A stretch of DNA of 64,000 nucleotides from positions 620,001 through 684,000 of the forward strand of contig OZ025654.1 in NCBI GenBank assembly GCA_964019335.1. The letters are read 5' to 3'. The notes below the pieces were generated by a model, which worked only from the letters and a program-made list of their open reading frames with translations, had not been told where the DNA came from and made no database searches. Each line of letters opens with the position of its first letter. The first letter of the stretch is position 1. Source of the DNA: Diplonema japonicum. Taxonomy: Eukaryota > Protista > Euglenozoa: Diplonemea. Position numbers and translations under genes: made by a program. Of the stretch, positions 1 through 64,000 are shown piece by piece.

Positions 1-100
1 ATTTTTTGGGCCGTTTCCTTAAGAAGAAAGGGGTATCCCGAAGTATTGAAAAATAAGGAAACGGCAACGGAAACGGAAACGAAATGTTTGCTAACATAGG
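1..100. mobile_element. Partial copy of the GGCTATG-TIR MITE family (cut by window edge)
   Basis: Reverse complement reads cctatgttagcaa...cgtttccgtttccg...aggaaacggcccaaa, collinear with the MITE at 18702-18856; GGAAAC subterminal repeats. Confidence 0.65.
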
Positions 101-238
101 TCATTCCCGTTTTCTTTATCAGATAAAAAAGAAAGAGGCAGAGTCATTTCAAGCTCTTAAGTAGAATAGTAAAAGCAGAAAGTCCAATCGTCGTGCACAG
201 ACAGAAAACAAAAGCAAAAGATGCAAAAATAAAAAAAA

Positions 239-280
239 GAGACATTTAAGGGTACCTGCGGTATGTGGCAGGACGCCTGA
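239..280 (-). mobile_element. Extremely 5'-truncated (42 bp) copy of the LINE 3' end
   Basis: Identical over 42 nt to 13338-13379 (gagacatttaagggtacctgcggtatgtggcaggacgcctga); followed on the minus strand by a T tract. Confidence 0.9.
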
Positions 281-861
281 TAAAAAGAAAATCGTCTGGC
301 AGGAGAGATGTCATGTTAAAAAAAAAGTTTTTATATTTGGTCCTCTTTACTCTCTTTTTCTTTTTTGTTGTTACGAATATTTATCTCTTCCGAAAAAAAA
401 AAAAAAAAATTGATTTTTTATAACTAAATGCAACTTTGTGACGAGCGGGAAAAAAGTCGCGGCTTTTTTAAAACGGTTTTTTCCTTTTCTTTTTTTTCCT
501 TGCTCGTGCGAATAACAAAGACATATAGTCATAAAGAATTATTTTTTTTTCTTCCTTTTTCTTTTTTAGATCTTTTTATTCAGCGCAATATAGTTTTTAA
601 AAAAATCTGATAAGCCTGTGTTATGTGTACCAACGAGTAAGGGGTTTTTACTGTTCCGCACTTTTGGATCTCAGGTTTTTACCATATTATCTTTTGTTCG
701 TCCTTTCCTGTTCTTTGTGTATATGCAACTGCGCTGTTTGTGTGCAGGTTTAGAAACCTGCTTTCGGAGGAGCTTAAAACTCAAAATTATAAAAAAACAC
801 ATATCTGGCGTCGATTTGTTCTTGGAAAGAAATCCTAATCCCAATTCTCTTTTTTAAAACC

Positions 862-3800
862 TTAAACCCATGACAGTGTGTAAGCGTTACTCTTCTGGCT
901 GCTAGGGCTGCTCGGGGGTGCAGGCTTTATATCTTGCTTAGTCCTCAAGGATCTGCTGGATGACACCAAGAATGCAGGTGCCTTTGGTGAAAACTGTGAG
1001 GACGATAGGTGAGAGCGGACCCCCATCCTCCTGTCCAGCATCATAGGCAGCTGTTGCACACTTCCTGACCTCATGTTTGATGCGCCACTCCCACTGCTCA
1101 TCAAGCTCTGCGACCGTGAGACCTCATGCATCTCTGAGTACACTGTCTCCGTCTCTAGCAAAGGGATGTCTTCTATACAGTTTTTGATGTTGTTCTTCGG
1201 TCCTGCATTCCGGACCATCTCCCTCACAGCGTACCTCCTCGACAGGTAGATGTCGATGGCGTAAGTCCCGATGTCCCACAGGGCCTTCAGCAGGAGCAGG
1301 ATGGCGGAGACCAGGAGCATCCACCCAGCCGCCACGAACAGCATGTGGTCCTTCGACACCTCAGCGATGATCCCGATCGTCATGAACAGGACTGCAAACA
1401 CCATGAAGGCCGTCAGCGCGATCGAGATGAGGTTGTCCATCGCCGCCGAGAAGGGGCGTAGCCAGCACAGGAGCACCAAGTACGCCAAGAACAGCAGCGT
1501 GATGAGGCCGTTCCTCCCGTGGCACTGCATCCCGATACCGGGGCGCCATGCCGACAGCAATGACAGCAGCAGGATGCAGGCAAGCTCCGTCAGCACGAAC
1601 CAAGTCATCCCCTCACGGAAGGGTTCGAACACGACCCCGTACTGCTCCGTGAAGTAGCCCTCCTCCACCTCCCCCGACCCGACCCAGATCGTGTCCCCGA
1701 AGCAGAACCGGTAAGCCGTCTTCTTCCACCCTGTGTACGGGACAACCTTCTCAGAAGCCTCATCGGAAAGCATCTGCACCGCCTCGTCTTCCGGGAAGAG
1801 GCGAGGGTCGGGGATCGCCCGCGACAGCCTGGGGACATGGCGCAGCACCAGCAGGTAGAGAAGGGCAGGGGTCGCCAAGGTGAAGAGGAGGAGGGTCCAC
1901 CCCACAACCGTCGTCGCCGTGCTGTTGTTGTCCTCTGGGAAGAAGGCCATGCGGGCCGACACGAGGCTCGTCCCCTGCAAGAGGAACAGGTAAGGGACGT
2001 AGGACAGCCCAGGTGCCCTCGCCGTTGCCATCGACCTCGCCCACGACATATCGCTCATCTTGAAGATCGCAAAGGCCACCATGTACAGCACCACCAGGAA
2101 CCCCACACACACCACAGGGTTCATGATCGCTGCCGCCAGCATGTAGCGCCGCGTTCCAGCCCCGAAGGCCGCCCTCGTCGGGTGGAACTCCCAGTCGAGG
2201 TTCTTGTTGTGCTCCAGGTCCACGTCCTCCACCTCGCACCCGAACCCTTGCAACACAACGAGACGCGAGGCAGTCCCGCCCCCTGCCCCTGCTACGACTG
2301 CTGCCCCTGAAGCAGCAGATGTCGCAGTTTCTGTTTTCTTCTTTTGATCAGGTGGAAGCACCTGTGCGTACGGTGAAGGAGGTGCAGGTGTTGGTACTGC
2401 GGTAATCTGTAGACCCAACGGTGGGGTAGTAGGGGCCTGTGTGTTAGGAACTTGCGTGTTTGGTGCCTGAGTGGGTGTTTGAGTGAGTGGGGCGAATGTT
2501 GCCCCAGCTAACAAAGGTGCAGGAGTGCCAGGGGATGATGTAACTGGAGGGAAAGTCGCCCCGACTGGCAAAGATGTTGGGGCAGCCGTGTCAGGTGAAA
2601 GAGTGACGGGATTGAGTGTAGCAGGGTAAGGGGTGACTGGCACTGAGGTATCGGGAAATGGTGTCATCGGGACATTCGTAATGGGGGAAAGGGTATCAGG
2701 GACTGGTGTTTCTGGGGCAAGGGTATTCGGAGTTTGCGTGCTCGGTGCAGTGGTACCAGGCGCTTGCGTGGCAGGTGAAGGTGTTTGTGGTGCCGTTGTG
2801 ACAGGGACAGGAGTATCAGGGGAGGGGGTAGCTGGGGCCAACGTGGCGGGTGCCAGAGTGTCAGGAGTGTTTGTGTCAGGAACAGGTGTTTGTGGTGCTG
2901 AAGTATCAGGGAACGGGGTTGCAGGTGCCTGTGTGGCGGGAGCTGGAGTATCAGGTGCAAAGCTTGCTCCCATGGGAAGTGGTGTTGGTGCTACTGTGTC
3001 GGGTGCCGGAGTGTCGGGGGAAAGTGTGACAGGTGCTTGTGTTGCAGGAACTGGTGTTAGTGGTGCTGAAGTATCAGGGGAAGGGGTTGCAGGTGTTAGT
3101 GGTGCTGAAGTATCAGGGAAGGGGGTTGCAGGTGCTTGTGTGGCTGGAGCTGGAGTATCAGGTGCAAAAGTCGCGCCCATGGGAAGTGGTGTTGGTGCTA
3201 TCGTGTTGGGTGCTGGGGTATCAGGTGCGGGAGTGTTGGGTGCAGGAGTGTAAGGTGCCAGAGTATTGGGTGCTGGTGTGTTGGGTGCAGAAGTATCAGG
3301 CGCAGTAGTGTCTGGTGCAGTAGTGTCGGGTGCAGAAGTATCGGGCGCAGGAGTGTCGGGTGCTGTAGTGTCTGGTGCAGGCGTATCAGGTGCTGTAGTG
3401 TCTGGTGCTGTAGTGTCGGGTGCAGTAGTATCAGGCGCAGTAGTGTCTGGTGCAGGCGTATCGGGTGCAGTAGTGTCTGGTGCTGTAGTGTCGGGTGCAG
3501 TAGTATCAGGTGCAGTAGTATCAGGTGCAGTAGTGTCTGGTGCAGGCGTATCGGGTGCTGTAGTGTCTGGTGCTGTAGTGTCGGGTGCAGTAGTATCAGG
3601 CGCAGTAGTGTCTGGTGCAGGCGTATCGGGTGCTGTAGTGTCTGGTGCTGTAGTGTCTGGTGCTGTAGTGTCTGGTGCTGTAGTGTCTGGTGCAGTAGTG
3701 TCTGGTGCTGTAGTGTCTGGTGCTGTAGTGTCTGGTGCTGTAGTGTCTGGTGCAGTAGTATCAGGTGCTGGAGTGTCAGGTGCAGCAGTGTCGGGTACAG

Positions 3801-5381
3801 GTGTGCCAGGTGATTGAGTAGGAGGGCGTCTGTTTTAGTTACCGTATTCAAAAATATGTTCTACAGGAATAATGCCGAAATCTTTCTTTTTGCCTTCAAA
3901 GTGCAGAAATTAATTCCGGTGAGTATATTTGAAAAATAGCCTCCCCCCCAGGGCTACATTGTCGGCGTACGGCCGTACGTACGCGTATTTCGAACGTACG
4001 CCGTACGCACTTTTTTAGATTTGTTGCGTCGCGTACGTATTTTTTGCGTACGGCATTCATTTTGGAACTTCAACAAAAGCCTAAGGCAATATTCACGGGC
4101 ATGTGTCTCTTGCGGACCTATTGGCTGAGGCTTTTGGGTCAGGCCTGCGGTGTAGGGAGCTCGGTCGTTCAAGGTGAAGCCCAAAGATCGGCCAAGGCTG
4201 ATTCTCTTATTATAATTCAGATCAAACTCTACTTCAACAAACGTAGTTTCACCTGCACGCAGTTTGTGAGGGACTACTGTGTGACAGAACTGGCGTTAGA
4301 AAACCTGCAGGGCGCCCGATCCTGATGACGAAGAGAACGTCTGATAGAGACGAATCGGGTGTAAAAGTATTTGCATGAAGCCTGCCGCCGGCATAGCTGC
4401 CAGTTTTCGCACATTTTCGCATCTTCATGTCTGACTGAGCCCAAATTCGAGTTTGGCTCTAAAAAATAATCCATTTTTTTCCCTTTTTTTCTTTGGAACT
4501 GAAATTAACTTTCGTGTTGAGTCAAAAAAAGAAAGGAAAAAGGGAAAGACATACGTCGACATCCCTGCGATGACCTGCAGGTCTGAAGGACAGGCGTCGT
4601 CCGGGTTGCACGTCGCCCAATTAACGTCGCCTGACGGGTAGTTGTTTTTCAGGTTATCGCACGCGTTGCTACCCACGCAAGCTATTCCACAAGACCCTGA
4701 TGATAGCATGCTGGGACACTGAGGTTTGGCATTTTTGCACGAATCGGCCCCCTGACACTCCATAGAGCAGTCAGAGGCTGGGTACGAGGCACAGTCGAGT
4801 TGCGTACCTTCGCAAGACTTGTCAGTCCGGCAAACAACAGAAGCTTGGCCCGATCCCGTCAGGATGACCTCGGTGTTGCGACATGCTTTTTCAGAAACGC
4901 AGTCTACGTTGCAGTCGGAGGTAGCGGGGCAGTTGACGGTACTATCCTTACACACTTCTTTGTTGGCAGCGTCGTTGCACACGAGGTTCAAGGAACCTCC
5001 GTTGCCCTTTTGGAAGATTTTGATATTCTTGCATGATTTTTTGCCTGTGCAGTTGATGGTGCAGCTGCCTTGCTCGGGACAATATACTTGCGTTTTTTCG
5101 CAGGAATTCTCTGCAGTGCAATCCAAGGTGCAGTCGCCGGTGACGGGGCATGTCACAACAGCTTCTTTGCACGAGGTGAGGGCGTTGCACTCTATGTTGC
5201 ACGGCTGTGCAGCATCACAGGATACAGAACATGATTTGCAAGATGTACTAGTTGAGCAAGTTAGTGTCTCTGGCATCATGGAGCTCAGCGTTGCAGAGTT
5301 GCTTGTGCACCCGTTTAAGCTCTCGCATGGTCCACACATTGCTACAAGCAACAGCCACCATGGCACTGCTCGTGCATGCAT
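862..5381 (-). CDS. Two-exon surface protein (exons 5381-4555 and 3829-862): signal peptide, Cys-rich repeats, Pro/Thr/Ala/Asp mucin stalk, multi-pass TM C-terminal region
   Basis: ATG 5381 (MHARAVPWWLLLVAMC). Donor AC|GTATGT at 4554 and acceptor CTAAAACAG|A at 3830 join in frame (MST-RPPTQSP) into the 862..3180 ORF frame. Many hydrophobic helices in the C-terminal part; architecture resembles DGF-1-like euglenozoan surface proteins (inference). Confidence 0.85.
3290..3795 (-). repeat. 15-bp coding tandem repeat (APDTT/APDTP)n
   Basis: Repeated tctggtgctgtagtg variants. Confidence 0.95.
3830..4554 (-). other. GT-AG intron, 725 nt
   Basis: GTATGT donor, ...GTAACTAAAACAG acceptor; removal restores the reading frame. 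Confidence 0.85.
3949..4052. mobile_element. Possible MITE left end with CGTACG subrepeats inside the intron
   Basis: C-run followed by CAGGGCTAC, like the other MITE starts; multiple cgtacg copies; no matching right TIR found. Confidence 0.4.
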
Positions 5382-5771
5382 ATTCCTGTAGGTTCTTTTT
5401 TTTTTTTCGGAAGGGCAAAAGAAAGAAGAAAGGAAAACAAGGAAAGAAATAATATGACACACGAAAAAAAAAAAAAGAAAATATAATGAGAATAGAAAAA
5501 AGAAAAAAAAAAGAACAAAAAAAAAAGTAAGTGTACATCCCTCACATCTCCATTTAAAGTTTCTGAACAAAAGCGGGGGGGGGGGGGGGGGGGGGATGGG
5601 AGCGAGAGAGAGAGAGAAAAGGAAAAAAAACCCCCCCAGCGCAAATACTTGTACTTTTTTTTATTTATTTTCTTTATTTTCTTCACTCTCTTCAAAAGAG
5701 AACGAGGAATCCTCTTGGCGTTGATTGTGTATGTGGGTTACGGGGGTTTGACGACCCGAAGCGTTATTGTT

Positions 5772-5799
5772 TTCAGACAAGTCAAAGACTCGTTCTTGC
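5772..5799 (-). repeat. Dispersed GCAAGAACGAGTC-Tn-GACTTG hairpin signature, copy 1
   Basis: Near-identical to 11926-11955 and 37918-37944; preceded by a pyrimidine tract. Confidence 0.8.
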
Positions 5800-6235
5800 A
5801 AAAGGGGGGGAGAGAGATAATGTGTGCATGACAAAAATAGCGTAAGACACGTGGGTATTCTTTTTTTGCGAAAACAAATCTTTGTCAGTACCTTAAAAAG
5901 AAAAAAGACGAAAGAGAAACAGCGCTCCTCTTTCTTTTTTTTTTTTTGTTATTTCGAGTTACAAATACAACAAACCTGCTCTAAGCCATAATCCATGCAC
6001 ACAAACAAAAAAAAGAGTCGGCCTACTGTGGGGATAAACGGACAAGCTGCTCTACTCTTTCTTTTTGCAAGTTCTTGTTGTAAAAAAAAAAAAAAAAAGG
6101 GAAACAGAAAAATAGAATCTTTTGGGGTGAGAACCGGCGCTGTAGTTTCTTTTTTGGGGGGGAGCGCTTTAAAAAAAAAAAAAGCCGCAAAAAAAAAAAA
6201 GAAAAAAATAGATTGGGTCAAGAAAGAAAAAAACC

Positions 6236-9200
6236 TCAAAGGAGCAAATCTGAAGGGGTCTGTACGGGTAAATGAGGAGTAATGGGGGTTCGGGGGATGA
6301 ACAAGGTTGCCTCGGCGTAGGCACGGACCCTTTCATCATGGGCAAACCATGCCGCTTCTGCGAGCAAAGGGTCATCATGCTCTTCCATTGATCGCTGTTC
6401 AGTGATTTCATAAGAGTACTTCGGTGGGTTTCGCTTCAGGTACCCCACTGTTCTCATCTGCGAGGCAAGTACCCTGTTGCGCTCGGTAACGATGTCTGCT
6501 ATCGCCGTTTGGAACGCCAGTTCCTTCTTCTCGCAATAGTAAGCATGGTCCATCTGAATCTTGGCAAGTGCCGCCCTCACCTTCCCCTCTGCACGCTCGT
6601 TCCCGCATTGTGTCGCGATTACTACGCTTTCATATTTCTTTAGCAAGCTTGTCCTCCTCTCCGCAGCTTCCTTCTCTGCTACGGTACGCCTAAGCTTGAT
6701 CACCGTCGCCTGGTTCTCGGTTCTTAGCTTCTCCACCTGATCATGCAGTTCTGTTAAGAATTTCTTTTTCCTTCGCTTCCCCGTTGTGTCTTGTATCCTG
6801 TTCTTCACTTTGGTTATCTTCTGAACTTGCGGTGCCCTCCCAGGGCTCAACGATTCCGTCGCAGGCGTTATCGGCCCGTACAGTTTCTTGTACTTCTCAA
6901 TCCGTTCGCGTTGCCTGTCGCGCTCGCTGTCCAGCACGATCACCCTCTCGCGCAAATCGTTGTTGAGCGACACTAGCTGCTTCCTGATGCCCTTCTCCTC
7001 TAAGACCCGCTTTGACAGTGACTCCTCCCTCCGTCCGCTGTCCAGCAGAACAGTATGCATCTGCATCTTCAAGAAATACCGTGAAAGGAGGCTGTAATGG
7101 TGTACATCGCATGTGTAGCTGACATGGTTGACGACACGAGCACGCTTCTGCCTCGACGCCACGAAGCACCCCCATGCACGGTAGCACCTGCCTCGTAGCT
7201 GCATGTCTTCGCCCTCCGCTGCCACGTCGGCTAGCATGCCTGAGATGTGCTTTTGCAGCTGGTCTCTCTCCTGGTTGCGTTGTGCGTCTGTCAGTTTCAT
7301 CTTGTCGATGCTTGACGTGAGCTCTTTCACGGTGTTCTCTAGCTTCTCCACCTGCTTGTATGCCAGTTGTTCTTTTTCTTGATCACTTGTTTTGCACTCG
7401 AGCTCACGCTTAAGTTCAGCCAGCTCTTCATGTTGCGAGATCACCTTTTGCTCCCATGCCGCGATGCTGCTCTCTTGCACGTCGACCACCTGCTGCTCAA
7501 GCTGTGCGCACCTGCTTTTGTAGGTTTGCATTTCTTCTCCTCTCGCCTCTGATGCCTCCTGCAATGCCGCTAGCTGTTCCTTGTGCTCCTGTAGTTCTAC
7601 CCCTTTGGCTTCGGATGACTCAACCGCATCACGCATCAGCTGCTGCATCCCCTCCAACTCTGCGAGCTGTTCTTTGCACTGTTGAAGCTCTTGCTCTTTG
7701 ATAGCAAGGCCGTTCTGCGAGACATCCGCTTGCTCCTTGTATTTGCTGATCAGTGCGTCCTGCTCTGTGATGTAAGTCTCACGTGTTGCTTGTGAGTGGT
7801 TGATGGCGCTTTGTTGCTCTTTTAAATCCTGGAGCTTGTTCTCGAGGTCGGAAGCCACTCCTTTATAGGACAGAAGTTCCCTGATGTCGCCCCGCTGGTT
7901 GTCTGCCGTCATGGTGAGGGCAGCCTTTTCTTCTTGAATACGTAGGGCTTCGGCTTTTAAGTCTTCTATCTGCTGATCCTTGCTTTGTATCTCAAGCAAA
8001 TGTACACCAAGGTTCGCCTTCTGCAGAGCATGCTGAGCTTGCAAGTCTTCGATGGTTTGGATCAGCTCCGCGGCCTCTGCATCCTTTGTGCCAAGGCATT
8101 TTTCGTTCTGGTTCACCGTAGCTCGCAGCACTTCCAACTCTTTGTCCTGCTCTCTTGACACTTGCTCTCTATGTGTGAGGTCCCCGCGCCATTGCTCGCC
8201 ATCCCTTGCCACCTCCTCCAGTTTGTCCTGTAGAGCTGTGCATTTTGTTCTGAAACAGTCTACCTCCGCATCGCGCTCGTGAAGTTCTCTTTCTAAGGAT
8301 GCCTCTTTGTTCCGCAGCACCTCATGCTTTGCTTTAAGTATTTTCAGATCGTCTCTTGTCTGGCAGGCTTCCTGTCGGTATGCCGTCACCTCCTGCTCTC
8401 TGATGCTGCTGTCCCCTTGCCGTGTTTCAAGTTCCCTTTGGAGAGTGACGATCTTGTGCCTGCAGCTGCTTAGTTCGCTCTCCTGCAAGTCGATGGTTTC
8501 CTTTTGTGTCGCTGAGTGCTGTTTCACTTCAAACAGCTCGGTGTTGAGATGCTCTTCAGAAACAATGTTCTCTTCAGTGTGCTGCTCCATGTCCTTTACC
8601 TTGCTCTTGAGGGACATCACCGTGGTGTGCAACAGTTCGTTTTCCGAGTTTTGGAACTCCATTTCAGTGCGGATTGAACCGAGTGCCTCGCGCAGGTGCT
8701 GCGTGTCTGCGTCGTTCCCGTCGTTCTCCTTCTGCAGCATGTCGATCCTCTTCATGAAGGCACCTTCTTTCTCTTTGAATACTTGTTTCTGATCACGCAG
8801 GTCTGTCTCGGTTTCCTGCAGCCTGACTTGCAGGCTTGTAATGTTACGCTGCAGTTCCGTTTGTTCTGTGTCGCTACGAGCACTTTTCATCTGCTGTTCG
8901 CCCAGCACCGCATTCAACTCCAAATGAAGCTGCTCGTTATCCCTGATCACGTTTTCTACCTCTAGCTTTAAGGATGTTATCTCCGCACTTTGCGCAAGGT
9001 CCCGGTCACGTGAGGAGGTCAACTCTGTGTGCAGTTCGTCAAGCTCTCGTAAGAACTCCTCGTTCTGTGTCTCTTGCACGGCACACTTTTCAGTAAGGAG
9101 CGTATTCTGCTCCCGAAGTTCGAACACCTCCTCGATCCTCCGTTCCTGCTGCTCCTCGAGCTCCATTTGCTTTGCTCGCAACGTCTCCTCCTCGTTGTAG

Positions 9201-11725
9201 AGGTAATCGACGTCCGCTGCTTGTGCTTCGTTGATGCTATTCAATCGCCGCACCTCATCAGTCAGCTTCCGTTCGGCATCTCTGAACTCGATATTCTTCG
9301 CTGTGACGGCTGTGTACTGTGTTTCGCTGCTTGCGAGCTGCTCTTTCAAGCTGTGCACTGTGTCTAGGAGCGTTTGGTTTTCCTTATCCTGATGGCTCAG
9401 TTCCGCTTGCAGTGCCGCTACTTGCGAATTTGCAGTTCCTTGTTTATGCAGGAATTCTGTATGTTCGGATTTGAGAGTTGCGAAGGCCAGGTTCACTGCC
9501 TTCAGCTGCTCAGAGGCGTATGTGTAGTCTTTATAGATTTGCTCGCTCTCTTTCGTAGCTTTGCTGAGCTCAAGTTTGTAGTGCTGTGTGTTGTCTTTTG
9601 CTTCTTGCAGCTTGGCGGCGGTGGCGTTGGTGTTGTTTGCAAGAGCATCCCGCAGCTCGTCTGTTTCGTTGATGAGCGCCCCGACCTGCTCCGAGAGCTG
9701 CTGCTTGTCACATTCGTATTGCTTGGCGTTCGATTTCTGCCTCTCGTACTCTCTCTTCACGTTGTTGTACTTATCCTTGACAGTTGTGAGCTCTCCGTCT
9801 GTGATCCTCGCTTGTTCTGACAGCTGCTGTTCTAAGGAGGCCACTTCTTGTTTTTTAATGCTGTAATGTTCCTCGACTTCCCGCAAGTCTGCGTCCAGCT
9901 CGTTGATGAGCGCCTCTGCCTCCGCCATCTTTGTGTTGCCTTGCAACTCTGCCTCGATCTGCTGTGTGTATTCCACCATTGCCGCGTACTCTTTCTTTAG
10001 CTCCTCGTGCTCTTCTTTCCGTACCTCGTCGACTTTCTTCTTTTTCTTCGCTTCGGGTTTCAGCTTTTGCAGAGTACGGAGTTGCGTAACGGCTTCTTGA
10101 TGCTCTCGCTCTAGCTTCTTATACTTATCGGCGGCATCGCTGTCGGCTGCAGGGTTGTTCCGTTTCCGTTCTAGCACGGCGCGTTTGGCTTTTTGTTCAG
10201 CAAGTGCGAGTTTCTTCCCCCCGCGCTCGGCGGTTTTTTTAACAGTTTCGAGTTCGATTTGAAGCTTTTCGAGCGCGGTCTTGAGGCTGGCGTTCTCGGC
10301 GACCATGGTAGCCTCACGCTGGAAGGTATCGCTGTTTCTTTGGGTTTTCTTTTTAGCAGCCACGGGGGAAGTAACCCGAGATGAGGATGGGGAGAAAACG
10401 GGCGATGCGACCTCAAGCTCTCGGATGCGTGCCTGGAGACGGCGGTTCTTGTCGGTCTCGTCCGCGAGTGCTTCTTCGAGGATCTGGACCCTCGTACGAA
10501 GGTCGATGAGCTCGGACATATTGTCAGAGGAAGATCGGGCACGAGGACGGGCAAGCTCTTTTCGTAAACGCTCGACCTCCTCAGTAAGCTGTTTGATCCG
10601 TCGGATGGAAGGGTCTTCATTGATAACAGCTTGATTCACGATCTCTCTAGCACGTGATGCGTACCTAAGCGTGGACATAGTCTCCTCAATGTTCACGAAG
10701 TGGGGGGAAACGGTGGCCAGCATGGTTGTCTTGGAATTCCCTCCCAGGGAGTCTGAGAGAATCCATGTCAGCATGGAATCACGGTAAGGAGGCACGATTT
10801 TTTTAGCTATCCGCCCAGACGAGATGTCAGCCAGGGAATCGATGATCCGTCCTAGCGTGGTCAGCGACAGGTTGATCTTTGTGGCTTCTGTGAATGCTTC
10901 ACCGTCGACTTCTGATTTTTTGATACGTTCCGAGCCGGCTAGATCGACGAGATTGAGCTTTGCCTCGGTTGTGTTTGTCTTTACTCCGTCGGAGCTTTCC
11001 AGAACCTCAACAGATGTGAAGTAGAATGTGAGGAGTGCATGAGATCGGCTTGACCTGGTGTTCATTTTGGTACTCCCAACGTGCCGCTGGTCATGCCCGG
11101 TTGCCAAGATGCCGAGGATGTTATTCAGGCCGGAAATCTTCTTTTTTGTCAATCCTTCAACATAGATACCGTCGGTAGGGTGCTGCCGTGCTTTTAAATT
11201 AGTTTTTTTTGAATCGACAAGATCATGCACTTGCTCGAGGTATATTTCCATGTAAGATGCTGTGACGGTGAGGGTGTTGTGGGGGTTAGCCTTCCGCAAG
11301 TTGTCAATCTTTCCAAAAAGATCCTGGCACAATCGTGGAATGATGCCCCTCACATCAGTGTCCTGCCAGTCTCCCATCATAGTGTATGTCTTCCCGCTGC
11401 CTGTTTGGCCGTATGCGAAAAGGCAGCAGTTGTAGCCCTTCAGGGTGTTTACTATGAGGTCGTTACCAATTTCTTCGTACACCCTTTCTTGGTTGTGCCT
11501 CACCTGCATGGTGTTGCTCCATATCACCTTATCGAACTTGAAGGTGCCCCCGTGGAACATTGGATCGCAAGGGTGTTCCACAGTTACCTTGTCCCCCGCT
11601 CCCACTTTTTGCAGGCAGCATTTTTCTCTTTTGTCGTCCTCGTCTTCCTCCAGCTCCCTTTCGCTGTAAGGGCGGACTCTTACGATAACCTTAACTGATG
11701 AGTCGTTGGGCCTTCCGCTCGACAT
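6236..11725 (-). CDS. Kinesin with N-terminal motor (kinesin-3-like) and long coiled-coil tail, 1829 aa
   Basis: Motifs VRVRP, AYGQTGSGKTYTM (P-loop), SSRSH, LVDLAGSER, PYRDSMLTWILSDSLGGNSKT; heptad-rich tail. Confidence 0.95.
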   Translation of the reverse strand: MSSGRPNDSSVKVIVRVRPYSERELEEDEDDKREKCCLQKVGAGDKVTVEHPCDPMFHGGTFKFDKVIWSNTMQVRHNQERVYEEIGNDLIVNTLKGYNCCLFAYGQTGSGKTYTMMGDWQDTDVRGIIPRLCQDLFGKIDNLRKANPHNTLTVTASYMEIYLEQVHDLVDSKKTNLKARQHPTDGIYVEGLTKKKISGLNNILGILATGHDQRHVGSTKMNTRSSRSHALLTFYFTSVEVLESSDGVKTNTTEAKLNLVDLAGSERIKKSEVDGEAFTEATKINLSLTTLGRIIDSLADISSGRIAKKIVPPYRDSMLTWILSDSLGGNSKTTMLATVSPHFVNIEETMSTLRYASRAREIVNQAVINEDPSIRRIKQLTEEVERLRKELARPRARSSSDNMSELIDLRTRVQILEEALADETDKNRRLQARIRELEVASPVFSPSSSRVTSPVAAKKKTQRNSDTFQREATMVAENASLKTALEKLQIELETVKKTAERGGKKLALAEQKAKRAVLERKRNNPAADSDAADKYKKLEREHQEAVTQLRTLQKLKPEAKKKKKVDEVRKEEHEELKKEYAAMVEYTQQIEAELQGNTKMAEAEALINELDADLREVEEHYSIKKQEVASLEQQLSEQARITDGELTTVKDKYNNVKREYERQKSNAKQYECDKQQLSEQVGALINETDELRDALANNTNATAAKLQEAKDNTQHYKLELSKATKESEQIYKDYTYASEQLKAVNLAFATLKSEHTEFLHKQGTANSQVAALQAELSHQDKENQTLLDTVHSLKEQLASSETQYTAVTAKNIEFRDAERKLTDEVRRLNSINEAQAADVDYLYNEEETLRAKQMELEEQQERRIEEVFELREQNTLLTEKCAVQETQNEEFLRELDELHTELTSSRDRDLAQSAEITSLKLEVENVIRDNEQLHLELNAVLGEQQMKSARSDTEQTELQRNITSLQVRLQETETDLRDQKQVFKEKEGAFMKRIDMLQKENDGNDADTQHLREALGSIRTEMEFQNSENELLHTTVMSLKSKVKDMEQHTEENIVSEEHLNTELFEVKQHSATQKETIDLQESELSSCRHKIVTLQRELETRQGDSSIREQEVTAYRQEACQTRDDLKILKAKHEVLRNKEASLERELHERDAEVDCFRTKCTALQDKLEEVARDGEQWRGDLTHREQVSREQDKELEVLRATVNQNEKCLGTKDAEAAELIQTIEDLQAQHALQKANLGVHLLEIQSKDQQIEDLKAEALRIQEEKAALTMTADNQRGDIRELLSYKGVASDLENKLQDLKEQQSAINHSQATRETYITEQDALISKYKEQADVSQNGLAIKEQELQQCKEQLAELEGMQQLMRDAVESSEAKGVELQEHKEQLAALQEASEARGEEMQTYKSRCAQLEQQVVDVQESSIAAWEQKVISQHEELAELKRELECKTSDQEKEQLAYKQVEKLENTVKELTSSIDKMKLTDAQRNQERDQLQKHISGMLADVAAEGEDMQLRGRCYRAWGCFVASRQKRARVVNHVSYTCDVHHYSLLSRYFLKMQMHTVLLDSGRREESLSKRVLEEKGIRKQLVSLNNDLRERVIVLDSERDRQRERIEKYKKLYGPITPATESLSPGRAPQVQKITKVKNRIQDTTGKRRKKKFLTELHDQVEKLRTENQATVIKLRRTVAEKEAAERRTSLLKKYESVVIATQCGNERAEGKVRAALAKIQMDHAYYCEKKELAFQTAIADIVTERNRVLASQMRTVGYLKRNPPKYSYEITEQRSMEEHDDPLLAEAAWFAHDERVRAYAEATLFIPRTPITPHLPVQTPSDLLL

Positions 11726-11925
11726 TTTTTTCCTCCCTTTTTTTTCTTCCTATTTTTCTCCTCCTCCCAACCTTTTTCTTTTTTGGGTTTTCTTTTTAAT
11801 TACACAAATAGAATTCGGGGAAAGGAAAAGTTCAAATCTCGAGACCCCCGTTTAGGATAGGTAGAAAGGTAACGGTGATTCAGAATTGGGGGAAGGGAAT
11901 CAGATTGTTAACCGTTGTTGCCAAC

Positions 11926-11955
11926 TTAGACAAGTCAAAAAAGACTCGTTCTTGC
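11926..11955 (-). repeat. Dispersed hairpin signature, copy 2 (loop expanded to T6)
   Basis: gcaagaacgagtc-tttttt-gacttgtctaa, about 20 nt after the stop codon of 11977..13209. Confidence 0.8.
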
Positions 11956-11976
11956 AAAAAGAAAAAAGAAAAAAAA

Positions 11977-13209
11977 TCAAAACGTAAGCAACACCCCGTG
12001 ACAGTTTTTGGATATCATTTTGGGCCCTCCTACCAACCTGCTCATGAGCTTGGAGTGCGTAAACACCAGGATATTCTTCTCCTTTCTGTCCCCGAGCCAA
12101 GATAGTACCGCGGCCACCCTTGACCTGACATCAGCTTCGCTTTCAACAGGTGAGGTACTATCGGTCAATGCCCATGGCACAGCGTTTTGGCACCACTTAC
12201 TACGGCTGAGACGGTGGGGGAAGGGGATCTCTTCAGGGGTGTCAAGGGGGATGTCGCTCCAAGCGTTGATTATTTCACCGAAGATATTAACAATGTTAAC
12301 CTCAGGCTGGGGACCATGCGATTGGAGAACGTGCCCGCACGTCTCCACAGCCCGACGAAGGGGCGAAGTACAAACAAGGTCAAAGTATGACGGGTCGATT
12401 AATGTGCTTAAATGCTTTGCCTGTTGCACCCCTTTTTCCGTTAAAAGAGCATCACGCAGCCCTGTATCGCACCACTTCTGCTCCTTGTCCTTCTTGTCTG
12501 TCTGGTACCTTGACTCGGCATGCCTGACAAGCACGATGTTCTTCCCTTGCAACGACTTCCTGTTGGGAGCGTCACCTTCAAACTTCCTTTCAACAACCTG
12601 GCAGCCGTCTAGCAGTGCGTACAGACTCCTCACTGCCTGGTCTATCTCCCTTGCGCTTGGAACGGGGACTTTGACCTCGCCACGTTTAACATGGTGGGAA
12701 TATTGTTTTGGAAGCCTGTTTTTAACGGTGTTGATTTCGTACTTTAGGCGCTGCTCGTAGGTTAAGGAGTTGATGCCTGTTTTTGATGGAACGACGGGGC
12801 AGCCTGAAGGTGCAGGGATTCCGTTGATGGCCCACCCGCGGTTTTCCAAAACTTTTCTGAACCCCAAGAGCGATCTTGGCAGGTGGAAGTCGGAGGTAAT
12901 CACCGTGATGCTGACGTTCTTTGCAGGGATGCCCATCTCGTCGATGATGGACCCGCAGTAATATGCGTTTTCCAAGGTGGTCCTGGACTGCTCCTCCTTC
13001 ACCACCCCGTGCATTTCAAGCAAGCCGTGCATCACCTCAGCCTCGGTGATCCCAACCTTGGCCACGTCGGACCCCGTGGCGATCACTATACACCCGGCCC
13101 CTTTGTGTTGCACCACCTCCCTGGCAACCTTTACCCTGAACTTCAGGGACGTCGGGACAGTCCCGTCTTCGTGAAGAGACTGCCCTAGAACGATCACGAT
13201 TTCTTGCAT
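11977..13209 (-). CDS. DUF218 (YdcF-like) domain fused to histidine phosphatase (PGAM-like) domain
   Basis: N-term IVIVLG...EAEVM...EEQSRTTLENA...VITSDFHLPRS; C-term LVRHAES, LTEKGVQQA, SPLRRAVET, VFTHS. Confidence 0.85.
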   Translation of the reverse strand: MQEIVIVLGQSLHEDGTVPTSLKFRVKVAREVVQHKGAGCIVIATGSDVAKVGITEAEVMHGLLEMHGVVKEEQSRTTLENAYYCGSIIDEMGIPAKNVSITVITSDFHLPRSLLGFRKVLENRGWAINGIPAPSGCPVVPSKTGINSLTYEQRLKYEINTVKNRLPKQYSHHVKRGEVKVPVPSAREIDQAVRSLYALLDGCQVVERKFEGDAPNRKSLQGKNIVLVRHAESRYQTDKKDKEQKWCDTGLRDALLTEKGVQQAKHLSTLIDPSYFDLVCTSPLRRAVETCGHVLQSHGPQPEVNIVNIFGEIINAWSDIPLDTPEEIPFPHRLSRSKWCQNAVPWALTDSTSPVESEADVRSRVAAVLSWLGDRKEKNILVFTHSKLMSRLVGGPKMISKNCHGVLLTF

Positions 13210-13337
13210 TTTTAAAGTTTTTTTCCACTTTCTTTTCTTTTAAACAAACCTTGAAAAGGAATGTCTTTTGTTTCTTGTCATGCGGGTACAAAACAATAAA
13301 ATAAAAAAAAAAATAAAAAAAAAAAAAAAAAAAAAAA

Positions 13338-15369
13338 GAGACATTTAAGGGTACCTGCGGTATGTGGCAGGACGCCTGAAGAGTCTCAATCTATCTCTTG
13401 ATCGAACCTTTCTGCTGTGGTGTGGCCTTCGGCCCCTCGTTCACCCTCCTCGGTACCTTAGGTATAAAACCCTCAACCGAGTTGGTAAGGACACAATAGT
13501 TGTACAGTTGTTTCTCAAGGATGTGGCGGGTCACCGGGGAGGCGAATACCGGTCTAGAGGAGTAGCCCCTTACGGAGCTGTTGTAGTAACCCAACGTGCG
13601 CAGGGAGTGGACAGAAACTACTGACGCAGCTGGGATGAGGGGCGCTATGCCCTTACTGGTGTGGATGCGTTCTAGTGCCGTTATCACCCGGCCTATTACA
13701 CGCGCGCTCACTTGGATGTCCTCACCCTCTTCACAAGGTGAGAGTCCCACCGTGGCAATGAAGTCTATGGCCAGCTCAAGCCTGGAGACCTGTCCACCTG
13801 TCGTGCCCCAGTGAAGGGCAGAGAGCCATCGGATGACGTGCGGGATGAGCCGTGGGAGGCACTGTTGCCTCAAACCATTGTCGTAGTACCACCCCAGTGA
13901 CCGTGGCTTGAGCAAACTCCCCTTCTCGAAAGGCCTGTTCCACAGGTGAACGCTGAAGTCCATCGTCTTTTTCCGTGCAAAGGTGAGTTGTAAGCTACCA
14001 GTGATCTCCGCCATCATCAGCTGCAACTCGGCAGTGTCCAGCCCGAGTCCCACTGTCGCGATGCCGTGCAGTTGCGTGCACCGGGGCCACTGGTTACGTT
14101 GTGTGCACAGCGCTGCCCGCGTCTCGGAAGCTGTCCTGATGTGCTCGTGCGCCTGACAGTCCCAGAGGGTGTGCTCCAGGAGTCTCGCCGTGTGTTCCGA
14201 AATGTCGAAAGTAGCGTCGCAGCCCATGCATTTCGTCCGCCCCCCGACCGTGTCGTTGATAATCTTGGGGTGGAACGGGAAAACAGCCCCAGTTATCACT
14301 TGCAGGACCCTTCGTGCTTTGGGAGGGTTGCGGTTCGCCAGGTGCAGGTGTAGCCCGTTGGTTGCCACTTCGTCGATGTCGCCCGTCCCCTGAAAGGAGG
14401 GTCTGCTCTCCACGAGGTTCGCTCGCAGGTGGACCTTCAGGAGCTTCCTGACCTCATGCTTCAGTGCCCCAGGCTCTAGGGGGACCCATTGCCGCGCGAA
14501 ATGCGCCCAGCTGGACCCTAGTTCCTCCAGCAGCTCGTGGGTCTGTCCGAGTATCCCGCGCGGGGCGAGGGGGTTTCCGTTCCGGGCGGCCTCCTTGTAG
14601 CCGTCTCTGCACGCCCTGACGAGTGAACTGGACTCACCGTCGCTCCTCATCATCCGCGCAAACGTTGTGATCCTGCGGTATGCGGCTGCTGAGTACGGGT
14701 CCAGCCTGTGTCCTTTGAAAGCCACCCCGAGGAGGGCGCCTGACGAGCGTGTTGGGTTGTGTGGGCCCCATATGCAAGAGGTAATCTTCTTCCTGAGGGA
14801 GTCCAAGAGCGAGTCCGTGGGTGGTGTGTAGAGCACTCCGTAGAGCGCCGCAGGTAGGATGCAGTCTTCTATCAGTTGGGCCTTACGCGTTCTCGTGATT
14901 TGGGTCACTGTGAGCCTGTCGACAGCATCCAGCGCCGTGGCGATCCTTGTGTTCTTCGTCCTGGTGGGCTGCAGGCACACCGTACACCCCAACATAGTTA
15001 CGCTTTTCACCGTATCGAATAAGGTGCCCCTCATCGCCAGCCTGCTTCTGTACCCCTTCTTGGTGCTAAAGGCCTTAGTTTTCCCCGGGTGTACCGACAT
15101 GTTCGTCAAGCGGCAGAGCTCGTCCAGCAAGAGTATGGAACTCTGGACCGCCTTCTCCGAGATCCTAGAGAAGAGGTATAGGTCGTCCGCGTAGGAGATG
15201 GGTAGGACTTCAGGGAATGTGGTGACGCATCGCCTGGTGTAGGCAGCGAGGATGGCGTTGATGAAGACGGGTGAGATAGGGCAGCCCTGGAGGATTCCGT
15301 TTGTGGTGCGAAACACTTCCCCTACCCCCGCCTGGAAGCGCAAACGCCGGTCGAGGTTGGCGTACATGG
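13338..15369 (-). mobile_element. 5'-truncated non-LTR retrotransposon (RT C-half plus Cys/His C-terminal domain), uninterrupted ORF to stop at 13391
   Basis: GILQGCPISP, YADD, CMGC...HTLWDC; homologous to 33556-37820; 3' UTR hairpin; oligo(T) at 13307-13337; candidate TSD ataaaataaaa at 13296-13306 and 15370-15380. Confidence 0.92.
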
Positions 15370-15384
15370 ATAAAATAAAATAAA

Positions 15385-15521
15385 CACAGCAGCCCAGTCC
15401 GGGCTGCGGTTGTGTAACTTTACACAACGCAGAGCAGAAGTCGGAGATGCGCTGCATTCTCCGTCGACCTCAGGACGCGGAAGCTCTCTCGCAGGTAGCG
15501 GAAAGCACGGAAGAACACTGT
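15385..15521. other. GC-rich structured island between TAAAA repeats
   Basis: Three stems: gcagccc/gggctgc, gttgtgta/tacacaac, cggagatgc/gcattctccg; flanked by aaataaaataaa on both sides. Confidence 0.45.
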
Positions 15522-15540
15522 AAATAAAATAAAAAAGAAA

Positions 15541-16068
15541 TCACGTTTTTTTTTCTTCGCAAGTCTCCTCCCTGCACAGCATCTCCGAAAGGATGATGTT
15601 CCACAAGGCAGAAACAACGTTCAAAAAGAGGAGTTTATATTGCACGGGGAGGAAGGTGTGGCTGATGAGCTGCACCGGAGCGACGACACACCAAGCCGCC
15701 TTTATCGAAGTGGGGAAACGCTCCGTCAGGTTAGTGAGGGCTTCTGCAGGCGAGCCACGCTTTATTACAAAGGTCGACCAAAGGTTGATGAGTATAAGGT
15801 AGAGAGGTCCCACCGTAAGACTCTCAAGAAGTGTTTTCACAAGGCCTCCCGTGGCCCCGGTACCAAGGTTCTTCCCTTCTAAAAACTTAAACCACACGTG
15901 AAAAAGAGGTACTTGCAACGCAGCCACAGCACTTCCCCATAAGACAGTTCGTCGGCAGTCCCACTCCTTCCTAACCCCGTGGTGGCTCTGCACCAACTGT
16001 GCACCAATGTCTCCAAAGCAGCCTATGCTAAACCCGATGCCTGCTTTCCGTAATAGTTCTTTCTTCAT
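15541..16068 (-). CDS. Mpv17/PMP22 family membrane protein
   Basis: GDIGAQL, WDCRRT, HVWFKFLE, AWCVVAPVQLISHTFLPVQYKLLFLNVVSALWNIILS; ATG at 16068 after an A-tract. Confidence 0.9.
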   Translation of the reverse strand: MKKELLRKAGIGFSIGCFGDIGAQLVQSHHGVRKEWDCRRTVLWGSAVAALQVPLFHVWFKFLEGKNLGTGATGGLVKTLLESLTVGPLYLILINLWSTFVIKRGSPAEALTNLTERFPTSIKAAWCVVAPVQLISHTFLPVQYKLLFLNVVSALWNIILSEMLCREETCEEKKT

Positions 16069-16944
16069 TTTTCCTCTCTCTCTTTTTTCTTCTCCCCCCT
16101 CCTTTTTTTTTGCATGGTGAAACGTAAAAAACAAACGCAATACAGTAACAAAAAAAAAAAGTTTATTTACGCACCTCAGCTAGACAGAATGGCGCCAATT
16201 ACCCTACCCTTGGAGGGGGGATAGTACTCTGTTTTCTTTTCTAGTCAGGAAAACAGAGTGATCCTTTTAAGGTGCGTGAAGAAAGAAGATCAAGTGTAAA
16301 AAGATTCTCCGCGGAGGGGGGGGGGGGGGTCACCGCCCCTTAAAAAGCTCGAAATTCGTGTTTTTCGGGAAACGCACCCCTGTAAATTATACCCGAAAAT
16401 TCCACCCAGATGCTAAAAAAAAACACTTTCCGCCGCTATTTGGGGGTTTTTGTGGACTTCTATGTGACGTATTCACAATTTTGAGCGGGTGTGACAGAAC
16501 CGGTACCTGCAGAATCCTATTTTGTGCACACATTATCAGAGTCATCAGAACGAGCTGCAAGCGGGTAAAAATCGACCTACATGTCGTCCAAGAGTAGCCC
16601 ACGCAGCTCTGGTGCCGTCTCGCCCCCTTAGGTGTCCAACTTGCGATTATCAACCAGTTTTTTGAGGTCATCCTTTAGCTTACTTGAAAGGTCAGTGCGC
16701 AGTTGTGCCCTCTTGCGTACAGCGTTGAGGGCAGCAAGGTACCGGTTCTGTCACAAAAAATTAAAATGGCGTTTTAGGGTAGCCAACTTGCAAATTTCGT
16801 CGAAACTCGGCCCAAAAATGGGTTTTTAGGCGACTTTGGGGTGGTTAAGGTGGTTTTTTGCGCCTTTGTGTCACAAATGTGCAAGATTTTTTTTTGGCCT
16901 AATTTCGACCCCTTTGACCCCCCCCCCCCCCCCCCCCCCCCCCC

Positions 16945-17049
16945 TAGGGCTATGCTGGCATGGAAACGCGTTTCCATGCATTTTTTGATAAAAAGGGAAA
17001 CGGAAACGGGAACGGAAACGTTTCCACGTTTCCTGCCAGCATAGCCCTA
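16945..17049. mobile_element. MITE A (~105 bp)
   Basis: Perfect 16-bp TIR TAGGGCTATGCTGGCA/TGCCAGCATAGCCCTA; internal GGAAAC repeats. Confidence 0.85.
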
Positions 17050-17715
17050 GGCATAGTGGTGAGGCGACTCGCACCAAATTCTCGCACATTCTCGCATGCG
17101 AGAATGATGCGAGAATTTTTTTTGGCTGAAACTTCAACAGGGAAAGCCAGGTGCCTGAGTGTCAAAATCTTCGAAGGACCTCAACAGGCAGTGCTTTGCC
17201 CCGTGGTGGGGCAGGAGTTCATAGACGGGGGCGATGTTGTGTTTGGTCACAGGCACCACCACCACCAAGCAGCAAACACGCCTTCCCAGCATCCCATTGG
17301 TGGAGCTCGCGCATGAAGATACCGACACCAGACACGCTGCTGGCAAAGGGGCCCGGATCCGAGAAGGAGACAAGGAGTGAAGCAAAGCATCGAAAAGACC
17401 CTGTTGCCGTTAAGCACAGACGCCACCAGTGCCAAACATTTCTGGGCTGGTCGGATACTCAGAGGAGCCCCTCCTCCTTCACCTGGACATCAAGGAGGGT
17501 GAATCACACACGGGGGCGGACGTGAACGCACTGATCGCGTTGTTCGGGAGGAGTATGAAGGTCGAGGGTGAGTTTCTTTGACACAAGCACACCTGAAATG
17601 CACACTAGAATGTGCGAGAATCGTGCGAGAGTGTGCGAGAATGCGAGTCGTTTTGCGAGAATTTCGGCTCAGATTTTTTTGTGCGAGAATGCGAGTCGCC
17701 TCACCACTATGCCTA
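17048..17715. mobile_element. MITE/non-autonomous DNA transposon B (~670 bp)
   Basis: Perfect 26-bp TIR TAGGCATAGTGGTGAGGCGACTCGCA/TGCGAGTCGCCTCACCACTATGCCTA; TGCGAGAA subterminal repeats; unique interior. Confidence 0.88.
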
Positions 17716-18230
17716 GGGGGGGGGGGGGGGGGGGGCAAGACCTTAAACCCTTAAAAGGAAAGTGGAGTGATTAATCAGCTGAGTTAGAGTATTTTTTCTT
17801 TCTTTTTTATCAAAGCTGTTAAAGTGTTTAAGAAGCCTTTACGAAGCCCTTACAGCCAGTAGTGCTTTTATTTTTAAAAAAAAGCGTTTTGGGAGAAAAG
17901 TTATAGATTACCGTTGGATGGCGGAAAAAAAAAAGTTCTGAGTTACCGTTGTAGGGTAAAATCTGCATACGGATTTTAGAAAAAAGTATCTTTTTGCTTT
18001 ACTGTGAAAGGTGGTTATCTCAGAAAGTGTAAGAAAAATAACTACCAGTGAACCTCTAAAAACTACAAAGAAAAAAAAAAAGACAAATGCACCAAAATAC
18101 AACGAATTCTCAAATTATTCCCACAGCAATCTTCTGAGTCATCCGATAGATTGCTGAACCAGATTTAAAAATGTGGTGGAACTTTTATGTCTCGAGTGAA
18201 AGAAAAAAAATCACGAGTTGGGGGAGGGGC

Positions 18231-18341
18231 GGCTATGTTGGCGGGAAACGGGAAACGTTTGGAGTCCACCCCATTTCCGTTTTTCATTTTCATTTTCAGA
18301 AAGAACTAAGAATTGCGCGTTTCTTTGCCAACAAAGCCCTG
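18231..18341. mobile_element. Degenerate MITE of family A
   Basis: ggctatgttggc...gccaacaaagccctg imperfect TIR; GGAAAC repeats. Confidence 0.65.
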
Positions 18342-18701
18342 GGGGGGTATCAAACCCCCTCTAAACCCATACCAAAAAAACGCTGTTCTAAGGCCATTTG
18401 ACCATATACCTGACCCATACCCGCCACAAAACACTAGACCCCGGTTTCTACCCCTCCGAGCCGTTTTTTTGCTCAAAAATGGGTGGGAATAATCAAAAAC
18501 TGGCGGTCAGGACTTGGTACCTTGATTTTTTTTTTTTAAATTTACCCATTCTTGGGCATCAAAAAGGTCGGGAGGGGAAGAAACCTTGTCTGGGGGCATT
18601 TTGTGGCGGGTCGAACGTGGTCAAATGGCCTTAGAAAAGCGTTTTTTTTTTTTTGGCAAAACTGAAGAAAACCACCTTTGCATGGGGCTTTTGATACCCC
18701 C

Positions 18702-18856
18702 TAGGGCTATGTCGGCAAGAAACGGGGAAACGTTTCCGTTTCCGCTTCCGCATTTTTCAGATGCTTGAGGAAACGGCCCCAAATAAGGAAACGTTTCCGT
18801 TTCCTTATTTTCAAAAAGAATGCTTGGAAACGCATTTCTTTGCTGACATAGCCCTG
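18702..18856. mobile_element. MITE of family A (~155 bp)
   Basis: TIR tagggctatgtcggcaa/ttgctgacatagccctg; GGAAACG repeats. Confidence 0.8.
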
Positions 18857-18869
18857 GGGGCCCCTTTTT

Positions 18870-19886
18870 TCAGAATCTCGAATTTTTATAAAATCTCTTC
18901 GATCGCATGGTCTCCTCACAACAGACCCATTTCAACCATGTGGGGCAGCATGACGCTGCCTTCATGAGGTACTGCGGCTTGACCTCCCCCTTTGCGTTCA
19001 CCGAGACAAGGAGGTTGCTGATGGCTGTAGAGCGGTCCCTTCTAGCAACAACACGAGGGAGGAGCCCAGAATGGTCGGGGATGTTAGGGTCCGCGCCTGC
19101 TTGTAGCAGAGCTTCAACACAATAAAACGACTTCACCTGCACCGCAACAAGAAGAGGTGTCTCCCCCGAAAGGTCTCGGGAGTTGAGGTTCACATTTGTC
19201 GCGCCTACCAGGAACCGTACCTTTTTGAAGTCGCCGTCGAAGCAAGCTACGTGCAGCGCAGTGCGGTTGAAGAAGCCCTTGGCTTGCGTGTTCACGTTAC
19301 ACCCTTTCTGAAGAAGCTCTTCTACAGTCGGGATGTCTTTGATGTCGTACAGGGGGGTTCTCCCTTTGTTGTCGGCTGCGTTCACACAGCTGTCCCCTGC
19401 AGCCATGCAGAGTGCCTTAACCATTGCTGGCGACCTTGCTGAAAAAACAGGTGTTTTCCCCTCATTATCTTTGTGTGTTACGTTGGCTCCCCAGCTTCGT
19501 AGCAACGGTATTGCCGAGCTTTGGTCGGCGGTCGCTGCTACGTGGACAGGGTTGCGGCCTTCGTGGTTCGTTACTTCTTGATCTTCGCTGTCTATGGATT
19601 CTAGTATTTCAGGCAAGGCTTCTATGTTCTCGTAGGTTATGGTGTGCATTATAGACTCGGGATCGATTTGGGGTTTTTCTCTTATAGTGATTTCAAAGCC
19701 TTCAGAGGCACCCCAGGTGGATACTTCTCCCTTGATCACCCGGCCTTCGTAGAGGACCTGCACGTGATCCTCGTCCAGTTTCAGCGCCTTGCAGGCCTCT
19801 GTCTTCACGTCCTTGGCGGTAGCGTCGCTGTTGATTGTAATCGTGCTTTGCTGCCCTCCCTCAGGTCCCTTTACTATTACATTCAT
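18870..19886 (-). CDS. Ubiquitin-like domain plus ankyrin repeat protein
   Basis: N-term MNVIVKGPEG...QVLYEGRVI (Ubl-like); ankyrin motifs GRNPVHVAA, GKTPVF, GRTPLY, RTALHVAC, GETPLLVAV. Confidence 0.85.
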   Translation of the reverse strand: MNVIVKGPEGGQQSTITINSDATAKDVKTEACKALKLDEDHVQVLYEGRVIKGEVSTWGASEGFEITIREKPQIDPESIMHTITYENIEALPEILESIDSEDQEVTNHEGRNPVHVAATADQSSAIPLLRSWGANVTHKDNEGKTPVFSARSPAMVKALCMAAGDSCVNAADNKGRTPLYDIKDIPTVEELLQKGCNVNTQAKGFFNRTALHVACFDGDFKKVRFLVGATNVNLNSRDLSGETPLLVAVQVKSFYCVEALLQAGADPNIPDHSGLLPRVVARRDRSTAISNLLVSVNAKGEVKPQYLMKAASCCPTWLKWVCCEETMRSKRFYKNSRF

Positions 19887-20423
19887 TTTTTTTTTGTTTT
19901 TTTGTTGCTGTGATGTGTCACATAGTGAATGGGGGAATAAGAGTGGGGGAAGAATGGATGGTGAGGAGGAGGAGGGGGGAAACACTCACGTTATTATTCC
20001 TAGGCACACGTATGTTTTTAAATTTTGCTTAGATTTCTCACAAAAAGGGGATGAAAGGAAGAAAAAAGAGGAAAAGAGCGCGGAAGAATCCTACGCACTT
20101 TTGGTAATTTGAACAACAAAACAAGAATGGAGAAAGAAGGGAGGGGGGGGGGGAAGAGAGGGAAAAAAAATAGACACCACCATTGAGAAGTCCCAGCGGG
20201 CACAATTTTCTTTTCTCCTTTTTCTTTCCCCCCCTTAGCTTCGTCCCGTTCGAGCGCCGATTTTGACCAAACGAAGAGTCGGGTTGATTGTTGTTTGTGC
20301 ACAACAAAAAAAAAATAAAAATAAACAAAATATCAGGCGCTCATCCCTTTTTAAGACTGGTGAAGAAGAAGAAGAAGAAAAATCACGTTGGAGAGAAAAG
20401 AGAAGGAAAACAGGACGTAGCAC

Positions 20424-22064
20424 CTACATGTTCATCAAACCCTTAAGGAGGGAAGGGTAATGAGGGGTACCGAGACCAGTGGTGGGGTCCCAGCCAGGCG
20501 CGGCTTCCCAGCCATCTTTCGTCTCGCAGCCCTCTGTCTTGCCTGAGGTGACGTCGTTGAAGGCCGTCTTGTCGGTCTTGTAAATCTGGTAAAGGGCAGG
20601 GGCAAGCAGCCCAAGGGGAGGCTTACCTGCAGCAAGCCTTGCGTCAGTAATGAGTCCAATCATGGCAGAGAAGATCGGGGTGGCACATGATGTTCCCTTT
20701 ACAGAGAGATCGCAAATCCCATGCACGCAGATAGCCACAGAGCCGCAGGCCGCGACGTCAGGGTACCCACGCCCAGTCTTGTCAAAGTACGCTGAAGGGG
20801 GAAACTTCACATTGGGCTGTGCAAAGTATGCTTCGATGGCCTCTGCCTGCCACGCCTGTCGGGTGTAGTTAGCACTGAACCCACCGCTGGAGTACTCAGC
20901 AGTGCGGGACCCAAGCTTGCAGTTCGCGGTGGCACCCACGGATGTGATATGTGGCAGGGCAGCAGGGAAGTTCGCATGGTACATGTCCACAAGGAACCCA
21001 CACCCTGCACCGTTGTCGCCAGATGCGGAGATCACGGTCAGACCACGCGCAGCAAGCTTTTGCAGTTCAGCGTCGGACCTGTCCATGTACACCTTAGTGA
21101 GGGTGTTCATCCCCTCACCGTAGGAGATTGAGAACACGTTGGGGACGTTCGTGGCGGACGAGACGTTGGAGAAGAACTCCATCCACGGCTCCTCGTTGTT
21201 GATGCTATTTTTGTTTTGGTTCGTCCACACCCATGTCTCGACCCCTGCCCCCACGCCGAGCAGGTACTGCGCGTCGAGCGCCGCTTCCTCGCCTGTCCCC
21301 GACTGGAAGGGACCTACCTTGCGGGCCATGGTTTGTCCTTTCTGAGCAGGGATGTACTTCGCCTCGAATGTTTGCAGGTCATCGGGAGAGTACCACTGCC
21401 CGAGGAACTGTGTGAAACAAGATGTGGCGTTGCCGCCCGACGGTGAGACTCCTGTAAGACCGTACGAGCTGCGAACCTCCTCAATGAAGTTAGGAACAGG
21501 AATGCCAGAGGAGACAGATGTCGCTGAGAACTTCGAAACAGTATGGTGGAAGCGAATGAGTCCGGTGACTACATCCACGACGGCGGAGACCTCTGAGGGG
21601 AGCTGGTACGCACCCTCGCAGGCACGGGTTGTGACAGTGCCGTGGGATTTCCATTTACAGAAATCCGTTTTGAAGTATGTGCGTGCTACGCCAACAGTGC
21701 ACCACGCACGGACGAAGTCTCCAGAGGGAAGCACCTCCACATCCTGCATCCCGTTGTTCTTCAGGCTGTTCACAACTGTTGTCGTGTGGGCTTCCGGTGC
21801 CTTCATTCTCTCGGATATCTCGTTCACGGTGACATACCTCCCATAGTTCGGAGAGGTGAGGTCGCTTACTTCTGAGACCTTTTGGCTGAGCCACTCCTTC
21901 GCCGCGTTGCTGTGTTTCAATGCAAATGTGAACCCTACTCGTTCATCGTCACTTGCCTTTCCTTGTTGTTGCCACTCGGCAGAGGGGAGCTTCACCTTTT
22001 CGTGGTTCACATGGGCGCCAAGGCCTGTCCCCACTGCTAGCATTGTAATTGCAATTCTCAGCAT
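20424..22064 (-). CDS. Secreted S53 sedolisin / tripeptidyl-peptidase I-like protease
   Basis: Signal peptide, prodomain (SPNYGRY), EAALD, SISYG, ASGDNG, GRGYPDVA, GTSCATP, GWDPTTGLGTP. Confidence 0.93.
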   Translation of the reverse strand: MLRIAITMLAVGTGLGAHVNHEKVKLPSAEWQQQGKASDDERVGFTFALKHSNAAKEWLSQKVSEVSDLTSPNYGRYVTVNEISERMKAPEAHTTTVVNSLKNNGMQDVEVLPSGDFVRAWCTVGVARTYFKTDFCKWKSHGTVTTRACEGAYQLPSEVSAVVDVVTGLIRFHHTVSKFSATSVSSGIPVPNFIEEVRSSYGLTGVSPSGGNATSCFTQFLGQWYSPDDLQTFEAKYIPAQKGQTMARKVGPFQSGTGEEAALDAQYLLGVGAGVETWVWTNQNKNSINNEEPWMEFFSNVSSATNVPNVFSISYGEGMNTLTKVYMDRSDAELQKLAARGLTVISASGDNGAGCGFLVDMYHANFPAALPHITSVGATANCKLGSRTAEYSSGGFSANYTRQAWQAEAIEAYFAQPNVKFPPSAYFDKTGRGYPDVAACGSVAICVHGICDLSVKGTSCATPIFSAMIGLITDARLAAGKPPLGLLAPALYQIYKTDKTAFNDVTSGKTEGCETKDGWEAAPGWDPTTGLGTPHYPSLLKGLMNM

Positions 22065-22595
22065 TTTTTGTATTTATTTTTATTTTATTTTTCTTATTTT
22101 TTATTTTGTAATGTTAAAAGAAAACTCGGCACCTTACAGCGTGAACAACAAAATAAAGTATTTAGCGAGGGTGGGGTAAATATATAAGAGGGGGGGGGGG
22201 GGGGGGAAGATAAAGAAGGCAAAGTACGAGCAGTGTAAATAGTCGCTGGTATGTATAAATGAAATGTGGGCTTTTTTTTTTTTTTAAACCATGGTTTTTC
22301 TTTTTAAAAGGAGAGGTAAAAAAAAAAAATAAAAGGGAAGGAAGGTTTTTATTTTTTATTTTTATTTTTTTATTTTGTTGTCATATAACCATGTGCTGTC
22401 TTCGTACCAAACTTGAGATGAAGCTTCTGGCTCCAAAAGAGATGAAAAAAAGTATAAAAGCAAAGTATTAAAGGCAGTCCAGCTTCCACATTTGGTTCGA
22501 GGGGGGGAGAGGGAACACAGTGACACAAGGTAATATAAGAATTATCTTTTGAGAAAGGGAGCAAGGGGGGAAAAATTCTTTTTTTTTTCCAGTTC

Positions 22596-22631
<36 letters not shown>

Positions 22632-22751
22632 CCCGTTTAAAAAAAAAAGGAGCAAGATGTTTTCATAATTCTCTTCGTTTCTTGCTGGGTCGTGCTGCTA
22701 TAAAAGTGCACAACCTGCACGCAATGCCGCAAATAAGAAAAAGGTCAAAAT

Positions 22752-22831
22752 AACTAGTTTGGCGCTTTTCAATCTGTTTACGCGCACGAGCGGGATTCTC
22801 CTCTAATAAAATAGCTCATTACGCTGTTATC
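22752..22831 (-). repeat. Short dispersed repeat, copy 1 (partner 23752-23825)
   Basis: Shared blocks tagtttgg, gcgcacgagcg, taaaa, ctcattacgc in the same order. Confidence 0.7.
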
Positions 22832-22878
22832 AAACAGAAAACTGGTGTTTCTGCGGGCTTTTGAACCCCCCCCCCCCC

Positions 22879-22960
22879 CAGGCATGGCGAAACGAAATGT
22901 TTTCCGCACGTTTTCGCACTTTCAGGGCTGATCCAAAACCTTCGCAACGAAAGCTGTTTT
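22879..22960. mobile_element. Probable MITE left-end remnant
   Basis: ttttgaa, C-run, then CAGGCATGG with CGAAA/TTTCG repeats; no right TIR. Confidence 0.35.
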
Positions 22961-23507
22961 TTAACTTACTTTTTTTTTTTTTCTTCCGCTCGTTCTTTTC
23001 CGGGGCTTCAAAGCACACCAAAGATCGAGTTTTTTTTTTTTTTTTTTTTTTGTTGTCTCTTTTTTCATTTCACGCACTCAACTTGGCTTGCAGTCATAAT
23101 ACGCCAAGGTAGGCCGGCTTTTTCCCTCCCAACAATAAGACTGCGAAGAGGTCATAAGGGTGACAGTAGATACCTATTTTATTTTTATTCGAGGTTCATT
23201 CTCAGGGTAAAAATGTGCCCTCCCGTTAAATAAGGAAGGAGGCCAACACCTCTGCCATACCCTTCGAATGGGTCCCAAAATAATATCAGTATTAAAATCA
23301 GTGCCAGGACATCTGACTTTCTATAGACAAATAGTTATTATTCCCCACCCCCTAATAGCCGATCTCATAGCGGTGAGTGAGAATGGGGAGGAGGGGGTGT
23401 ATTTTTTTTTTTTTTTGGTAGAATTTTCAACCCAGCATCCCCTCGGGGGGTTATGTGGAGTTGCATCGAAAAAAAACAAAATCTTCATGGTTCTGTATTC
23501 TTTTCTT

Positions 23508-23539
<32 letters not shown>

Positions 23540-23751
23540 TTTTTTTTCTCCTTTTCTTCTTTTTTTTATCATTTGATCTTTGCTTCACCTCACACCCCTC
23601 CCTGCTTTTGTGGCAACAGCTAAAAAAGAAGGAGGACGGCGAATTTGGTGTTTTTTTTTTTTTTTTTTTTTTTTTTCCCTTCTTTTCTTTTTTTTTTTTT
23701 TCTTCCTCCATAGCAATTACACAATTGAAGAAAAAGAAAAAAAGAAAAAAA

Positions 23752-23825
23752 AACTTAGTTTGGTGCCTTTGTTTGTGCGCACGAGCGTTGTGCTACCCTA
23801 TAAAACTACTCATTACGCATCTATC
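23752..23825 (-). repeat. Short dispersed repeat, copy 2 (partner 22752-22831)
   Basis: Same ordered blocks as 22752-22831; followed by a T tract on the minus strand. Confidence 0.7.
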
Positions 23826-24028
23826 CTCGAGTTTCTTTAAAATAAAATTGTTTAAAAAAAAAAATAGATAATAGTTAGGTACTATCCTCATCAGGCTTTT
23901 TTTGCTTGGGGCAATTTACTCCCAAGAGGGAAGACGAGGTAGTGTAGAAGGTTTTAAAAAAAAAGGAGAGTCCGAAGAAGAGACAAACAGAGAACATAAA
24001 TGAAGAGAAAAAAAAAAAGAAAAAAAAA

Positions 24029-24340
24029 TGGGGCTTTGATTGCAACACTAGGTGGCGTTAAGCGTGCAATGAAGCACGAACTACCTACTTATTACAGGGG
24101 GCGCTCCTCGGCCGAGCAGTAGCTTCTTCTGCGTTCCGCGTCGTGTCCTAATGCGTGCGGTGTGCTCAACCCTAGCGGTAACCAAGATTCTGCGCTCGTG
24201 CAGTTTGCTGCCTGTTCGTCACCCTGAGCATCTGCATTACGTTCTTCCACTCGGGCGCTACCGGTGATGACCGACGAGGAGGTCAACAGCGAACAACACA
24301 TCTGATGTACTTCTTATATTTTCATGTTATCCCCACCACC
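24029..24340 (-). mobile_element. Ribozyme-headed short retroposon (~310 bp), T-tailed
   Basis: Starts at ribozyme G1 after TTTTTTA; GC-rich non-coding body ends at a T tract (24028 and below). Confidence 0.6.
24207..24340 (-). ncRNA. HDV-like self-cleaving ribozyme with long J1/2
   Basis: P1 GGUGGUG/CAUCACC; P2 GCUGUUG/CAG(G)CAGC; P3 ACC/GGU; L3 UCCUCGUC; GG for P1.1; P4 CGCCC-GAGU/GCUC-A-GGGUG; J4/2 AC-GAA with catalytic C. Confidence 0.8.
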
Positions 24341-24929
24341 TAAAAAACCAAATGTCAAATTGAAGTTCTTGCGCCTGTCCAAGAGAAAGGGTAGGGAGGG
24401 GGCGGGGGGGTTAAACTCTTGATGTAACGACAGCACCTCAGCTGTCCCATCAAAAAACATTCCCCAAGTAGCCTAGCCTCACCATCTCCTTACTCCTTCT
24501 TCTTTCTTCTTCTTCTTCCTCTTCTTTTTTTTCTCTTCTTTCATGGTCGCGAGGCAATGGGATGGACCTGGGAAGGAGGTGTTCATAGAGTATTTCTTTA
24601 TTACCTGCTAAAAGAAAAACTAGTGTAGGTGGTTCCTCGTTTACCGCTTACCGGACCAACGGGACGAAAGAGAGGGAGGGGGGGGGGGGGGGGGGGGGTA
24701 GAATAAGAAACAAAATGAGAGGGAAAAAAATGCCTTTAAGGCGGGGTGAATAATAAGCACGATGGAATCACAACGGAGGCCCACTTCTATCCTTAGAATG
24801 GTTTTTTTTATTTATTATTCCCTTTTTTCTGGGGGGGTTTTCTTTTCAAAAAAAAAGTTTTTCTTTTTGTTAACTTTTACAAAAGAGAGCAAATAATTGT
24901 ACAAGAAAAAATAATTAGGGGAAAAAAGA

Positions 24930-27900
24930 TCAAATTTGCGCATATTGCAAGGAAGGGGCGGCACCAATCTCTGTGCCTGAAGAGGCCCTCCTTGCCTCAG
25001 ACTCGAGGTCTGTGTAGACAGACTCTCTGCGTGTTGTCTCCTCGGAGAGGGTCCTAGTGAAGGTGTTGAGATCCACCTGTTGGCTTCTTCTGTATAGGTA
25101 GAACCCCACCATGCCTACGATGGCTAAGAAGCCTACTATAGCGAGTAAGATATAGAGAATCAACGAGCCTTTGGACACACCATCGTCGCTATCTGCTGCA
25201 CCCTTGAGGGTCCCGTCCACGTTCCATTTCTCGTCCGGAACAACGTATTCTTGAGGAGCCTGTTCCTTGGGTGTAGGGTTGGTAGGGGTGGCCCCCTCGG
25301 GTGTCGACTTGTCGGGGTCCCCAGGCGGGCGGATCGCGTTGCAAGTTGCCCTCCCGCCTGTTGCCCGTATCCCGTTCTGACACGTGCAAACAAAGTCCTT
25401 CAAACTGTCCCAGGTCTGCACAGGATCGTTGCACTCCTGCTCCACCCCGCAAGGTCCTGCGGAGCACTCGTTTTTATCGCACACAGCAGGGCCGTCTACT
25501 TGTTTCCTATCAATGTTCTTACACGTGCACACAAAGTCATGCCGCGATAGGTATGTCACATCTGGGTCATCGCAGCTCTGCCTCGCTCTGTCGCCGCATG
25601 GGTAGGGGTCGGTCTCGCACTCATTGTATTCGCACGTTGCCTTCCCGCCTGTCGCCTTCACTCCGTTGGGGCATGTGCAGGTGAAGTCTTTCAAACTCGT
25701 TGATGACTTATCAAGATCATCGCACACCTGCCCCTCGTCGCCGCAGGGCGTTCTCTTGCACTCGTCGTACTCACATGCTGCAGGGGATCCCACCTTCTGC
25801 ACGCTTGTGTCATTTTCGCAGCTGCACACATAGTCGTGCTGCATGTTGTACCGGTCATCCGGGTCGTTGCATGTCTGCCCCTGGCCGCAAGGGTCTTCGT
25901 CGCACTCGTCCAGCTCGCATGTTGCATTACCCCCAGTAGCCGTCACCCCGTTGATGCATGTGCAGGTGAAGTCCTTCAGAGAGTGTCGTGAGATATTTTC
26001 GTCTTTACACGCTTGGCCTGACATGCAGCTCACCACCTGGCACTCGTCGTACTCGCACAACGCAGGGCCGTCCACTTGCTTCAAGCTTGCATCGCTATCA
26101 CAGGTGCATTCGTAGTCGTGCTGCATGTTGTATCTTGCATCAGGGTCGTTGCAGGATTGCCCTACACCGCAAGGGGCAGCTAGGCATTCATCTAGCTCGC
26201 ATGTTGCACTACCTCCAGTAGCCTTCACCCCGTTGATGCATGTGCAAGTGAAGTCCTTCCGAGAGTGTCGTGAAGTGTTCACGTCCTCGCACGTTTGGCC
26301 TGACATGCAGCTCACCACCTGGCACTCGTCGTACTCGCACAACGCAGGGCCGTCCACCTGGATCAGCGACGTGTCGTTGTCGCAGGTGCAGGTGAAGTCA
26401 TGTTGCATGTTGTACTTCTTATCAGGGTCATTGCAAGTCTGTCCCGCACCACAAGGGTCCACTGTGCACTCATCCAGCTCACAAGTGGCAATACCACCAG
26501 ATGCCTGCACACCGTTGGCACATGTACACGTGAAGTCTTTCAAGGAATGCACAGACTTATTCAGATCCAAACACGTCTGCATAGCCCCACAGAGGTTGTT
26601 GTTGCACTCATCATTCTCACATGTTGCAGGGCCATCCACTTGCATGATGCTTGTGTCCGCATCGCAGGTGCAGGTGAAGTCGTGTTGCATGTTGTACTTC
26701 TTGTCAGGGTCATTGCAAGTCTGTCCTGCCCCGCAAGGGTTCGTTGTGCACTCATCCAGCTCACAAGTGGCAATACCACCAGATGCCTGCACACCGTTGG
26801 CACATGTACACGTGAAGTCTTTCAAGGAATGCACAGACTTATTCGGGTCCAAACACGTCTGCATAGCCCCACAGAGGTTGTTGTTGCACTCATCATTCTC
26901 ACATGCTGCAGGGCCATCCACTTGCATGATGCTTGTGTCCGCATCGCAGGTGCAGGTGAAGTCGTGTTGCATGTTGTACTTCTTGTCAGGGTCATTGCAA
27001 GTCTGTCCTGCCCCGCAAGGGTTCGTTGTGCACTCATCCAGCTCACACGTCGCGCTACCGCCAGTTGCTTGCACACCATTAGTACAGGTGCAGGTGAAGT
27101 CCTTCAGCGAGTGCCGTGAAACGTTTGGGTCAAGACACGTTTGCCCTGTTGCACAAATAGTCTGCAAGCACTCATCGTACGTACACTTTGCCGGGCTATC
27201 GACCTGGAACACAGTAGCGTCGCTGTCACAAGTGCACGTGAAGTCGTGCTGGCTCGTGTACTTCTTATTGGGATCGTTGCAAGTCTGCCCTGTACCGCAG
27301 GGATCAGCTACGCATTCGTCCAGCTCGCATGTGGCGCTGCCACCCGTTGCCTTTACGCCATTTGTACATGTGCAAGTAAAGTCCTTCAACTTGTGTGTGC
27401 TTTGGTCCGGATCCACGCACAACTGCCCTGTAGCACAGGGGTTGGCCACACACTCATCGTAAGAGCACAAAGCTGGACCGTCTATCTGTGTTCTCGTGGG
27501 GTCGGAAGCGCAAGTGCACGTGAAGTCATGCTGGCTCGTGTACATCTTGTTGGGGTCGTTGCAAGTCTGCCCTGTGCCACAAGGGGCTTTCGTGCACTCA
27601 TCCAATTCACATGTGGCACTCCCGCCAGTCGCCTTCACACCGTTGGTGCACGTGCAGATAAAATCGTTCTTCACGGCAGAAGACGTGTCAGGGTCATTAC
27701 ATGTCTGTGGGGCTGCGCAAGGTGACGCTAAACACTCGTCAAGTACGCATGACGCAGGCATGCCCGGTGCAGTCCCCGTAGCGGGTGCATTGCACGAGCA
27801 AACGAAGTCGTTCAGGGATGCAGGAGTAGTGACTGGATCGGAGCAGGCTTGGCTTCCACATGGGTTGGCAAGGCACTCATCCAGGACACAGGTAGCGAGT

Positions 27901-30900
27901 TGCCCTTTTGCTGTACCAGTTCCCGTTTTGCAGGAACAGACATAATCACCTGTGCTTGAAGCTTGCTGGTTGGGATCCTGACACAGTTGGGTGGCACCGC
28001 AAGGATTGGTAGAACATTCATCTGAGGCACCTGCGCTGCAGGTGGCTATTCCACCCACTTTAGTAGGCGTGCCACCGGGGCACGAACACACATAATCGCC
28101 TGAGCTGCTTGCTCGCGTATCAGGATCGGAACACGACTGCGATGCGCACGGCGAGGACCCACACTCGTCGATCACACACACAGCTGGCTTGCCCGTGGCG
28201 GTTGTTGCTGTGTCCGCTGTGCACGTGCACGTAAAGTCCGATGTTGAGCTCACTCGCTTGTCACCATCAACGCACGTTTGACTTGTACCGCAGGGTGCGG
28301 CCGTACACTCATCGAGCTCACAGGTTGCCTTCGCCCCTGTTGCTGTTGTTGCAGGGTCATTGTCGCAGGTGCAAGTATAATCTTTTAAACTCTTTGGCGA
28401 CTTGTTAGCGTCAGCACACGTCTGTTGTGTGCCGCACGGATTAGGTGTGCACTCGTCACGCTCACAGGTTGCAGCGCCCCCTACTTTTACAATGCTGGCA
28501 TCCGCCTTACACGAGCACGTGTAGTCGAACTGGGAACTGTACTTGGTGTCAGGGTCATTGCAGTCCTGACCTGTACCGCACGGGTTGCTGGTACACTCAT
28601 CAAGAATACAAGTAGCCTTCGCCCCAGTAGCCTTTGTTGCAGGATCGTTGTCGCAGGTGCATGTGTAGTCCTTCACCGTGTGGATGGTGGGACTTGGGTC
28701 GTTGCAGGTCTGTCCAGTTCCGCAGGGCTTGGAAGCACACTCATCCTTCGAGCATGTGGCAGCTGTTCCAATCTTCTTGATTGTTGCGTCAGCTTTGCAA
28801 GAACACTCAAAGTCAAGATGCGCACTGTACTTGGTATCAGGGTCATTACAGTCCTGGTCAGCACCACATGGGTTGCTGGTACACTCATCGAGAACACAAG
28901 TAGCCTTCGCCCCAGTAGCCTTTGTTGCAGGATCGTTGTCGCAGGTGCATGTGTAGTCCTTCACCGTGTGGATGGCGGGACTTGGGTCATTGCAGGTCTG
29001 TCCAGTGCCGCAAGGCTTGGAAGCACACTCGTCCTTCGAGCACGTGGCAGCTGTTCCAATCTTCTTGATGGTCGCGTCTGCCTTGCAGGAGCACTCATAA
29101 TCAAGCTGAGAGCTGTACTTGGTATCAGGGTCATTACAGTCCTGGTCAGCACCACACGGGTTGCTGGTACACTCATCGAGAACACAAGTAGCCTTCGCCC
29201 CAGTAGCCTTTGTTGCAGGATCGTTGTCGCAAGTGCATATGTAGTCCTTCACCGTGTGGATGGTGGGACTTGGGTCATTACAGGTCTGTCCAGTGCCACA
29301 AGGCTTGGAAGCACACTCATCCTTCGAGCATGTGGCAGCTGCGCCAATCTTCTTGATGGTCGCGTCTGCCTTGCAGGAGCACTCATAATCAAGCTGAGAG
29401 CTGTACTTGGTATCAGGGTCATTACAGTCCTGGTCAGCACCACACGGGTTGCTGGTACACTCATCAAGAACACAAATAGCTTTCGCCCCAGTAGCCTTTG
29501 TTGCGGGGTCGCTGTCGCAGGTGCATGTGTAGTCCTTCACCGTGTGGATGGTGGGACTTGGGTCATTGCAGGTCTGTCCAGTGCCGCAGGGCTTGGAAGC
29601 ACACTCATCCTTCGAGCATGTGGCAGCTGTTCCAATCTTCTTGATTGTTGCGTCAGCTTTGCAAGAACACTCAAAGTCAAGATGCGCACTGTACTTGGTA
29701 TCAGGGTCATTACAGTCCTGGTTAGCACCACACGGGTTGCTGGTACACTCATCAAGAATACAAGTAGCCTTCGCCCCAGTAGCCTTTGTTGCAGGATCGC
29801 TGTCGCAGGTGCATGTGTAGTCCTTCACCGTGTGGATGGTGGGACTTGGGTCATTGCAGGTCTGTCCAGTTCCGCAAGGCTTGGAAGCACACTCATCCTT
29901 CGAGCATGTGGCAGCTGTTCCAATCTTCTTGATTGTTGCGTCAGCTTTGCAAGAACACTCAAAGTCAAGATGCGCACTGTACTTGGTATCAGGGTCATTA
30001 CAGTCCTGGTCAGCACCACATGGGTTGCTGGTACACTCATCAAGAACACATGTTGCTTTTGCACCAGTAGCCTTTGTTGCAGGATCGTTGTCGCAGGTGC
30101 ATGTGTAGTCTTTAAGGCTCGACAAGGTTTTCCCAGGGTCGTTACATGTCTGCCCCGTACCGCAGGGCTTGGAAGCACACTCATCCTTCGAACATGTAGC
30201 AGCTGCGCCAATCTTTTTTACGCTAGGGTCGGCTTTGCAAATACATTCGAAGTCATTATGCGCACTGTACTTGGTGTCAGGGTCGTTACAATCCTGGTCG
30301 GAACCGCATGGGCTGGTGCTGCACTCATCAAGTTCACAGGTAGCTTTTGCACCAGTAGCCTTTGTTGCAGGGTCGTTGTCGCAGGTACACGTATAGTCCT
30401 TGATGTCTTTAGCCGTCGGCTTAGGGTCGTTGCAAGACTGTCCTGTCCCGCAAGGGCCGGCTGCACATTCATCCTTTGAACACAGTGCAGGACCGTCCAC
30501 CTTTGTGATGCTCGAGTCGGATTTGCAGGTACAGACGAAATCGTGCTGGCTGCCATAGCTTGTGTCGGGGTCGTTACAATCCTGGTCGGCACCGCACGGA
30601 CTGGGGTTTGCAGTGCACTCATCCATGGTACATGTAGCGGCGGCCCCTGTGGCCTTTATGCTCGGGTCCGCGTCGCAGCTACACACGTAGTCATTGAGGC
30701 TGCTTGGGGCAGCGTTGGGATCCTTGCAGGTCTGCCCAGTGCCACAGGGGTTCGTCGCGCACTCGTCGCCTGCCGAGCACACCTGCCTGGAGGGGATGAA
30801 CACATCCCTGTCGTACACTCCGAGTTGCCTCTTGAAAGCACAAGTCCCTTTGCATGCCTTGGGACAGATATCATCGCCAGGGAGGAAGGGGTTGGTCCCG

Positions 30901-33317
30901 CTCCAGGCACGGAAACACTGTACATTGCTGTCCTTCTGTATGCGGTCGTAGGTGCAGCCGTCGATTTTAAGATGGCACCATCCGTCATTGGCGCGGTACC
31001 AGAATGCGGTGCATTGGGACCCGTAGTCGTCGCACTCTTTCTTGCACCCTGCCAGCGTGTACGGGGAGTTCTTAGGGATAGTGGCTTTAGCCTTGCTGCA
31101 GCTGCGTGACTTGCAGTACCCGGCACCAACAAGGACGTAGCCGGCGACGAAGTCTGTCTCGATGGTTTTCTCAATGTAGTCGGGAAGGTTGTGGACTTTC
31201 GGGTCATCGACACCGCAGCGAACCTTGTACTTTTGGCCGTTATCGATCCAAGCGGTGACCTCCTCGCGCGTGATGGTGAGCTCCGCAAGGTCGTCCTTGA
31301 CAACGCCCGAGGCGTAGACGCCGGCGAGAGATGCCTTAGCCTTGATGTCCTTGATGGTCTTCGGGACCGCCGGACGGGTAGGCGCGCCATCCCTCCACGC
31401 CACGCATGTCACTTCTACACCCTCCATCCCGCCATTCGTTTGGATGGAGATGGGAATACCCCCTTCACCTCCCGAAGCAGGCCACTTATCCACTAAAGAC
31501 ATGGTGCGCGCAGTGTCCTTCGTGTAGGTCGTAGCGCCGTACCCATCAAAGCATGACTCGAAGGCACATCCGTCTACTTTATTCACGCTTTTCAGCGAGC
31601 ATGACTTGAACAGCTGGCACTTCTTGTCCGCCCAGAAGGTAAACGCTGCGCAGTTCTTATCAGCGTCACACAACGCAGCGCAGCAGTCGACGTCGTTAGC
31701 CTGCTGCTCCTTCGATGGGGTCCCGGAGCACTTCTTGTAGCCGAAGGGGTTTGTATTCATCTCATACCCGTTCAGAAGGGGTGCCATGCCCTCGCGTGAG
31801 CACATCCAGCTGTCGTAGAAAATGTTGCTTTTCCACCCGATGTCTTGGCGGATCATGAAGCACCTGTGAAACCATTTATCAGATGCGTCACGCTTCATGT
31901 AAGTGAAGCCGATGCACAGCATGTCCATGTCGCAGATGGCCTGGCATTCTTCCGCATTGTCGTATGGGCCAAGCGGGACGTCAGGGAGGTTAGGCTTCTG
32001 CACCCAGTGGTGGCCTTTGTCTATCCATTGGTTGCGTCCCTTTTCGTCAGCGAATTGTGCTTGGTTGGACTTTCGGATCCATCTATTGCAACGAGGGCGC
32101 TCCTTTCCGGTGGGAGCCTCGCCGTCCTTTGTAGGACAGACCGCTGGGCCCACGACTCTGACACCGTAGTGAGTCTTCTGAAGGATTTGGCTCTCCATCC
32201 AACATGTTTTTGCGGTGTGGCCCTTATTCGGGTAAGCCCACGTCCAGTAACGGCAGGGGCCTTTACTACCAGAGTAGTCCCGGCATAATTTTGCACACTC
32301 GGCGGCGCTGTTCACACCGTTCCTCGGGCCGAGGACAGCGTCGCTGTCGGCTGGGATGTCGTGTCCCATGGTGATGCCGCCCTCTGCACACGGAAGGTCG
32401 TACTCGAGTTCATAATCGGATATAGGGTGACGGGGGCCCACTTGCTGTTCATTTGTCGCCATAACCGGCTTTTCCCCGTTTTCGTTCCACGCTGCTACGA
32501 TAAGGTAGTGGGGGTTGCAAGGGTCAGTGCCTGCGGTGATTCTGTCTTGCCTGTTCGTTTGAATGGTGCAGCTGCTGTCGCGAGGAGGGGGTTTCGTTCC
32601 CATCGGGATGTCGAATGTAATGTCGCACCCGGTCGCCTTTACTTTTTTAAGCAGTTTTGGGGACCGCCATTTCACGGTTTCCCACGAAACCGGGTTTTTC
32701 AACCCGCATGACGGGACTTTTCTCACCATGTTGGCGTAGCCCCAGTAGACGCGGTACTCTTTGATATCGGTTTCGTCAGGGGCGCGGAGGATGGTTGCCT
32801 TACCGCCGTATGAAAAGCGGGCGGGGTCCTGGTCGACAAAGATGAAGCCTGCTGGGTTCTTCTTCGGGACCGGGAGGGTTGGATCGCAGCAGAGGTCTTC
32901 TGCGCACCCGAACAAACAGGATATTTGATCGGCGTTGCTTTTCAGCTTCCAGTTCTTCGGGCATTTGTAGGTCTTGCAGACCTCCTTCACACAGCACGTC
33001 AGGTCATCACATGGTCCTGCATAGTCGTCCCCTAGCCCGTAGTTAGCACAGACTATGCCGTCTGCGTCATGTCTCAAGACATAACCGGGTTTGCATTTAT
33101 GCGGAGGGATGTTGGCAGGTGGCATCTTGTCTGTTAGGTACGAGTACCTTGTGTTCCCGTCACCAGGCCTCCTGTTGCAGTACGGCCATTTCGGGTAGTC
33201 TTTCGAATTTTGTGGCGGTCCCCAGTCCCTGCAATCTCTGTTGTTGTAGATGTTCGCGTTGGCGCCATGAGCGCACAGCAGCAAGACTGCAATGTACCCG
33301 GCACGGGGCGGTTTCAT
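24930..33317 (-). CDS. Type I membrane protein, 2795 aa: PAN/apple-like domains plus ~40 EGF-like Cys repeats
   Basis: Signal peptide; PAN-like motifs (SAAECAKLC...CRYWTW, CCAALCDADKNCAAFTF); repeats DECxxxPCGxxQxCxDP...DFxCxC; TM LILYILLAIVGFLAIVGMVGFYLY; short tail. Confidence 0.9.
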   Translation of the reverse strand: MKPPRAGYIAVLLLCAHGANANIYNNRDCRDWGPPQNSKDYPKWPYCNRRPGDGNTRYSYLTDKMPPANIPPHKCKPGYVLRHDADGIVCANYGLGDDYAGPCDDLTCCVKEVCKTYKCPKNWKLKSNADQISCLFGCAEDLCCDPTLPVPKKNPAGFIFVDQDPARFSYGGKATILRAPDETDIKEYRVYWGYANMVRKVPSCGLKNPVSWETVKWRSPKLLKKVKATGCDITFDIPMGTKPPPRDSSCTIQTNRQDRITAGTDPCNPHYLIVAAWNENGEKPVMATNEQQVGPRHPISDYELEYDLPCAEGGITMGHDIPADSDAVLGPRNGVNSAAECAKLCRDYSGSKGPCRYWTWAYPNKGHTAKTCWMESQILQKTHYGVRVVGPAVCPTKDGEAPTGKERPRCNRWIRKSNQAQFADEKGRNQWIDKGHHWVQKPNLPDVPLGPYDNAEECQAICDMDMLCIGFTYMKRDASDKWFHRCFMIRQDIGWKSNIFYDSWMCSREGMAPLLNGYEMNTNPFGYKKCSGTPSKEQQANDVDCCAALCDADKNCAAFTFWADKKCQLFKSCSLKSVNKVDGCAFESCFDGYGATTYTKDTARTMSLVDKWPASGGEGGIPISIQTNGGMEGVEVTCVAWRDGAPTRPAVPKTIKDIKAKASLAGVYASGVVKDDLAELTITREEVTAWIDNGQKYKVRCGVDDPKVHNLPDYIEKTIETDFVAGYVLVGAGYCKSRSCSKAKATIPKNSPYTLAGCKKECDDYGSQCTAFWYRANDGWCHLKIDGCTYDRIQKDSNVQCFRAWSGTNPFLPGDDICPKACKGTCAFKRQLGVYDRDVFIPSRQVCSAGDECATNPCGTGQTCKDPNAAPSSLNDYVCSCDADPSIKATGAAATCTMDECTANPSPCGADQDCNDPDTSYGSQHDFVCTCKSDSSITKVDGPALCSKDECAAGPCGTGQSCNDPKPTAKDIKDYTCTCDNDPATKATGAKATCELDECSTSPCGSDQDCNDPDTKYSAHNDFECICKADPSVKKIGAAATCSKDECASKPCGTGQTCNDPGKTLSSLKDYTCTCDNDPATKATGAKATCVLDECTSNPCGADQDCNDPDTKYSAHLDFECSCKADATIKKIGTAATCSKDECASKPCGTGQTCNDPSPTIHTVKDYTCTCDSDPATKATGAKATCILDECTSNPCGANQDCNDPDTKYSAHLDFECSCKADATIKKIGTAATCSKDECASKPCGTGQTCNDPSPTIHTVKDYTCTCDSDPATKATGAKAICVLDECTSNPCGADQDCNDPDTKYSSQLDYECSCKADATIKKIGAAATCSKDECASKPCGTGQTCNDPSPTIHTVKDYICTCDNDPATKATGAKATCVLDECTSNPCGADQDCNDPDTKYSSQLDYECSCKADATIKKIGTAATCSKDECASKPCGTGQTCNDPSPAIHTVKDYTCTCDNDPATKATGAKATCVLDECTSNPCGADQDCNDPDTKYSAHLDFECSCKADATIKKIGTAATCSKDECASKPCGTGQTCNDPSPTIHTVKDYTCTCDNDPATKATGAKATCILDECTSNPCGTGQDCNDPDTKYSSQFDYTCSCKADASIVKVGGAATCERDECTPNPCGTQQTCADANKSPKSLKDYTCTCDNDPATTATGAKATCELDECTAAPCGTSQTCVDGDKRVSSTSDFTCTCTADTATTATGKPAVCVIDECGSSPCASQSCSDPDTRASSSGDYVCSCPGGTPTKVGGIATCSAGASDECSTNPCGATQLCQDPNQQASSTGDYVCSCKTGTGTAKGQLATCVLDECLANPCGSQACSDPVTTPASLNDFVCSCNAPATGTAPGMPASCVLDECLASPCAAPQTCNDPDTSSAVKNDFICTCTNGVKATGGSATCELDECTKAPCGTGQTCNDPNKMYTSQHDFTCTCASDPTRTQIDGPALCSYDECVANPCATGQLCVDPDQSTHKLKDFTCTCTNGVKATGGSATCELDECVADPCGTGQTCNDPNKKYTSQHDFTCTCDSDATVFQVDSPAKCTYDECLQTICATGQTCLDPNVSRHSLKDFTCTCTNGVQATGGSATCELDECTTNPCGAGQTCNDPDKKYNMQHDFTCTCDADTSIMQVDGPAACENDECNNNLCGAMQTCLDPNKSVHSLKDFTCTCANGVQASGGIATCELDECTTNPCGAGQTCNDPDKKYNMQHDFTCTCDADTSIMQVDGPATCENDECNNNLCGAMQTCLDLNKSVHSLKDFTCTCANGVQASGGIATCELDECTVDPCGAGQTCNDPDKKYNMQHDFTCTCDNDTSLIQVDGPALCEYDECQVVSCMSGQTCEDVNTSRHSRKDFTCTCINGVKATGGSATCELDECLAAPCGVGQSCNDPDARYNMQHDYECTCDSDASLKQVDGPALCEYDECQVVSCMSGQACKDENISRHSLKDFTCTCINGVTATGGNATCELDECDEDPCGQGQTCNDPDDRYNMQHDYVCSCENDTSVQKVGSPAACEYDECKRTPCGDEGQVCDDLDKSSTSLKDFTCTCPNGVKATGGKATCEYNECETDPYPCGDRARQSCDDPDVTYLSRHDFVCTCKNIDRKQVDGPAVCDKNECSAGPCGVEQECNDPVQTWDSLKDFVCTCQNGIRATGGRATCNAIRPPGDPDKSTPEGATPTNPTPKEQAPQEYVVPDEKWNVDGTLKGAADSDDGVSKGSLILYILLAIVGFLAIVGMVGFYLYRRSQQVDLNTFTRTLSEETTRRESVYTDLESEARRASSGTEIGAAPSLQYAQI
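28550..30400 (-). repeat. 288-bp (96-aa, two-module) near-identical tandem repeats
   Basis: Shadow ORFs recur at 28673, 28961, 29249, 29537 and 29825 (288-bp spacing). Confidence 0.9.
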
Positions 33318-33555
33318 CTTTTTTCTTTTTTTTTTTGTATCCCCCGCCTCCCTTTTTTTATTTGTAATTGCTTCACTAATAAAATTTTAAAGAAAATAAA
33401 GAAAATAAAGAAAATAAAGAGAAGAAGACAAGTTCGGGGTTATATAATTAGAATTCTTCTTTTCATTTTTCTTTTTTTTTCTTCTTTTCTCTTTAATACT
33501 GTTTTGCACCAGAAGTTTTGAAACGAAATATTTAGGGGGGGGGCGGAAAAAAAAA

Positions 33556-36500
33556 GATGTCTTTGAAGGGAACCTGCAGTATGTGACAGGATCGCCTAAC
33601 GACAATCAACTCATCTAGTGTTTGATCCCTTCTGTCGTGGTAGTGCCTTAGGCCCGTCGTAGTATCTCATCAGCAGCTTGGGCGTGAAACCAACTAGCGA
33701 GTTGTTGAGGATGCAATGCGTGCGCATTTGTTCCTCTAGGATCGAGTGGGTGACCTTCGGGGATGCGAAGATCGGACGAGTGGAGTAGCCAGTGACGGCA
33801 TGGCTGTGGAGCCCTAGGGTGCGTAGTGAGTGTACTGACTTCATAGTTTCTGCCGGAATCAGATGATTCCCCGTCCCTTTTAGATGGATCCTTTCTAAGA
33901 CGCTGAGAATCCTGCCGAGCTTTCTCGCCCAGCATGCTATGTCTTCCCCACCCATGTGGAGCCTTTCCGTTGCAATGAGGTCGACTGCTAGTTCCGCCTT
34001 CGAAACTTGCCGCCTTCCTCGCCCCATTTTAGGGCGTTCAGCCAGTTGAGGACAAATGGGATTAGGCCTGGGAAGTATTTCTTCTGCAGCCCATGTTCGT
34101 GGTACCAGGGGAGAGGCTTCGGGGTTAAGAGGTTCCCCGGTCGGAATGGTCTATTCCAGAAATGCTGGTTCGTGTACCTGACCTGCTTGTCGGCGTGCAG
34201 GTTCTCGAGCTTGCCTGCCACTTCTGCTAGCATCAGGTGGAGCTCCTTGACTCTCAATAGGCTGATGTCCAAGTCCGAGGTAATGATGCCGTGTACGCGG
34301 GTGCAGGTTGGCCAGTTAGTGTGTTCTTGCACTAGCCATTCGCGGTCGGCGTTGGCCGTTCTAAAACCGGCGTGTGCCGGGCAGTGCCAAATTGTATGCA
34401 GCAGGAGGTTGCTGGTCCCGCTTCTAATGTCGAAGGGTGCGTCACACCCAAGGCATTTCGTTCGCGTGCCATCCATGTCGCCGTAGGCTCTAGGGTGCAG
34501 TGGAAGGATGGCGCCAGTAACGGCACAAAGGATTCTCCTCGCTTTCTGCGGGTTGGTGATCGCCACCTCGTTGTGTAGGACGTTCGTCTTCATCTCGTCC
34601 ACTCCTGTCTCGATTCCTTTGAAAGTGTCCCGCTCTTCGGCGAGCTCGCCCCGCAGTTTTTCTTTCAACCGCGCTCTGACCTCGTGTTTCAGGTGTGGCA
34701 TGCCCCGTGGCAACTCTTTAATAAAGTCCTTCCATCTCGTCCCGATGTCCCGTAGCCATATTTCCGCATTACCAAATGGCCCCTTCGAAAGCGACGGCGT
34801 TCCATCTCGCTCCTTTGCGTACTTGTAAGTTTCCCAGCCCGACTCGAATAGGGACTTGTTCGACTGTCGTGTGCACAGGCGACCTAGGGTCGAAATGGCT
34901 TTATAGACCACCGAAGAGTAAGGGTCTAGGGTGTGTCCTTTGTAGGCAATCCCTAGCAGCGCACTGGCGGAACGCTTCGGGTTGCGTGCGCCCCAGATGC
35001 ATGACGTGATCTGCTTCTTCAATTTCACCAGCCAAGAGTCTGGGATTGGGTCGAATAGGACGCCGTAGAAGGCGGACGGTAGGATGTTCTCTGCGATGAT
35101 CTGTACCTTGCGGTTGTGGTAAAGTCTCGTTGCTGCGAGGCGCTCAATTTCCGCAAGTGCCTTGCGGGCTCTCGTGTTCTCTCTTCTACAAGGCTGGAAG
35201 TAGACCAGTACCCCCAGGATCTGCAGTTGCAGGACGTGTCGAAGGTCTCCCCGTGTAGCTGTACGTTGCCGCAGTACTTGGGTTTCGTTCCAAACGACTT
35301 AGTTTTCTTCGGGTGGATAGCCATCCCTGTGAGCTTGCAGAGGGTGCCAAGCAGGTTAACGGAGCGTTGCACCGCGGCCTCCGAGGTAGCCGACGTGAGG
35401 TTTAGGTCGTCTGCATACGACACAGGATGGGCGTTTCTAGGGTTCGCCGTGCATATCTTGGTGAATATAGCGAGGATCGCGTTGATGAAGACCGGTGATA
35501 TTGGACAACCCTGGAGAATCCCATTCGTGGTTCTGAACGGTGCGCCCACCCCCATGGGGAAACGTAACCGACGGATTAGGTCCGAGTAGATGGATTTTAT
35601 CGGTCTCAGGATAAGTTGGCTGAGGCCTAAACGCTCCACTAAATCGAACGTAAGCGCATGGGGGATCGAGTCGAAGCACTTTTTGAAGTCAACCGAGAGG
35701 CCATAGAGGTGCTTACCTGATACTTTCGCCGTCTCTACACTAGTGCAGACTCGGGCGAGGAGGTCGTCCGTGCTGTGTTTCGGCCTGAAACCGAACTGGA
35801 GAGGGGTGATCCACGCCTCTTGCCACTCGAGGATCGCGGGTAGTCTAGCGCCTGCCCAGAGTCGGTAGAACGCACTCGATACCGTGATTGGGCGGTGTTC
35901 CAGCGGTTCTTCGGACTCACCTTTCGGGATCATAGTTACAAGCGCCGTGAGGACTGCCTTGGGCCATCGTCCCCCTTCCTCTATCCATTCGTACAGAAAG
36001 ACGAAACCCTCCAGCAGTGCGTCCGGTAAATGTGCGAGTTCACACAGCCTCCAACCGTCGATCCCTGCGCACTCCTGCTTCTCCTTCTTTTTCAGGACTA
36101 CCCGTAGATCGTCCAGAGTGAGTGAGAGGTCTACCATCGGGTGGTGGGAGATCTGCGTCCCAAACGCCTCTTCAAAAGAGTCGTAGCGCGGTTCGGGGCG
36201 TTCTTCGTATTTGCGAAAGATGTGGCGCCACGCCGACCTGAAAGCTAGGTCGATCTCTTCAATTGAGGTCGAGATGGCACCGTTGGTTTTTGCTGCTACC
36301 AGCTCTCTCTCGGGCCTATCTGCTACGAACTGCATGATCGCGCTCCGATTCACCGAGAAGCCTGAATTTAGCTCCCTCCGTGCTTTCACACTGCGCTGGA
36401 TCTTCGAGGCAATGTCCATGTCCCGTTGTAATGCTGTCACCTTCCTTTTCACAAGGTCTGCCTCCTTGGAGATGTTGCCGTCGGAAAAAGTCTCAGGGTG

Positions 36501-37820
36501 AACCTTTAAGACATTGATAGCTTTCGCCTTCATCTTGTCCCACCCTTTACGTAGGTCATAGGGCAAGGCTGGGTCTTTCAACAGCTGAACTCTCCGTAAA
36601 ATGGCGGATGCGCTTTGTCGGATTTTCTCGAGGGTTAAGTATTTCTTGGATACAGCTCCAAAACTGTTCTCCGTGGATGGGGCTGCGGTCCTTCGCAAGC
36701 TGGGTGAGTTTACTTCGCCTCTGCCTGAGAATATCGAGTTTCCCAATTGTGCTGTCCCCCTCAAGAGATGCTTTTCACAAGCTGTAGAGAGCGCTAAGAA
36801 AGCGGCGTCTAGATCCCCGGTGTCCTTCAGGGCCCTCAATGTTGGGAGAATATCACTGTGCGGTGTACGGTCTCGGGAGTCCTGGAGGGGGACGATCATC
36901 CTGGGCATATGGTATTGGAGCGAGGGCTCGTGGAATTTTGGGATATCAATCGAGATTTTAAGTGCGTGGTGGGAGGGACACCAATGTCGATGGTCTGGCA
37001 GTCTCTCAGAGCCATTGACGCCGTTGCGTTCATCAGGATGTAGTCTGGCCTGGATTTCGCCGTTGCCGTGACGAAGGAGGGAGGGGTCTGTGTACCACGT
37101 AGGCGTGAGACCTTTTCCGAGGCGTCCGTCCAATGCTGTGCAAGGGCGTGTGAAAGCACCGGGGAGTCCTGAATGGTAGTATTAAAATCTCCCGTTACGA
37201 TGACCGGAACGTCCCCCAGTTGCGTAGTTTTCCGTAGTGTGTCATCTATCAGTGCTTCCCTGTTTCTTTTGGCGTGACTACTGCCGTCGTTAACCTGGCA
37301 GTAGAGGGTGATGACGTGTAACCAATCCCGTTTCCCCAATGCGACTCTTACGTGAACTCTGCGTGTGTTGGTGCCGTGGTCTTCGAAAAGAGAAGTCTCC
37401 TTCTTCGCAGTCAGCCGCTTGTTCACTATAATTCCCACTCCTCCTCTTTGGGCGACCGAGGGGGACTCTGCATCCTTGGATATCTTTCCCTGTTGCGGGG
37501 GTCCCCAGAAGAGACGGTGTTCTTTCAGGAAAGCGTCACGTTTTGTTTCTTCGTTCACCATCCACTGACCAGCTTGCGTTAGGGCTGTCTCCTGGAGGCA
37601 GATCAGGTCAAATGATTGTAGTTTGATCCTATTCAGATGGTTCGGGAGGTTCGTGACGTTCACTGAGATAAGAGTGAGCTCCTTCTTGTTCTCCTCTTCG
37701 GGTCCAGGATTCGGATGGATGTCACCGTGGGTCATGAGCGGTTTTCTCGCTTCGCGTGCGATAGATCGTCTCGACCTCTTCAAAATGAGGAAATGTGCCC
37801 GTGGAAGGTGGATCACTGTT
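33556..37820 (-). mobile_element. Near full-length APE-RT non-LTR retrotransposon with 2A-like peptide; three frameshifts
   Basis: LMTHGDIHPNPGP; APE motifs ISVNV, ICLQET, GGVG, TGDFN, RPDY, SHH; RT motifs RPITV, QFGF, DFKKCFDSI, QGCPISP, YADD; CLGC...HTIWHC; frameshifts near 36975, 35230, 34010; 3' hairpin then T9. The 5' boundary is uncertain (37820 or 37944). Confidence 0.93.
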
Positions 37821-37917
37821 AAAAAAGGAACAGGCCGTTGTTTGTACGCGCCGGGTAGAAACCTGGAGAAGTTGAAAAGAACCCGTAAACACGTTGCGCT
37901 AACGTTCCGCTTTTTGT

Positions 37918-37944
37918 TTAGGCAAGTCAAAGACTCGTTCTTGC
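37918..37944 (-). repeat. Dispersed hairpin signature, copy 3, upstream of LINE ORF
   Basis: gcaagaacgagtctttgacttgcctaa after a pyrimidine tract. Confidence 0.8.
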
Positions 37945-38341
37945 GAAAGAACAAAGAAAAAGAAGAAAATTAATTAAAACACGGGAGCCTGGGAGGATAG
38001 GAGACAGAAAGAAAAAAAGGGAAAACAAAATAGAATTTCTAATCTACTATCTACTCAATTATGACTTGGACAGAGACACGCAAAAAGGGTGGAGAGACCC
38101 ATTGCCATCTGCCAGGTACATTTCTCTTTCTGTCGGATTGTAAGAAAGCTGCTAGTATGGGGGTTACGGGATAAAGAAAAAAAGTAAAATAATAAAAGAA
38201 GGAAGTCTTAACGAATTTAAAAATACTCTTTTTGGGTTTTCTTGTTTTTTTTTTCTTTCTTTTCTTTCTTCGTGTTGTTTGTTTTGTTGCCCTTTTTCTT
38301 TTTTTTTTTATATAAAATCTTTTTTTATCCCCACAAAAAAA

Positions 38342-38694
38342 GTTGTCTCGATTTTAGTGGTGCCATGCAGTATGTGACACAGCGGCCACCCTTGTGAAAC
38401 TTCGCCCCGAAGCCTCCCAAGTCCCCTCTAAAGTAAAAGTGGAGAGGTAAAGAAAGCTTGGAAATTGAAATAGGGAGAGGGGCCACAGAAGCAATTAAAC
38501 ACCAACTGGAGAGTTGTGGGAGGCTTGCTTCACTGGCACGATGCCGCGGGAGGCTACTTGTAGGGTGGGCTCTCCACCCCCGTCCAGGTTTCCCCACGTG
38601 TACGGCTTTAGAACGAGAGTTTCCCTTTCGCTTGTGTTTCTCCAAACCACAATTACCAGGAACCACCACAGGGAGGCTGGAAACATTGGTCCCC
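38342..38694 (-). mobile_element. Ribozyme-headed non-autonomous retroposon (353 bp) with LINE-like 3' end
   Basis: 5' end at ribozyme G1 after T8A; 14 nt tgcagtatgtgaca (38366-38379) identical to the LINE 3' hairpin core (33575-33588); ends in T7. Confidence 0.8.
38619..38694 (-). ncRNA. HDV-like self-cleaving ribozyme (76 nt)
   Basis: GGGGACC-AAU-GUUUCCA-GCC-UCCCUGU-GGU-GGUUCCU-GG-UAA-[UUGUGGUUU-GGAG-AAACACAA]-GC-GAAAG-GGAAAC: P1 with G1-U wobble, P2, P3, L3, P1.1, P4 and catalytic C in the canonical HDV genomic order. Confidence 0.9.
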
Positions 38695-38833
38695 TAAAAA
38701 AAACTTTTAAATGGAAAAAAAAAATCTTTTTTTTCTTCTTCTAATAAAGACTTTTTTTCTTGCCCCCGTTACGGGTTTTTTATAAAAAAAGGATTTGTTT
38801 ACAACCCCCCCCCCCCCCATTCAACAAAAGATG

Positions 38834-40683
38834 TTACACCTCGTCGTGTGCAACAGCACCATTATTTAAAGGTGCCTCTGCTCCATTACCCACATTTTCA
38901 GAGTTTGCATTTCCAGATGTCAGTTCGGCAACCGGGTTTACAGGCACTCTCTGCGAGAAAGGGGCTAGGGGGACAGAGCTCAGCCTCGGTTCAGCTTGGG
39001 GAGCAGGGGGTGCTTCCTCATCGTTCTCAACTTGCTGCTCGATATTGGCGGTAGAAAAATCAAGCTCGTTTGGGGACTGGTTGGCCCCGTACTGCCCTGG
39101 CATCTCCCGCATCTCCTCGTTTTCGTCTGAAGAAGTGCTGCAGACGTCCTCGTCACGTACCTTCTGTGAAACCTGCCAAATATGTAGCATGTTGTCTTGC
39201 GAAGCGGTGGCGATGAACCAGTCCTCGTTGGGGTTCCAAGAAAGGCATGTTACAGGTGCTGTGTGGCCCAAGTGGACAAACATAACCTCCTTTGGAACTG
39301 CAAGATCGTCAGGGGGGACGTCGTCTGCAGGCGGCCCGCTCCACGCTGTCGTGAGCCACGGGCAGCATTCGATACGTCCGTTGTCATAACGTTCTTGATA
39401 GCTGTGCCTTTCGATGTCCCAGATGACAACTGTCCGATCGGTCGAACCCGTTGCCAGTACCGTCTCACTATGAGGCGCCCATTCCAGGCAGGTGATCTCC
39501 CCTGCATGGCCTCGGAGCGTCATTGGTGGCTCTGAGCGGCCCTCAAAGCGGATATCCCATATTTTAACGACATCTTTACCTGCAGTTGCAACCACGTGTT
39601 CTGCGAAAGGGTGCGCCTGCACGCAGTTTATGGTACTGGAATGCGCGTTTCTTACGTTTGTCATGGACCCTTTGTCGGCAAGGCGGGTGTCCCAGATTCG
39701 CATGGAGCGGTCATCTGAGACTGTGTACAGAAGGTGCTGGTGTGACGGGTGGAAGTCAACACCTTGTACCTCTGCTTCGTGTCCGGATAGTATGCAGAGA
39801 GGCTGAGGGTTTGTGTGTGAAAAAGAAGGTTTGATACCGGAATGCCCTTCGCAGGGCTGCCGCTGCCTCCTTCGAATTTTGTAAGTTCCGACGGGCGGAC
39901 TCTGTCCTCGATGTCCCAGATGAGGACCTGGCCGTCGTCGGCGCCCGATGCGAGAAGCCCGTCTCGTTTTTTATTCCACGACAAGGCCACACCTTCATCC
40001 TTGTGCCCGATGAGGTTCAGGTACAGGGCATCGTCGATTTGCCCGTTTCCGCCGAGGCTGCTTGTGGCGGGCTGTGTAATTTTTTTCTTCTTTGTTTTTT
40101 GAGTTTTCCATACAGCATCTTGCGGTGCGGTAAGGTCGCGTGCGTTGTCCAAATAATAAACGTACACCGGTGCAGAGGAAGAGTTGGTGTTTCCCTTGAC
40201 AGGCCCACGAGAGGCGATCACGTGGGGGTTTTGCGGCATGTGTTTAATACAGTTCACCTCCCCGTTGTGCGCCATCTTCTGCTTCACCCCAACCCGACCA
40301 ATCTGCAAGCGGTCTATAGTCCGCTCCCCGAAAAACCGTTCAGAAACTGACGGCAGTGTGCAGGTAAGGTTGTATATGAAATTGTTTAGCTGCGCCGGAC
40401 GTGCGCCGCTGGTGGGCTTCACCTCGTCCCATCCGGAATTCGCAGCCACTGTATCTATTTTAGAATGAGCGTGTGTGCCCATTAGGAGGTAGTTGATGGA
40501 GTAACCATGTTCGTCTCTACAGTCGTCTTCCGGCAACCAGTCAAGAGACAGCACAGGCCATTCAAAAGGATGAACAGTTGCGTGAGAGTACAATCCCGGC
40601 ATGTACCTCTTCCACACCCTGTACTGGTCCCACACTACCTTCTCTGCGCTGTAATCGTCGTTCCCGAACCCATAGCTTATCAT
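38834..40683 (-). CDS. RbAp46/48 (MSI1/CAF-1 subunit C)-like WD40 histone-binding protein; exons 40683-39838 and 39802-38834
   Basis: YRVWKRYMPGLY, EWPVLSLDWLP, HNGEVNCIKHMPQNP, LIGHKDEG, EVMFVHLGHTAPV, DNMLHIWQ; 35-nt GT-AG intron 39803-39837 joins the two ORFs in frame. Confidence 0.92.
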
Positions 40684-40830
40684 TACTTTTTTTCTTTCCT
40701 CCTTTTTTTTGTTTTTGTTTTTTGTTTGACGTTGGGGGGGGGGGGGGGGATGAATATAAAATGGGGAAAGGGAAACAAAAAAAAAAGAGAATAAAAAAAG
40801 AAAATAAGAGGGTATCACAACAAAGGAGCC

Positions 40831-40861
<31 letters not shown>

Positions 40862-41052
40862 GTGTGTGTCTACCGGCCTGCACAATAATCAGCCGATTCT
40901 TTTTTTTTTGTGTCTGGAAAAAAAAAAAAAAAAAAAAAAAAACTTCTTTTTCCCTCTTTTTTTTCATAAAACGTGGCAAGAACACTTTTCTTTTTTATTC
41001 ATTTTTTTTTTTTTTTTTTTTTTTTTCACACTTTTTTTTTTTTTTTTTTTTT

Positions 41053-42207
41053 TTAATAACCCGACAACGAATTGCACCTGGAGTGCACAATACCGACACC
41101 CAGTTCATCATATTCATTCTTGGAGATCCACTGGTCCTGAAAGGTACCAAGCGAAGCAAGGATCGCACCACCCATCCAAACTGTGTATTTTCGAATATTC
41201 CTGCCCTCCGCCGACGAGTCCGACACCACTTTGATACTCTCTCTGGCGTTGGGGGGAATCTTCGGGTGACGGGCAAGCTCGGCAGTGAGACGCGGCTCCA
41301 TATTTTTGAAGAGCGTCGTACCTCCAGACAGAACGATGTTACTCAGCAAAGTCTTTCTGCAGTCGATGGGGCAGTCCCAAATGGATCTCTGTATAACGTC
41401 TGGAAGCGATTCTGCTTCAGAATCCATCAATTTTGGGTCAAATAAAGCTTCGGGGCATGCAAACTTGGACATTCCAAGGTTGAGCTCACGACCGTCAGGA
41501 AGAGTGTACTTTTCGTCAAAGGAGTCTGGATCCTCCTCCCATTTTTCAATATCTGTTTCAAAATCGTCGGATAGAAAGGTCAGCGACTCCTTGATGTCCT
41601 TTGCCCACTCCCTGTGCTTTGATGTGGTTAGTTTTACATCGTCGTTGATATCAGACAATAAACGCATCATCCATTCTGTTAAATCTCTTCCTGCGATTTC
41701 CAATCTTTTCACCGCAGACGGCATGACTCTTCCATCATATACAGGGACAGTGTGGGTTACACCGTCTCCGGAATCTATCACGATACCGTCGTTGCGGCCG
41801 GAGGCGTAGAGTGCGAGAACGGCTTGGATTTGAACGAAGAGTGCGGGGACCTCGAACTCTTCGAAGAGGATTTCAAGCATTTTTTCGCGGTTTTTCTTGG
41901 GGTTGAGCGGTGCCTCGGTCACGAGGACTGCTTGTTTTTCGGGTTCGGTATCGAGTTCTTTGTAAGCGTGCCGCCAGACCTTGGACATTCCATCCCAGTC
42001 GTTGACGATGCCGTGCTCTACCGGATATCGCAGTCTGTAGCCTTTTGCGTCGACAGCTTCTTGTCCTACTAGTACCCCATCACCTCTTATCTCCTTCCCT
42101 ACGCATGACGGGAAGACCGCAGTCGGTTCTTCCGCGCCAGCAAACCCTGCCTTCATCATGCCTGTGCCGTTGTCTAGGACAACGGCGTCTTCGTCCATCC
42201 ATGCCAT
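41053..42207 (-). CDS. Actin-related protein
   Basis: VVLDNGTGMMKAGFAG, YPVEHGIV, TEAPLNPKKNRE, DSGDGVTH, IVLSGGTT, RKYTVWMGGAILASL. Confidence 0.95.
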   Translation of the reverse strand: MAWMDEDAVVLDNGTGMMKAGFAGAEEPTAVFPSCVGKEIRGDGVLVGQEAVDAKGYRLRYPVEHGIVNDWDGMSKVWRHAYKELDTEPEKQAVLVTEAPLNPKKNREKMLEILFEEFEVPALFVQIQAVLALYASGRNDGIVIDSGDGVTHTVPVYDGRVMPSAVKRLEIAGRDLTEWMMRLLSDINDDVKLTTSKHREWAKDIKESLTFLSDDFETDIEKWEEDPDSFDEKYTLPDGRELNLGMSKFACPEALFDPKLMDSEAESLPDVIQRSIWDCPIDCRKTLLSNIVLSGGTTLFKNMEPRLTAELARHPKIPPNARESIKVVSDSSAEGRNIRKYTVWMGGAILASLGTFQDQWISKNEYDELGVGIVHSRCNSLSGY

Positions 42208-42616
42208 GCCCCCCCCCCCCCCCCCCCTGTCCTCAACCTTTTTTTTTTTTTTTTTGAGAATGGGATTTTTTTTTTGGGGGGGAAAAATAACTGAGAAAAA
42301 AAAGAAATGGGGGGGGGGAAAAAAAGGAAAGAAAAAAAAAGAGAGTAGCCCCCCGCCCCGCACTGTGTAAATTGGAAGGGAGGAATTTTAAAAAAAAAAG
42401 GTTTTTTTTTGTTATGTTCTAAGTATACCCGTGTAAAGGTAAAAAGGAATATGATGGGGGCCCCATGAGGTAAAGAAAAAAGAAAGGGAAAAAAAAAAAA
42501 AAAGCATGGGGACATCATTTCTTTTTTGTTTTTGTTTTTTGTTTTGTTGTTCTTTGGTTTGTTTTTTTTGTTTTGTTTTGTTTTGTTTTTTTGTTGCTGA
42601 GCCAAGAAAGAGAGAC

Positions 42617-42873
42617 TTAATGCTTCCCTGCAAGGTCACCACCACCTGCCAGCCCGCCTCCCAGGGAAATCTGTATTTTTTTTCCCCCTCCCTTTTCTTT
42701 TTTTTTTTTTTTTGGTCTACCTTATGTTCGATGTTGGAGTTGAGAGATTTAATTCCAGCTTCGAGCTGGTGGTTTTCATCTGCCAAGGCTTTCTTACGGC
42801 TTTCTAAAGGTCCGAAAAACTGCCCTAAGGGGGCAAGAATCGTGTCGGGGAGCTTCACTGCCTGCTTGCCCAT
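42617..42873 (-). CDS. Small two-exon protein (68 aa), unknown function; exons 42873-42721 and 42670-42617
   Basis: ATG after A-tract; 50-nt intron GTAGAC-A-tract-ATACAG; spliced product ends ...IEHKISLGGGLAGGGDLAGKH*. Confidence 0.6.
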
Positions 42874-43470
42874 TTTTATTTATTCCTTCTCTGGTCTTAG
42901 AATACTACTGCGGGTAGGGTTTCAAGGAAAGGCATACCAAAAAAAAAAACGGAAAGAGAAGGAAAACAGAGATAGAGAAATACAAGAAAAACAATGAGAC
43001 CCCAAAAGGAAGCAATTGGGTGTGATTCATAAAACGTGGCCTCTAGCCAGTGGTGCGCTTGGTGCATCTGACTCAGAAAAAGAAAAAGAGTGGGTGAAAG
43101 AAAAAAAAGAAAAGAACGGAAAGCAGAAAGAATCATAAAAGCTATCTTGGCGGAATAATGTGAGCTGCAAGGAAGTCTTTTGTGTTTCTTGCAGAGAAAA
43201 AAAAAGGAGAACAAATGGCGTGCTAGTGGACGACCGAAAAGGAAGAAGAAAAAAAAAAAAAATACAGCTTGTCATTTTTTTTTCCTTTTCTTTTTTTTTT
43301 GGGGGGGTTTTTTTTTCGCTCGAGATAAAGTGAAACTAAATTCCTTTGCTCGGCACACACACAAAAAAAAAAAAAAAGGATAACAAGCCAGTTATAAAAA
43401 GCAATATCGTGAACGGAAGCTCGCGAAAGAGGGATAAAAAAAAAGGGGGGAACTTGGACCAAAGTCTGCC

Positions 43471-43680
43471 TCAGGAAGCATTTTTAATCGGCAACGTTGC
43501 ACCCGGCACCACCTTCAACGCCTCATGCATCAGATACAGGTCCTGCCGCACAGGAGGGGGCACCATCATGGCAGGATCAGGATGCTGGTGTTTCTTGCCC
43601 ATTTCAATGATCACATTCATCTCATATATCATAACCCCTACTGTGGCGAGGAATGCGACTCCTGCGGTGCCGGAAGACAT
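43471..43680 (-). CDS. Small single-TM protein (69 aa), unknown function
   Basis: GC-rich coding-like island between homopolymer tracts; MSSGTAGVAFLATVGVMIY... Confidence 0.55.
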   Translation of the reverse strand: MSSGTAGVAFLATVGVMIYEMNVIIEMGKKHQHPDPAMMVPPPVRQDLYLMHEALKVVPGATLPIKNAS

Positions 43681-43876
43681 CTTCTTTTTTTTCTCCCCCC
43701 CCTTTTCCCCCCCTCCTTTTTTTTTTTTTTTTTTACGATAATTAATGGGGGGGAAAAAAATGGTGGGGTTTTTTTTTTCTTCCCAGAACACTTTGGAGGA
43801 AACGTTGGGGGGGGGGGGGGGGGTATGTGGGCTTACAAATAGGGGAAAACAGGGGGGGGGGGGGGAAGGGAAACAT

Positions 43877-44045
43877 CTACGGCCTCGGAGAAATGATGCT
43901 GCGCATAGACTTGACAGAATCCATGACAGCCAACCACTGCTGCAAGTTAATTGCTTGTTCGCCGCCGCTTGCTGCAGTAATGTATGACTCAATCCTTGAA
44001 CGCATGTCCTCAGCGTTCTCGCCCAGCTGACGGGCGACCTCCACT

Positions 44046-44084
<39 letters not shown>

Positions 44085-44443
44085 ACAATTGTAATGCATA
44101 CCCATATTGTCGACGGTGATTGTGTCAGACTTGTCAAGATCGAAGAGCTTGAAAGCCCTTTTAGCCTCTTCCTCACTATCCTTTGCCGCGGTGCGGTCCA
44201 CCATCATTTTCTCGAACTCATCATAGCTGTTTTTTTTTCTTTTTTTTTTTTTCTTTAAAGATACTTAATCTTTGCGTCCCCATCCTTGTCGATCGCCGTC
44301 ATCATATCCAGAACTTCGGAGTCCTCCAGCTGCCACCCCAACGACAGCATTGCCAGCTTCATCTCCTGCTGATCGATCTCACCGCTTCCGTCTGAGTCGA
44401 AAAGACGAAAGGACTCCTTAATGTGCTCCATGGAAAGTGTCAT
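43877..44443 (-). CDS. Centrin/calmodulin-like EF-hand protein; three exons (44443-44265, 44226-44102, 44043-43877)
   Basis: EF hands FDSDGSGEIDQQE, IDKDGDAKINYDE (formed on splicing), FDLDKSDTITVDN; introns 44227-44264 and 44044-44101 keep the frame. Confidence 0.9.
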
Positions 44444-44871
44444 TTTTTCTTCTCTTTTTTCTCTCACCTTTTTTTCTTCAATTTTTTATTTTTTTCTTTC
44501 TATTTTGTTGTCACTTTCTTCTTCTTTCTTTTTCTTTTTTGAATTCTCGCTTTTTTTTTTTTCGCTTGTTCTGACCTGCTCTGCATCTTTGCTATTTCCG
44601 AGAGCTGGCCTTATCTGAGCGGCTGCTGCAATTTCCCATTGACGAAAAAAAACTTTTTCTCTTACACCCTTTAACTGGAATCACCCCCACCCACATCAAC
44701 CATATTGACGTTGCCGTGAGGCGGGTAAGCAGGGGTAAACGGACAAGCTGCCTCTTTTTTTGCAGTAACGGAAACAGAAAAAAGACTGAATTCGAAACAA
44801 AACGGAAGAAGGAAAAAAAAAGGTAGAAACCTCTCAGAAAGAAAAGAACTGGAAAAGACGGTCAGTCCATG

Positions 44872-47800
44872 TCACCCCACTCTTCGGAACAAACACTCCC
44901 TTCCCCACGATGGCGCGCTGTTCACGCAAGCTCTGCAGCTTTCTTCGTTATAAGGGACACGAGCGATGGAGCAGTCGGAAGGGAGGCCGAGTGTCTTACG
45001 ACTTTCTTCACATGTAAGGAGGCCCTCGCAGCTTAGCCCACGCCTCCCGGAAGCACACTCTGAAAGGGTCGTTCCCACAAAACGCCCTGTAGTCTCGACA
45101 CAGGTGTGTGTATCTGGTGAGAGCTCTCCCTCGTGGCACACGTAAGGGTAGCAGAAGCCCGTAGCTGAGCAGGTTCTGTACGGTTGCACTTTGCATGTTC
45201 CCGACTTGCACACCAGCATGTCGTCAAGGTAGGCTTCAGATTTAGCGTAGAACGTGGCGGAGTGCAATGTGTCGGAGTGCGTAGGGAGGCATGCGCTGCA
45301 TGTCTGTAGAGCTGCCCCATCGACCCACACAAGGGGTGTGCTTCCATTGAACCCCACATCTACTTGGTGCCATTCGTTGGGTTCGAACTGTTTCTTGCTG
45401 TCTAGTTTTACCCCCCCGCACGTTACCCCCCACACCATGCCCCCTCCCACTGTGATGTTCCCGACAAGGCCTTCGCTGCTGCTCCACATCCCCAGCGTCA
45501 CGTAGCTGTCCTCCCATCCTGTCTTCCGCATTTTGAACCTCACGTGTCTCCCAGGTACACTGCCCCCCCATTTCGCCTCAGAGCCGTCATCTCCTTTCAG
45601 TGCTGGGTTCCCGTCCACCAGCTTGTACCCCAGGGACCCGTTCACAGAGTACCATGCACTGCGCCAGTTGAACATTTCTTGCCACACAGTGTCGCCCTCT
45701 AACGGCAGCGGCTCAGCCGTCATGGCCGTCTCGCACAGCGTGCCTGACGTGGTGTGCGACATGCTGCTGCTCGCACTGAATGTAGCTGACTCACTTGCAC
45801 TAAACGTGTCTGTGTCGGTGGCACTAGTTGTCAGGGTCTTGGTCTCCGTCAGAGATCTTGTTAGCAACGTCAAGGTCTCGGAAGCGGTGAGGGTTCCTGT
45901 CCTCAGTGAGGCCGTCCTAGTCGGGACCGTGAGAGATACTGTGCTCGTCTCTGTGTGAGTCTCAGTCAGAGTGGCGCTTGCTGTGCCCGTCAGGGTGGTC
46001 GTATCGGTGACTGTGGGGATGGTTGCCGTTCCTGTCAGCGTAGAGGACGCAGTGATCAAACTCACAGTGAAGGTGTCAGAAAGCGTGCCAAGAGTCAATG
46101 TTGCGGAGGCGGTCTCCGACAGCGTGGGCAGCGTCATGGATCTCGTCTCCGTGTGCGTCTCCGAGAGCGACTCTGTCCGTGTCGGCAGCGTTAGCGACAC
46201 TGTGTGGGTTTCCGTGAGCGATTGGGTCTCCGTCCCTGTGGGCAGTGTCACCGTCTGCGTTATTGTCCCTGTTGGGAAGGTCAAACTGAAAGTTGCACTT
46301 CCCGTCGGGATTGTCATGGTCTCAGTCATAGTGGAGGTGGGCAGTGTCACAGAGAAGGTTGATGTTCCCGTTGGGAGCGTCAAAGTGAATGTTTGGGTCC
46401 CGGTGGGCAGCGTAAGGGAATACGTGGCGGTCCCTGTGGGCATTGTCAGGGTGAAGGTCTCTGTCCCAGTAGGAAGCGTCAGGGTTTCTGTCGCCGTGCT
46501 TGTTGGAAGTGTCAGAGTCTCCGTCGCAGTTCCAGTAGGAAGCGTGAAAGTCTCAGTTGCAGTCCCTGTGGGAAGTGTCATAGAGAAGGTTTGAGTCCCG
46601 GTAGGAAGCGTGAATGTGAGAGTGTTTGTCCCAGTGGGCATCGTCATGGAAGTTGTTTCAGTGCCTGTGGGGAGTGTCAGCGAGAAGGTGGCCGACCCTG
46701 TGGGGATGGACATCGTGTAAGAAGCTGTGCCAGTCGGGAAGGTCAGCGTGAGCGATGCGGTGCCAGTAGGCAGCGACAGCGTCATTGTTTCCGTCCCTGT
46801 TGGCAGTGTGAAGGTCTCGCTGGCTGTCTCGGTAGGAAGAGTGAAAGTGTGGGTTTCGGTGCTTGTTGGCAACGTCAGTGTCTCAGTCACAGTTGAGGTA
46901 GGCAACGTCAATGTCAAGGTCTCCGTTCTCGTAGGGAGGGAAAAGGTTACCGTCTCCGTTCCAGTAGGAAGCGTAAATGTTTCCGTTGCTGTTTCTGTTG
47001 GGAGTGTAAAAGTGTGAGTCTCTGTGCTTGTCGGCAGCGTTAGTGTCAAAGTTTCAGTTCCGGTGGGTAACGTCAGCGTCCAGGTCTCTGTACTTGTCGG
47101 GAGGGTAAAGGTGACTGTCTCTGTACCAGTGGGCAGCGTGAACGTTTCCGTCGCTGTGCTGGTGGGAAGTGTCAGTGTCTCAGTCACAGTTGACGTAGGC
47201 AAGGTAAGTGTCAATGTCTCTGTGCCCGTCGGGAGGGAAAGTGTAATAGTCTCTGTTCCAGTTGGCAGTGTGAAAGTTTCAGTTGCTGTCCCGGTGGGAA
47301 GAGTGAAAGTGTGGGTTTCAGTACTTGTTGGCAATGTCAGTGTCTCAGTCGCAGTTGCGGTAGGAAGGGTTAATGTTAAAGTCTCTGTACCAGTGGGCAA
47401 CGAGAAAGTCACTGTCTCAGTCCCAGTGGGCAGCGTGAAGGTCTCTGTTGCGGTGCTTGTGGGAAGCGTCAAAGTGACCGTAGCCGTGCTGGTGGGCAAG
47501 GTAAGCGTAACCGTCGCTGTTCCCGTTGGGAGAGACAGAGTTAGTGTCTCTGTTCCAGTGGGTAGCGTATAGGTTTCAGTTGCTGTCCCGGTGGGGAGAG
47601 TGAAAGTGTGGGTTTCGGTGCTTGTCGGTAGCGTTAGTGTCTCAGTCGCAGTTGAGGTGGGCAAAGTCAACGTCCAAGTCACTGTGCCTGTTGGGAGGGA
47701 CAGGGTGATAGTCTCAGTCCCAGTGGGCAGCGTGAAGGTTTCCGTTGCCGTTCCGGTAGGAAGAGTGAAAGTGTGGGTTTCGGTGCTTGTTGGCAGCGTT

Positions 47801-50800
47801 AACGTCTCCGTCGCAGTTGAGGTGGGCAGCGTCAGTGTCAAAGTCTCCGTGCCAGTGGGCAATGTGAACGTAATGGTCTCTGTACCAGTAGGTAATGTCA
47901 ACGTCTCTGTGGCAGTGCTCGTGGGAAGCGTGATAGTTAAAGTTGCTGTACTCGTAGGTAAGGTCAATGTCAACGTCTCCGTGCCTGTTGGGAGAGACAG
48001 AGTCACTGTTTCCGTTCCAGTAGGAAGAGTAAAAGTCTCGGTCGCTGTCCCGGTGGGAAGAGTGAAAGTGTGGGTTTCGGTGCTTGTTGGCAGCGTTAAC
48101 GTCTCAGTCGCAGTTGAGGTGGGCAGCGTCAGTGTCAAAGTCTCCGTGCCAGTGGGCAATGTGAACGTAATGGTCTCTGTACCAGTAGGTAATGTCAACG
48201 TCTCTGTGGCAGTGCTCGTGGGAAGCGTGATAGTTAAAGTTGCTGTACTCGTAGGTAAGGTCAATGTCAACGTCTCCGTGCCTGTTGGGAGAGACAGAGT
48301 CACCGTTTCCGTTCCAGTAGGAAGAGTAAAAGTCTCGGTCGCTGTCCCGGTGGGAAGAGTGAAAGTGTGGGTTTCGGTGCTTGTTGGCAGCGTTAACGTC
48401 TCAGTCGCAGTTGAGGTGGGCAGCGTCAGTGTCAAAGTCTCCGTGCCAGTGGGCAATGTGAACGTAATGGTCTCTGTACCAGTAGGTAATGTCAACGTTT
48501 CTGTTGCAGTGCTCGTGGGAAGCGTGATAGTTAAAGTTGCCGTACTCGTAGGTAAGGTCAATGTCAACGTCTCCGTGCCTGTTGGGAGAGACAGAGTCAC
48601 CGTTTCTGTTCCAGTAGGAAGCGTAAAGGTCTCGGTCGCTGTCCCGGTGGGAAGAGTGAAAGTATGGGTCTCTGTTGCAGTGGGCAATGTCAGTGTCTCA
48701 GTCGCAGTTGAAGTGGGCAACGTCAGTGTTTGAGTCTCTGTACCAGTGGGCAACGTGAAAGTCACTGTCTCAGTCCCAGTGGGCAGCGTGAAGGTCTCTG
48801 TTGCGGTGCTTGTGGGAAGCGTCAAAGTGACCGTAGCCGTGCTGGTGGGCAAGGTAAGCGTAACCGTCGCTGTTCCCGTTGGGAGAGACAGAGTTAGTGT
48901 CTCTGTTCCAGTGGGTAGCGTAAAGGTTTCAGTTGCTGTCCCGGTGGGAAGAGTGAAAGTGTGGGTTTCGGTGCTTGTTGGCAATGTCAGTGTCTCAGTC
49001 GCAGTTGAGGTAGGAAGGGTTAATGTTAAAGTCGCTGTACCAGTGGGCAACGTCAGTGTGACAGTCTCCGTCCCCGTAGGTAGTGTTAAGGTCTCTGTTG
49101 CGGAGCTTGTGGGAAGTGTCATGGATAGTGTTGCAGTTCCCGTGGGCATCGTTAATGTGAAGGTCTCAGAGCGAGTGGGCAGGGAAAGAGTAATGGTTTC
49201 AGTTTTGGTTGGCAGTGTGAGGGTCTCGGTCGCTGTCCCAGTGGGAAGTGTGACCGTGACAGTAGCAGTGCTTGTTGGAAGCGTCAGTGTTTCTGTTGCA
49301 GTTGAAGTGCGCAAAGACAGGGTTAAAGTCTCTGTGCCTGTTGGTAGGGTTAGAGTAACGGTCTCTGTTGTAGTAGGCAGTGTTAAAGTCTCTGTGTCTG
49401 TAGCCGTAGGGAGAGATATCGTCAGGGTCTCAGTTCCGGTAGGCAAGGTAATGGTTTGTGTTGCCGTTGCTGTGGGCAATGTCAGCGTAAGAGTTGCAGT
49501 TCCAGTCGGGAGAGTAAGGGTTTCTGTCGCTGTTCCAGTAGGCAACGTAAAAGTGATGGTATCTGTGACCGTAGGTAGTGTAAGGGTTTCCGTGGCTGTA
49601 CTAGTTGGCAGAGTTAGTGTGACTGTTTCTGTTCCAGTAGGGAGCGAAAGGGTGACCGTCTCCGTGGCAGTAGGAAGAGTGATGGTTTCTGTCACAGTGC
49701 TCGTCGGAAGCGTAAGGGTCTCTGAAACAGTGGTTGTGGGTAGGGTTAACGTTAACGTTTCGGTCCCTGTGGGCAACGACAGAGTGACAGTCTCAGTTCC
49801 TGTTGGTAGTGAAAGAGTAACAGTTTCTGTTGCTGTGGGCAGCGAAATAGTTATAGTCTCTGTGCTTGTTGGCAATGAGAACGTAATAGATTCAGTCCCA
49901 GTCGGCAAGGAGTATGTCACCGTAGCTGTGCTCGTCGGAAGTGACAGGGTTACTGTCTCCGTTCCTGTAGGCAGAGTGAAGGTTTCTGTCAATGTTGCTG
50001 TGGGAAGTGTCACAGTCAACGTTGCAGTCCCCGTTGGAAGCGACAGTGTCAAGGTCTCAGTCGCTGTCGGGAGAGTTAATGTGAGTGTCGCTGTCGCAGT
50101 CGGTAATGTAAAGGAAATAGTGTGCGTTGCAGTCGGAAGGGTAAAAGTCAGTGTCTCGGTGCTTGTCGGTAGCGTTAAAGTCTCAGATACCGTGGCTGTA
50201 GGAAGAGTCAGTGTTAAAGTCTCCGTCCCCGTGGGTAACGACAGAGTGAGTGTGCTTGTCCCGGTGGGTAGTGACACAGTATGCGTTTCTGTTCCAGTTG
50301 GCAGGGTAAAAGTCAGTGATTCTGTTTCTGTTGGGAGTGTAAAGGTCTCCGTCACAGTTGCAGTCGGAAGAGTCAAAGTGAGAGACGCTGTCTCTGTGGG
50401 TAGAGTCAGCGTCAAGGAATCTGTGCTAGTGGGCAGCGTGACCGTCAATGTTGCGGTCCCTGTCGGGAGCGTGAATGTCTCCGTCGCGGTTGCTGTCGGA
50501 AGCGTCGCAGTTAGGGTCTCAGTTGTGGTGGGAAGCGAGACTGTCAACGTCGCAGTCCCCGTAGGTAAGGTGAAGGTAGAAGAAGCTGTACCTGTGGGGA
50601 GAGTCACGGTTTCGGTTGCAGTTGCTGTTGGCAACGTAAGCGTCTCTGTCGCCGTGACAGTGGGTAGAGTCAGGGTCCCAGTCACTGTACTCGTAGGAAG
50701 CGTTAGTGTCGTCGTCGCGGTGGAGGTCGGCAGGGTGAAGGTGACGGTCTCCGTGGCTGACGGCAGCGTGAATGAAATTGTCCCCGTCGTCGTCGGTAGC

Positions 50801-52590
50801 GTCAGCGTCTCCGTCGAGGTTTCTGTGGGAAGAGACAGTGTGAGTGTCTCTGTCGTGGTGGGAAGCGACAGTGTCACCGTCTCTGTGCCCGTGGGAAGTG
50901 TTGCTGTTTGTGAGAAGGTCGCCGTCGGTAGTGTCAGTGTCTCCGTCGAGGTCGCCGACGGCAAGGTGATGGTCAGGGTAGCAGTGCCGGTGGGGAGTGT
51001 GAGGGTGAGCGTCTCAGTCCCTGTCGGTAGCGTAAAGGTCGAAGATGCCGTCCCTGTGGGGAGCGTGAAGGTCGTTGTCAGTGTCTCCGTCGGAAGGGTC
51101 ACTGTCCCCGATGCCGTCCCAGTTGGCAAGGTGATTGTCAGCGTCGCTGTGGAAGACGGCAGTGTCACCGTCTCCGTCCCTGTCCCTGTGGGAAGGCTCA
51201 CTGTTGTCGTTTCTGTCGATGTCGGCAGCGACACCGACAGCGTTGCGGTGCTCGTCGGAAGCGTCACCGAGAGCGTTTCCGTCCCAGTCGGGAGGGTTAT
51301 TGTTTCCGACACCGTCGCTGTCGGCAGCGTTATTGTTTCCGAAGCGGTCGCCGTCGGAAGCGAGAAGGATACGGTCTCCGTCGCGGTGGGCAGGGTGATG
51401 GACACGGTGGCAGTGGTGGTCGGCAGCGTCAGGGTCGATGTCTCGGTTCGTGTGTCCAAAGTAAAGGTCTGTGACGTGGTGCCTGTGGGGAGTGTGTATG
51501 TAACCGACCCTGTTCCGGTTGGAAGCGTCATCGTCGAACTAGCTGTTGAAGTGGGCAGCGTCACTGTCAAGGTTTCTGTTGCAGAGGGAAGGGTTACAGT
51601 CACGGTTTCTGTCAAGGACAGCGTCTCGGATGAGGTCAACGACTGCGACACAGTGCTCGTGGGCAAGGTCACTGTCACTGACGCTGTAAGTGTAGGAAGA
51701 GTCACTGTTGATGTAGATGTGCCGGTTGGGAGTGTGAGTGTCAGCGTGGTTGTAGCACTCGGCAGTGTTACCGTTAAGGTTTCCGTAGTTGTGGGCAATG
51801 TAAAAGTCTCAGTTAAAGTGCCAGTCGGTAAGGTGAACGTCATTGATGAGGTTACAGTGGGAAGAGTCAGCGTTGCTGTCACCGTGCCCGAAGGTAGAGT
51901 CAGTGTCAGTGTCTCTGTGCCTGTTGGTAGAGAAGAAGTTATTGTTGCCGTCCCTGTCGGCAACGAGATTGTTTCAGTACTCGTCTCAGTTGGAAGTGTC
52001 ACAGTTTCAGTAGCCGTTACGGTGGGCAGTGTCACAGACATAGTCGAGGTACCTGAAGGCAAGGTGAGCGTGAACGTTTCGGTTGATGTGAGAGAGAATG
52101 TTCTGGACGATGTGGGCAGTGTAACTGTTTCCGACACAGTCCCCGATGGCAGCGTAAGTGTCACCGTCATGGTATCAGTAGGCAGAGTGGCGGACACTGT
52201 CACGGTCTCTGTTGGTAGAGTGACAGACTCTGTCATGGTCCCCGTGGGCAGAGTTGCAGTCACCGTCGTGGTCTCTGTGGGCAGAGTGGTAGACACTGTC
52301 ATGGTCTCTGTGGGCAGAGTGGTAGACACCGTCATGGTCTCGGTGGGCAGAGTGACAGACACTGTCTCGGTTGCTGTGGGTAAAGTGGCTGACACTGTCA
52401 TGGTCTCGGTAGGTAGAGTAGTAGTCACTGTCGTAGTTGCTGTGGGTAGAGTGGTAGATACTGTCATGGTCTCTGTGGCTAGAGTGGCAGACACCGTCTC
52501 AGTGGGCAGAGTGAAAGTAACTGTTGCAGTTACCCCCAACGTGCCACTCACAAAACATAGCAGAACCACCACCCGCACTGCATCTTGCAT
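44872..52590 (-). CDS. Secreted 2572-aa Thr-rich protein: ~200 11-aa LPT(x)TxTxTxT repeats, then ConA/LamG-like and Cys-rich C-terminus
   Basis: Signal peptide; 11-aa periodicity; C-term NEWHQVDVGF...VWVDG...YLDDMLV; no TM helix seen. Confidence 0.88.
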   Translation of the reverse strand: MQDAVRVVVLLCFVSGTLGVTATVTFTLPTETVSATLATETMTVSTTLPTATTTVTTTLPTETMTVSATLPTATETVSVTLPTETMTVSTTLPTETMTVSTTLPTETTTVTATLPTGTMTESVTLPTETVTVSATLPTDTMTVTLTLPSGTVSETVTLPTSSRTFSLTSTETFTLTLPSGTSTMSVTLPTVTATETVTLPTETSTETISLPTGTATITSSLPTGTETLTLTLPSGTVTATLTLPTVTSSMTFTLPTGTLTETFTLPTTTETLTVTLPSATTTLTLTLPTGTSTSTVTLPTLTASVTVTLPTSTVSQSLTSSETLSLTETVTVTLPSATETLTVTLPTSTASSTMTLPTGTGSVTYTLPTGTTSQTFTLDTRTETSTLTLPTTTATVSITLPTATETVSFSLPTATASETITLPTATVSETITLPTGTETLSVTLPTSTATLSVSLPTSTETTTVSLPTGTGTETVTLPSSTATLTITLPTGTASGTVTLPTETLTTTFTLPTGTASSTFTLPTGTETLTLTLPTGTATLTITLPSATSTETLTLPTATFSQTATLPTGTETVTLSLPTTTETLTLSLPTETSTETLTLPTTTGTISFTLPSATETVTFTLPTSTATTTLTLPTSTVTGTLTLPTVTATETLTLPTATATETVTLPTGTASSTFTLPTGTATLTVSLPTTTETLTATLPTATATETFTLPTGTATLTVTLPTSTDSLTLTLPTETASLTLTLPTATVTETFTLPTETESLTFTLPTGTETHTVSLPTGTSTLTLSLPTGTETLTLTLPTATVSETLTLPTSTETLTFTLPTATHTISFTLPTATATLTLTLPTATETLTLSLPTGTATLTVTLPTATLTETFTLPTGTETVTLSLPTSTATVTYSLPTGTESITFSLPTSTETITISLPTATETVTLSLPTGTETVTLSLPTGTETLTLTLPTTTVSETLTLPTSTVTETITLPTATETVTLSLPTGTETVTLTLPTSTATETLTLPTVTDTITFTLPTGTATETLTLPTGTATLTLTLPTATATQTITLPTGTETLTISLPTATDTETLTLPTTTETVTLTLPTGTETLTLSLRTSTATETLTLPTSTATVTVTLPTGTATETLTLPTKTETITLSLPTRSETFTLTMPTGTATLSMTLPTSSATETLTLPTGTETVTLTLPTGTATLTLTLPTSTATETLTLPTSTETHTFTLPTGTATETFTLPTGTETLTLSLPTGTATVTLTLPTSTATVTLTLPTSTATETFTLPTGTETVTFTLPTGTETQTLTLPTSTATETLTLPTATETHTFTLPTGTATETFTLPTGTETVTLSLPTGTETLTLTLPTSTATLTITLPTSTATETLTLPTGTETITFTLPTGTETLTLTLPTSTATETLTLPTSTETHTFTLPTGTATETFTLPTGTETVTLSLPTGTETLTLTLPTSTATLTITLPTSTATETLTLPTGTETITFTLPTGTETLTLTLPTSTATETLTLPTSTETHTFTLPTGTATETFTLPTGTETVTLSLPTGTETLTLTLPTSTATLTITLPTSTATETLTLPTGTETITFTLPTGTETLTLTLPTSTATETLTLPTSTETHTFTLPTGTATETFTLPTGTETITLSLPTGTVTWTLTLPTSTATETLTLPTSTETHTFTLPTGTATETYTLPTGTETLTLSLPTGTATVTLTLPTSTATVTLTLPTSTATETFTLPTGTETVTFSLPTGTETLTLTLPTATATETLTLPTSTETHTFTLPTGTATETFTLPTGTETITLSLPTGTETLTLTLPTSTVTETLTLPTSTATETFTLPTGTETVTFTLPTSTETWTLTLPTGTETLTLTLPTSTETHTFTLPTETATETFTLPTGTETVTFSLPTRTETLTLTLPTSTVTETLTLPTSTETHTFTLPTETASETFTLPTGTETMTLSLPTGTASLTLTFPTGTASYTMSIPTGSATFSLTLPTGTETTSMTMPTGTNTLTFTLPTGTQTFSMTLPTGTATETFTLPTGTATETLTLPTSTATETLTLPTGTETFTLTMPTGTATYSLTLPTGTQTFTLTLPTGTSTFSVTLPTSTMTETMTIPTGSATFSLTFPTGTITQTVTLPTGTETQSLTETHTVSLTLPTRTESLSETHTETRSMTLPTLSETASATLTLGTLSDTFTVSLITASSTLTGTATIPTVTDTTTLTGTASATLTETHTETSTVSLTVPTRTASLRTGTLTASETLTLLTRSLTETKTLTTSATDTDTFSASESATFSASSSMSHTTSGTLCETAMTAEPLPLEGDTVWQEMFNWRSAWYSVNGSLGYKLVDGNPALKGDDGSEAKWGGSVPGRHVRFKMRKTGWEDSYVTLGMWSSSEGLVGNITVGGGMVWGVTCGGVKLDSKKQFEPNEWHQVDVGFNGSTPLVWVDGAALQTCSACLPTHSDTLHSATFYAKSEAYLDDMLVCKSGTCKVQPYRTCSATGFCYPYVCHEGELSPDTHTCVETTGRFVGTTLSECASGRRGLSCEGLLTCEESRKTLGLPSDCSIARVPYNEESCRACVNSAPSWGRECLFRRVG

Positions 52591-53555
52591 TTCCCTTTGA
52601 GAAAATTCTCATTACCCGCATGGGAAAGTAAGAAAAGAAATGAAGCCTGCTTGTGTAAATACAAAAGCATCTAAAGAATAGTGTGCGCGCTGTGGAAACA
52701 GCGCTAGTTCCCTTTTTCTTTTTCCCCTTTTATTCTTCTGTCTACTTCTTGGATTCATAAATTGGCAAAAGTGGAGCGGGTAGGGGAGATATAAAAAGAA
52801 GCATGCTCAAGCAAACTGTCTACATAGTGAAGCAACGTAAAGAACAAGAGAAAAAAAAAAAAGAAAGGTACCGTACTATTGAGTCCTTACTCTTGCCCTC
52901 ATATTTCTCAAAAATCTTTTCGTACCGTCTTCTGGGCCGCGTTGCTGAATCTCTGACGTTTCGTGTGTTCCACGAGGTGGTACCGTTGTCGGGGTGGCTC
53001 GTCGAAAAGTACTAAATGAAATGAATTTAGAAATCTGAAAGGCGTTTTTATCTTCTTTTTTTAACACCCTAATTTTTCCTTCTTTTTTTTTTTTAAATTA
53101 TCCGAGCTGCTTCTCTTCTTGCGGCAAAAAAAAAATATAAAGGTGGGGACCGAAACACGGGGGTGGAAAGAAAGCACATAGGCTCGACTTCTGTTCTTTT
53201 TTTCCCGGCAAAATAAAAGAAAATGAAAATGGAAAAAGAGAGTAGACGGTCCGACTATAACAAAAAGCCATGACCGCAACAAACTACTACTGCAGAGGCC
53301 AAGTCACAGGCCTCCGAAAGCAAAAAAAGAGAAGGGGAAAAAACCAAAAAACAAAAAAAAAAACAAAAAAGAAAGGGAGGAAAATGCGGAGTGTGTGTTG
53401 ATAACTACTGCGTTTTGATTCATTTTCCTGCTGCATTCGCTTTCCGCATGTTTCAGTCGTTTCAGGGTAACCTGCAGCACGTTGGCTTGAAGGTATAAAC
53501 ATAATGTAGATTTCTTTTTTTGAAAATTCTTTTGTTGAAAGGAAGAGGTTCATTT

Positions 53556-56500
53556 TTACACCATGACATCGACCCAGTCTGCAGCTTGTGCCAAGGCACC
53601 TGACGCTCCTGCACCAGGAGCTGCACCTGGAGCCGCACCTGCCCCCATACCCACACCTGCAGCACCAGCACCCGCAGCACCACCAGCACCTGCTGCCGCC
53701 CCCCCTGCTACACCAACAGCCGTGAACTGCACCACAGCCAACACCACAACTACTACCCCAGCCATCACAATGAGCCCCCCGAGGACGACGACATATGTCT
53801 TGGTGCTCTTTTGCTTTCCGATAGTATGCTCAGCTAGCAGCGTCGAGGGTGGGGGTGCGAACGTGTTCGCCTCTAGTGTCGGCACAGGCGGGGACACTAT
53901 AGTCGGCAGAGGAACGTCACTCACTGGTGCCACAGTCGGAGAAGGCACCGTAGTGGGCAAAGGAGCGGGAGTAGACAGCACAGGCGGCGGAACCACTGTT
54001 GGAGCTACTGTCGGCGGCACAGTTGGCACAATCGTTGGAACCGGTGTCGGTGCTGGCGTGGGCCGCACGGTTGGCCACGGAGTAGGCGGCATTGTAGACG
54101 TTCGCGTGTCCGTCGAACTGAGACTCACAGACTCAGTTCCTGTGAGGATCGTGGAAGACACCGTCCCAGTCTCTGAAAAGGTTCCTGTGAGGGAGGTGCT
54201 ATCTGTGCCCGTCAGGGTGGTCGTATCGGTGACTGTGGGGATGGTTGCCGTTCCTGTCAGCGTAGAGGACGCAGTGATCAAACTCACAGTGAAGGTGTCA
54301 GAAAGCGTGCCAAGAGTCAATGTTGCGGAGGCGGTCTCCGACAGCGTGGGCAGCGTCATGGATCTCGTCTCCGTGTGCGTCTCCGAGAGCGACTCTGTCG
54401 GTGTCGGCAGCGTTAGCGACACTGTGTGGGTTTCCGTGAGCGATTGGGTCTCCGTCCCTGTGGGCAGTGTCGCCGTCTGCGTTATTGTCCCTGTTGCGAA
54501 GGTCAAACTGAAGGTCTCGGTATGTGTTGGGAGTGTCAATGTCTCAGTCATAGTGGAGGTGGGCAGTGTTAAAGACCGTGATGGTGAAGCAGTAGGGGGC
54601 GTGATTGAAGGCGTCAGTGTTCCTGAGGGCAGTGTGAATGAATGCGTCTCTGTTGCAGTTGGCATTGTGCTACTGATTGTCCTTGAGTGTGTAGGAAGGG
54701 TAGAGCTATCAGTCACTGTTGCGGTTGGAAGTGACAGAGATTTCGTTTCCGTCCCAGTAGGAAGTGTAAAGGTCTCAGTTGCAGTCCCGGTAGGAAGCGT
54801 GAACGTGGAGGATGGAGTTTCTGTTGGCAACGTTACCGTAGCAGTTTCTGTTTCTGTTGGCATCGTCATGGAAGTTGTTTCAGTGCCTGTGGGGAGTGTC
54901 AGCGAGAAGGTGGCCGACCCTGTGGGGATGGACATCGTGTAAGAAGCTGTGCCAGTCGGGAAGGTCAGCGTGAGCGATGCGGTGCCAGTAGGCAGCGACA
55001 GCGTCATTGTTTCCGTCCCTGTTGGCAGTGTAATAGTCTCGCTGGCTGTTCCGGTAGGAAGTGTGAGGGTAGTTGTCCCAGTTCCCGTTGGCAGCGTCAT
55101 TGTCTCTGACTCGGTCAATGTGGGTAGTGTTTGTGTAAAAGTCCCTGTTCTTGTAGGGAGAGATATGGTCGCCGTTTCTGTCGTTGTGGGCAGCGTGAGG
55201 GTTTCCGTTTCCGTCCGTGTGGGAACAGTAATGCTGACTGTTTGGGAATAAGTGGGCAGCGTCACCGTTTCTGTCACGGTTGAGGTGGGCAACGTCTGTG
55301 TAACGGTTTGAGTCTTTGTTAAAAGCGTAAGCGTGACCGTTTCAGTCCTCGAAGGAAGGGTGAGTGTCACCGTGTTAGTGATTGTGGGAAGTGTCAGTGT
55401 TTCACTTTCAGTCCCCGTGGGCAACGTAAAGCTTGCTGTCATAGTGTGCGTTGGTAGTGTGAGAGTTGCAGTCCCCGTTACTGTGGGTAGCGAGACAGTA
55501 AACGTCTCAGTTTTGGTCGGAATGCTAAAAGTGTCAGTCTCCGTTCCTGTTGGCAGCGTCATTGTTTCTGTCTCCGTTGAAGTGGGGAGGGTAAATGTGA
55601 GGGTAGCAGTGTGGGTTGGAAGTGTGAGAGTCAAAGACAGTGACCCTGTTGGCAATGATAACGTAGTGGTCACAGTGGCTGTTGGCAGGGTAATCGTCTC
55701 CGAGGTAGAAAGCGTAGGTAGCGTGAAGGAGAAAGTCCCAGTCACAGTTGGGAGCGTTGATGTGAGGGTCGTTGTGGCGGTCGGCTGAGTAACCGAGTAC
55801 GAAACACTAACCGTTGGCATTGTAGGTGTGGAGGACATGGTCCCACTGGGCAGTGTCATAGTCACTGTCGCAGTGGGAAGGCTGATGGTGATGGTCTCTG
55901 TACCTGTAAAGAGGGTGAAGGAACTCGAAGCCGTGCCTGAAGGCAGCGTGAATGTTTCCGTCAGTGTCTGTGTGGGAAGAGTGATACTTTCAGAAGCCGT
56001 TAACGTGGGCAACGTAATAGTCTCGCTGAGAGTACTGGACGGGAGGGTCAAAGACACTGTTTCTGTCCGTGTCGGCAGTGTGATCGTCTCTGTCCCTGTG
56101 ACGGTCGGGAGGGTTGCTGTGCTGCTGAGCGTTACTGTTGGCAGCGTTAATGTTTCAGATCTCGTCGCGGTCGGCAGTGTTAACGTCGATGTGAAGGTCT
56201 CAGTGCGAAGCGTGATCGTCACTGTTTCGGTATTGGTGGGCAACGTGAAGGTTTCTGTCGCTGTCCACGTCGGCAGCGTTATTGTTTGCGACACTGTAGC
56301 AGTGGGAAGCGTCAGCGAAACTGTGTTTGTTGCACTCGGGAGCGTGAACGTTGCGGTTGCCGTCATCGTAGGCAACGTTACCGTCTCAGACACTGACTCT
56401 GTTGGTAATGTAAAGGTTTCCGTAGCTGTACTAGTTGGCAGAGTAAGCGTAACTGTTTCTGTTCCAGTAGGAAGCGAAAGGGTGACCGTCTCCGTGGCTG

Positions 56501-59500
56501 TAGGAAGAGTGATGGTTTCTGTCACAGTGCTCGTCGGAAGCGTGAAGGTCTCCGTCACCGTAGCTGTGGGCAAGGTCAGTGTTAACGTTTCAGTCCTTGT
56601 CGGTAGAGAAAGTGTTACGGTTTCCGTTCTAGTTCGCAACGTAAGTGAAACCGTCTCCGTTCCCGTAGGCAAAGTAGAGGTCACGGTCTCTGTCGCCGTG
56701 GGCATGGTTGACGTTGCACTTATCGTTTCTGAAGGAAGAGTGATGGACAAGGTAGCTGTGCTAGTGGGGAGCGTGAGGGTTAGCGTCTGAGTCCCCGTAG
56801 GTAAGGTGAAGGTAGAAGAAGCTGTACCTGTGGGGAGAGTCACGGTTTCGGTTGCAGTTGCTGTTGGCAACGTAAGCGTCTCTGTCGCCGTGACAGTGGG
56901 TAGAGTCAGGGTCCCAGTCACTGTACTCGTAGGAAGCGTTAGTGTCGTCGTCGCGGTGGAGGTCGGCAGGGTGAAGGTGACGGTCTCCGTGGCTGACGGC
57001 AGCGTGAATGAAATTGTCCCCGTCGTCGTCGGTAGCGTCAGCGTCTCCGTCGAGGTTTCTGTGGGAAGAGACAGTGTGAGTGTCTCTGTCGTGGTGGGAA
57101 GCGACAGTGTCACCGTCTCTGTGCCCGTGGGAAGTGTTGCTGTTTGTGAGAAGGTCGCCGTCGGTAGTGTCAGTGTCTCCGTCGAGGTCGCCGACGGCAA
57201 GGTGATGGTCAGGGTAGCAGTGCCGGTGGGGAGTGTGAGGGTGAGCGTCTCAGTCCCTGTCGGTAGCGTAAAGGTCGAAGATGCCGTCCCTGTGGGGAGC
57301 GTGAAGGTCGTTGTCAGTGTCTCCGTCGGAAGGGTCACTGTCCCCGATGCCGTCCCAGTTGGCAAGGTGATTGTCAGCGTCGCTGTGGAAGACGGCAGTG
57401 TCACCGTCTCCGTCCCTGTCCCTGTGGGAAGGCTCACTGTTGTCGTTTCTGTCGATGTCGGCAGCGACACCGACAGCGTTGCGGTGCTCGTCGGAAGCGT
57501 CACCGAGAGCGTTTCCGTCCCAGTCGGGAGGGTTATTGTTTCCGACACCGTCGCTGTCGGCAGCGTTATTGTTTCCGAAGCGGTCGCCGTCGGAAGCGAG
57601 AAGGATACGGTCTCCGTCGCGGTGGGCAGGGTGATGGACACGGTGGCAGTGGTGGTCGGCAGCGTCAGGGTCGATGTCTCGGTTCGTGTGTCCAAAGTAA
57701 AGGTCTGTGACGTGGTGCCTGTGGGGAGTGTGTATGTAACCGACCCTGTTCCGGTTGGAAGCGTCATCGTCGAACTAGCTGTTGAAGTGGGCAGCGTCAC
57801 TGTCAAGGTTTTTGTTGCAGAGGGAAGGGTTACAGTCAGTGTCGCCGTGGAAGACGGCAGTGTCACCGTCTCCGTCCCTGTCCCTGTGGGAAGGCTCACT
57901 GTCGTCGTTTCCGTTGATGTCGGCAACGACACCGACAGCGTTGCGGTGCTCGTTGGAAGCGTCACCGAGAGCGTTTCCGTCCCAGTCGGGAGGGTTATTG
58001 TTTCCGACACCGTCGCTGTCGGGAGCGTTATTGTTTCCGAAGCGGTCGCCGTCGGAAGCGACAACGACAGTGTCAAGGATGATGTTGCTGTTGTACTTAC
58101 TGTGCTCGTTGGTAACGAAATTGTCATCGTGCTCGATGCAGTGTCCGTAGGTAGGGACAGTGACATTGTCACCGAAGCAGTACTCGTAGGTAGTGATACG
58201 CTGACTGTAGCAGACACCGTGTCAGTGGGTAGGGTAATGGTTTCCGTTGCGGTCAGTGTTTGCGTGGGTATTGTGAAGCTCGTCGTCGCACTCCTGGAGG
58301 TGCTTTCTGATGTTGTCAACGTGATTGTTGGGAGAGTGAATGTTTCAGTAAACGTATTTGTGCTTGTTGGCAGCGATATACTTAAGGACTCACTCATGGT
58401 GGCCGATTGTGACAGCGTGCTAGTGGGAAGAGAAATGGTCTCAGTCACAGTTGATGTGGCTGAGGGTAATGTCACACTCACTGAAGTTGAAAAAGTGGAT
58501 GTTGGAAGTGTCAAGCTCACTGTCTCACTCAAACTCAGTGATTCACTTTGAGTCAGGGTGGGCAGGGTTATTGTCTCTGTGGCCGTTACAGTTCCAGTTG
58601 GGAGTGTGATGCTCGTGGTGTCTGTTTCTGTCAACGAAGCTGTCACACTCACAGTCTCCGTTGGGAGGGTCAAGCTCGAAGTGAAGGTTGCTGAGCTGGT
58701 GGGAAGAGTGATGCTCACCGACTCTGATGTGGTCTGTGACTCCGTCAGTGTTGAAGTAGGAAGAGAAATCGTTTCCGTTGCAGAAATGGTTGCTGTCGGA
58801 AGTGTCAAGCTCACCGACTCCGAAAAGGTCTCCGTTGGTAAGGTGATACTCACTGTTTGCGTTTCTGAGAGAGACAATGTTACCGTGCTAGTCGGCAGTG
58901 ATATGGTCTCACTTGCTGTGACAGTTGATGTAGGCAGTGTTAAACTTGTTGTCAGAGTGGGAAGTGACAAGGACTCGGTAAAGGTGATTGTTGCAGTTGG
59001 AAGAGTGATGCTCTCTGTCCTTGTTGCTGTTAATGAAAGGCTCTCCGTCACCGTCGGAAGTGTGAATGTTTCTGTGGGTGTGAACGTTGCAGTTGGCAAC
59101 GAAAGACTCACAGTCTCAGAGAGAGTTGCTGATGGAATTGTGATGCTGAGTGTTTCGGTTGTTGTCAAAGACTGAGACACAGTGCTCGTTGGAAGAGTGA
59201 TTGTTTCCGAAAGGGTTGCCGTCCCAGTTGGGAGTGTGACGCTCAATGTTGCAGTGTCAGAAATGGACAAGCTTTCACTCACTGTGAGTGTTGGAAGACT
59301 GATGGTTTCAGTGAATGTACCGGTTTCAGTTGGAAGAGTGATGCTGATTGTTTCAGTTGATGACAGTGACACCGACGATGTGATAGTTGGTAAAGTTATG
59401 GTCTCAGTCACAGTTGATGTGGCTGAGGGTAATGTCACACTCACTGAAGTTGAAAAAGTGGATGTTGGAAGTGTCAAGCTCACTGTCTCACTCAAACTCA

Positions 59501-62500
59501 GTGATTCACTCTGAGTCAGGGTGGGCAGGGTTATTGTCTCTGTGGCCGTTACAGTCCCAGTTGGGAGTGTGATGCTCGTGGTGCCTGTTTCTGTCAACGA
59601 AGCTGTCACACTCACAGTCTCCGTTGGGAGGGTCAAGCTCGAAGTGAAGGTTGCTGAGCTGGTGGGAAGAGTGATGCTCACCGACTCTGATGTGGTCTGT
59701 GACTCCGTCATTGTTGAAGTTGGAAGAGAAATCGTTTCCGTTGCAGAAATGGTTGCTGTCGGAAGTGTCAAGCTCACCGACTCCGAAAAGGTCTCCGTTG
59801 GTAAGGTGATACTCACTGTTTGCGTTTCTGAGAGAGACAATGTTACCGTGCTAGTCGGCAGTGATATGGTCTCGCTTGCTGTGACAGTTGATGTAGGCAG
59901 TGTTAGACTCGTTGTGACAGTAACACTTGTTGTCAAAGTAGGAAGCGTCAAGGACTCGGTAAAGGTGATTGTTGCAGTTGGAAGTGTGATGCTCACCGTG
60001 CTTGTTGCTGTTAATGAAATGCTCTCCGTCATTGTCGGAAGTGTGAATGTTTCTGTGAGTGTGAACGTTGCAGTTGGCAACGAAAGACTCACAGTCTCAG
60101 AGAGAGTTGCTGATGGAATTGTGATGCTGAATGTTTCGGTTGTTGTCAAAGACTGAGACACAGTGCTCGTTGGAAGAGTGATTGTTTCCGAAAGGGTTGC
60201 TGTCCCAGTTGGGAGTGTGACGCTCAATGTCTCAGTGTCAGAAATGGACAAGCTTTCACTCACTGTGAGTGTTGGGAGAGTAATAGTTTCAGTGAACGTG
60301 CTGGTTGCAGACAGTGACACCGACGATGTGATAGTTGGTAAAGTTATGGTCTCGGTCACGGTAGTAGTTGCTGTTGGTAATGTCACACTCACTGAAGTTG
60401 AAAAAGTGGATGTTGGGAGTGTGATGCTCGTGGTGCCTGTTTCTGTCAACGAAGCTGTCACACTCACAGTCTCCGTTGGGAGGGTCAAGCTCGAAGTGAA
60501 GGTTGCTGAGCTGGTGGGAAGAGTGATGCTCACCGACTCTGATGTGGTCTGTGACTCCGTCATTGTTGAAGTTGGAAGAGAAATCGTTTCCGTTGCAGAA
60601 ATGGTTGCTGTCGGAAGTGTCAAGCTCACCGACTCCGAAAAGGTCTCCGTTGGTAAGGTGATACTCACTGTTTGCGTTTCTGAGAGAGACAATGTTACCG
60701 TGCTAGTCGGCAGTGATATGGTCTCACTTGCTGTGACAGTTGATGTAGGCAGTGTTAAACTTGTTGTGAAAGTTACAGTTGTCGTCAAGGTAGGAAGTGA
60801 CAAGGACTCGGTAAAGGTGATTGTTGCAGTTGGAAGAGTGATGCTCTCTGTCCTTGTTGCTGTTAATGAAATGCTCTCCGTCACCGTCGGAAGTGTGAAT
60901 GTTTCTGTGAGTGTGAATGTTGCAGTTTGCAACGAAAGACTCACAGTCTCAGAGAGAGTTGCTGATGGAATTGTGATGCTGAGTGTTTCGGTTGTTGTCA
61001 AAGACTGAGACACAGTGCCTGTTGGAAGAGTGATTGTTTCCGAAAGGGTTGCTGTCCCAGTTGGGAGTGTGACGCTCAATGTCTCAGTGTCAGAAATGGA
61101 CAAGCTTTCACTCACTGTGAGTGTTGGAAGACTGATGGTGTCAGTGAATGTATTGGTTGCAGACAGTGACACCGACGATGTGATAGTTGGTAAAGTTATG
61201 GTCTCAGTCACAGTAGTAGTTGCTGTTGGTAATGTCACACTCACTGAAGTTGAAAAAGTGGATGTTGGGAGTGTGATGCTCGTGGTGCCTGTTTCTGTCA
61301 ACGAAGCTGTCACACTCACAGTCTCCGTTGGGAGGGTCAAGCTCGAAGTGAAGGTTGCTGAGCTGGTGGGAAGAGTGATGCTCACCGACTCTGATGTGGT
61401 CTGTGACTCCGTCATTGTTGAAGTTGGAAGAGAAATCGTTTCCGTTGCAGAAATGGTTGCTGTCGGAAGTGTCAAGCTCACCGACTCCGAAAAGGTCTCC
61501 GTTGGTAAGGTGATACTCACTGTTTGCGTTTCTGAGAGAGACAATGTTACCGTGCTAGTCGGCAGTGATATGGTCTCACTTGCTGTGACAGTTGATGTAG
61601 GCAGTGTTAGACTCGTTGTGACAGTAACACTTGTTGTCAAAGTAGGAAGCGTCAAGGACTCGGTAAAGGTGATTGTTGCAGTTGGAAGAGTGATGCTCAC
61701 CGTGCTTGTTGCTGTTAATGAAATGCTCTCCGTCATTGTCGGAAGTGTGAATGTTTCTGTGAGTGTGAACGTTGCAGTTGGCAACGAAAGACTCACAGTC
61801 TCAGAGAGAGTTGCTGATGGAATTGTGATGCTGAATGTTTCGGTTGTTGTCAAAGACTGAGACACAGTGCTCGTTGGAAGAGTGATTGTTTCCGAAAGGG
61901 TTGCTGTCCCAGTTGGGAGTGTGACGCTCAATGTCTCAGTGTCCGAAATGGACAAGCTTTCACTCACTGTGAGTGTTGGGAGAGTGATGGTTTCAGTGAA
62001 TGTACTGGTCATCGTTGGAAGAGTGATGCTGATTGTTTCAGTCACACTCACTGAAGTTGAAAAAGTGGATGTTGGAAGTGTCAAGCTCACTGTCTCACTC
62101 AAACTCAGTGATTCACTTTGAGTCAGGGTGGGCAGGGTTATTGTCTCTGTGGCCGTTACAGTTCCAGTTGGGAGTGTGATGCTCGTGGTGTCTGTTTCTG
62201 TCAACGAAGCTGTCACACTCACAGTCTCCGTTGGGAGGGTCAAGCTCGAAGTGAAGGTTGCTGAGCTGGTGGGAAGAGTGATGCTCACCGACTCTGATGT
62301 GGTCTGTGACTCCGTCAGTGTTGAAGTAGGAAGAGAAATCGTTTCCGTTGCAGAAATGGTTGCTGTCGGAAGTGTCAAGCTCACCGACTCCGAAAAGGTC
62401 TCCGTTGGTAAGGTGATACTCACTGTTTGCGTTTCTGAGAGAGACAATGTTACCGTGCTAGTCGGCAGTGATATGGTCTCACTTGCTGTGACAGTTGATG

Positions 62501-63608
62501 TAGGCAGTGTTAAACTTGTTGTCAGAGTGGGAAGTGACAAGGACTCGGTAAAGGTGATTGTTGCAGTTGGAAGAGTGATGCTCTCTGTCCTTGTTGCTGT
62601 TAATGAAAGGCTCTCCGTCACCGTCGGAAGTGTGAATGTTTCTGTGGGTGTGAACGTTGCAGTTGGCAACGAAAGACTCACAGTCTCAGAGAGAGTTGCT
62701 GATGGAATTGTGATGCTGAGTGTTTCGGTTGTTGTCAAAGACTGAGACACAGTGCCTGTTGGAAGAGTGATTGTTTCTGAAAGGGTTGCTGTCCCAGTTG
62801 GGAGTGTGACGCTCAATGTCTCAGTGTCCGAAGTAGACAAGCTTTCACTCACTGTGAGTGTTGGGAGAGTGATGGTTTCAGTGAATGTACCGGTTTCAGT
62901 TGGAAGAGTGATGCTGATTGTTTCAGTTGATGACAGCGACTGCGATTGAGTGCTTGTAGGGAGAGTAAAAGATTCCGAAAGGGTAAAACTTGCTGTGGCA
63001 GTGACAGTTAAAGATGGCAAAGTCAGACTCTCAGAAACCGTAGCTGTTGAACTCGGCAAGGTAACACTGATGGACTCAGTGGTCGATAGGGTTGCAGAAA
63101 CAGTACCCGTATAACTAGGGATGGTGAAGGTTGCAGATAACGTACTCGTTGCTGTTGGAAAGGTGATGCTGACAGTCTCAGAAAGTGATATCGTCTCGCT
63201 TCGAGTTGCTGTCGGCAGCGTTATAGTTTCAGAAAGAGTGACAGTAAAGGTGGGCACCGTTAAACTAATCGTGTCTGTAACCGAAGAAGACACACTCTGT
63301 GTTCCAGTGGGGAGGGTAATAGTGTTTGACATAGTATAGGTAGTGGTCGGCATGGTAATGCTGGTAGTTTCTGTAGAGGACTGCGACACACTTGCCGTAG
63401 TTGAAGGCAGCGTGAAAGTCTCCGTAACTGTAGCAGTAGTTGTTGGTAAGGTGATGCTATGTGTCTCACTGTTTGTGGGCAGAGTCACGGTGACAGTGGC
63501 TGTCTCTGTGGGCAGCGTCAGTGTAGTTGTCTTCGTGACAGCTTCAAGCACCACAACCTGAAGAAGCAGAACAGCTATGCCCAGCTGCCGTATGCATCTC
63601 ACGCCCAT
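53556..63608 (-). CDS. 3350-aa Thr/Ser-rich repeat type I membrane protein, paralogue of 44872..52590
   Basis: Signal peptide; LPT repeats; Pro-rich stalk; TM YVVVLGGLIVMAGVVVVVLAVV; Gly/Ala tail; internal 852-bp and longer duplications. Confidence 0.88.
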   Translation of the reverse strand: MGVRCIRQLGIAVLLLQVVVLEAVTKTTTLTLPTETATVTVTLPTNSETHSITLPTTTATVTETFTLPSTTASVSQSSTETTSITMPTTTYTMSNTITLPTGTQSVSSSVTDTISLTVPTFTVTLSETITLPTATRSETISLSETVSITFPTATSTLSATFTIPSYTGTVSATLSTTESISVTLPSSTATVSESLTLPSLTVTATASFTLSESFTLPTSTQSQSLSSTETISITLPTETGTFTETITLPTLTVSESLSTSDTETLSVTLPTGTATLSETITLPTGTVSQSLTTTETLSITIPSATLSETVSLSLPTATFTPTETFTLPTVTESLSLTATRTESITLPTATITFTESLSLPTLTTSLTLPTSTVTASETISLPTSTVTLSLSETQTVSITLPTETFSESVSLTLPTATISATETISLPTSTLTESQTTSESVSITLPTSSATFTSSLTLPTETVSVTASLTETDTTSITLPTGTVTATETITLPTLTQSESLSLSETVSLTLPTSTFSTSVSVTETISITLPTMTSTFTETITLPTLTVSESLSISDTETLSVTLPTGTATLSETITLPTSTVSQSLTTTETFSITIPSATLSETVSLSLPTATFTLTETFTLPTMTESISLTATSTVSITLPTATITFTESLTLPTLTTSVTVTTSLTLPTSTVTASETISLPTSTVTLSLSETQTVSITLPTETFSESVSLTLPTATISATETISLPTSTMTESQTTSESVSITLPTSSATFTSSLTLPTETVSVTASLTETGTTSITLPTSTFSTSVSVTLPTATTTVTETITLPTITSSVSLSATNTFTDTISLPTLTVSESLSISDTETLSVTLPTGTATLSETITLPTGTVSQSLTTTETLSITIPSATLSETVSLSLQTATFTLTETFTLPTVTESISLTATRTESITLPTATITFTESLSLPTLTTTVTFTTSLTLPTSTVTASETISLPTSTVTLSLSETQTVSITLPTETFSESVSLTLPTATISATETISLPTSTMTESQTTSESVSITLPTSSATFTSSLTLPTETVSVTASLTETGTTSITLPTSTFSTSVSVTLPTATTTVTETITLPTITSSVSLSATSTFTETITLPTLTVSESLSISDTETLSVTLPTGTATLSETITLPTSTVSQSLTTTETFSITIPSATLSETVSLSLPTATFTLTETFTLPTMTESISLTATSTVSITLPTATITFTESLTLPTLTTSVTVTTSLTLPTSTVTASETISLPTSTVTLSLSETQTVSITLPTETFSESVSLTLPTATISATETISLPTSTMTESQTTSESVSITLPTSSATFTSSLTLPTETVSVTASLTETGTTSITLPTGTVTATETITLPTLTQSESLSLSETVSLTLPTSTFSTSVSVTLPSATSTVTETITLPTITSSVSLSSTETISITLPTETGTFTETISLPTLTVSESLSISDTATLSVTLPTGTATLSETITLPTSTVSQSLTTTETLSITIPSATLSETVSLSLPTATFTPTETFTLPTVTESLSLTATRTESITLPTATITFTESLSLPTLTTSLTLPTSTVTASETISLPTSTVTLSLSETQTVSITLPTETFSESVSLTLPTATISATETISLPTSTLTESQTTSESVSITLPTSSATFTSSLTLPTETVSVTASLTETDTTSITLPTGTVTATETITLPTLTQSESLSLSETVSLTLPTSTFSTSVSVTLPSATSTVTETISLPTSTLSQSATMSESLSISLPTSTNTFTETFTLPTITLTTSESTSRSATTSFTIPTQTLTATETITLPTDTVSATVSVSLPTSTASVTMSLSLPTDTASSTMTISLPTSTVSTTATSSLTLSLSLPTATASETITLPTATVSETITLPTGTETLSVTLPTSTATLSVSLPTSTETTTVSLPTGTGTETVTLPSSTATLTVTLPSATKTLTVTLPTSTASSTMTLPTGTGSVTYTLPTGTTSQTFTLDTRTETSTLTLPTTTATVSITLPTATETVSFSLPTATASETITLPTATVSETITLPTGTETLSVTLPTSTATLSVSLPTSTETTTVSLPTGTGTETVTLPSSTATLTITLPTGTASGTVTLPTETLTTTFTLPTGTASSTFTLPTGTETLTLTLPTGTATLTITLPSATSTETLTLPTATFSQTATLPTGTETVTLSLPTTTETLTLSLPTETSTETLTLPTTTGTISFTLPSATETVTFTLPTSTATTTLTLPTSTVTGTLTLPTVTATETLTLPTATATETVTLPTGTASSTFTLPTGTQTLTLTLPTSTATLSITLPSETISATSTMPTATETVTSTLPTGTETVSLTLRTRTETVTLSLPTRTETLTLTLPTATVTETFTLPTSTVTETITLPTATETVTLSLPTGTETVTLTLPTSTATETFTLPTESVSETVTLPTMTATATFTLPSATNTVSLTLPTATVSQTITLPTWTATETFTLPTNTETVTITLRTETFTSTLTLPTATRSETLTLPTVTLSSTATLPTVTGTETITLPTRTETVSLTLPSSTLSETITLPTLTASESITLPTQTLTETFTLPSGTASSSFTLFTGTETITISLPTATVTMTLPSGTMSSTPTMPTVSVSYSVTQPTATTTLTSTLPTVTGTFSFTLPTLSTSETITLPTATVTTTLSLPTGSLSLTLTLPTHTATLTFTLPTSTETETMTLPTGTETDTFSIPTKTETFTVSLPTVTGTATLTLPTHTMTASFTLPTGTESETLTLPTITNTVTLTLPSRTETVTLTLLTKTQTVTQTLPTSTVTETVTLPTYSQTVSITVPTRTETETLTLPTTTETATISLPTRTGTFTQTLPTLTESETMTLPTGTGTTTLTLPTGTASETITLPTGTETMTLSLPTGTASLTLTFPTGTASYTMSIPTGSATFSLTLPTGTETTSMTMPTETETATVTLPTETPSSTFTLPTGTATETFTLPTGTETKSLSLPTATVTDSSTLPTHSRTISSTMPTATETHSFTLPSGTLTPSITPPTASPSRSLTLPTSTMTETLTLPTHTETFSLTFATGTITQTATLPTGTETQSLTETHTVSLTLPTPTESLSETHTETRSMTLPTLSETASATLTLGTLSDTFTVSLITASSTLTGTATIPTVTDTTTLTGTDSTSLTGTFSETGTVSSTILTGTESVSLSSTDTRTSTMPPTPWPTVRPTPAPTPVPTIVPTVPPTVAPTVVPPPVLSTPAPLPTTVPSPTVAPVSDVPLPTIVSPPVPTLEANTFAPPPSTLLAEHTIGKQKSTKTYVVVLGGLIVMAGVVVVVLAVVQFTAVGVAGGAAAGAGGAAGAGAAGVGMGAGAAPGAAPGAGASGALAQAADWVDVMV

Positions 63609-63693
63609 GCGTGGTTCCCCTCCTCCCCCCTGTTTAATTTTCTTTTGAAGGTGTCGATCGGGTAGAAAGAATGACGACGTCGATCATTTAATG

Positions 63694-64000
63694 TTATTGA
63701 AGGGACCAAGCTTGGGATGGCTCAAGGTTGTAGTACCGTCTGAGGGACAGCTCGCCGATGAGATCCGGTCCATGTACAACAGGAAGGGACTCCCCCGTGT
63801 TGCTGAGATGATGGATAGTGGCCCATTCACCGCTGGGACGCTGGCCAAGTCTGCTGTAAGGCAGCAACGTTTCACCTTTGATGGGGTTGATCAAACTACA
63901 TATAGGCGCATAAGCGTCTTTCGATATTGCAGCATCCTTGCAAAAGTTAAAGCCTGAGAACTTCGCTTCCGAAACGACCCAAGCCGTGAGCTTTTGCACA
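63694..64000 (-). CDS. 3' end of an upstream gene, unknown product (partial)
   Basis: Open frame from the window edge to a stop at 63694, same strand as all other genes. Confidence 0.5.
   Translation of the reverse strand, partial: VQKLTAWVVSEAKFSGFNFCKDAAISKDAYAPICSLINPIKGETLLPYSRLGQRPSGEWATIHHLSNTGESLPVVHGPDLIGELSLRRYYNLEPSQAWSLQ

Follow-up and report, generated by a model that had tools for sequence, protein, structure and literature searches.

Every well-studied LINE with a homopolymer tail uses poly(A), and uridines at the end of an RNA are a host weapon against L1. In human cells, RNA ends carrying 7U or 26U abolish L1 retrotransposition (PMC6191937). Human L1 combines an AP-type endonuclease and a reverse transcriptase (RT) in one ORF2, and its copies are often 5' truncated. 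It inserts into homopolymer tracts, where the nicked strand can pair with the homopolymer tail of the RNA, and its young copies have long and pure tails that decay with age. All of these features have a counterpart, in the case of the endonuclease a probable one, in the LINE family from Diplonema japonicum described here. L1, however, has a poly(A) tail and an oligo(dT) primer, whereas the diplonemid family has a T tail and, as proposed below, an oligo(dA) primer. The family further differs from L1 by a T-tract also at the 5' junction, by a conserved 3' stem-loop, and by a near-absolute orientation with the genes.

The L1Tc/ingi elements share with the family a euglenozoan host with polycistronic, trans-spliced genes, an AP endonuclease, probable in the case of the family, together with an RT, an NPGP 2A-like peptide before the enzymatic domains, and a strong excess of sense orientation within gene clusters (PMC5814959). 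For L1Tc, a sense bias of ten to one in polycistronic units has already been reported (PMC5814959), as have a poly(A) end and defined target site duplications (TSDs) (PMC5814959). The 5' end of L1Tc consists of the Pr77 promoter and an HDV-like ribozyme, whereas the family begins with the final 16 nt of the spliced leader. L1Tc also has an RNase H domain, whereas a Pfam search of the diplonemid element gave no match to RNase H (PF00075) up to an E value of 0.1.

The nearest published precedent found is the plant Au-like SINEs, which are mobilised by RTE elements and end in a 3' hairpin followed by a T stretch of 3–5 nt (PMC6007223). Their TSDs start with T near the T stretch, and this has been read as pairing between tail and target (PMC6007223). 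A retroposon 3' end made of a hairpin and then a T stretch is thus common to both groups. Au-like SINEs are, however, non-autonomous and their partner LINEs end in (GTT)n, whereas the family appears to be an autonomous LINE, has a long T-run of 13–45 T, and is found inside a T-tract. LINE-like genes are listed in the genome paper of Diplonema papillatum, which does not describe their ends (PMC10161547). Full-text searches gave no description of T-tailed LINEs or of a mirror image of the L1 insertion scheme. Stringent-type LINEs (for example the eel UnaL2 type) have a 3' stem-loop and short repeat tails. Their short 3' UTR, which amounts to roughly one conserved stem-loop before the tail, is similar to that of the family, and in both cases very short derivatives keep that end; the tail is a short repeat in the former and a T homopolymer in the latter. 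To our knowledge, a T-tract target has not been reported for stringent-type LINEs.

The LINE copy in the window and its family

The window, meaning the whole stretch of 64,000 nt that was analysed, contains a 5'-truncated LINE copy on its minus strand (Table 1). A natural full-length copy at locus L037 of the same genome was used as the reference for the family. Compared with it, the window copy (15371..13338) corresponds to element positions 4177–6210 of 6,210, with 99.85% identity and 3 differences (blastn). Since there are only 3 differences in 2,034 nt, the window copy is very young. An ORF with the YADD motif of an RT was listed on the minus strand at 13391–15457, and the copy matches RVT_1 (Pfam PF00078) with E = 2e-10. 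What remains of the RT is its C-terminal half, which is followed by the Cys/His domain, and the ORF2 remnant is 99.7% identical to the reference across 659 aa (tblastn). The candidate 5' TSD overlaps the first 1–2 nt of the element, and the junction is ambiguous there. We regard this feature as probably a dead-on-arrival, 5'-truncated copy of an active and autonomous LINE of the AP-endonuclease type.

Table 1. Positions in the window of the LINE copies, their ends and adjoining features.
Feature	Position	Strand	Basis
Mini copy, same family, 42 nt, inner hairpin only	239..280	-	100% match to element 6169-6210
T8 run after mini copy	231..238	-	sequence
LINE copy, 5'-truncated, 2,034 nt	13338..15371	-	blastn vs full-length copy in L037
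ORF2 remnant, residues ~799-1457, open to TAG stop	13391..15369	-	ORF list; tblastn
Terminal 50-nt stem-loop, ending at the element's last nucleotide	13338..13387	-	fold
T tail (T23, A, T7) between element end and candidate 3' TSD	13307..13337	-	sequence
Candidate 3' TSD copy, sense TTTTATTTTAT	13296..13306	-	low complexity
Candidate 5' TSD copy	15370..15380	-	sequence, blastn junction
Candidate AG acceptor at 13251/13250, with 13249 as putative first nucleotide of the exon	13249..13251	-	contig, public run X13
Sister LINE family, degenerate copy	33556..37813	-	tblastn 45-54% aa identity in ORF2; hairpin
T9 tail of sister-family copy	33547..33555	-	sequence
Short element end, only hairpin core in common	38342..38396	-	hairpin comparison

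The full element is ~6,210 nt long and consists, in this order, of a T-run, a part of the spliced leader, ORF1, a UGA, ORF2 and a 3' UTR of 53 nt. At the 5' end lies a T-run of variable length, and next comes CTGTACTTTATTG, which represents the 3' part of the spliced leader (its last 16 nt). ORF1, of 538 codons, gave no match in a Pfam search. An in-frame UGA separates it from ORF2, whose 1,457 codons encode a predicted 2A-like peptide, a probable AP-type endonuclease, an RT and a Cys/His-rich tail. The putative 2A-like peptide, GDIHPNPGP, follows the UGA and has H in place of the E of the -DxExNPGP- motif. Full-length ORF2 matches PF00078 with E = 5e-22. N-terminal to the RT, PF03372 (AP endonuclease) is matched with E = 3e-5 and 24.3 bits, just under the cut-off of 24.5. 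This is probably a true match; precomputed PF03372 matches are present in most full-length relatives. The closest relatives are proteins from diplonemid transcriptomes and many proteins of D. papillatum, with 33–47% identity, and the nearest solved structures, those of L1 ORF2p and R2, are equally far from the RT of the element (E ~1e-13).

Twenty copies with long flanks form a 5'-truncation series with a common 3' end, their lengths being 295, 336, 395, 477, 529, 643, 1002 ... 6,215 nt. The anchoring of this series at the T end implies that cDNA synthesis begins there, and that the coding-sense template carries the T-run at its 3' end. A confusion of strands, in which the Ts would be the A tail of an element on the opposite strand seen at the 5' end, is excluded by the strand of the ORFs and by the same series.

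A preliminary description of the window had reported four related 3' ends on the gene strand, each directly followed by Ts and lacking an A tail. The strand and the tails are borne out by the sequence: on the minus strand, the ends at 239, 13338, 33556 and 38342 are followed by T8; T23, A, T11; T9; and T7, respectively. The relatedness of the four ends stands for three of them. The mini copy at 239 belongs to the same family and has a candidate TSD, TTTTTA, on both flanks; copies of 41–42 nt preceded by T5 number 63 in the genome. The copy at 33556 belongs to a sister family, in which ORF2 residues 61–1457 are found in pieces and frameshifted, with the same type of hairpin at the end. For the end at 38342, with its T7 at 38335–38341, the relationship is weak, as the part in common with the family is the 16-nt hairpin core alone, and neither an RT upstream nor a second copy was found in the DNA searched. 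A distant LINE family (28% aa identity, different 3' UTR) likewise ends in T10–T14, and T tails are therefore not peculiar to one family.

Outside the window, all fetched copies (30/30) end in ...CTTAAATGTCTC, followed by 10–42 T and then by unrelated unique DNA. Counting the exact 22 nt of the 3' end over the 62.5-Mb assembly gave 408 ends; in 235 of these, 12 or more T come directly after the end, and in no case is the base other than T at both +1 and +4, so that the T tail seen in the window holds genome-wide. The reversed control pattern had no match in the assembly. In copies free of differences the tail is pure T and its length has a mode of 25–27, while diverged copies have shorter and interrupted tails. 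Full-length copies that are candidate donors carry T24–T40. No 3' transduction was found among 30 flanks, which fits an RNA with a usable end inside a U stretch. Inside the element itself no run of 5 or more T was found, but the expectation is just 0.9, which does not bear out a depletion of T-runs. A tail interruption common to two copies ('T6 C') was considered as inherited, and this was rejected because the two copies belong to different subfamilies.

Orientation relative to genes

The minus strand of the window carries every large ORF as well as all four 3' ends. The co-orientation with host genes that this had suggested was also found at other loci of the family. All informative insertions (25/25) are co-oriented with the largest non-element ORFs of their flanks, and secondary copies within loci are all on the strand of the primary copy. 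Along contigs, neighbouring copies are on the same strand in 65 of 75 cases (p = 5e-11). Nine of the ten strand switches along contigs are minus-to-plus, with one switch per contig, and this fits chromosomes made of two divergent gene arrays. A lone copy on the opposite strand, C14:455688, was seen among the ~97 matches listed.

The preliminary description proposed that polypyrimidine tracts are targeted, but such targeting does not account for the co-orientation. On the gene-sense strand, runs of at least 10 nt comprise 313 T-runs and 290 A-runs in 173 kb, and the window is alike. As T-runs and A-runs are about equally frequent, the supply of targets is not the cause of the orientation bias, and co-orientation as a by-product of a strand bias in T-tracts is ruled out. 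The near-absolute co-orientation points to a possible coupling to the direction of transcription or replication, or to strong selection.

Selection might act alone, leaving both the co-orientation and the T flanks as mere survivorship, if the element inserted in random orientation and antisense copies were subsequently purged. The roughly ten-to-one sense bias of L1Tc in T. cruzi, which has been discussed in functional terms (PMC5814959), would be in line with such survivorship, as would the existence of the single opposite-strand copy among the ~97 matches listed. The bias is, however, near-absolute also in copies with 0 differences and in copies of 41–42 nt, and the gene strand tolerates A-runs, which an antisense tail would add, no less often than T-runs. 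Selection against antisense copies of even 42 nt seems too weak to produce the bias, and we consider survivorship a rather unlikely explanation.

T-tract targets and the origin of the Ts

The claim that the element targets T-tracts was strengthened by the 5' junctions. In 14 of 21 copies, a run of at least 6 T lies no more than 3 nt from the junction, compared with 4.8% of random flank positions (p = 3e-14). Several new copies also lie inside T tails left by older elements, so that head-to-tail stacks result. The T-run at the 3' side has a median length of 26, compared with 6 at the 5' side, and is the longer of the two in 19 of 21 copies (Wilcoxon p = 2e-4); the longer run is on the 5' side in some copies (L035, L039). 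The 5' runs are mostly 4–11 nt long, with a few above 20, and resemble the ordinary background distribution of run lengths. Since both flanks of the insert end up with a T-tract, the proposal that insertion regenerates the tract fits the sequence.

The 11-bp TSD proposed for the window copy is present at both positions given in Table 1, but it is weak evidence when taken alone, as ~5% of mismatched flank pairs taken from other loci match over the same length with two non-T letters. Across copies, at least two non-T letters after the 3' run match the letters of the 5' junction in 4 of 16 cases, compared with 7.9% of shuffled pairs (p = 0.03), and a test of TSD length against shuffled flank pairs gave p ~0.06. 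Longest matches were no better than in shuffled flank pairs, because a T-run plus one letter is found everywhere. Where the candidate TSDs include non-T letters, these stand on the far side of the long run, as in the window copy (TTTTATTTTAT), the mini copy (TTTTTA), L029 (TTTTTTA[CA]) and L041/L045 (T10-11 C). Neither an empty allele nor an empty site at a paralogous position came to light for the family. The nested insertion at L025 was tried as an empty-site test and set aside, since an insertion of the family into the T tail of a sister-family copy explains it equally well.

It could be speculated that the element only targets T-tracts and brings no Ts of its own. The RNA would then end in ...GUCUC, and the element would enter a pre-existing long, pure T-run a few nucleotides in from its upstream edge, with blunt ends or a very small stagger; the Ts on both sides would all be host DNA. 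Such an insertion would give T at both junctions without any special placement of the second nick. Long pure T-runs that could serve as targets are abundant, numbering 40 of 25 T or more over 173 kb of flanking DNA, and the TSDs are statistically insecure. On the other hand, there would have to be a strict need for ~20–50 T, although runs of 6–15 T are about ten times commoner than runs of about 20–50 T, and the nick would have to be fixed ~6 nt from the upstream edge. The background-like lengths of the 5' runs and the position of the non-T letters of the candidate TSDs, distal to the long run, also argue against it. Furthermore, where the family has inserted in the tails of other families, the Ts sum to 27 and 52, compared with the tails of 9–14 that those families have elsewhere. 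We therefore regard targeting without tailing as unlikely. A tail is favoured, if not overwhelmingly, over pure targeting of long runs, and most of the 3' T-run probably came with the insertion, as the preliminary description had suggested; both the longer 3' run and the distal non-T letters speak for this. In the 42-nt copy of the window, at most 3 Ts can belong to a tail.

A possible mechanism of insertion

The last 50 nt of the element fold into a stem-loop with the outer stem GAGAC...GUCUC and the loop CACAUACC (-21.1 kcal/mol, z = -5.6). The core of this hairpin is invariant across five sequences from at least four families, with changes on both sides at 2 of 8 pairs, and it had no match in a metagenome scan. 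Within a model of target-primed reverse transcription (TPRT), we propose from the sequence that the hairpin may be recognised by the RT of the element.

The reading we find fairly probable is that insertion takes place by TPRT in which an oligo(dA) end, freed by a nick in a T-tract, pairs with oligo(U) at the end of the RNA. The endonuclease would first nick the A-rich strand of the T-tract. The freed oligo(dA) 3' end would then pair with the 3' oligo(U) of the RNA, beside the hairpin recognised by the RT, and prime the cDNA. The other strand would be cut at the downstream end of the T-tract, or at most 1–2 nt from it. The short target duplication would consequently consist of T, the old tract being kept at the 5' junction, while the tail and the duplicated Ts together would make up the longer tract at the 3' junction. 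The U stretch would most simply be encoded by the T tail of the donor copy, with transcription either terminating inside this tail or reading through it, followed by internal priming. A hairpin with a T-tract behind it looks like a terminator, comparable to the one formed by a T-tract in the spliced-leader RNA genes of kinetoplastids (PMC1888695).

As a variant of this model, a terminal uridylyl transferase (TUTase) could append the U tail once the RNA has been transcribed. Euglenozoans possess many TUTases, and the purity of the youngest tails, their clustering at 25–27 nt and the lack of 3' transduction would all agree with uridylation. This variant is nevertheless quite improbable, given that the full-length candidate donors already hold T24–T40 and that the hairpin and T-tract are terminator-like; moreover, uridylation blocks L1 in human cells, though L1 needs A (PMC6191937). 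Chance or a low-complexity assembly artefact, which the A/T-rich region and the low-complexity TSD might suggest, is refuted by the 30 fetched T-tailed copies and the genome-wide counts (408 identical ends with T-runs, compared with 0 control matches), and the family 3' end is also present in public-run contigs from four differently labelled organisms.

Going beyond TPRT from oligo(dA) ends as such, it is conceivable, although we hold it with more doubt than confidence, that this diplonemid LINE lineage has inverted the logic of L1 and become fitted to a polycistronic, trans-splicing genome, with priming by oligo(dA) only and with tracts that are rebuilt. The template RNA would then extend from a spliced-leader head to the hairpin and oligo(U), the latter arising by termination in the T tail of the element or by uridylation. 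If only oligo(dA) ends of the transcribed strand (or of the lagging strand) could prime cDNA synthesis, insertion would be mechanistically forced to be co-directional with the genes. The polypyrimidine tracts rebuilt on both sides by each insertion would spare both the 3'-end formation of the upstream gene and the trans-splicing of the downstream gene.

If the family indeed flourishes with T tails, the pairing of tail and target in TPRT would be a general rule that can be satisfied with the opposite base pair, and a pair of endonuclease and RT with reversed tract specificity would exist. The family would also offer a natural system for how the orientation of a retrotransposon becomes locked to the direction of genes in polycistronic genomes. 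A T-tailed family is furthermore relevant to how the T-tracts used in euglenozoan trans-splicing arise and are replaced.

The gene downstream of the window copy encodes a DUF218/His_Phos protein and has its ATG at 13209. In a contig from public run X13, the last 11 nt of the spliced leader are joined to GTTTGTTTAAAA, the 12 nt after the AG at 13251/13250. This candidate acceptor of the DUF218/His_Phos gene is located 47 nt past the tail and candidate TSD, and 40 nt before the ATG. As the layout of the contig is odd, with a loose end attached at 13204, we treat the acceptor as a lead only; its position is compatible with preserved processing of the downstream gene. The contigs of the four public runs break in homopolymers, and none of them bridges the insertion site. 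Among these contigs, 3' ends of the family far outnumber its 5' parts, and many short copies start at 13379/13380 beside T-runs.

Element organisation and hairpin-only copies

In the natural full-length copy of the family at locus L037, which serves as the reference, ORF1 and ORF2 lie in one frame and are separated by a single UGA codon, and a 2A-like NPGP peptide is encoded approximately 100 codons past this UGA. The family also includes a discrete class of copies of only 41-42 nt that consist of the inner 3' hairpin alone, with one member in the window and 63 places in the D. japonicum genome assembly. These short copies share a common start nucleotide and are preceded by at least five Ts; of the first 28, 18 also have a run of at least 12 Ts on their 3' side. 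Copies of the sister family with an equivalent start position are found at two loci, L026 and L035. The short copies could mark a hot spot of reverse transcriptase fall-off, or they could be a tiny non-autonomous element.

Positions of features in the window and in loci fetched from the genome assembly
Feature	Sequence	Position	Strand
UGA between ORF1 and ORF2 (element 1781-1783)	L037	5127-5129	minus
41-42-nt copy	window	239-280	
T-run series 3' of the element	L024	1795-1890	
Distant LINE family end	L043	6040-6140	
Distant LINE family end	L037	7790-7900	minus
Distant LINE family end	L026	5' flank	
Region of the spliced-leader join	window	13204-13251	
Stretch with long A/T runs	window	22270-23700	
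Stretch with long A/T runs	window	40830-44560	
Long G/C run	window	22190-22207	

Unusual junctions and a distant LINE family

At the 5' junction of the 395-nt copy in locus L050, the head fragment TTTTCTGTACT is fused directly to a point inside the element that lies 395 nt before its 3' end. The copy is internally deleted or template-switched, and has retained part of the spliced-leader head. In locus L024 the element is followed on its 3' side by T13, C, T24, CC, T24, the 8-nt remnant AATGTCTC and T15, an array that looks like the product of several successive insertions, either abortive or consisting of the tail alone, with a repeat unit of roughly 24 Ts.

In a distant LINE family the 3' end reads ...GGGGCTTGTCCTGTACTTTGAG and continues into T10-T14. 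The final nucleotides of this family include CTGTACTTT, a 9-nt sequence that the spliced leader also contains and that here lies at an element's 3' end.

Genomic setting

Among the copy places on contigs C1-C24 of the assembly, nine contigs carry minus-strand family copies at the left and plus-strand copies at the right, with one switch per contig, which suggests that the chromosomes consist of two gene arrays in divergent orientation. At C14:455688 there is a lone copy on the opposite strand, with a minus-strand copy 543 bp away.

Homopolymer runs of A and T are extremely frequent, those of at least 10 nt occurring about once per 290 bp in the flanks of L001-L050, and they show no strand bias relative to genes. 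Many reach 25-35 nt, both in these flanks and in the window. Long runs of G and C are present too, one example being that at window 22190-22207.

Downstream of the window copy, a contig from the public sequencing run X13 joins the 3' end of the spliced leader to the sequence following the AG at 13251/13250, the likely acceptor for trans-splicing of the DUF218/His_Phos gene. The loose end of the same contig is oddly attached at 13204.
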